Below, piece after piece: positions 1 to 64,000 of a DNA stretch of 64,000 bases (position 1 is the stretch's first letter; each line of letters starts with the position of its first letter). The DNA is from Chrysomallon squamiferum (lineage: Eukaryota; Animalia; Mollusca), in assembly GCA_012295275.1 (NCBI GenBank), contig CM022678.1, forward strand, positions 2,604,001 to 2,668,000, written 5' to 3'. Position numbers and translations under genes: made by a program. The notes beneath the pieces were generated by a model, which did no database searches, had not been told where the DNA came from, and saw nothing but the letters and a program-made list of their open reading frames with translations.

Positions 1-2427
1 AGAACGAGGTAGGTCAATCTTCAGTGTTTGTCGTTTCGGCTCCATTTTATCTCTGTGTACACACACCGTGTCTTTAGATTACTGAAGGTAAGTGTCATCT
101 CATACAAACAGCACAGCTTGTTATCATAAATGAACGCAACAACAAAGATGTCTACTACATAGATTTATAATTTTAAGTAATCACACTGTTATGGAGACAA
201 TAACATCATATTAATTCTTTATCCCTTTCTGTGTTGCTGTTGGATTAAAAAGGCACGTTTGATTCCCCCATTACCGCCTCAGATGACCAAAATTAGTGTC
301 AAAACATTGTTTTAAAATTCATTAAAAAGAAAACGATGAATTAATTTTGATATAATACGCAAATTAAGTTACTGTAACCACTATCATTGATTTATTGTAC
401 AAATCAAAGATGTAGTTTCAGTTTGAACGACACTGTGACTGTCACTGTGTCAGAATACCAACAAGTCTAAATCTGAGGAATCGTCAAGTTTGCCATTTTT
501 TTTTGTTCTTTTTTTTCTTCTTTTTTCTCATTAAAAATTAAATAATGTTTTAATTTTATTTATTTAACTGGGTTTGTTTGTTTTATGCTTAGATATCTGT
601 AACACGTAGAACTTAAAGTGGCTTTATTATCTATTATAAAAAAATAAAAAATCATAATCATCGCACTTCAAAAAGCCCATTGTTTTATATTTCCGCTTTA
701 TGGTTAAAGCAGGACAGAAATTACTTCAGGGATTGTGTGTAGTTGATATGTAATGGATATTTGCTTCTTCCTGTCAATATGTGGGAACACTGTATCGTAT
801 TTCGCTCTGGTGGATATTTTGTTTTTGTGTGTGAATCAGAGACCAGGTTGTCTGGGTTGACATGTTTAAATGTTACCTTAATGTCACCTTATCATGTTTT
901 TTGTCATCTTAACAAAGAACCAAGTTTTGACTATGTCATTCTCAGATAGTAAACAGGAGTCTGTTGACTTACTATATATAATTGTAAATAACTATACCTA
1001 ATAATAATAATCTCAGTATATCTTTAATAGTTCTATCTTCCAAGTTACATTTATTAGGGTTTGGGTTTTATGGACATTATTTATTTTTTCTTTGTTTCTT
1101 CAGGGGTTCTTTGAAAAAAAACAAAAAAACAACAACATCATTTAATTGATTTTTAATGAACTGTGAACACTTCAATTATTAATAAATGATTAATAAATGT
1201 TTTTGAAAATAAAGAACACATTAAAATTTAAATGATACCGGTTTTATTGAAGTAATTCAAGACAAAATAATTCCCATAATATATTTCAGTAAATAAATAA
1301 GAATAATAATAATATCTTGTAGCTTCTTTTTATAATATTTTATTTTCTAGATATCCGTATTTTGAAAGCAAAAAAAAAATATTGAGGAAGAATTGTTGAA
1401 CCCATAGACTTTTTATTCACACCTTTTAAATTAAATAATAATAAAATTAAAAAATAATAATAATAATAAAGTTATAAATCTGTCTGACATTTAAAAGGCT
1501 ATTTGAGTACAAAATAATTCATTTCCAGAACGTTTTAGTTTACAGTTTAATGGATGACATTATTTTACAAAAATATATAAAAACTAAAAATAAAAAAAAT
1601 AATTGCTAAAGCTGAGAAAACCTAATGCGTTGTTAAATATATTTAACACAGGTTAAAAACTAATAACATTAATTATTTTTTTAAATGAGTAAATTATACA
1701 TGACACTGCATCCACATGCACACACATACTTATGCATGGACACACATATACAGACTCACACCACACAAAAAAAGCAGACTACTGAGTTAACAAAAAATCT
1801 CCAAGATGAACTTAATGAGTGAGAAAAATCTGGCAGACGTGTTTCTTTGAAGTGAGTGACAGCCATACCCAGGTGTTTCCTTGTGTACGCAGAAAAACCA
1901 AACCTGGTTTTTAACGAGAACTAAAACCCTTCAACTACAGCGTTTTACCAGCTGTCTTCCCCAACCAGACTTGGTTACAGTTTAAAAAACAGACGTGTGT
2001 GTTGTGTTTTTTAGATGTGTCCATCCTACATGTGTACATTCGTGTGTTATGTGTGTGTTTTATTTCTGAACATTTGTGTACTGGTGTATGTGTAGTTAAT
2101 GTTTGTTCTTTTGTTTTATGTTAAAAAATGAATTTGGTTCATAAAATCATCATAATCAATTATATATAGGCCTGTATGTGTCTGTGTATGATTTAGTTTT
2201 TTTTAATTGTTGATTTATCATTAACTTGTAGGTGTTTGGTGTATTTTTTCAAGCAGTAATTTAGAAATATCTTTAAAATTTTACTTTGTTTTTATATCTT
2301 TTTCATCGTATTTACTTTCTTATTTACTTTTTTATCTACCTTCATTTTAAATGATATAATTTATTATTTTTCAGTTAGCATTAAATATTTTTTATAATTA
2401 ACATTCGTGAGCTCAGCGTATAGACAC

Positions 2428-2462
<35 letters not shown>

Positions 2463-4699
2463 GCATACCCATATAAACATATGTTGAATGTTCAGTTTGG
2501 TTTGTCATAATAGGAAGTTCAAAAAAAAGAGAAAAAAATAAGAACGTAAAGTTAAATAGTATATTTAGACAAAAATATGGTGGCATCTAGTACATAAGCT
2601 CAGTTGTTTTGAAAATATTTGTAAAATGATAGACAGATCCAAATAATTATTGTCAAAACAGTGAAATGTTTTTAAGTAAAGAACATTTAGAATATGACCA
2701 GCATCAAGGGTGCTTTTTATGATTCATTTGCCTGTTTTTTTATGAAGAAAACATGTCGACATCTGTGTATCTGTATATATCCACATGAAGATAAAACCAT
2801 TTTTAGAAATAATTTTTATCTGTTAAAAGCTATTCTAACAAGAATTTTAAAAACATTTCATCTTTTTTTTACAAAGGTAGCCACATTTTAAAATAAATTT
2901 TAATTATTATTTAAATAATATTAATCTTTATTATTTTTTTTATTTTTTTTATTATTTTTTTTTTTTAAGCTCATTTTTATTTTTCTTACGATTGTTTTTT
3001 TTACATTCTTACAAAGTTAATGCCATTTCCAAAAATACTCTTATAATCTAAATTAGCCCAAAACTGTTTTAAAACGAACAGAGTCTTCTTGTTGTTACGT
3101 CTAAAACAACCATTGAGAACTATCATCTGCTTGACGTCAGGGGTGATCGCTGGAGACGGAGTATCAGGAAGAGACAGTTTAAAATTCCACACACTTAACA
3201 TCTTATGATAGCGCAGATGAACACTTTTCATTGTTGCCTGTCTCCCATTTAACAACATGCTATTGTGAGAATTTATTCCGTTTTAGATCATGGCACACAT
3301 ACACCGTGACTGCGAGAATGTTAACTTTCTCATACTCCTGTTCAAACTGGATGAGTAATTGTACTATTTAAGTGTCAGGAAATGAAAATAATTCCGCATT
3401 GAAGTAGAATGCTTGTTCAAACTCACGCAGCGATATGTCGGAAATAATGCAGTACTCAAAAGAGTTCATATTATGTCATTTCTTATTGCTCTGCGATATT
3501 AAAATAGTGCATTTGGAGGTATTACTGATTCTTTGCTAATGAGATATGATTATACTGTTTTTATAAAAAAAAATAATTCGTTGGTTGCACGTTAAAATGA
3601 TTCAGTGACGAATTTAGATTTATAATAATTTAGAGTTGAATAATCTGATCAATATTACTGATTCTTCTGTTAAATAATTACCATATTTAGATAACAGTTG
3701 TATTAATGACACATTCATTATTTGTGCAGGTATTTCATAATGAATAGACACATGAAGAATTTTAAATTAAAAGCATCATAGATATTACTTAAACAAATTT
3801 AAAAACAATTATTTAATTCATATGAAATTCTGTTGATATGACTGTTTTGTCAGCTGTTAATTATACTTGTGGTTCATAATGAACATGCACAAGAAAAATT
3901 TTAAGATTAAAAATAAATTAGAGTTAATACAAGAAATTTTTTAGAACAATTATTATTCATTTTAATATGAAATTCTTTTAAAGTCACAACTTCATGAATT
4001 ATTATTAATATATGCATTTTATAATAAACACATTAAAGCAAAATTTAAAATTAAAAACATTACAGTTAATTCTAAGAAAATTACAATTATTATTCAATTA
4101 TTAATAATAAGCATTTTATATTACAAACATACATCTAGTAATACTGCTATTGAATCTGTAATACGTATTTTAGTAAATTGTTACTCATTCTCTTACATAA
4201 CAAACTTGATGAAGAATATTAAAAATATACATATAATAATACTACTATTAACACTGGAAAACACTTTTTAATAAATTATTTATTTATTTACACAAAAAGA
4301 CTGATAAAAAAAAAAAAATTCATATTAAAAATGTGGAATAATACCCATGGCAATTAATCGAACTTGAATTTTAATAAATTATTATAACTTTTAACACCTC
4401 ACTATAAATTAATTCAGTAAAAAAAAAAAATCTGAAAAGATACCTCCATAATTCTCACAACCAGTCTGTTTCACCCGATTTGCACATGAAAAAGAAAGTA
4501 ACAATGGATTTATACCAGAATGGTATTGATTACCTGAACAAAAGTAATTAACATCACCTGGACAAAGAATTGTATGAATAACAACTAATTGTATGACACT
4601 CAAAATTCCCAGAACTCGTATAAAAATTATTTTTACTTTTATTTTTCCACTGCTAATACTAGAACCACAATATGTCTTTCTTTTTTGATTTTTTTCATC

Positions 4700-5220
4700 A
4701 TAGGCTACTGTATGTCAAATATTTGTTTAACAGTACCATTAATAACAGGCTGGTAAAGTATTTATTTTAGGCTGCTGTATGTCAAATATTTGTTTAACAG
4801 TACCATTAATAACAGGCTGGTAAAGTATTTATCTTAGGCTGTCGTTTGTCAAATATTTGTTTAACAGTACTGCTAGAATATAGTTTATAAATTTCTGTCA
4901 CTGGCTACTGATTTTGATTAATACTGTTATTTTGGCTGATAAAGTATTGATATCTTAGGCTGTTCTATGGCATAAATTTGTTTAACCATTTTAATCTTAG
5001 GTTAACAGTTGAAAAACATTTCTTTAAAAGATAGCCACTGTTTTCTTTGCTTGTTGGATATGTTGTATATCTATATCATTAAATCAGAAAATCTTGGTTT
5101 ATACAAACATGAACCAATATAAACAGAGCAAAATATATTCTTCTTTGACGTTTCTAAAATGGATAATTTTCTGTCTTAGGCTGTTCAGTGGTAAATATTT
5201 GTTTAACAGTACCATTAAAC
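4700..5220 (+). repeat. ~67-bp tandem repeat (3 close copies plus 2 decayed copies)
   Basis: TAGGCT..TGT..GTCAAATATTTGTTTAACAGTACCATTAATAACAGGCTGGTAAAGTATTT at ~4701, 4768 and 4836; decayed copies at ~4956 and ~5177. Confidence 0.85.
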
Positions 5221-6145
5221 CAGCATGCTGGTTATTTTTCTGTTTTAAGTTATTCATTGGCAAACTTTTAATACAGATATATTTTTACAGGGGGCGGGTG
5301 GGGAAAAAAAATCTGACCCAAATACTCAAAATATATTAGCTGTACTGTCTAATTACCACAATATTCACCTTGTTCTTTCTTTGCCAGAAATATCAGTCTA
5401 ACATGCAATAAAGAAATACGTCATTTGAATCGGATTCATCATAGACGTGCTTGAACAAACTGCCTGTATGTTACACACCAGTCTTTTGTCTTTTACAAAA
5501 AAACCTGTCAGTTTTGTCTGATAATATGCATCAGATAGCATTAACAGCATTACAGACACCCAACTACGTAACATTCAATGAGCACAGCTATCAGTAATCC
5601 TAATTTTTTTATCTCTTGTCGGAAATGTTTATTTTATTTCTACTGAAACGTTGTTTCGGAAAATCAAAGTCATCTCCACTGCTCTGTGGCACCCTTAAAG
5701 TTTTGTTTTAAAAGTACAGTAGTGACCCCCCTGACAACCCCACCATTCCATTCCCCCTCTCCTGAAGTCACAGATGAAATATGTGTTTGTATGGGCAGAT
5801 ACCCAAGGAGTTAAGACATATTCAAAATGTATAGATCTTTGAACTAAGCATGGCACTAAGCCAAGATAGCGGGAATATGTAACAAGCAAACTGCCAATCT
5901 CACCAAACATGTCAGATCTGATACCATTCTGCTGTGTAGTCAGGTGCTTCTTCTGTTAACTAAATTGAAATAAGAAACTTATATATATATATATATACAT
6001 ACATACAACATACCCACATGCATACATGTAAATAAAAGCATACAGATACACACGTATATGCATACATATACATACATACACAAACATGACGTATGTACAA
6101 TGTATATAAACATACACACACACACAGAGAACCATACAAATATAA

Positions 6146-6191
<46 letters not shown>

Positions 6192-6314
6192 AAATACAAA
6201 AATACTCACATGTATGTACACAATACACCCACTGCAAGTACATAATATGTATTTACTATTTATGCATATTGGGTACATAAATATATTGAGAAATGTATAT
6301 ATGTCTGTGAGTAT

Positions 6315-6316
<2 letters not shown>

Positions 6317-6349
<33 letters not shown>

Positions 6350-6411
6350 TAAATCAGATAATCTGTTCTAATGTGTGTGTGTGTGTGTGTGCTGTTAAAT
6401 CAGATAATCTG

Positions 6412-6447
<36 letters not shown>

Positions 6448-6510
6448 AAATCAGATAATCTGTTCTAATGTGTGTGTGTGTGTTTGTTGTGTGCTGTTAA
6501 TCAGAAAATC
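6317..6510 (+). repeat. Compound repeat, (GT)n + GCTGTTAAATCAGATAATCTGTTCT, 4 copies
   Basis: The same ~25-nt spacer recurs between GT tracts. Confidence 0.85.
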
Positions 6511-6795
6511 TCTGCTAATTTAAAACGGAGAAGCTGAGTCATACAGAGCATTAATTATCAATATACTGAACATAAACCAGTGCATTCAGTTTACTCGGCT
6601 TCATCTTTGATGTTCTGTGCTGAAATGTTTAGGTGAGCCGCTAGAGGCTATTTCTGTAACCGGAAATTAACAGCTTTTTATAGAGTTACGATTATCTCTT
6701 TTTGCTTTAATGTTTGACACTCTGATCTTGTTAATGTCTTATGTTATTATAATAGTATGTGAAATACAGATGATATAAACAGTATATTTAAACAG

Positions 6796-6849
<54 letters not shown>

Positions 6850-9091
6850 CACAAGTATATAAAGTAATATATTCATATATATATATATATATATACATAC
6901 ATACATACACACACATACATACAGCTGAAATAGACTGTCACAGATATACCTATATATAGAGATACACATACATGTACACACACACACACATATATACAAA
7001 AACACACACACACACACATATATACAAAAAAAAACACACACACAAAGATAAAGGTATTACACAATCAAATTCAACAAAGTGTAATAATCTTTATTTTCTT
7101 CTGTCATTCACTCACCACTTCATAGAATATAAACAAAGAATTTAATTCCCATGTATGTTTATAAACATTAAACTTTATACCTCTAGATCATTTACTAATC
7201 ATTTCATGTTCACAAATGTTGATGATTATCGAATTTGTAAACTGAACTTGGAGAATCAGAATTATCTATCAACTCCTTTGAGATTTGAACCTACGTGCTC
7301 AGCTTTCAAATTGAGAAAATGCTGAACTGTAAATAGTTTACTAATGTGAGGGTTATTTACTTAATCTATTCAGGCATTTTCACTTTAAAAGTGTGTCACA
7401 GTTATTTATTTATTCCGATTAACGTTTAATTTTTTCATTTGCATTCAGTTTACATGCATTTCATATTCATTTATTCATTTACTCCATTGAATTATTTCGT
7501 TTATTATTTATGCTTTTATTTTAAAAGTATTTCCTATTCATTTGTTCAAATTAAATATATTTCATATTCATTTATTCAAAATTAAATATATTTCATATTC
7601 ATTTATTCAAAATAAATTTTTTTTTTATCATTTGCTTTCATTAAAAATGTTTTGTATTCATTTATTCATTTACACAATTGAAATGTTTCATTCAGCATTT
7701 GCTTTCATATTCAATTTATTCTTTTTTTTTTTATCCATTTGTTTTTATGCACATCCATAATTTTATTCATTTACAAAAATATCACTCAAAAGTATTTATT
7801 CATTCAGTTTCACCTAAGAAATATTCATTTTATTCGTTTACGTGGCCGAGTTTTCAAACTTCACTTCACGGTGTTACAGGGTGTTGAGTTAGGCTAGCTG
7901 ATGGTGTGATCTGATGTAAGTGCAGCAGCCCCAGGGAAAAAGATGACCATAAAAATGTGATAGATTTTATTATCACAGTTGTAATTATTTCTAGAGTGGG
8001 GAAAATTCAGTAATAAAATTTATTGATGATCCAGAAATACACAAGTGATCTTCGTAATAGAATTTTTTAATTTGTTTTTATTTTTATTTATTTTTTTCAT
8101 GTTTTTATTAGATAAAATAAAATAAAATAAAATAAAATAAAATAAAATAAAATAAAATAAAATATAAACAACAAAAAAAACCCCCAAAAACTAAAAGAAC
8201 AACAACACAATAAATAAATTAAAAAATATAAAAATTTCAAGAAATAAAAATGTTGTTGGTAATAGGATTTGATCCTAGTTCTGTTCAGACAAGAGCAGTA
8301 TGTTTAGATTGTTTCCTCACCTTGATAAAATAGACATGTTTTTAATACTTTTTTGGCTTAGTTACATAAAAAGTCTCAATTAATTTACGTTTAGTTTCTT
8401 TCCTTATCTCACTAACATAAGGATGGCGTTAATACTTTTTGGCAATAATTTAATACGTCTGTTGTGTAATTTGTTATCATGTTTTTTGTTATTTCAGTTT
8501 GTGTATATGTATCTTTGATAATTGTGTCCTTGAAGGCCGTATCAGTAAACATGTTATAAAAGTATCTGTTGCCACAGTAACAAGGTCATATTTATAAACA
8601 GTCATATATATATCTTCCAGTATTCATGGAGAATTATCTTTTATAAAGATTCCTGATAGCAGCTAAGATTTAATACTTGTAAAAAAAAAAGAAAAACAAA
8701 AAAAATGAATAAAAATACTGATAGCAAATTGTGGGGTATTTTTTAGAATTAAGTAATGTGATTTCTGAAAGTTGTGTACAGGTTCGTGACATACAAATGT
8801 TGTGTTGCTTGAATACTTTGATATGCAACGGCAATATTCACTGTTATGTCTGCAGGGGTCAGAATTATTATAATTGAGTCTGATAATCCTGTACATTTCT
8901 GTATCCCAGCTAATCACTGATTTCTTTATGTCCAGCGGTCGTATTTAGTGTTACATGATCAAGATGACCAGTATATATATATATATATATCCACTGACAT
9001 CTGACACTGAAAGTGGTCATTTGTGTTACGTTTTTCTGTCCAGTGGTCAGATCCATTTGTTACGTGAATGAAAAAAATCTACTGTCATTTT

Positions 9092-9385
9092 TATGATGAT
9101 CCATTTTCATAATTACCTAATGATCCATTTTTACAATTCCTATGATCCACTTTCATAATTATCAGTGATGATCCATTTTTATAATTATCTATAATGATCC
9201 ATTATTATAAATATCCAAATTATAATGATCCACTTTCATAATTATCAGTGATGATCCATTTTCATAATTATCTCATTATGATCCATTCCCATTTCTCTAT
9301 AATGATCCATTTTCATAATTATCTACGGTTCATTTTCATAATTGTCTGTGATCAATCTCATTGATATCTGTAATGATTCATTTTG
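9092..9385 (+). repeat. Degenerate ~22-27 bp minisatellite (ATGATCCATTTTCATAATTATC core)
   Basis: About ten recurrences of ATGATCCA(T/C)TTT(C/T)ATAATT. Confidence 0.85.
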
Positions 9386-9508
9386 ATATGTATCTCTTTG
9401 ATGGTGATATCACGTATATATCTGAGGTACAGATATATCTTGAAAGGTCCACAGTGATATATATATCTGATTAACCCAAGTTACATTGTTACGTCTTTTC
9501 CTGTCACA

Positions 9509-9690
9509 GGGTCAGAGGTCAGCTAGGTCAGGCCTGTAGGAATGCACGCACACAGATAAAAGCAGTCTCGTGTACAAGGCTGTCTTTGTGTCGCAGAGAC
9601 GAAATCTTTCTCAGCTGACTTGAGTAATACTAAGAAATTACTTCGCAGTCCGTTCTGAATCAGTGAACCAATCATTCCGGTGAATGGACT
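9509..9690. promoter_or_regulatory. Candidate intronic enhancer: triple nuclear-receptor half-site (DR1+DR3)
   Basis: GGGTCA g AGGTCA gct AGGTCA at 9509-9530, followed by GGAATG, GATAA, CCAAT and CATTCC motifs in a GC-richer island. Confidence 0.4.
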
Positions 9691-11478
9691 TTTTAAATTC
9701 GCTTAAATTTTTTTTTTTTTTTTTTTTTTTGATCGAGGGTTCTTCTTCTTCTTCTTCTTCTTCTTTTTTCTAGTTTTTTTTTTTTTTTTTTTTTTAATGT
9801 TATTATTTAGAGTTTACAGTGTTTTTTTATAATGTTGGTTGGTGTCAAGTTTTGTTGAGGATTTTTTTTTTTTTCACTTTTTTTTTTTTTTTTAAAATGT
9901 TTTCGTTGTTTTAGTAGTTTCTGGTTTCAGTTTTATGTGAAGCAGATACAGTTTGGGAAGGGATTGGCCTTCATTTAGTTTAAATGTGAAGCAGATTTTC
10001 TTTTCTTTATTTTTTCTTTTTTTTTGATATTTTTTTTTATCGCAGTGAAATCTTTTGTAACTTGATGGTTGGGGTTAAGCTATTTTCATTAAATTTTGAA
10101 TTGAAAAACAACAGGAACTAAACAAAGAAAAAAACACCAACAAAAAAACGTTTTATTTATTTAATTATTAATTGAAAAAGATATTTTGTTTCTGTTTTGA
10201 AATACTTTCAAATATACATGTGTTTATTTAGCTGCAAGTCAGAAAATTGAAGTTCAAAATTCGGTTTTCTAAAATAGAAATAAATAAAAAAGAACGAAAA
10301 GAATGAAGAACTACTTTAAATATAAGATAATATTACTAAATCAATATTTAAAAAAAAATAAAAAAAGATCAAATATCATTTTTCATTTCTATATAAAGAA
10401 ACATGAACATGCCTATATTAATACACCAAATTCTAATTTTAAATTTTCGAAATATAAAATACTAAATTACCGATAATAATACCATTTCTTTTAGTGTTCA
10501 TTATATAAAACTGTACCATGCCTTTTTTATACATTAATATACCAAATATATATATATATATATGTACATTAATATACTATTTTACTGTTTAGTAGACAAA
10601 ATTCCTATTCTGATACATTTATATAAAATGCTAACACAATCAGACCAAAGAGAATTTTTTTATTTTTTTTAATAATTTAAAAACAGGAAATACTCTAGAG
10701 ACTGAACTTAGTGAAAGATCCGAACTGACAGAAACTTTTCAGTTTATTTATAACTTCAGCCGTCTTCCCTGACTGCTAGTTTCCCCTCAGTGTACACCAT
10801 ATGTTTGTTGTTTGTTGTTTTTTTCACCAGTTTTATGCGTCCATTCATGTGTGCAGGCTGTAACGATCAAGATTTACTGAGGTAGAACTCGTAAGCTTTC
10901 AGAAATTATCAAATACCTAATGGTTATATGCGTTTCTATGTTTGGAAGATATAAAAGGGGGTTTTTTATGTTTTTTTGGCAAGAAATTTAAGTTATGAAA
11001 TTATTAAAAAAAAAAGTCGAAAAGTTTGTTTTGGTTATGTGAATTTTTGTGTTACAAAGAAATGATTGCTTTTTTTTTTTTTTTTTTTTTTTATTAAGCC
11101 AGAAATAAAATGTTAAATTATTAAATTATCAGTCAATCAGTTATTTTGATTATTTGAATTTTTATTGGGATTTTTTTGGTGGGGGGGGTTTGCTGTAATC
11201 AAATCAGATAGGAATGAAATTTAATGTTAATTTTTGATTTATCAGAAAGAAAAATATTTTTGCAGTGTTAATAACTCTTTTGATGTAGTAATCACAGACT
11301 CAGAAATGCGGAGGGGTTGAATTCTAAATCAAAAAAATGTTTCTTTAAGGCTTGCAGTTTTATTTATTTTATTTATTTACTTACAAGCAATGAGAAATGT
11401 TTGAAATAAAAGTTATTTTGAAAAATTTGCTACAGGAAAGATTTGGAGAGAGAGAGAGAGAGGTGGAGGGTAGGAAAG

Positions 11479-11510
<32 letters not shown>

Positions 11511-12296
11511 AGGAGAAATAATGTGTAATTATCTTTCACATACCTGTCATAGGTTGAATTCACAGACAGTCCAGTCTAGTCAGTGGAGAGATTTGATCTT
11601 GAAACCTAACTCACCTCATGTCAATACTTGACCCACGGTGTAAATTCAATAGTTTCGAACACCCCGTTTGGTTGTTTGTTTTTCTTTGTTCTCTCTCTTT
11701 TCTGAGAGAAAGAAAAAAAAAATATTTATCTCACTTTTTCTCAGTCTATTTTTTTTCCTTCTGTCTTTGTAGTTTTGGCCACACACACACACTCACACAC
11801 ACACACACACACTCACACACTGGTGTATGTAATGTATCTCACTACTTACCATATTAAATTTCTCCTCAGGGAAATAGATTCCATTTACACTGCAGTTAAT
11901 TACTTAGTGGTCAGATATAGAGTTTATTATTATTGTTATGTTATATTTATTTGTTTATGTTTATTTAGTATCAATTTTTTTTTACTGAAAAGAACAACAT
12001 TATTTCACTTAAAATTAATAATAAGATTTATTTTTTCTTATGTTTCTTTTTATGTGACAGTTACAAAAAAAAAAAAAAAAAATTGAAATTGAATTATCAG
12101 AAAAGAAAATTTATTGGGATGAATGTTTTATTTACAGTTTTAAATTTTTCTTACCTGTGAAAAATTAACAAAATAGTACATTACTGTCAAAATACATACA
12201 ACCATACACACAGTGACATACATTCATACATACACATATACAAACACACACATACATATATATACAAACCCACACAGACACAGATACATTCTCACA

Positions 12297-12341
<45 letters not shown>

Positions 12342-12564
12342 AGATGTCCCTAACTACATCCCCAAACTCCCAGATATGCTACACTCACACTACTTCTTAA
12401 ATAAAAAAAAAGTGTAGTACATATTTTTCACAAAGAAAGTAAAAAAAAAAGGCATGGACAAAGACGTTTTCAAGGTATTTCTAAAAGGTTTGGAATGTCG
12501 GTTCGCAAACATTCTACCTCTAGGAGTCAGCCATTGTGGTCTGCCATCTACTTTATTTACCTGT

Positions 12565-13420
12565 TCACACCTGAGAACTGGGCCCAGTGGCATAAATGAT
12601 TCAGGTAAAAATCTTATTAAAAAAAAAAAAAAAAAATACAGGTAAAAAAAATTTAATTAGATGTTTATGGTTAATTAAATGTTGTTAAATATGTCTGACA
12701 AAAACCTGCATAATCATACAAATTGGAGAATTTGAGCCCAGTTGGAAAAATCATTCAGGTGTAGCTATTCAGAAAACTACAGGTAAAAAAAAAAAAAAAT
12801 TAATTAATTAGATGTATTGTTAGTCAAGGAAGGTGTTGTTAAATACGGTGTATCCTGCAAAGAGTTCAGCTGAATATTTTAACAGGGACACGAATTTTCA
12901 CACCTGAAATTTGGCCCAGTCGCATAAATAACTCAGGTATAATTGTTTGGAAAGCTACAGATAAAAATTTAATTAAATGTTGTTAAATTATGTCTTCCCT
13001 GGGCTGTATATTAACACAGACACAGAACACACAAACATTTCCCATCTGAGAGTAGAGTCCAGTTGCATAAATCATTCAGGATTTATTCTTCAGCAGGACA
13101 CAGGTAAAGCATTTTACAAGCATGTGTGTAGTTACCTAACTAATAAAACTGTATGAAAAAAAAAATGTCTTAAACATGCTTAAGAATTCAGATTCATGAT
13201 TAACAGAAAGAAGTATTTTCAAAACTGAAAGCTGTGTATAAATCACTTGACATGTCGACTTACCTGTTCAGGTAATAAATTCATAAAGGGACTTGTATAT
13301 TACAAAGGGATGGGAGTTTGACAGTCAGGTGAGGTTTTCTAGTACATTAGAAGCTACAGGTAACAGAAAACTAATTTTTTCATCGCAAAACTGGGCTTGG
13401 TTGCATGAATCACTTTGGAT
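12565..13420 (+). repeat. Old diverged ~150-175 bp tandem repeat, 4-5 copies
   Basis: Shared core CA(C/T)CTGA..(G)GCCCAGT.GCATAAAT.ATTCAGG...ACAGGTAAA at ~12568, 12725, 12900 and 13043; weaker at 13381. Confidence 0.7.
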
Positions 13421-13919
13421 AAAATACAATTTAAAAAAAAAAAAAAACTTTTTTAATAATAAACAGGAAAAATTTAAAAAAATTAAAAGAAAATAATAAA
13501 TAAACAACTTCATATTTATATACTTATTGAATTTTCAATATGTTGGCTAATAAATAAACTGAGGTGTGGTTGTAAATAGAACATATATTTACCTGTGTTA
13601 TTGAAAAAAAAAAAAGGATTGGTCAATCTTTAATACAGTAGGTCATATAGTCTTTGTGCACATGTTTAACTGGTTTGCAGAAACATTAGTCATACAGTTT
13701 TTAATCTTTCTAAATTAAAAACAAAAAGTCATTATTATGTAAATTGTAAATATAGAGTGTTCTGTATCTTTTTGTTTTATTTTTATTTTTTTTGTGTTTG
13801 TTGTTTTATAAATATATATAATGAAAATAATTAAGATGCTTTTATTTGATTTCAATAAACAAATTAATAAATTTACAAAAAAAAAAGAAATAATTAAAGA
13901 AATAAGGAAAAATAAAAAA

Positions 13920-13950
<31 letters not shown>

Positions 13951-14488
13951 AATTTAATAATGACAATAAAGAGAGAACTTTAAAAGGAAAACAAAAGAAA
14001 TAGTAATATCGTGTAATTTGTCTTTTATTGTGATTTTTCAGCTAAAAAGTTTGAGAACAGGATATAACTAAAACATTATTGTTTTTTTCTTTAAAAGTTT
14101 TATGTTGTATTTATTACATTTAAATGTCTTTTGTTTTTAATGCAGCATGTTTCCTTGTACTGTTTTCTTTGAAGGTTTTTAAAATTTTAACATTTTTCAT
14201 TGTTTATGACTTCATTACTTTTATTTTTTCACTTTTATTTTCATAAAAAATGTCTTCTTTTTTTTTTTTTTTTTTTCTTGCTTTTTCATTCTTTCATTAC
14301 TGCTTTTTCCATTTATTTTATTTTCTATTTCATTCATCTTTTTTTATTTCATCTTTCTTTCAATCTTTTCTGGTCATTCTTTCGTTATACAAAATTTTTA
14401 ATTATTTCTCTCACTTTTCTTTTTTCATTTCTTTTTTTTTTTTTTTTTTTTTTTTTTTCCGGTTTCTTTTTTTTTAAAACTTTTAACG

Positions 14489-14670
14489 TGTTTACCCACA
14501 CGAGTTAACAATTCCTACACCTGGGCCCCTGACAGGCTCAGCTCTGCTGTTTACTCACCTCTGTGTGTTTACGTGTGTGTTTACGTGTGTGTTTACCTGT
14601 GTTTACTTAGTCATCAGCAGACGCAGCCCCACTCTCCTACAGTCATTCACAAAACTGTGAACTTTGACCT
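14489..14670. promoter_or_regulatory. Candidate intronic enhancer: 6 forkhead cores (TGTTTAC) plus a perfect DR1
   Basis: TGTTTAC at 14489, 14548, 14566, 14578, 14590 and 14600; TGAACTtTGACCT at 14658-14670; locally GC-richer island. Confidence 0.45.
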
Positions 14671-15959
14671 TTTCTAAAGAGTTTTGCACTTTTGGCAGTC
14701 GGACATAAAATGGATACTCAATTGACTTTTATGTTGCACCTATGATAATTGGAACAGAAATTAACTGTCATTGGCTGAAAGCTGGCATTTAGACACTTTC
14801 AGTGGCTGTGTCTGCCTGTTGGGCTTTTTTTTTTATTTTATTTCTTTTTTTTATCTCCTGCAGTAGAGAGTTTTTATTGTCCAAGTTATTTCCCTTTCAG
14901 ATGTAGAAATTTTCATTAGTAGCAGTTTGTATGCTGTCCTGTTTTTTTTTTATTTTTTCTTTCTTGTTTATAGAGTTAAGAAAGAAAAATGTTGTTTGTA
15001 TGGATAAGAGAGAGAGAGAGAAAGTAATAAAAAGTGATTGAAAATTTGGGAGAAAAAAATGTTTTAAGATAAAGAAAGGCTTGGAGAAAACACTCTAAAT
15101 AGAAAAAGAGAGAAATGGAATGAGAGGGAGAGAGAAGGAATGAGAAAAAACACATAAAAATAGAAATAAAAATAAATAAATAAATTGGAAGTAATTAATA
15201 AATAATATAAAACATAACCAACAAACCCCTTTGATATAAACAAATGAATAATAAACAGGTACTGAGAGCTTTTTGAAATAAACTTCTTACATAATTTCAA
15301 CCTGCTGTTTAAAACAATCTTTTTTCCTTACGTTTATTATTATTATTATTATTGTTATCACCATCATCATCATCATAATTTTTTTCTTTTTCATTTTTAA
15401 TTATTATTATTTTGTTTAAAAAAAAAAACAGCTATCGCACACATCTTTATCAGATTTAACTTTCAACATGATCAGTCTCGTCTGCTTTTTCTTTTATCAG
15501 AACACACAATGATTCCTCAGTCTATCTTTTCATGAACACACACACACACAACCAGGCTTTAACTCAGTTTTTTACCTATGTAACTAACACACAAATTTAG
15601 CCAGAAACTGATTTCAATTCGAGTCTAGAACACGCAGATAGTGAAATTACTTTGTCTGCTTGACAAAATCGGATTACGGCCTGCAGCCTCGAGAGAAATA
15701 TAAAATTAACGTGCATCATACGACTCAATGTGAGTTGATAGGAGCCTCTCCGGGCGCTCGGCCGCTTGTGTCTCATGTCTTGAGACAGCCGTCTTGTCCC
15801 TGTAGACACTGGTGTTGACTGCAGAGACGGCCAATCTGATTTATGACACGAACTCTCGAGCCTTCTGCTTAACCTCGTTAGAGTAATTTTCCCGTGTGTC
15901 CATTATTGATGAAGACAATTGTACGTGTTAAACTTCCTTGTAGTTTTAGTGTCAGCGAT

Positions 15960-15997
15960 TGTGTGTGTGTGTGTGTATCTGTGTGTGTGTGTATATA

Positions 15998-16042
<45 letters not shown>

Positions 16043-16097
16043 CTGGATGTGTGTGTGTGTATCTGTGTGTGTGTGTGTATATCTGTGTGTGTGTATA

Positions 16098-16135
<38 letters not shown>
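15960..16135. repeat. (TG)n microsatellite with TATC interruptions
   Basis: Direct inspection. Confidence 0.95.
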
Positions 16136-16137
<2 letters not shown>

Positions 16138-17934
16138 ATGTGCTTGTGTGTGTGTCTGTATGTATGTGTGGGTATGTCCATACATGTCTGTGTGCACGTG
16201 TGCATTTACGTGAGAGAGAGAGAGAAGAAGAGTTTACAGCAAAAGACAGAGAGAAAAAGAGAAAGAATAAGAAAGAAAATTAGAAAGTAAAAGAGAAACA
16301 GAGTGAGAGAAAGAATGAGAGAGAAAGAGAAATACAGAGAGATGAAAGTACTTGTTTACAAGCACAGTGTGCAATCTTGTTATTACTACCTTTTTAAAAA
16401 AAAAGTATATGTAAAATAAGTAATTGTTTGTTATTGTTAACAATTAATTACACAGTTATTCAGTGTTCACACAGATTATGAAATATTACTCATGCATTGT
16501 GAAACAAAAATAATTAGTTAGATAAATGTCAGCATAACCTTCTAAGTTATGTCTCAGTTGTTCTTTGTTCGGTTTTTTTGTTGTTTTTATTTGATTGTTC
16601 TTTCTTTTTTCCTTCTTCTTTTTTTTTTTTTTTTTTATTGTTTCAAAGAATTTTGATAAATGAATTTTTCAAAAATGATTTAAAAATGAGAATAATAAAA
16701 GTAACCTGCAAAAATAAAAATAAAATAAAAGTCTCGTAATTTTCTCTCAGGACACCTTCTTCTTTGTAATAACATTTGGTTTATAATATTTGTTTAATAT
16801 TAAATTAGAAAGTGTTAAACTTTAGTTTCAGATAAAGGAATGCTAATATTAAGTCACTTTTAACTTTATTTTAAAAGTACAGAGACAAGAATATTGAATT
16901 TTAATTCCAGATAAAAATATCTTAATATTATAGATTACGTGATAACTTAAAAGTATTTTTTTTTTTAATTTTTATTCCATACCAAAAAGGGAAACAAAGA
17001 CTAAATAATTCTTTAAATAAAATAAGAAATTATTTTTTTACAAGTTCTTATTCATTTAATTTGTGTTAGTGTGGTGTATACATTGGCATACATAAAAATA
17101 TGAATAAAAAAGGTTAAATATAGTAATTTCACCTAAATATTTAATATATAAAATAATATTATTTATGTATAAAAAAAAATAAAAAAAAAAATTAAAATCT
17201 AAATAATGCAATATCAGATTTGTTATTTTCATTACAAAAAATAAATTATTTATAAATCAAATTTAAAAAAAAATAATAATATTAATAAAAAGAAAATAAT
17301 ATCTGTGTGTGTAAAAGAAACAAAAATAATAATAATACTGATTGCAATAAAATTAATGACAGTATATCTGCTTGTGTGGGTGTTGGGTGTGTTTGTAGAT
17401 TGAATTAAAAAAAAAGAAAAGATTAATACCTGCATAAAAACATAGCAGCTGGTGACTGGTTTAATACAAGTCAGATAACTGAACAAGGCTCGTGAAATCC
17501 AATATGAAAACCGATTAATTATTCCACAAGTATCGATCACACACTGGAGACGAAAAAAACAGGAAGAAAACACAGAAATGTTGAGTTTTGTTTGTGTTAA
17601 AACATGCAGCTCTCATACCTGCGTCTACCTGTGTTTTTAATTAAAACCTGTTACACCTGTAATTTTTATCAAGTTTTGTTATCTCTTTGTGAATACCTCT
17701 ATTTTTACTTAAGAATCTGTTTTGTAGTAATAATCTGTAATTTTATCAAGTCTTCTTTTATATCTGTGTATATATATATATATAATATATATGAATATCT
17801 GTATTTTTAATTAAAATGTATTTCACCTATACATTTATTTATGTGTATGTATCTTTTGTATGATGTACGTGTGGATGGATGTATGTGTTTTTTGTGTATG
17901 GATGGATGCGTATATATGCATCTTTGTGTGTGCT

Positions 17935-17972
<38 letters not shown>

Positions 17973-18822
17973 TGTGTGTCTACACATATCTTTGACACAT
18001 TCCCATCATTAATGTATGATTCTATGAGGCAAGCTGTGTCACTAACTCAATCACTTATCTAAATTGATTACTTCTGTTACAAATGATATTGCTACCCACA
18101 GCAACACACAACTCTGCAACACCGTTTTACATCGGCTGCATCGTTGTACGATCTGTTAATAAACCAGTGATGTATGGGCAACACTTTTCATGTGACAACC
18201 CGATCCTATCCTATCTATCCCATTGAGAAAGATAAAGTAAAAAAAAAGAAGAAAAATCTCACTGAATATATCGAAACGCATATTTGGCAGTTTAATAGGA
18301 CATGGTCCAATTGGGAAGGAAAAAAAAATGATCTGAGGGAATCCATATGGTTTTTCTTTTTTTATTACGTTTTTATCTTTTCGCAAAAAGAGATTTATGG
18401 GTTAGGTTGGTTCAGAAGAATTTTTTTTTTTTTTTTTTTTATGTTTCTGTGTCGCGTTTTTGAAGAACTGATTTGTGGAATTTTTGCCGAGTTTTATTTA
18501 TTTTTGTGGGGGAAAAGAAGAAAAAACAAACATAGCAGAAGGAAAGATATAAATGATATTTATGTTATAGGATGAAAATGTTTTAGCTTTTTGAACCTGG
18601 GATTTTTTTGAGTAAATAAATAAAAGTTTACTTGTGAAAAATGTGTTAGATGTCGTTGAATAAACAAATAAATAAAAATATTAAATGTATTCAAAGCAGT
18701 ATTTATGCTAGATTTAAAATGTTTTGCAAATTTATTCTCGTCAATATTATTTTAAAAAGTTAGGTGATGGTAAATGTCACAGAAACAAAATGGTAATATA
18801 AACAAATAAACAAACAAACAAA

Positions 18823-18853
<31 letters not shown>

Positions 18854-19015
18854 ATTAGTAAGAAGTAAGGTAATATTTCATAGAAAGTTTTTAAAAATTC
18901 GTCCAACCTTTTTTTTATTATATCTGACTCATGTACTGTAATATTTTTCAGACAAGTTTCTCTTTTTCTGTCTTTTTCTTACTCTTTCTCTCTATCTTTC
19001 CCTGACTTTGTCTCT

Positions 19016-19058
<43 letters not shown>

Positions 19059-19362
19059 CTCTCTTTTTCTCATATTTCAATATTACAAAAAAAAAAAAAT
19101 AACCTCATTGGAGCATTTTAAGAATTCTTTTCTTCAGAAATGCTATCATCTATATCAAACCTACAATATACACCTACAGGTTTTAACCCGTTTTGTGTTT
19201 ATTTAGACATCCGAGCTTAAACAAACAAGTGATACATACGTAAATACAGACATTTCCTTCAATCCGAAACAGATTCGACATTTTACAACTCATTTCAGGA
19301 AGGAAATCTTTTGCTCAAGAAGGAAGATTTCTTTAGTGGAACAATTTACTTTCTGTTCAGAT

Positions 19363-19403
<41 letters not shown>

Positions 19404-20617
19404 AAGAAAGCAGCCTGAGAGATTGTTTTAAGATGATAATAGTTATCTGAAGCAGTTGAGATGGTTAAAAATAAAATAAAAATCGGATTTTGGAAGACAG
19501 TTACAAAGAAAGTGGAGAAATTAATTACACTTCTGCTGCAGTTAGATGTATAATATTATTACGCAAAGAGTATTTCTTTGATTATGGGCTATTTGGGTTC
19601 CTTTGTTCTTTCTGTAATTTCTAGTTTGTTATTATTTGTTATTTTTTATTATTGTTATTATTTTTATTGTTATTATTTATATGTTAATAGTCACTCATTT
19701 TATTTCATTACGTTTCTTTTTTTATTTGGTTGTTTATTGTTCTTGTGCGTTTTATTTATTTGTTTATTTATTTTATTTTATTTAAATGATTTTAAAAAAT
19801 TTTTGAGGTAGTATTAATAATCAACAAAAATTAAGTTATTTAAAAGAAACCAAAAAAAAAAAAAACCCACTGTAATTCAATGTGGGTTTTTCTCTGTGTT
19901 CCTGATATATCAATTTATAACAATTTTAAATTCCTGATTTTTTTTTTACTAGAACAGTTTCAGCATTAGCTCTATTTTTATTTTATTTATTTATTTAACA
20001 TTTTCATGAAGAATTTTTTTCATCATAAAAATAAAAAATAACAATAATTAACTTACTTCTGTTAATATCAATATCATATTAAAAGCTAATTATATCCCAG
20101 TATGATATTAATTAGTTTTTATTTCAGTATATTCCTAATGAATTTAATTTTTTCTGCCAATAATTAAGTCATTCTTCAGGAAAAAACATCATGTAATTAA
20201 ATTTGAAAGGCTATCCATGTATAATTTATTTTTAATGTATTTTGGTACATAGTGTATAAATAATTACCTTTCTTTAGAAGTAAATAATACATGATTTCAT
20301 TATTAATGCTGTCAATATGATTGTGATTTATACATGCATCTTAATATTAAATTTATTTCTGCTATTTAATATGCAAAAATAAGTATCCTTCTACAATATT
20401 TCAGTTTGTTGTAACTAAAAAAAAAAAAAATATATATATTAATTTGATGACAGTTCATTTTTTGGATATAAATAATAATTAAATTAATTTTTTTTTATAA
20501 TTTGAAATTTATTTATTTTATTTTTTTTCAGAAATTGTTGCAGCTAAAATAATATTAACTCATTTTTTTTTTTGGGCATAAATAATAATTAAATTAATAC
20601 TAATATTAAATATTTGT

Positions 20618-20666
<49 letters not shown>

Positions 20667-21342
20667 TATACAAAATACAAAAGGTTTTTCAAAAATCATT
20701 GCAGCTAAAACTGTTCTGATGATTCATTTCTCACTTACGTAATAACAGTCAACAAGGGATTATGTATCTGGTTTTTTGATTTTCCAGCATGGATAATGAG
20801 ATAATAGGATTATCCAGATAATCTCTTACACAATCTGGCCTAATCATGTTTGTGAAAATATAAAATCCAGTTTCATTTCTAAATTGGTTTCTGATTTTAT
20901 CTGGAAATGAGGTAAAGCTACTACAAGGAAAAAAATGAAGAAAAAAAAAAAAAAAAAAAAAAAAAAAGAAAATAGAAATGAAAAAAATATATATTAATGC
21001 TATGACTCAGTTAATGAAAATACAAGGTGTTCTGGAGATAAAGGGTTAATTTGGTGTTACCTGAAGGATGTTTTGGAAGATAAAGGTTAATAAATAAATA
21101 ATTTATCGTCCTCAAGGTATTGTGAGACTAGTTTACTTTATAATTATAACTAGAAAAATAGTAATAAATAAAAATAAATAAATAAATATTATGTTATTAT
21201 TATTGTTTATATAATTTGACAAAAATTAGTCATCTTGTAAAAATTATTATTATTATTATTATTTTTTTTTTGATAAAAAGTAGTTATCTTGTAAAAAAAA
21301 AAAACTAAAAAAGAAACAACATTTTTGACAAAATTATGATAA

Positions 21343-21418
21343 CTCCACATACAAGGATCGATCTCACAACCTCGTGTACCACAGACCAATCATTATCTAT
21401 CAACTTTATCTACAGCTC
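21343..21418 (-). mobile_element. Decayed tRNA-derived SINE head (candidate)
   Basis: Minus strand reads GAGCTG-TAGATAAAGTTGATAGA (A-box-like)...GGTTGTGAGATCGATCC (B-box-like) with tRNA-like spacing; too degenerate to be a tRNA gene. Confidence 0.35.
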
Positions 21419-22807
21419 ACATCCTGTGACAGTCATCAGTTAACTTTTCCTGGATTTAACTAAGTACAAAACAAAACACATCAATGACAAAACAAACAGA
21501 CACTAACAAGTTTTATTCAACATCATCACAGCAGTTATAAAAAAACTAAAAAAAAACTGCTGTCACTATCGTACAAGCTCACATTCATCACCACAGCATT
21601 TTTTTTTTTTTTTCCAATTACAGACTTGCTATTCAAGTTTTATGTGCTGGTGTAAGGATGAAGTATATTTTGGACGAAGAATTATTTATATTTAGTGATG
21701 TGCTGATTATAATTCAGTGGATGAAAAAGTAATACTACCATCCAGAAACCTAATCTTCTTTTTTTTTTTTTTTTTTTTTTTTTCCCAATAATTGTTTTCA
21801 GGAAAACGCTATATTGATTATATCTTATCTCAGACATTTTGGTCTTTTATGTTCCTGGTTCCATTTTTTTTTTTTTTTTTTTTTTTCCTTGTTTGTGTGG
21901 GTTGTTGTTTGTTTTGTTTTTTGTTTTTTTTCACTGGTTTGACCGAATTTTAGAAAATCTTCATTAAATTTTTTTTTTTTTTTGTTACTGGTTCAAACTT
22001 GTATTTGTATAAATTATGTGAAACAGTAAATAAATAAAGAAAGAAGGAAATGAAAAGAAAAAAAAACAGGACTTGTTTAAAATGTTGTCCTTCTGTCTTT
22101 CTGTTTCTGTTTCTGTTTCATTTTCCTCTTTTTCTTTCAGACTGTTTCTTTATCTTTCTTTTTTCTGTTTTCTCTTTCTCTTACTCTTTCACTTTCTCCT
22201 TCTTTCTTTTCTTCTCTCTTTTTGTCTTTAACTGCCTGACACTCCCGTTTCTGTCTGTGTGTGTATCTCTCCTACGTCTTTCTCTTTCTTCTCGTTCTTC
22301 AATACCTGATGCAATCTACACCCCCCCCATCCCAACCTAGCCCCTCCAACACTCTCTCCTCCATCTGTTGCCAGTGAACAGATAATCTACTTCGCCAACC
22401 GACGTGAATGATCCTAACACAGCATCGTTGTTGTCGTCGTAACGTCGTCATTCAAAAAGTCTCTCTCTCGCATTGCCTCGCCTCAGTGCTTTCAGGAATT
22501 CTTTTTCATTTATGCCAGTACACACTCTGCTGACATATTTCCACGAAGAAAACACATTGAACCAGTGCGTCAGACCCACACCAACGAGTGGTTTCTGCCG
22601 AGACTGCGGTGAAAAGACTGGACTGTGACGTCCCCTCAGACGATGTTTGTCAAGCACTTGAGTTGTTTTTGTCCAAGCGAGTTTGCCTTCTGCTTGAAAT
22701 TGTTATACGTTTCTGTGTGCTAAATGTCAACACACACACACAAACACACATAAACACACACACGTAATCCATTTTATTAGTCTTACATACATTTTTATTT
22801 TGTGTCT

Positions 22808-23121
<314 letters not shown>

Positions 23122-23544
23122 GAGTGAGAGAGGGAGTGAATGAGTACAAATTTCAGTGTGCATATTTGTATTTGTAATTTTTACTTTTTGCTAAATATTG
23201 TCAGCATAAAATCATCATTATTCATTATTTATTTCATTTGCTGTTTGGATCATAATTATTTACAAATATAGATGGACAAATGAAAACTTTTTTCCCCTTT
23301 TTTACAAATAATGTAGGAAAAAATAATTCACATTAGAAATTGGGATAGGAAATGCTAACAGGAAAATCAACGTCTGTAAATAATATAGGAATGTGAAATA
23401 AATAAATAATAACAATAGCAGTGATAATAACTTTAATAATAATAATAATAATAGTAATAACAACAACAACAACAATAAATAAATAAATAAAAAATAGTAA
23501 TAAATAAATACTAATAATAACAGTTGCTTTAATAATAATGATAA

Positions 23545-23587
<43 letters not shown>

Positions 23588-23601
23588 ATATAATAAAAAA
23601 A

Positions 23602-23644
<43 letters not shown>

Positions 23645-24113
23645 AAATAATACCATACTTAAATAAAGTAGAAAAAAAAAAAAAACCTGACTGCTTAAAA
23701 ACAAATAGTTGAGAAACTTTACAAATAACGCTTAACAGTTGGAAGGAGAAAATGTCGGAAAGAATGTGAGAAGCTATAACTTTACGTAACGTTTGCGAAA
23801 CTTGTGTGTTTCTGCGCAAACAGACGTGTAATCCATCAAAGTTCTCTATCACTTGGCTTTTTGCCAGTTCCTTGCTCTTTTTTTTTTATGTGTTTTATGC
23901 TGTTAACAGCAAAAGCCAGTATCACCAAAACACGTTTGTAAAAAAAAAACCAAAAAAACCCAGCAGAAACATTAGCGAATACAAATCACTCTCGCTTTTC
24001 TCTTCAGACTGTCGCAGGTTTTCAAGTTTACGAGAAGACGACAGAGCTAAAGAAAAACAATGGAGGAGAGTTTAAGAAATTTAGACCCCTTTTAAGTTAA
24101 TAGAATTTTTTAA

Positions 24114-24152
<39 letters not shown>

Positions 24153-24670
24153 TTTGAACGTGATCATTCTGATTGCATTGCGTTTATTTATTAGTTATTT
24201 TATTCGTTTGTTTGTTGGTTGGTTTACTTTTAAACTTTGTATTCAGATTTTGTTGTTGGATTTATTTATTTTTTATATATTTATATATATATTTTTTTTT
24301 TACTTAAAACATAATCTTCTCTCTTGTGTATGTAACTAAGTTTAGTTTTGACATTATGTTCTAGCTGTTCTCATAAATTAACAGTGAAGAAAGGATGCTG
24401 AAAGATTTATTATCAAGCACTAAAAAAACAAACCTGCCATTAACATTTATAAATAGAAAGAAGACATTATTTAATGTGATACATAATATTCAGCCATAGA
24501 ATATTTTTATTTCCCTTTTTATAAATATTTATTTATTTATTATTATTTATTATTATTTATTATTGTTATTGTTATTATTGTTTATTGTTAATATTATTAT
24601 TATTATTATTTGTTGTTATTACTTTTATTATTACTGTTATTATAAATTGATTATTTGTTATTATTGTTGA

Positions 24671-24757
<87 letters not shown>

Positions 24758-25244
24758 TATTATTATTGTTATTATTACAGTAAGCTGTAGTTTTAGAGAT
24801 TTATTCTGAGGCATGATTGGTCATACTGTTCACCTTTTACATCACATACAGAGTTATTTCCCGTTCCAGACAGTGTTGTATAGACTCTAATTTGTAATTA
24901 ATGCTTAAAATTAACAACAGTTCACCATACACCTTCACTAGCATCATCATTATTGTTACTGTCAAATCACTATCACTGTCATTATCATCATCATCATCAT
25001 CATCATCACTGTTAACATCATTATCATTTTCACATCATCAACATGTATCACAATTATCATCACTATTATTATCACAATCATCACAGTTATCATGTGTTTT
25101 ACCTTTGTCAGATTTTAAATATTGTTCTTATACAGACATAGTAGCAGATGCATGTATGTTAGTAGAATTTTTGCCTATATACATCTATTTATTTATTTTA
25201 ATTTTAAAAATTTTGTGTGTAATAAAATGAATAAATATTTATAC

Positions 25245-25302
<58 letters not shown>

Positions 25303-25783
25303 GATCATTAGCCTACATACATAATATTTAATTTTTTAATAATTAAATGAACAAATATACATACATAAATTAATACATACACAAATAAACACAAACATAC
25401 ACATACAAACACATTCATTCTTTACATAATAACTTGAATATATAAAAAATTTCTCACATAATCTGCATTTGTAATGATCATAATAAAGAGTGATTTTACT
25501 TATTTGTTTACATTTTGTTGTTGTTGTTGTTTGTTTTATGAATTGTAAAAGCAGAGCTTTGTTTGTTGTTTGTTTCTGTTTCAGACAATTTCAGCTTTGT
25601 ATTGTTTGTTTACGAAGTTGATGAGTTATTTTATATTTGCTTACTGCAGTTCAGACCACACAGATAGCTTTTATTTATAATTCTTTTTCTACATGTTTGT
25701 TTAAAGTTTATAAATGTTGTTTATAATTCTGAATCTGATTAGATGAACAAAGTGTGAGTGTGTTTGTGTGTCTAGATATATGT

Positions 25784-25834
<51 letters not shown>

Positions 25835-26088
25835 CAGACACACACACACACACACACCACACAGAGACACACACATACACATACCCTCACAGAAACATAT
25901 ATACTTAAACAAATAAATCATACCATTTATAATTATATATGTATATACATGCACCTCTACACACTGAGTGAGAGAGGAGGGATCAAAAACAGAGATAAAT
26001 ACACACACACACACACACAGAAAGAAATAGAGAAACAGAGAGAGAGAGAAAGGAAGGGAGAACAACATACACACTAAAACACACACAA

Positions 26089-26145
<57 letters not shown>

Positions 26146-26259
26146 AAGAGAGAGAGAGAGAGAGATAGGGGAGAGAAAGAGAGAGAAAGAAAAACGAGAG
26201 TACTAGACATTAATTACTGCATGTTGTTAACAGTGTGTTATTGATTTTTATCATTTCAG

Positions 26260-26295
26260 TCACCTGATGCTCTCATCGACATTGACTACTACAAC
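26260..26295 (+). CDS. SDC: Syndecan 36-nt exon SPDALIDIDYYN (phase 0-0)
   Basis: tcatttcag acceptor and gtaagt donor. Open and in phase with the next exon; acidic/aromatic stretch just before the GAG sites. Confidence 0.7.
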
Positions 26296-27142
26296 GTAAG
26301 TATCACGACAGCATGACTGTGTTAGCAACGCAGTATTGTACAGCCCTCCGTTTATCCTGTCCATCCATCCATCCATCCTTGCATCCCTTCATCAATGTAT
26401 TCTATTTATCCATCCTTCTTTCCATCCATCCGTTCATCCTTCTATCCATCTAATCTCTGTCATATGGTGTTTTTTAATGTCTTTATTCTGCAATATTGTA
26501 GTCATTCATCTGTTTTCAATCCAACTGTCTGTCTATCCATTAATTCATTCATTCATTCTTTCAGTTTCATTCAATAATTTATATGTTTTTTAATTATATG
26601 TTTTTGCTTTACTTTACTTCTTTTGTGTTCATTCTTTCATTCTTTCATTAATTTATTCACTTATTCATTCATTAATTTTGTTAATTCAAGTATATTTTAT
26701 TTTCTAATTTTGTCTTAATTCCCATGTTTGTTTAAGTATTTAGGAATATGTTCTCCTGAAATTACCATTTTTCTGATGCAGTAGTAAATATAAAAATGAT
26801 AGTAATTGTAATAAATTAAACATTGTAGCTAATGATAATATTAAAACAGATAAAAATATTTAGTATATTTTGTTGTAAAATAAAATTTCTTCGGTTAAGA
26901 ACGTAAATACAATTATAATAAAGAGTTTTTATTTTTTATTTTTCCCTTCAGTTTCCTCTGACATACATAAACATACCTTTACACCTACAGTCACATGTGT
27001 ACTATCTCAGACACAAATTTAAACACACACACACACACACATTAAAAGCTGAACTCTCTTTTCCTTGTCTTTTTCATCTCTTCTTTTTTTGTGTATGAAG
27101 GTGTGTGTATGATTGTCTTTGTGAGTGAGGGTTTGTAAAATA

Positions 27143-27212
<70 letters not shown>

Positions 27213-27311
27213 TTAGAGTTAATTAATGAGTGTTTGGGTATGTGTCTGAGTAAGTGTACATATGTATGTTTTGTATGTGTGTTGATTTAGTGAGAAAGGG
27301 AGTTCTTGTAA

Positions 27312-27381
<70 letters not shown>

Positions 27382-29237
27382 GAGACAGACAGAGAGAGAG
27401 AGAGAATGTATGACGAGATAAATGTAGAGAGATAAAGATGATGTTTTATTTAAGAGATGTTTGTGTATTGCAGGATGCCGCAGTTGCTGATGGCAGTGGG
27501 TCAGGAATGGGGACTGACAATGACATCGTCACTGATGATGAAGACATGGATGTTGAATCTGGCAGTGGAGCCATGGTGCCCCCAAAGAAAGGAGATAAAG
27601 GTAGGTAACACCCTCCTGCCCCACCCAGCTACTACCCTTACAAACCTGAATAATTGTATTTGTTAAAAATCAGAAATTAGAAAGTATAATTACTGAAACT
27701 CTGTGTGATCCTGTACATAATACTAATGAAATAAATTTTTCATTACATATTTAAATAACATAAAAAGAATAAAAAAATTTTGAATTAAATTTTAAAAGAT
27801 TTTAATGATATTTTAAGGCTGAGGTGGGCCTCATGTGATTTACTTCCTTATTAATATTTAATAATTACAAAAATTAATATTTTCACCTACTGATCAATTT
27901 TCCATTAAAAAAAAATAAAAAAAAATCCAACTAACTGAGGAGGAATTTTTTTTATTTTTATTTTATTCTTGTTTTACTGTTTTAATAATAATAATAATAA
28001 TAAAAAATACTTCAGAAGAAGAATTAAGGAAAACGAGTATTATTATTATTTATATTGTTATTATTATTATTATTATTATTTAAATCACTCACAGACAAAT
28101 GCTAACAGCATAAAAATTTACCAGATGTAATTTTTTTATATATGTCAGTGAACTTTTTTTGGATTCGCATTTTGAAAGGAAGTAGAACATTACTGCAATA
28201 GATGTCTGACATACATACATAATTCATACTTTAAATGTCAGTCCTGTAATATCAGTATATTAGCTACATTATATATTAGGCATTTTTGAGTTAACTTGAT
28301 GGGAAAGTTTCAGTTTAAAAGTCTTTTTAGAAAGGTTTTTGCTTGTAAAAATGTTGTCATTTCTGTGTTATTTGCTTACATACAGATATATTAATATATA
28401 TATATATACACACACATAAAAGTACATAAATTACATAGATATAGACGTACACACATGTGTGTACATACAGATATAAGTTTATGTACGTAAAAAGAGATAT
28501 ACAAACATACAAAAACAGAATCTATTTATTATTTTCATTTTTATTTTCACTTTTAGTATTTTAAATTAAAGAAATACATTTTCTTTATGTTTTCTTTTTC
28601 TCTCTTCTTCTTTTTTTAACTGTTACAGAATATTCTTTTGCATTGTAGAAGACTTTTTATTATTATTATTATCAAAACACCTTAATTAACAAACTCAAAA
28701 AGAATCTAGGTGTTATTAATTACAGCTTGACTGTATTATTTTTTTTTTACCTGGCTTTAACAAAGTTGTATATTGCACAGGTACAAATTAGGCTAATTGG
28801 ATAAACTGAAATTTTTTAAATACCTATCACAGAGGTGTCAGTATTTATTCTTGTACATTTCTGCGACAGCATTTGTTTTTGTACGTGTAAAATATAAATA
28901 TAGAGACTTGAAAACTGAAGTTCTGTACAGATGTACTCAGACAAAGATTCAGGTGAAATCCTGCATTTTAAAAAAAAAAACTATCTCGCTCAGAATATCT
29001 ACTGATGTATTTTCCAGACACACCACACTTTTTAGAACAGTTCTTTTTTTTAATAACAATTACATACACTTTGTACTGTTAAAAAGTATTATTTTTATTC
29101 TTTATACTATATTATATTATATTACAATATTTATTTATATATTTTATTATTATTGTTTTTATTATTATTATTATTGTTATTGTTTTTTATTATTATCATT
29201 ATTATTATTATTATTATCATTGTTATTATTATTATTG

Positions 29238-29271
<34 letters not shown>

Positions 29272-30165
29272 CATTATCATCATCATCATCATCATCATCA
29301 TTTTTTTATGTTTTTAATTATTCTGCGCAGACTGCATCACATTCTCAGACAGCTTGATTCAAAACAGAGCCATCGTTTATTTATAATTGTTTTTTTTTTT
29401 AAAGTTATTTTTGGTCTGCCCCCCCCCCTGCATCTTGCGAGCAGTTTTCACCTGTACCTCTTACACCATCCACAACGCCAAAAATACCTCCCCAGATACT
29501 GCAACGTCTAACTCGATACTTTTCCTACCCGATAACAACAGGTTAGAGTAACTTACGCGTTTTAGCACTTTGATAGATTCTGCATGTTGGCCTTTTTTTT
29601 TCAATGTAACAAGCTTATGGTTGGGCTCTCCAAGCATGCTGGGATATCAGGTTTCATTTGTCGAGTGCCAAAAAGATTTTCAATAAAAAATAAAAATAAA
29701 AAACAACCAAGCAGACGCAGGTTACGAAAACAGCAAAACGGGGGGAAAAAATTCTTTAATAAAAATATTTTCGGGACGAAAACATGAGAAATATGTGGAT
29801 GAAGTTGGTGACTTTTGTGTTGTGTCTTTCCTCAGTGACAACGTTGCCGACGTCGAAGAAGCCGCTGACTCCGTGTCAGAACCTGAGGGAGGCGAGCAAG
29901 CACCTGCTGGGCAACTTCGTGCCGCGGTGCACGGAGAACGGGGAGTATGACAAGATGCAGTGTCGCGGGTACCCGGGTACTGGCAAGTGCTGGTGTTCCG
30001 ACATGAACGGCAGGGAGATTCCTGGAACAGCCATGGAGCAAGGGGAAATTCCAGACTGCGAACACGGTGAGTTTTTTGTTTCAAAATTGTATTTAATTTA
30101 TTTTTTTTATTTTTTTTTATTTTTTTTTTTTTATGTGTATTGTTTGTTGTATATTTTTTTATGAT

Positions 30166-30226
<61 letters not shown>

Positions 30227-31901
30227 TTTATTATCATTACTTGTTATTATTACATCACCATCAATCATCATTACTCTTTTTTTCATCATCATTATTATTC
30301 TTTATTTTTATTATTATCATGTTATTATTATTGTTATCATTATTATTTATTATTTTTATTATCATCATCATTACGTTATTATTACATTTATCATCATCAA
30401 TCATCATCATTACTGGTTTTTTTATCATTATTATTATTATTCTTTATTTTATTATTATATTATCATTATCGTTATTGTTATCATCATCATCATCATTATT
30501 ATTCTTAATTTTTTATTATTACTATCATATTATCATTATCGTTATTGTTATCATCATCATCATTATTATTATTATTCTTAATTTTTTATTATTATTATCA
30601 TATTATCATTATCGTTATCATCATAATTATTATTATTATTATTTTTTAATTTATTTTTTTTTTTTTTCAGGAAAGAATCTGCCTCCATGTGTTTTTAAAT
30701 TTATGCAGCATCTACGGAGCACCCTGCTGGGAGGTTACCGTCCACGCTGTACCCTGTCTGGAGAGTTTGAGAAGGAGCAGTGTCACGGGTCAATCTGCTT
30801 CTGTGTGGACAGCGCAGGTGACTTGATTCCAGGTACACAGGTAAACCGGTCACAGAAACCAAACTGTACAGGTGAGAAACATTTTTTTTTTAAATTATAA
30901 TAATTAATTTAAAATTTAAACACGACGTAAAATTGATGAAAAATGATAAACTGAAATGATGATAATAATAATTAGAAAAAATTATGATAATGATGATGAT
31001 AAAATGAAAATAAATATGTAAATAAAGCTATAGTGAAACTGCAAACAAAACTGTGCAGGTATGAATCATTTAATAAGTAAATAAAATTAAAAAAATACAA
31101 AAAAACCCATTGTAAAACAAAATGTCAAACAAAATGGTAAAATAAGAATATAAGAAATATAATAAATTAAAACTTCTTATTGTTCATCTTGTTCTTCTTC
31201 TTCCTATTATTATTATTACTATTATTACTACTACGATTATTATTATTATTATTACTGCTATTGTTGTTGTTGTTATTATTATTATTGTTATTATTATTAT
31301 TATTATTGTTATTATTATTATTACTACAGCTGTCACATCTAAAGTTATAATAGAAGATATGGTAACAGAAAAATCTGTACCCACTCTAAAGAAAGATAGA
31401 AAGAAGAAACCAGGACATCCAGCAGTAAGTTCTTCTTTCTTTTTTCTTTCTCTCCGACACACATACACACAGACACACAGTGCGAGACACACAAACACAC
31501 ACACATGCATACAAATGTCTCTTCGTCACTGTTATTGTTTTATTTGTTTAACACATATCTGTGTCTTGTATTACATCTCTGTTTGACATGTATGTGTTGT
31601 GTTGTCTCTGACATGTATGTGTTGTGTTGTCTCTGTTTGACATGTATGTTTGTTGTCTCTGTTTTTGACATATATATGTGTTGTGTTGTCTGTGTTTGAC
31701 ATGTACATGTTGTGTTGTCTCTGATGTATTTGTGTTGTGTTGTCTCTGTGTTTGACATATTTGTGTTGTGTTTTCTCTGTGTTTGACATATTTGTGTTTA
31801 TTTTACAGTACACAGTACAGCCTCCAGAAGACAACTCTGACAAAGATAAAAACACAGTTGATATGGTTATACCAGGCAGGATTACAGAAAAACGTCAGTA
31901 C

Positions 31902-31963
<62 letters not shown>

Positions 31964-32337
31964 CTTTTCTTCCTATTTTTCTTTCTTTGCTTCCTATATT
32001 TCTTTCTTTGCTTTGATCTGATAAGAATTAAATTCTCAGTGACATATAAGCTAATGTTGTAAGCTAGTATCGTTGCTACAGTTACATCCATCAGTGGTAG
32101 ATACATAAATAAATAAACAACAATAACAACAATGTCAACAGTAACAATACTAAGAACAGTAATAATAATAATAATAATAATCATAATCATAATGTTAATA
32201 ATAATAAATAAATAAATAAATAAATAAATAAATATCAACAACAACAACAGTAAAAACAACAACAACAATAATAATAATAATAATAATAATAAAAATAATA
32301 AAAATAATAATAATAGTAAATAAATAAATAAATAAAA

Positions 32338-32372
<35 letters not shown>

Positions 32373-32770
32373 AACAATGCAAATAATAACTAAGATGTAG
32401 ACTGTAAAGACATGGTTTTGTTTTAACAGCTGATAAAGAAACAAAAGGACCGAATGAAACAGGTGAACAGAAAGACGAAATCAATGTTTCCACAGCCCAT
32501 GTAATTACACAGCCAGGTATTCTTGCAGGTGAGTTTTTACCTTGTCATCTCATTTAACACCTTTTATTTACAGTTTTAATAAGTAACAGTGTGTATGTTT
32601 TATTACTGGATGGTTGGTTAAAGTGCTGGTCTGGTGTGTGACAGAATATGGGATCAGTTCTTTGCAGAGCAGGTTTTTCAAGTTTAAAACATAAACGGGT
32701 TATAAAAAAAGAATTGTTGCTGTTCAAGTAAAAGGATCCCTTGATGCTAACTGACAATGTGCTTTTATTA

Positions 32771-32814
<44 letters not shown>

Positions 32815-33349
32815 TTATTTTTATTATTATTATTATTATTATTATTGTTATTGTTATTATTGTTATTGTTATTCTTATAACAATTTTAAAAAAAATTTTT
32901 AGTTACAGGATTATTTTTCATTTTAACAAAAACAAAATAACAAAAGAAAAAAAATAAAATAAAATAAAATAAAATAAAATAAATATTCTGCCATTAAAAA
33001 TCAAATAAAACAAAATTTCAGTTCATAATAGATGTTCATTCATTCACGTAACCAACACATCATCTTAACATTCATATACATGTACACATATTTATAAACA
33101 TCTTCGTTTAGACTATTTTCAGATTCTTGTTCAAAATACACCCCCAATTTAAATATTAAAATTTTAATTTGTTTTCCAGGAATCATTGGAGGGGCTGTGG
33201 TAGGACTCCTGTGTGCAATTCTCCTCGTGATGTTCATAGTTTATCGGATGAGGAAAAAGGACGAAGGCAGTTACCCGCTGGACGAGCCTCACAAAAAGAT
33301 GCCAGTCTACTCCCCCATCAGCAGAACAGACAAAGAGTTTTACGCGTGA
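26260..33349 (+). CDS. SDC: Syndecan (5'-partial), joined exons 26260-26295, 27474-27600, 29836-30066, 30671-30871, 31330-31424, 31809-31893, 32430-32528, 33180-33349; 347 aa in the window, including two TY domains
   Basis: All introns are GT-AG with matching phases (0,1,1,1,0,1,1) and the join is open (1044 nt including the stop). The C-terminus is the diagnostic syndecan TM plus cytoplasmic tail, GIIGGAVVGLLCAILLVMFIVYRMRKKDEGSY...KEFYA*. Acidic Ser-Gly motifs lie near the N-terminus. Confidence 0.93.
27474..27600 (+). CDS. SDC: Syndecan heparan-sulfate attachment exon DAAVADGSGSGMGTDNDIVTDDEDMDVESGSGAMVPPKKGDK
   Basis: tgtattgcag acceptor and gtaggt donor. DGSGSG and ESGSG flanked by acidic residues, typical of GAG attachment sites. 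Confidence 0.9.
29836..30066 (+). CDS. SDC: Thyroglobulin type-1 domain exon 1, (V)TTLPTSKKPLTPCQNL...PRCTENGEYDKMQCRGYPGTGKCWCSDMNGREIPGT...PDCEH
   Basis: Six Cys with the P-x-C...G-x-Y...QC...CWC-x-D-x-x-G-x-E-I-P-G-T pattern. Acceptor tgtctttcctcag, donor gtgagt; 231 nt, phase 1-1. Confidence 0.93.
30671..30871 (+). CDS. SDC: Thyroglobulin type-1 domain exon 2, KNLPPCVFKF...YRPRCTLSGEFEKEQCHGSICFCVDSAGDLIPGTQVNRSQKPNCT
   Basis: Six Cys with QC and CFCVD motifs. Poly-T cag acceptor, gtgaga donor; 201 nt, phase 1-1. Confidence 0.93.
31330..31424 (+). CDS. SDC: Syndecan stalk exon (A)VTSKVIIEDMVTEKSVPTLKKDRKKKPGHPA
   Basis: tacag acceptor and gtaagt donor, phase 1-0, open frame. Confidence 0.8.
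31555..31800 (+). repeat. ~29-31 bp intronic minisatellite GTGTTGTGTTGTCTCTGT(GT)TTGACAT(G/A)TAT, ~8 copies
   Basis: Direct inspection; it runs up to the acceptor of syndecan exon 31809. Confidence 0.85.
31809..31893 (+). CDS. SDC: Syndecan stalk exon YTVQPPEDNSDKDKNTVDMVIPGRITEK
   Basis: ttttacag acceptor and gtcagt donor, phase 0-1. An in-frame alternative acceptor would start the exon at 31821. Confidence 0.75.
32430..32528 (+). CDS. SDC: Syndecan juxtamembrane exon (P)DKETKGPNETGEQKDEINVSTAHVITQPGILA
   Basis: ttttaacag acceptor and gtgagt donor. QPGILA leads into the TM segment, as in invertebrate syndecans. Confidence 0.9.
33180..33349 (+). CDS. SDC: Syndecan terminal exon: TM helix, C1 (RMRKKDEGSY), V region, C2 PDZ-binding EFYA
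   Basis: Direct translation GIIGGAVVGLLCAILLVMFIVYRMRKKDEGSYPLDEPHKKMPVYSPISRTDKEFYA*; gttttccag acceptor. Confidence 0.98.
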
Positions 33350-33909
33350 ACAGAAAACAAAAACATTAAACAGAAAACAAAAACACAAACCGAAATATAA
33401 ATAACGAATATCTATACGTATACTTACATAAATGTATCCTGCATAGGCGTTTTAAACAAAACAAAAAAAAAAAATAATAAAAAAAATATGATAATAATTA
33501 CGAAATCAAAACAGGAATTTTTGAAAACCAAAATGGCTGCAGGATTGAATTTTTTTTAAAAAAGAAAAATTTATTATTATTATTTATATTTTTTTTTTTT
33601 TAAGCAAAAAATTGTTGCAGCTAGTTTATTTATTTATTTATTTTGTACATTTTAAAAAAAAATTAAATGGCAGAAATTGGTTTTGATTATTTATGGAAAA
33701 ATAATTTGATATAGCTCATTTTAACAGTGGAGAGACAGACTATTTATTAATGATGCTCAAACAGTTCATCCTGGACAATAAGACTGTTTTCTGTTGATAA
33801 CAGACTATCCTTAAATGAATCAAAAATATATCTGTATATGACAAATATTAAAATAACTGATCAAAATGACTGACTGACTGACTGACTGGTTTTAAAAAAG
33901 TATTTATAA

Positions 33910-34242
33910 CAGAACATCTCTGATTGGCTGTTACGTTTTGACTTTATCAAAGAACACGTTTGATTGGGTGTTAGATTTGGAGTATATGAAAGAACATATC
34001 TGACTGGCTATGAAAACGGTGTTTGTAAAAGAACATCTCTGATTAACTGTCAAAACTGGAATCTATAAAAGAAGACCTCTGATTGGCTTTGTAAAATTGT
34101 AGTAAATGAAAGAACACCTCTGATTGGCTGTTAAGAATGGAGTTTATAAAAAGAACATCCCTGATAGGCTGTGAAATGTGATGTGTTAACACGACGTCAC
34201 CGATTGGCTATGAAATAGTCTTCGTGTAATTTGATTGGCTAA
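33910..34242 (-). repeat. ~40-bp degenerate tandem array of CCAAT boxes (AGAACAYCTCTGATTGGCT on +), ~9 units, in the presumed syndecan 3' UTR
   Basis: AGAACA...TGATTGG(C/G)T recurs at ~33911, 33951, 33991, 34030, 34070, 34112, 34152, 34200 and 34232. Confidence 0.75.
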
Positions 34243-37200
34243 TAATACTGGTAAAGGACCACACTTAACTGTAAAATCATTTGTGTTTATGAAATATGAA
34301 GCAGCCATAAGGGTTCTTTTTTTTTTTTCTTTTCTTTTTCTTTTTCTTTTTCTCATTTTTCGTAAAGCACAGAGCTGGTTTGTCTGTTGCCTTTTAAAAG
34401 AACATTTCAGAATATGTTATACATATATACATATATATATATACATACAAAAACCTGTAAATAAATATGTACTTACCTCACTGTGAAAGACCCAATGAAC
34501 ATCTTACTTATATTATTATTTTATGAGTGTGTCTAATATTAACACTTCATTTATTTACTTTTTTATTATTATTTTATTTTAAATATTTTTCATTGTAAAG
34601 AAGAAATTGATATTCGAAGATTCGTTTTATTTTGAAACTTTTTTTTTTTTCAGTGTAAAGTAAAATAATTTGACTTGAAGAATGAAAATGCTAATTTACT
34701 TACTGTTTTGTTTTTATTTTTTAAATTTATTTTCATCATAAAGTAATGGTTGATATTTAAAGAATAAAAAAACCCAATATATATACATGTGTGTGTTTTT
34801 GAAACAATTTTCATTGCAGGGGAAAATGCAGATATGGAAAATGAAAAGATTTAATTTAATTTTCAATATTATCATTTTGCTCTTGCTTTTTTTTTGTTTT
34901 GTTTTTGGTTTTAACTTTTTATCTTTTTATCATTTCTAAATATTAAGAAAGAACTTAAATTTCATATTAAAAAAAATAAATAAAATTTTAAGAAATAAAA
35001 TATTTGGAAGATAATCAGTATAGTGCTAATATAAAAAATAAAAAGTAAATATAGCTAATTCTATTGTCTCATATTAAACATTTGTCAAATGTTTATTTTT
35101 TAAATTGTTTTTATTCTTCATTATTATTGTTTTATCACAAATGTTCTACAACTAAATCATGATTTTGTTGTATTTTTAATATTTTTAAATAATTTTCTAA
35201 ATGAGACTAATACAGTGAAAACAATAATTATCTGAATTTAAACTGTTAAAATGTTTGCAAAAATATTTTCTAATTTAAAAAAAAAAAAAAAAAAAAAAAT
35301 TATTACTTTTGATTTAAAATACGGTCAGTTGTAATTTTGTGTAATTTTTCTATTTTTGTTTATACTTTCAATTAGTAAAAACATTGATCTGGTGATTTAT
35401 AAATAATTTGTGATTAATTATGTAAATCAAATGGTTTTTTGTAAACTTAAAAATCCCAATTTCTTAGAAAATGTTTGAGATTCATTGGGCCTCTATATGA
35501 TTGTGTATATATATATATTTTTTTTTTATTTTTTTTTTTTTCCTTTATATTACAACTTAAAGTGAGCAATATTTCAAACATGTTTTACTACTTTTTTCAA
35601 AAAACAACAAAAATGAAGTTTTAAAAAAAAACGTGTTTTTTTTTTTTTTTTTCTTGTATTATGCATGCATAACTGTTAATGTACTATCATTAAACTGGAT
35701 AACGTGGTCATGTGACTTAGTTCATCACACACCAACATTCCACTCTGCTAGACAGGGTCAAGGTGATGACCCAGTAATGACCCTTCATTCATCTTATTAC
35801 ATTGTCCTAACCTCCCCCACCCCAATAGTGACCCCCATCACTTTTGTTCTCTTCCTTTTTATTTTTTTTATTTTTAGTCTTTATAAAGTATCTTATTATT
35901 GTTATTTTAAAACTATTACTTAATTTTTAATTATTTTATATATATATATATATTTATATACAAATAAAAAAAATCAACTAAAAATCAAAAATGAAATATC
36001 TTCCGAACAAATTGTGGTTCAGTTTTAATTAGAACAATTCATGTTTTGTGACACAAAAAGCAGCACTGAAACAAAAATAATTATACAAATATCTTATTTA
36101 AAATGAAAATGTTATTTTAATAGTGAGTGTTTTTTTAATTTCACTTACAATATTTATTCACGATTGTTTTCATTTTAGTGTTTTTATTTGAAGTGAAGAA
36201 TAATGTACATCGAAAATATTTTAAAAATTTATTATTATTATTATTATTTATTTTTTATTATTGTTATATATATAGTAATAATAAAAAAAAGATGTAGTAA
36301 CAATAAATTACTTTTTTTTTATTTATCAATTTATTATTATTATTATTGTTTGTTCTTTTTTTAATTTTCTTTTTATTGTTAATAGGCAAAATAAACTTAA
36401 TGAAGCCCACCGTTTTTTTACAGATTTCACTGCCATTATTATCTCAAACAAAACCTGAAATCACGAGATGAAAATTAATAAAATATTTTTTAGAACGATA
36501 GAGCAAAAAAAAAATTATGACAACTTTTTAGAATAAATAGATGATAATTTTTGAAAAGAACAAATAAAAAAAAATTTTTGAATAAATAAATAATTATTTT
36601 TGAGAAAAAAAAAGAAAGTTGTAATTTAAAGTTTAAACAATCATGTTATAAATGAATATAATTATAGCTAAAATGTTTTAAATTTCTTCGTTAGCTAAAA
36701 TAATAATTGTTTTATGTTATTATATCTTTTTTCATCAGTTACGTTTTGAAATAATAAAATGTAAATAATTAAAAAAAAAAATGTTCTTAATTTATGCTTT
36801 ATTTCCTTTCTTTTTTTATATATTTTATTTAGTAGAGTCAAGTAAAACTTCAAAAGTACTTAAGATTTTTTTATTATTTTTTTTTTGCTATTAATTTTTC
36901 TGTTTCTATTGTTTATTATGTTTTTCTACAAAGTGTGTTTTATAGAAATAAAATATTTTTTCTTTCTGTAAAAGCTCTAACCATTTGTTGTATCTTTTAT
37001 GTCAGCTGAGATTTTGTACTAGTTTTAATAAAGATTTTTATTTCATTTAGATTCGAGTTTTGAATCATTTAACCCGTTGTAAACGAAAAGTTATTTTTTC
37101 ACAGCTTTTTTCATTTGCTCAGCTCCATCTGTATTATTAATTAATTTAATTTAAAAATTAATAAAAACTCAAAAATATATCTCAAAACTCTATAAGTTCA

Positions 37201-39105
37201 TGTTTAGCTATCTTACATGTTTTCTTTTTGTCTCAAATATTTTAAGACTGTGAAGTTTTAGCCTTTCACATAAAGCCAAGAAAAAAAAAAAAATATATAA
37301 AAAAAATTCTAAAATAGTTTTGATATTAATATAATTTGAGAATACCAACCCTTTGAAGTCTTAAATTAATTTCATTCTAGTGTGCAGATCTACAAATTTC
37401 CAATTTGTTGTTATTTTGAGTATTTTGTAGATGATGCAAGTTTGGTTTTTAAATGCTTTTCACATTTGAAATCTACTCTGTGAATCATCTTCCATCAATA
37501 CCAGTATGTGACTTTAATGATCATGTTTTTCACAAATAAAAATTCAATTTTGGTGATAGAAAATGAATAATTATGATCTTCGTTTTTGTATTATTTTTAA
37601 ATTATAAATAAATTTTACTGAATTATGGATGTCATTGTTGCAGTGCATTATGAAAACATCAGCTCTAGAAAATGAGTAATTAATATTGTTTTTGTTTTTA
37701 TTATAAATAAAACATTAAAAATTCAGTTGTTCATTAAAAAAAAAAAGAAATTATGGTTTTCCTGAAAATGAATAATTCATTGTATTTTAAAAATTATAAA
37801 TAAAATAATAAAGATTGGTGTTTTGTGACTTAAGAAAAATAAAAAACTTAAATAAAACAACATTTTACTTTTGTGACAGGTGGAAAATATAAAGCATCAG
37901 TAGGAATTTTTTTTTTGAAAAACAACAATAATGAACAAAAATTTTAACTTGCAGAAAACCTTGACTACTTTGAATTTCTGCCATTTTTCATTTTCTTTTT
38001 CACATTTCATAAACCATCTACAATCATCTGCTATTAAAAATGTTGGTTACTACAAATTCGACCTGTGTATAAATTATCTTGGAGAGTATTTTAAACATTC
38101 TTTAACCATATTTAATTTAAGACTAAATATTTGTATTTATTCATTAAATCAAATCATTTTTCTATAAATTCAAAAAAAAAAAAAAAAAAAAATTCATTAA
38201 ATTTTATTCTTGGGGAAACAAAAATGTAAGGAATTTTGATTAGAAAATTAAAAACATTTTTTCAAAAACATCTCTTGAACTTAATATCAGAGATGTGTTT
38301 TATTTTATTTTTTTAAACATTTTTTTTTTGGGGGGGGGGTATCATTTTTATGGCTTCGTGCTGCTTAATGGGTCATATAGAAAGATTTTCTTTTCCCTGA
38401 ATTTTTTTTTTTTTCTTGTATAATATTTAAAAATATTGAAAATTGTTATTTTTATAACTGAAGTTTGGTCGTAAGTGTGTTAGATTTTGTGTACATTGTG
38501 AATCGGTAGAAACAATTTAGAAAAGTCTTGTAGCTAATAAGCTTTTTGTGTCTTTCGTCTACTATATATATATATATATATATATAAGTAGGAAGTGATT
38601 ATTCTCGAGTAGCATTTAGAAAGTTCGTACAGCTTATAGATGGTTTATTCCTAGTATATTTGCACAAAATGGCATTATATTTAATTTTTGAATTTAATTT
38701 TTAAAATTAATTTCCACAGATAACTGTCATAGTGAAGGTTTTATACATCAACATAACAAGCTACAATCAGTTACATACATGGTACATTTTGTACATCATT
38801 TTACAGTGGTTACATTTTGGTTACACTGTTACCATTCATTTACATTGTTTACATTGTGGTTACATATTGGTTACATTGCTATCATTTATTAACGGTTACA
38901 TTTTATAACTGTTATTCATTTGGTTACATTGTACAATTTGTAAACATTATTTATTTATTTATTTATATATTTATTTATTTTATTCTATTTTCTTATTTAT
39001 TTTTTTGTTGTTTTTTTCCAATTACACTGATCACATCAAAATAAAATAATTAAAATTGTTTGTTTCTCAATTAACTTTTGTGATATGTAAATTTTTATTG
39101 TTGGG

Positions 39106-39158
<53 letters not shown>

Positions 39159-41924
39159 GTACAGCAGTAATATCTGCAATTTGTATTTTTCTGCATTACA
39201 ACATATTTGTCAGTTAACATGGGAATTTAACAGTTCCACATCACTGTGCATTTTGAATTTTATATTCTAAGCAAAAAAAAAAAAAAAAAAAAAATGTTCT
39301 TCAGTGGGGGGGATAAGATAGGGGAGGGAGTAATAAGAACTTTTTATAGGGTCTTCCATCTCATTAACTGACCATAATATATCAAATAATGCAAAAATAA
39401 TGAAGAATAAATAAATATGAGATTTTTTTTTTTTTTTGTTTTTGTATGGCTATGATTAAAAAATTAGGATTGCAAAATACTGCGGAAAGAATTTCTAGGT
39501 GTGTTATGTGTATGCAGTTGTAAAACAGTTCCATATTGTAATGTTGTATTTACTCTGTGTTTTTTGTCTTCTTCTTATTTTTTTATTTGTTATTTTTATT
39601 TCTGTTACTAACTAAAATGATCACTGGCTGTAATGATGTTAGTCTGTTTGTTTCTTTGTTAGCAATACCAAAAGTGACGGTTTTCCAGATAGTATAGGCC
39701 AGTTTTTGATGTATGTATGTATGGTCTTTTGGGAGAATTTTATCATTATTATTATTATTATTGTTTTTTTATTATTATAATTATTACTTTTATTATGTTT
39801 ATTATTATTATTATTATTATTATTATTTTATTACTTTTATTATGTTTATTATTATTATTATTATAATTATTACTTTTATTACTTTTATTATTATTATTAT
39901 AGTAAGAATTAGTTGTCTTGTAAAGATTTCTTATTGTTTTCATTTATTTGTTTTGTTGTTATTGTTATTATTATTCAGCATTATTCTTGGAATATTTTAG
40001 ACAGCTTTTTGAATTAAATTTTTGACAAACATTTTTTTTTGTGTTTTTTTTTTTTTTTGTTTTTTAAAATCATTTATACCCAAACATATTTTGTAAATAG
40101 TTTGAAATGTACTTTGAAATTAATTTTTAACACATGAAAGGTTTGTTAATGTGTAGATTTATTTTGTGGTTATGTCGAACAATTTTACTTATGTGTTTGT
40201 GGTAAAGAGTAAAACACTGAAAATTTGCATTATTGTATATGCCTTTTCATTCATCATTATGTAAAAAATATTAATTAAAAAAAAAAATAAAAATGTTTGG
40301 AAAAAATAATATGTTGTGTGTAATCAATGATGAATATAAATAGATCTTAGTCAGCCATTTTTATTTATTGTTTTGGGATAATATTTATATTCATGACAAG
40401 GAAACAAAAATATACACTATAAATAATTATAAATAAAAATTATATATTTAAATTTGATTATTAAAATAAAAAAATGTTATAGGTTATATTTATTGTTTCT
40501 GGTTAGTCTAATTATTATTCATATCATTTAAATGAACTGTTTCTAGGAAGAATTTGTTAACAATGTGTTTCCTTTACAATTTATGTTGTCTCTTGCGATT
40601 GGTTACTTTTATTATTACTACTCTTACAAATGACCAATCAGAATATATAAAAATCTGCAAATGTGATTGGATGATTGTAATTGACAATACACTGGGTCTA
40701 AAATCTGAATAAATACAGGAAATAAAACAAAAAGAATTTTTGGAAAATATCGAAATAAAAAATATTCAGGTAAAAGAACAAAAAAAAAAATTAAAAAAAA
40801 AAAAATCCTTTTTGAAAATCCTATTTTCATCATCTATGTCATTACATATATTTTATTTTAGTTATTATTATTATTATATATATATATATTTTTTTAGTTT
40901 CATCAAAATTTACTTCAGGCCAGTTTTAAATTTTGATAAATTTGTCAGTAAAAATTCTGAGAGGAAATAAATATTTTATGAGTAAAAACTGAGATGTGAG
41001 ATGTAATTACAGTTAACACAGATTTCACATAAGACAGTGTGTCAAATACACTGTCATTCTAATATAGGACTTCTGTGCATTAATCTTGAATCTGTGCACA
41101 AAAAGAACACAGAAATCTACACAACAGTTAAATAACAATAATATTAACATCTAATATATAAATTTAAAAAAAGAAAAAAAAAATAACTTAATTATAATAT
41201 CCAAAATTTTAATGTTTCTTAGTTTTAAATAAATATATAAATAAATAAATAAATAAATAAATAATAATAATAATGATGATGATGATGATGATAATTTAAC
41301 ATGAGCATTCATTACAAAAATTAATTTAATTGAATTTTATTCATGACTAATTTTGATAAATTTTGATAAATTTATTAATGTAACTTTCCTAAGATGAACA
41401 AACATAAACATTCTTTAATTAAAAGTTTGTTATTTCTAAGATTATAAAAATGTATTAATTATAAATTTGTTAAAACGAACATTCATTAAAAAGTTAATTA
41501 ATTGTAAGTTAAGATGAATATTTATTATAAATTAATTATGATTTGTTGTCTGTGTTTGTATCTGTCTAGTAACCTTCACTCTGTAAAACTTGTCATGTTG
41601 AAGAATTAAAGTTTTTTGTACAAAAAAAAATAGCATTGTTTTAGGTGTTTTTTATTTTATAATTTTTTTAAATTATTATTTAAAAAAAAACCCAAATAAT
41701 TATTAACTGTTATTATCTACGAAGATTTGTAACCAAAAATAAAAATAAACAGGTTAAAACAAAAAAAAAAAAGAAAGAAAGAAAAGAAGAAACAAAAAGA
41801 AATTAAAGAATGATAAAAGCAAATAAAATATTATTATTACAGTATGTCTATTATATTACTTTTTATCAATTATCAAGATTTGCTTTAAAAAATTTAACAA
41901 AAAAAAGAAGAAAAAAGGTAATAA

Positions 41925-41935
41925 AATAATAATAA

Positions 41936-41966
<31 letters not shown>

Positions 41967-41969
41967 AAG

Positions 41970-42045
<76 letters not shown>
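41925..42045. repeat. Compound (TAA)n(GAA)n(CAA)n microsatellite
   Basis: Direct inspection. Confidence 0.95.
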
Positions 42046-42046
<1 letters not shown>

Positions 42047-42189
42047 AAATTAAAAAATTAAAAATCTTTTAAAAACACAAACGTAACTGTTATTTATTAC
42101 TGTTCTCTCAGACGCCATCCAGATATTTCAGGTGGAATATTATAAACAACTGCTTAGTTTTATTTTTTAAATCTTGTTATCTCCTCCTG

Positions 42190-53138
<10,949 letters not shown>

Positions 53139-53589
53139 AGTATCTATGAAGTAAAAAGTTGCAATATACATACATATACTATATAGTAATTTAAAAAAAA
53201 ATGTATAAAAATAATTATTTAAATGATTAATAAATCGTAGTTTCATATTTTCTTTAGAAGTAAAAACAAAATTTAAACCCGTTTTCCTTATCTTTATTTA
53301 ATTTATTATTATTATTTCTTTAACAATTAATTAATAGCAACTTTAACATTTATGAAATAAGCATTAGATGATTGGTCTGTTAGAATTTAGACTAGTTGTT
53401 TAGTTACTCGACTTAGTGCATGGTGCCAGAAAGTATTTCTCACAGGTCTAACAAATATTAATAAGAATTTCTTTACTTAAATTGTCATTTCTCGCAAAGA
53501 AAACTCTGGAATTTAAAAATTAATTTAGACACATTATTTCATTAACTGGCCTCAGATTTGACAATAAACATATAATAATATTAACAGAT

Positions 53590-53860
53590 ATCAACTTCAT
53601 GGACGCGGCCATGTTTATTTTTTGTTTTACCTCAATTGGTGATCTTCGTAAATATTTTCCAAAATTGTAATGAACAATATTTTTTTTATAAAAAAGTTGC
53701 ACATAAATTTATAAAATAGATAATAAAATATTATTCAAATTTAACAGTAACATTCACAATTAAATAAAAAGGAATAATAAAACTAACGCTAAGGACGTCG
53801 AAGACTGTATTTCCGGGTCATCGCTTCATCACCTTTTGATACAACATCAAGTGATCAAGT
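53590..53860. promoter_or_regulatory. Candidate bidirectional promoter for RCC1L (-) and ZNF706 (+), with short non-coding first exons
   Basis: The genes diverge, and both ATG exons begin with an acceptor just 5' of the ATG. Minus-strand donor GAG|gtaaaa at 53631/53630 and plus-strand donor CAA|gtaagc at 53858/53859. YY1-like AAACATGGCCGC (minus, 53605-53616), ETS-like TTCCGG (53811-53816) and a local CpG cluster. Confidence 0.65.
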
Positions 53861-54968
53861 AAGCTTTTGATAGACGATATTATGTGAATTTTTGGAGATT
53901 TTCTTATGAAACATGTTCTTTCTGGTGTCATATTTAATAGCTATTACCATTTATATTTTTATTTTACCCTCAGAAAAATGTAGTATTGTTTTAAATGGCT
54001 CACACTGTGTTAAACGTTCATAACATTACTCATTAGCTGTTACGCACCCATTCTCAAAAATAGAAAAAAACACCCCAGGCAGTGTCCCATTTCACGTTAT
54101 GTAATGTTAGCAAATCGTTATTTCTAATTTTTATGCTTAGGTTTCATTTCTTGTTTAAATTTGTTTATACAGGAAAGAGTGAGCTTCAAACCAAGTAAGC
54201 AATAACTGAAAACTAATAATATTATTTGTTTATTTTTATTTCTGTTCAAACTTGCATTTGAAGAATTCACATTTTTTAACAAAGTTGAAAATTAACATAC
54301 AATATGGTTTAGTCTTCAGCCTGACAGATGAGAATGGAAGGTGTCACATAGTATTTTAAACTTGAAATATTTGTAATTAAACCAGTATTTTTTGTATATA
54401 TTTTTTGTAATATAGTGAAATGCACTGAAAAAAATTATTTTTCCATTGAGCTCTTTTCTTAACAAGTTAAACATCACATTGTAAGTTGAATTTCACGAAA
54501 CTTATTATTTTTGTTCTTATAATATTACATTTATCAAATAAATAAGGACAACATTTCTCTCATACACTTACTTTGTATGAATGTTTAAAAAAACATAACA
54601 AAATAAAAAAATTGTTTGTTATTTAAAAAGCCACAAAATGTAAACTTTTAAATGTTACAAATCTTATTAAATTATGGTGACAAATAATGAAGTTATTTCT
54701 TTTTAAAGTTTATCGGTGTCATTTAAGGGTAGGGGGATATTTTAAAATCAGTTTGACCAGTAGAACACACCTTTAGAATTGTTTTTTAACAAAAATTAAC
54801 ACACGCACACACACGCACACACGCACACACACAAACACAGCGAGATAAATCTATCAATCTATCTATCTACCTATCTATCTATCTATATATATATATATAT
54901 ATATTTATCTCTGTGTGTGTGTATTAATTTTTGTTAAAAAAATCACATTATGAAAGCAACAACAATAA

Positions 54969-55007
<39 letters not shown>

Positions 55008-56249
55008 AAATAAAATTGAAAAGAAATCTCTCTTTTATTGCTATTTTTTCTTCTATTTTCTCTAATGACACTAGATCTTGGACGTCATTGGGAAAATGAT
55101 AAACTCAAGAAGATCATAAAAACATAAAATGTATGACTAATAGCTATAAATTATCATCCTTAAATGTACTGCTTTTTTTTATTATTAGTGAAAATATTTC
55201 ACATTTCTTCTTCTTTTTTTTTTGGATACATTATAAAAATAAAATGAAAAAGGATACTTCACTTTAATTACTTTAGTCACATCTGTTGCTTCTTTCATAA
55301 CATGTGGTGATAGAAAAGCATACTGATTTTATTTAGACTGTAGAATAATACTACTATTTATTTACCCAACATTTATGAATTATTTCATCCCCTCCCCCCA
55401 AAAAACTAAATTATTTTTATTTCCACTTATTCAAGCATGACATTCAGCTGTTTAAATAAAAGTTACTTCATCTCGAAACATAATAGTCACTTGGATTATT
55501 TTGTACATGGTCTTGCTTGATTACGATATGCTTTTAGATTTATTTTCAATGTACAATATAATTTGTTGCAGTTATAAGCAATAATAAATTATTAGGACTT
55601 GTGTATTTTATTTTGCATCTGTCTGTATGTGTGTATGTGAATGGGTGGGTGTGTTGTATTCTTTTGAAACCAAGGAGAATGTTTTTCCTAGTCACGTACA
55701 TTTTTCTAAAACCTCATTGTTACATACTTTTATTAAACTGTTTGTATTTGAATGACATTGTGCTTTATTTGATTTGTGTATTCTCGTATTAACTAAACTA
55801 TTTAACATGTAAATTCAATTTATCTTACTTTCAGTCAGATATTTGTTGTCTGTGTTAATAAATAAAACAAAAACTGGGTGTAAAATGGAGTGTGTAGGTG
55901 TGAGAAGTTAAATCCACAGAAGCTACACATGGCTGTTTTCCCATAGTATTGTAAAATTATTATTTACAGAGAAATTTGAAATTTTTTGTAAAATGTTTTG
56001 TTTCATAGTGTGTGTGTGTGTGCGTGCGTGCGTGAAAGAGTATGGATCAAACTAGTTGGATAATGAAAGCAATATCAGAAAACTAACAATATTACTTGTT
56101 AATTTGTGTTTCTGTTCAGATTTGAATTTGAAGAATTCACATTTTTTGCCAAAGTTGAAAATTTATATCCAACATTTATACCCAGATACAACAGGAAAAA
56201 ACAACAACAAATACATACATGTGGTACATGCTTTTTTCCAGTTCCAATC

Positions 56250-57150
56250 ATGGCTCGTGGACATCAGAAGATTCAGGCTCAAATGAAGAACCAGGAAAAG
56301 AAAGCAGCTCAGAAAAAAGCTGTTTCACAGAAAAAATCTGCTGACAAAGCACTTGTGTACAAGTGTACAGTTTGTATGGTAAGATATTGTGTACAAGTGT
56401 ACAGGTTGTATGGTAAGATATTGTGTACAAGTGTACAGGTTGTATGGTAAGATATTGTGTACAAGTGTACAGGTTGTATGGTAAGATATTGTGTACAAGT
56501 GTACAGTTTGTATGGTAAGATATTGTGTACAAGTGTACAGGTTGTATGGTAAGATATTGTGTACAAGTGTACAGCTTGTATGGTAGTGTACAGTGTACAG
56601 TTTGTATGGTAAGATAGTGTGTACAAGTGTAGTTTGCGTGGTAAGATATTGTGTACAAGTGTACAGTTTGTATGGTAAGATAGTGTGTACAAGTGTAGTT
56701 TGCGTGGTAAGATATTGTGTACAAGTGTACAGTTTGTATGGTAAGATATTGTGTACAAGTGTAGTTTGCGTGGTAAGATATTGTGTACAAGTGTACAGTT
56801 TGTATGGTAAGATATTGTGTACAAGTGTACCGTTTGTATGGCAAGATATTGTGTACAAGTGTACAGCTTGTATGGTAGTGTACAGTGTACAGTTTGTATG
56901 GTATATATATATATATATATATATCGTTGTCTTTTCTGGAATTTTTATTTTTATTTTATTTTAAATTCTATTTATTTATTTATTTATTTATTACAATTGA
57001 TCTTAATCTGCTTAATAAAACAATAAAGTATTTAATGGTGTTTATTATTTGTTGTTTTAGGCCATGATGCCAGATCCTAAAACATATAAACAACATTTTG
57101 AGAGTAAACATCCAAAAAGTCCACTACCAGCTGAGCTGCAGGAACCATGA
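56250..57150 (+). CDS. ZNF706: Zinc finger protein 706 (4F5/SERF-like N-terminus plus one C2H2 finger), exons 56250-56378 and 57061-57150, 72 aa
   Basis: MARGHQKIQAQMKNQEKKAAQKKAVSQKKSADKALVYKCTVCM|AMMPDPKTYKQHFESKHPKSPLPAELQEP*; phase-0 gtaaga...ttttag intron. Confidence 0.96.
56353..56902 (+). repeat. 34-bp tandem repeat (~16 units) made of the ZNF706 exon end plus its 5' splice site
   Basis: Unit TTGTGTACAAGTGTACAG(T/G)TTGTATG|GTAAGATA starts at 56353, 56387, 56421 and so on, with some 32-bp and 26-bp variants. Confidence 0.95.
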
Positions 57151-57807
57151 TTTCCAAAACAGGTGAACAAAATTAATCTTGTTAAATGGGGTCGATAAAG
57201 TCAAAGATTTATGCCATTTTAACCAAAGCTGTTGTCTTTTTATTTGGATCAAAGTTATTAAATAAAACTGCTTTCAGGTCATGTTTACTTATAAGCTGTG
57301 TGTATAGAAAAACATTTTTTTTACCATTTGTTTTTTTTTTTCTTCAAGTTTTTCTTCTTCTTTGGTTTAGTATTTCAAAAGTAAAGCTTCTGCACTTCAA
57401 AATATTCAGACTCATGCTTTTTGGAGATTGCACATTCAGTATTTTTTATTTTCTTTGTGTGTGTGCTTGTGTGTCCAAGACACTGTACAGATTGTTATGT
57501 AGACCTATTGTTATCATTTAAACATAAATTAATATTTAAATACATGTTCACAATTCTGGTTTTTAATCTTTCATTTTGATTTATTTCATTTTATTTTATT
57601 TTATTGATGTTATGATTTATTGATTTTATTAATTATTTCATAAAGTTAATTCATTTTATTTATTTTTTTACTTTTTTTTACAGATTCCAGTCTGGTATTT
57701 TTCTGAATATTTGTTTAATGGAGAGAACAGATTCAGTAAAAGAAATCAAAAAATCATTCAATAAATCATTTCCTTTCAATATATTCATGCATATTTCTCT
57801 CATCTTT

Positions 57808-57843
<36 letters not shown>

Positions 57844-60380
57844 CAATTTGGTCAGGTTGTACATAATACTTCAGCTTATTTCTGATATATTTATGTGAAT
57901 AAAATAATGTACATTCAAAGATTTTGTTATTTTTGTTTTGTGTTACCAAATATTTTGACAACATGAAAAGTTGCCTCCTGTTGCTTTTGTTTATAACTGG
58001 GTTGTTTTTGTTTTTTTACCCCTTTGTTGGTGACCACTATTCAAAGTATGTGCATTTTACTGATCTTATACAAACTAGTCCAAATTGGTGAGACATGTCT
58101 GTCATAAATTTCAAAATCAATTATTCATAATAATTTTCAACGTAGAAGTTTCAAAAACAACACTGCTGTTAAACATCAAACATTCATTTAAAAAAAAAAA
58201 AAAAGCTTAAATTTAGCTTTAGTTTAAGCTATCAGTTATATATCCTGGAAATGATCTGTGGTTCTGACTGGCCCATGGTAATGGGATAAGTCCTCCATAA
58301 TACTTACACTGTACTATTACCCATTCCAACTAATGCTCCATAGGTGGCTTCATCTGATTATTTTTTAATTTTTTTATTATGTATCTTCCCTGTGTTAGGA
58401 AGGAATAAACCAAATCCACCAATAAACCAGTTGGATTGGGAAAAACCCACTGGTAAGAATGAAGAAGTTATAATTTCTGATTTCTAAAGTACAGAAAAAC
58501 TAAACCATCACTGAAATTCTCGAGTAAAACAAATTGTACAGTCGACGAAATAAAATATTTTGAAAAAAAACAATTGAAGTCTGTGAAATACAAGAGTAAA
58601 CAAAAAACAGAGGAATTGTCAAGACATTTATTGATTTGGTTAAAAACTGTAGAGGGTGAGTACACATCACACACTAACTACAGCGAAAAGCAAGCACAGT
58701 CGGAATGAAATTCCTGCAGTGATTTTTTTTAATTCTTTTTTTTTTAAAAACAAGGTCAGACCAAAGCACTTTATGTACAAACTACTAAATATTTATCTAT
58801 AAATATATACGAGATCATGTTATGTTCTTCTGTAAATTCTTCGAGTGAGGCTGTGATTAATTACTTTCTGTGACGTAACAAATGCAAAAGAAATCTTAAA
58901 AGAAACGAAGCAAAATTTAAGGAAATTATAAATTTGTTCATGATTTTGTTTCGTAACTGTATGTTTAATTCTTTTGAACTGTTTTCAAAAATACAAAATA
59001 AAACATTTCAGGTGAATTTTACATTTGAACTAGTTGTGTATATATATATATATATATATACACATTGATAAAAGGATAATTAAATATTTTTAAACTTTTT
59101 TTTAGGATAGGGAATTTAAAAAAATAATAATAATCATTAAAATGAGTGAATTATACATACAAGAATTTATTCCAAATAAATTTCATTTTTCATTTGATTG
59201 TAATAATTTCACTGTACATGAATTGTTTCAGAAATATATTTACTCTTCAATATATTACATTTTAAAAAAAAATTTAACAGAAATATTTACATTTGATTAA
59301 TAATGTCAATTATATGAAAATGAATTATCCAAAAACTTGACTAATTTTAACTTTTTAAAAATTTAATTGCATAATTTTAACAGTGAATTATTTCAAAATG
59401 AGGTCATTTCAATTGATTAAATATTTTTATAATTAGGTATTGAGTTTTTTTGTTTGTTTAGTGTTAATTAAGTCAGATAAAGTAATTAAAACACAGCCAT
59501 TCTTGTCGGAGTAGCTTCAGGAATGTCATAATTCGTTAAAATATTAAAAAAATTAAAATGGTTACAACTGTTCTTTTGGTCGTGGTCTTAATTGTGCCAT
59601 CAGTTAACAAGATATGCAAAACAAACAACTAAATACTGCTCTGTTCGTTAGTTAAAATAACATACATTAATTAATAACATCCCTCAACTTTTAAATTATT
59701 TTTATCTTCAAGCACAAGGATTTAAATAACGTAGCAAGAAAAGAATTTATTTTTTATTTTTTATAATATAAGTAGAAAATAAAGATGCCATGGAATATTT
59801 TGCATAGGTGGGTAATATATGTTGGAGATAAAATTAGCATAACTGAAAGTTTCTAAGAAAACAAAGAAATAAATTAAAAAATGCAAGTAAGATTAAATGT
59901 TAAAAAGTCATGTGGTTCCTCAAATGCTAGTGTCAGTGGTGGCTACAGTGACATCATTTTATTGATTTTTTTGTTGTTGTATTTTTGAATTTAAAATTTT
60001 AAGTTAATAATTAATTTGGCAGAAAAATATGTCAAAATAAACATGATTTGTGACTAAAAAAATATTTTCCTTTCTAAGTGTATGACTGAGTAACATTTTA
60101 CAAAGATCAATACCTCCAAAAAAGAACTTCATAAGATACAATTAATGAATATAGGCACTCAAATTTGTTGAGATTCTTTTTCTAACTCATTTTCTGAATT
60201 TTAAATGTTACTGATATTTTTTTCAGGCTGAATAACTGATTTCTAACAAGCTGGAGTTTACAAAGACTGACAGACAGACAGACAGTTTATATTACCCGGC
60301 TATTTTGTAATAAACTTTGAAAATTATAATTATTTCTTTAAGTTCATGAAATGTGACGCTGTTAAGAAAAAGCCTAGAAA

Positions 60381-60419
<39 letters not shown>

Positions 60420-60489
60420 CAAAACTTAAATTGATGAAAAGTATGTTCTGATGGTTAAAAATGAAAATTGCATGGATCTATGTAGACAA

Positions 60490-60690
60490 AAGCACCAATC
60501 AGAAAATAAAATGGATTACAAGGACCAATCAATGAACAGTTTACATAAAGACCAATCAGTGAAAGGCTTACATAAATTTCAATCAATGAATTTAACATGC
60601 AGCCAATCAATGAACAGTTTACATCAACATCAATGAATAATGTGTGCAAGAACCAATCAGAAATTAGATAAATATATTGTCCAATCAAAA
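60490..60690 (+). repeat. Degenerate ~28-30 bp array of (A/G)CCAATCA motifs, ~7 units
   Basis: CCAATCA at ~60495, 60525, 60552, 60603, 60653 and 60681, plus a TCAATCA variant at ~60579. Confidence 0.7.
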
Positions 60691-61368
60691 CACTTGGTTT
60701 AAAAAGGACATTATGTTTAGTATTTTGCTGGTGACTACAAAAGCTAATGAAAATAGTAATTAAATAAATGAATAATAATTAAAAAAAAAATAATAATAAT
60801 AATATAATAAGTATATTTTTTCTAACTGATAAAGCACCATAGAAAAAAAATACATTGTTCAACTAGATCTATTACAAAAATGAAGTTAAAAAGATTTTAA
60901 TTTAAAAAGAATAAATAAAAGCAAAACAGAAGACAGAACAGTTTGTTTGTTTCACCAGTTAAATGCCATCAACAAATTAAAGATGCTTTAATAACAAGTT
61001 TCAGAAGAGATTAAATTGTAAAGCTGTGTAATTGTTTGTTTTGCGCTCAACAGTTGCTACTGACAACTAAAATGAGGCACTACTTGTATCTGATGAACAA
61101 AAACAATACAACACAATCTGCTGACTAGACTAACTGAAGTAAGAAGTGTTTTTATTGCTCAAACATCAAGGCAATGAATAAACCACCGTTTTCATTTGAT
61201 CATCCTTTTATCTTAAAATTATCAAAATTCTGATATTTAGCAAGCCTGGAGGGATTTTTTATTTTTTGTTTTGTTTTTTGTTTTCGTTTTGATCAAGCAA
61301 CTTTTTAAAACATTAATACAAATAAATATCATGAAATGTGGTTGGTGGACAATATTTTTAAAATGTAC

Positions 61369-61409
<41 letters not shown>

Positions 61410-62143
61410 GCCCTTTTAAATAGAAAATTCTGAAGAAATTTCGCCACTGAATAATATCTTAAAATCTTACTCAAAGAAAATCATTACTTAATGGTATTTG
61501 ATCATATTACAATATTTGGTAATTCATAAAGGTTTCTGTCAGATTTACTAAACTTTTAAAATCACTCTTTAAATATATTGATTATATTTTGAAATTTAAC
61601 AATTTTTAGTTATTTGATCAAATAATTCATTAAATAATTAAAAAACAAATCTATTTTACAATCAATTACTTAACTGCATTTTATAGTTACTGACACTAGC
61701 ACTCTCTCTGAATTACAAATACGTGTAAAATGTTTTCATCTAAAAGCTAATTACAAATAAAATACAGATATTCTTTAAAAAAAAAGTTTAAAATTTTAAT
61801 TTCTTCCCCCAGTAGATATGTATTATTGATATCATTTTCACCATTCATATTAAAATTCACAGTACCATCTCGTCGTAACTGTGTAGATACAAAATCTTAA
61901 AATATTTAAAAAACAAAACAAAAATCCCCCAAAAATAAATTTTAAACATGTTTGATATTCAAATCTATCCTGCTAAAAAATTATAGCTAATTGGTAATAT
62001 CAAAAACTCCATTTAAGTGTAACCCATCACAATTTTTTTTTTTTTTTTTTCACATTATGAAATATGAAGAACTATTGCTTATTCTCCAATAATTAACCAT
62101 CTGAACAAGAAATAAAAATTAAAAAAATATTTTAATTTTTATT

Positions 62144-62201
<58 letters not shown>

Positions 62202-63047
62202 GTTTTTTTTTTTGTTGTAAACATCACAGATTTGTGGGAAATAGTTAGAGGAAAAGTAAAATTTTCTTTAATCAGTTATGAAATAATTGCTTATCGTATG
62301 AAATTGACCTTCATATATCCAAAGAACAAACAACAAAACAATTTTACACATTTAATTAAAAGATTAAACCCTTTGATCTTGTTTTACAAATTACCAATCA
62401 ACTTGTTGGACCAATGGTGTATCAAATAAGGTTTTTGAAAGATATAATATAATCAGCAAAATAAATACAGAAGAGAACAGGACGGTGATAAGTTTTACAA
62501 AAGAAAATAAATAAAATAAGATAGAAAGTAAACAAGTGAAGATATTTTGTAAAAAAAAAAAAAAAAACAATTTTCTGTGTAATAACATTTTTAGGTAAAA
62601 GAAACACTATAAAATGCAGGTAGGCTTAGTTCAGAATCATTCTGTTATTTTCAAATTTCATTTCATTTTTTTAATTTATTTATTTATTACCTATTTTGGC
62701 TTTATAAAACAATTGAAACAACATGATGCACACTAAATACATTCAATATTTCATTTTCAGTGCAACTAAAACAGCTTATGTACAATATGCTGAATGAATA
62801 TAAAGGCCAGTGAATAACATTTCCCCCAACCCTCAACATCTTTGGGGTCAATAAATAAAAATATTTCACTAAGTTATTTCATGCGGCTATATATTTATAT
62901 ACATACAATGATTTTAAAAGATTAATTTTAAAACATTTGGGAATGGGGAAAAAGCACCATAATCACACAGCCCATATAAAAAGGACCTGATCAAGTGGAT
63001 TCTAAAGACTGGCATGTCAGAGACTAGCATCTTATAAAATCTTACAA

Positions 63048-63081
<34 letters not shown>

Positions 63082-64000
63082 AATAAATAAAAGGTTGTTC
63101 TTTGTTATCAACTGCTCCACAAACCTGAGATTATGTTTAGAAATTTTGGTTGAATTATCAAGTTGTGTTTTAGTCCAGTTGTCGAAAGTTACGCAAATTA
63201 AATTAATGAAATATTCAAACAATTATTCAAACTTGATTTCTTGTGAAAGATTAAATAAAATAAATCATTTTTAACATAAGTAAAATAATATAAATTGATT
63301 AAAACAAAAATAAATAAATAAGAAACAATTTCAGTTTTAATGAAACAACTTAAAGGCTGAAAAGTGCAAGGAAAAAGTACCACATGTCATATTGTAAGAT
63401 ATTACCTGCAATGTCAAAAGTGGATTCCATTTAAAACTATAAAAGAATTTTACTTTTACATATTTGTACTTAGAACATCAGATTAAAATTTCAAATATAA
63501 TTCTTTATTTATTTTTTTACATTTTTTTTATTATAGTTTTGTTTAAAATTTAATTTTTCAAGAATATAGCTAAAAACAGATTATTTGTATCACTGTCTGC
63601 TATTACTCCTATCATTTTTTTTAAAACCAATCTAAAGAGGATTCAGCAACATTTCAGTGATTTTTAAATTAAACAATACTTTATCAAGACAATCTTTTAT
63701 GTATTATGAAATTATTGAACAATTATTTTTGTTTATCATTAAGTTATTAAACAATATTTTTAATATTAAATTGTTTTATCCATCAGCAAGTTATTAAAAA
63801 AGTATCACCTATCATTTACGCTATTAGACAATATTTGTATCGATTATAAACTTGTATCCACAGTTGGTCTGTATCCACCACAAGCACACATTGTATCCCT
63901 CTACCATCACATCAAGTACTATAATTACATGATTAAAATATTCACTACCATCTCCCAAAAAAAGTTCAATACAACGAAGCCAAGGAATTAAAATACTGAC

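Follow-up and report, generated by a model that had tools for sequence, protein, structure and literature searches.

A syndecan gene carrying a pair of thyroglobulin type-1 domains in Chrysomallon squamiferum and the wide occurrence of this architecture among lophotrochozoans

The 64,000-nucleotide stretch of the Chrysomallon squamiferum genome analysed here (contig CM022678.1, positions 2,604,001 to 2,668,000 of the forward strand; referred to as the window, on which all coordinates are counted) almost certainly carries one syndecan gene that includes two thyroglobulin type-1 (TY) domains, TY1 and TY2, and TY-bearing syndecan is ancient and widespread, not special to C. squamiferum. The initial annotation had taken the gene for a genuine syndecan that contains two TY domains, unlike the textbook ectodomain, and this is borne out by Pfam matches, an open frame and an RNA joint from the Ser-Gly exon to TY1 (table 1).

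Table 1. Exons of the syndecan gene in the window
Feature	Positions	Strand	Description
Micro-exon SPDALIDIDYYN	26260..26295	+	36 nt, phase 0-0, acidic-hydrophobic 'IDID' motif
Ser-Gly exon	27474..27600	+	four Ser-Gly amid acidic residues, predicted glycosaminoglycan sites; phase 1 at end
TY1 exon	29836..30066	+	231 nt, phase 1-1; brief Thr/Pro-rich lead, then a thyroglobulin type-1A domain of six Cys with an 8-residue loop 2
TY2 exon	30671..30871	+	201 nt, phase 1-1; thyroglobulin type-1A domain of six Cys with a 4-residue loop 2; LLG in loop 1 conserved
Stalk exon 1	31330..31424	+	basic cluster KKDRKKKP, phase 1-0
Stalk exon 2	31809..31893	+	phase 0-1
Juxtamembrane exon	32430..32528	+	ends QPGILA, phase 1-1
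TM/cytoplasmic exon	33180..33349	+	transmembrane (TM) helix with GxxxG, C1-V-C2 ending EFYA, stop codon

Both TY exons lie where they had been placed, with the predicted symmetric phase and canonical splice sites (CAG acceptors and GTGAG donors at each), and both match Pfam Thyroglobulin_1 above its cut-off (TY1: 62.5 bits, E 2.6e-17; TY2: 50.9 bits, E 1.1e-13); the TM/cytoplasmic exon matches Pfam Syndecan (PF01034) at 80.2 bits (E 1.1e-22; cut-off 25.2). The eight exons from 26260 to 33349 join into an open frame of 347 aa with no stop, with which the Gigantopelta aegis RefSeq protein P0001 (LOC121377000) aligns end to end (276/352 identical, 78%). The model has the hallmarks of a syndecan, namely one TM helix that contains GxxxG, after it C1 (RMRKKDEGSY), V and C2 (EFYA), and Ser-Gly dipeptides in acidic context in the N-terminal ectodomain (model positions 20, 22, 41 and 43). 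The two TY domains have the type-1A features of six cysteines, QC and CxC motifs and a helix plus a two-stranded sheet, with the canonical CWCV replaced by CWCS in TY1 and by CFCV in TY2. Their presence departs from the typical module-free ectodomain; this does not exclude membership of the syndecan family, since SEA-bearing echinoderm syndecans are already in print (PMC10381214). A signal-peptide exon was sought within the 64-kb window by tblastn, ATG scan and motif search and none was found, and a loose end of RNA before 26260 resembles the end of the first segment of P0001.

RNA contigs assembled from four runs of one study were compared with positions 24000-29100. In all four runs 26295 is joined to 27474 (GT..AG), and 27600 leads into the opening 30 letters of the TY1 exon, which is the junction (27600>29836) that the initial annotation had predicted. 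Sampled words of 29800-30080 were present at 66-79% in the four runs. The contigs continue past 27600 for 936, 1861 and 2551 letters in three runs and for 163 in the fourth; reaching the stop with all exons included takes 881 letters, a length that three of the four exceed, which supports the joints 30066>30671 and 30871>31330 indirectly. Three of the four contigs also start exactly 30 letters 5' of the micro-exon, perhaps by way of an allele or a splice branch. Within the Ser-Gly exon, contigs of some runs differ from the window at 27536, 27566 and 27569, most likely as alleles of other individuals. A separate, nested TY gene is rejected on the RNA that joins the Ser-Gly exon to TY1, and the many transcript-sized contigs of relatives that encode TY and Syndecan domains in a single frame also argue against it.

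Using the TM exon and P0001 as queries, searches gave 224 proteins among the matches listed (120 for each query), and a profile was built from the TY domains of these proteins. Together with two further searches (the best 150 of 726 matches, and 120 matches), the matches listed are protostome-biased and hold no named deuterostome, cnidarian, flatworm or rotifer entries. Among these 224 proteins, 73 have two TY domains, 45 have one and 106 have none. The two-domain form occurs in gastropods (Haliotis, Patella, Lottia, Littorina, Pomacea, Aplysia, Biomphalaria, Arion and others), bivalves (Solemya, Mytilus, oysters, scallops and clams), cephalopods (Octopus, Argonauta) and a chiton (Liolophura), and the one-domain form in annelids (Owenia, Capitella, Ridgeia, Paralvinella), the brachiopod Lingula and the nemertean Lineus; three mollusc records, two of them gene models and one a fragment, likewise have one TY. 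Dimorphilus and the bryozoan Watersipora have decayed remnants that score 19.8 and 16.7 bits against a Pfam cut-off of 20.6. With the tail alone as the basis of scoring, all 23 named mollusc entries among the matches listed carry Thyroglobulin_1, 22 of them with two domains. In an ESM Atlas cluster of 72 members, 100% carry Syndecan and 99% Thyroglobulin_1. Unlike the syndecan in the window, none of the 38 named arthropod proteins (some partial) or the two named nematode proteins among the matches listed has a TY domain, and echinoderm syndecans are described, in the text available, as having no TY and sometimes a SEA domain (PMC10381214). The question of whether the architecture is already recorded by automated annotation, left open at first, can be answered: RefSeq and UniRef hold it, with both Pfam domains, in at least four lophotrochozoan phyla. 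A species-specific insertion is ruled out, as TY-bearing syndecans are common to many molluscs, annelids, a brachiopod and a nemertean.

The initial annotation had further described the TY exons as skippable cassettes. This is true of the reading frame: both exons are symmetric in phase and divisible by three in length, and models without TY1 (270 aa), without TY2 (280 aa) or without both (203 aa) stay open with no stop, so the lengths calculated there were right. As a statement about use in molluscs it is not supported, no skip having been observed, and the pair is very probably constitutive in this phylum. Annotated mollusc isoforms retain both TY domains; in nine 90% clusters with 36 mollusc members, 32 have both and the other four are truncated fragments rather than skips, with the proviso that short isoforms may hide in such clusters. 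The linker between the domains is 8 residues long in 70 of the 73 two-TY proteins, and this fixed length, together with a confidently modelled linker, fits a fixed two-domain unit. The variable exon in molluscs is instead the 5' 'IDID' micro-exon: 6 of 18 compared isoform pairs differ by this segment (two Haliotis species, Pomacea, Patella, Mizuhopecten and Ylistrum), as do P0367 and P0187, and it may tune glycosaminoglycan assembly. A loose 'IDID' pattern stands before the Ser-Gly sites in 36/70 two-TY, 30/39 one-TY and 55/81 TY-less proteins, counts made without a shuffle control.

CD74 switches between p31 and p41 forms, and by analogy the TY exons might be regulated cassettes by which cells switch between a plain and a TY-bearing syndecan. 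We consider this improbable. Beyond the frame-neutral phase of both exons, it draws on gene models from Batillaria (P0181, lacking exactly the TY1 segment) and Tegillarca (P0186, lacking TY1); however, these are gene predictions, and each has a two-TY twin in its own species. It also draws on the full-length protein P0333, which is TY-less yet identical in TM and cytoplasmic sequence to the single-TY P0184, and on the similar full-length, TY-less cases P0283 and P0370. P0333 may be a lineage loss, since it is only 42% identical to P0184, and among 183 TY-less syndecans with long ectodomains it alone has an ectodomain clearly nearer to TY-bearing forms, resembling those of the single-TY, annelid-like kind; none of the 183 is a full-length, TY-less, mollusc-like protein. 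The cluster census given above and the RNA contigs, which take 27600>29836 in four of four and offer no junction from 27600 to anywhere else among the loose ends listed (contigs can miss rare isoforms), likewise speak for a constant pair. What survives of the skipping claim is the existence of TY-less annelid-like proteins and of two TY1-less mollusc models, and not cassette use in molluscs.

The phase 1-1 of the TY exons fits the gain by exon shuffling that had been suggested for them. A tree built from 68 TY domains (69 columns; the window and 42 chosen proteins) gives weak support to a group of mollusc first domains (65/91) and better support to one of second domains (91/94). The chiton sits inside each group, so both domains are likely to predate the split between chitons and conchiferans; the two one-TY mollusc models place among the second domains. 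The same tree gave no evidence as to whether TY1 and TY2 are sister copies. We infer that one TY exon may have entered a phase-1 intron 3' of the Ser-Gly exon in an early lophotrochozoan, that a second copy would have been present before chitons and shelled molluscs split, and that TY1 and TY2 would then have diverged in loop 2. The two TY domains of P0182 and P0183, with linkers of 28-30 residues and 6-residue loops, look like a separate duplication.

Other modules accompany the TY domains in some relatives. A second caenogastropod syndecan copy (P0101, P0119 and P0127; LOC143276824 in Babylonia areolata) has a PKD-like domain before two TY domains, which the Babylonia copy P0132 does not have. 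An ephrin-receptor-like Cys-rich module precedes the TY pair in P0173, and in P0193 a single TY is followed by an insert of about 100 residues that appears SEA-like by eye and has no Pfam match.

Conservation and predicted structure both single out the TY pair within the ectodomain. The mean share of the most frequent residue is 0.54 and 0.57 in the two sets of TY columns versus 0.32 in the Ser-Gly region and 0.14 in the stalk, and AlphaFold2, applied to the Gigantopelta protein together with 68 relatives, yields a pLDDT of about 88-97 over both TY domains and the linker, and under about 55 in the Ser-Gly region and most of the stalk. TY1 superposes on p41 (Z 9.3, rmsd 1.9, 62 residues aligned) and TY2 on saxiphilin (Z 10.6, rmsd 1.6, 66 aligned). 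Thyroglobulin and IGFBP domains match nearly as well (Z 8-9.6), and EpCAM/TROP2 domains are also among the structural matches; the TY fold therefore does not show inhibition. By sequence, the best solved matches after multi-repeat thyroglobulin are saxiphilin and p41, with IGFBPs and EpCAM behind. Thyropins are described as binding through three loops, of which loop 1 sets specificity (PMC6584486; PMC10889554), with its Gly and Pro proposed to be important for protease recognition (PMC10889554), and loop 2 is positioned above the catalytic cysteine in models of p41 and saxiphilin (PMC6584486). The loop-1 motif LLG-x-F/Y-x-P-R-C occurs in both TY domains of the window, where it aligns with loop 1 of saxiphilin, and family-wide in 57 of 73 second domains and 18 of 73 first domains; within TY2 the loop-1 residues have shares of 0.71 (Leu), 0.82 (Leu), 0.96 (Gly) and 0.97 (Pro). 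Loop 2 departs from the 6 residues of saxiphilin in both TY1 (8) and TY2 (4); among the 73 two-TY proteins, the first domain has 8-10 residues there in 58 and the second has 4 in 71, and a 4-residue loop 2 is also found in thyroglobulin repeats. Since 41 of the 45 single-TY syndecans have a loop 2 of 6 residues, as saxiphilin does, the single-TY form looks more inhibitor-like than the mollusc pair.

Our best explanation, held tentatively and somewhat short of an even chance, is that the TY pair forms a constant, rigid, thyropin-like head that would bind papain-family cathepsins at the cell surface; that at least one of the two domains inhibits a cathepsin is possible, again at less than even chance. 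Cathepsin capture had been proposed in the initial annotation, and it keeps its plausibility in that the nearest solved relatives include saxiphilin and p41, although the loop-2 lengths call for caution. A loop 2 of 6 residues is no absolute rule for thyropins, since a tick thyropin with altered loops and disulfides is still inhibitory (PMC10889554). Glycosaminoglycans raise or lower the potency of the tick thyropin in vitro, depending on the cathepsin (PMC10889554), which would give a reason for a TY domain to sit beside heparan sulfate. On a syndecan, the predicted heparan-sulfate chains would concentrate secreted cathepsins near the TY head, and the head would block them or slow ectodomain cleavage and shedding. 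The EFYA tail of syndecans couples to PDZ adaptors and uptake, and here it would couple the whole complex to them.

Nearly as likely is a non-inhibitory role, by analogy with the TY domains of IGFBPs and EpCAM/TROP2, which serve in protein binding: the pair would be a binding unit for a growth factor, a matrix protein or a second syndecan, and so a protein-contact surface in addition to the sugar chains. The deviation of both mollusc domains from the inhibitor loop-2 length suits such a role, as does the place of IGFBP and EpCAM/TROP2 domains among the structural matches, and a composite surface is suggested by the constant linker length along with TY2's conserved helix face. Modules that are not inhibitors occupy similar places elsewhere (PKD-like in P0101, P0119 and P0127; ephrin-receptor-like Cys-rich in P0173), as does SEA in some echinoderm syndecans (PMC10381214). 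However, among small solved TY proteins saxiphilin and p41 outrank IGFBPs and EpCAM by sequence, and no result points to a ligand. That the pair is simply a stiff, disulfide-locked spacer or protease-resistant block, lifting the sugar chains off the membrane and limiting shedding with no specific partner, is very unlikely. The near-invariant TY positions are confined to Cys, Gly, Pro and Gln, the domain is decayed in Dimorphilus and Watersipora, and some relatives lack it, all of which a spacer would accommodate; but the exposed loop-1 residues of TY2 and the domain-specific loop-2 lengths are kept across Mollusca, which is more than a mere spacer would need.

Gigantopelta aegis LOC121377000, the Haliotis 'syndecan-like' proteins and the Mytilus 'syndecan 2 / syndecan-3-like' proteins are orthologues with the same order of Ser-Gly, TY, TY, stalk, TM and EFYA; nothing essential sets these annotated mollusc syndecans apart, their names being automatic and both Pfam domains precomputed. 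We know of no folded module in a vertebrate syndecan ectodomain. Vertebrate SDC1-4, Drosophila Sdc, further arthropod syndecans and nematode SDN-1 share the Ser-Gly sites, the single TM helix and the C1-V-C2 tail with EFYA (PMC1464127), and some echinoderm syndecans likewise have a folded module in mid-ectodomain, but there it is SEA and not TY (PMC10381214). Saxiphilin Thy1-1/Thy1-2 and CD74 p41 (thyropins, MEROPS I31) are TY domains inserted in unrelated hosts that share the fold (Z 9.3-10.6) and a similar loop 1 with the window pair. The Cys-to-Cys spacing between domains is 7 residues in saxiphilin (PMC6584486) and 8 in the window, but the two-domain arrangements do not superpose (rmsd 9-10 over 112-116 residues), and inhibition, demonstrated for saxiphilin and p41, is a putative property of the window pair. 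Testican-1/SPOCK1, a TY-bearing proteoglycan, inhibits cathepsin L and is a thyropin (PMC10889554). Unlike the syndecan, testican-1/SPOCK1 is secreted, with Kazal and calcium-binding domains and neither a TM helix nor a PDZ-binding tail.

Elsewhere in the window, two coding exons on the + strand (56250-56378 and 57061-57150, their ends set by eye) encode a SERF-like N-terminus (Pfam PF04419) and a C2H2 finger, in a small gene that we take to be like ZNF706; human SDC2 and ZNF706 both lie on 8q22. A minisatellite of about 32 bases at about 56355-56900 starts within the end of the first of these exons, whose splice donor recurs in it many times. On the - strand, an open frame at 47189-47443 matches the RCC1 repeat weakly (E 0.0036; 18.3 bits against a cut-off of 21.7) and is possibly an exon of another gene, or chance.

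The architecture is already in databases, mostly under the name 'uncharacterized', and is apparently undescribed in the literature: we found no description of a TY-bearing syndecan, in a search whose coverage reached few subscription journals. In the text available, a 2006 comparative survey of syndecans has molluscs as a cytoplasmic-domain EST only and is silent on thyroglobulin (PMC1464127); neither thyroglobulin nor syndecan occurs in a paper on thyroid hormone in the oyster (PMC4692385), and the main text of a preprint on ascidian thyroglobulin (10.64898/2025.12.08.693098) does not mention syndecan. RefSeq names pieces or isoforms of this gene 'thyroglobulin-like' (P0252, Liolophura) and 'equistatin-like' (P0250, Octopus), and names such as these and 'uncharacterized' can therefore mislead transcriptome and expression studies.

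On the evidence of vertebrates, flies and nematodes, textbooks present syndecan as an unstructured core whose sugar chains do the work outside the cell; the sampled molluscs, annelids, brachiopod and nemertean mostly have a conserved folded module in the syndecan core. We hypothesize, as a less likely extension of the thyropin-like head, that a syndecan of the lophotrochozoan ancestor became a membrane-anchored inhibitor through a TY exon inserted next to the heparan-sulfate sites, in which the chains would catch secreted cathepsins, the TY head would block them and the PDZ-binding tail would internalise them, that molluscs doubled the head into two specificities and that the 'IDID' segment tunes the chains. 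If true, a core animal co-receptor would have had an undescribed role in enzyme control for half a billion years, throughout a superphylum. The architecture may also bear on wound repair, on shell-forming epithelia and on parasite proteases in farmed or disease-carrying molluscs.
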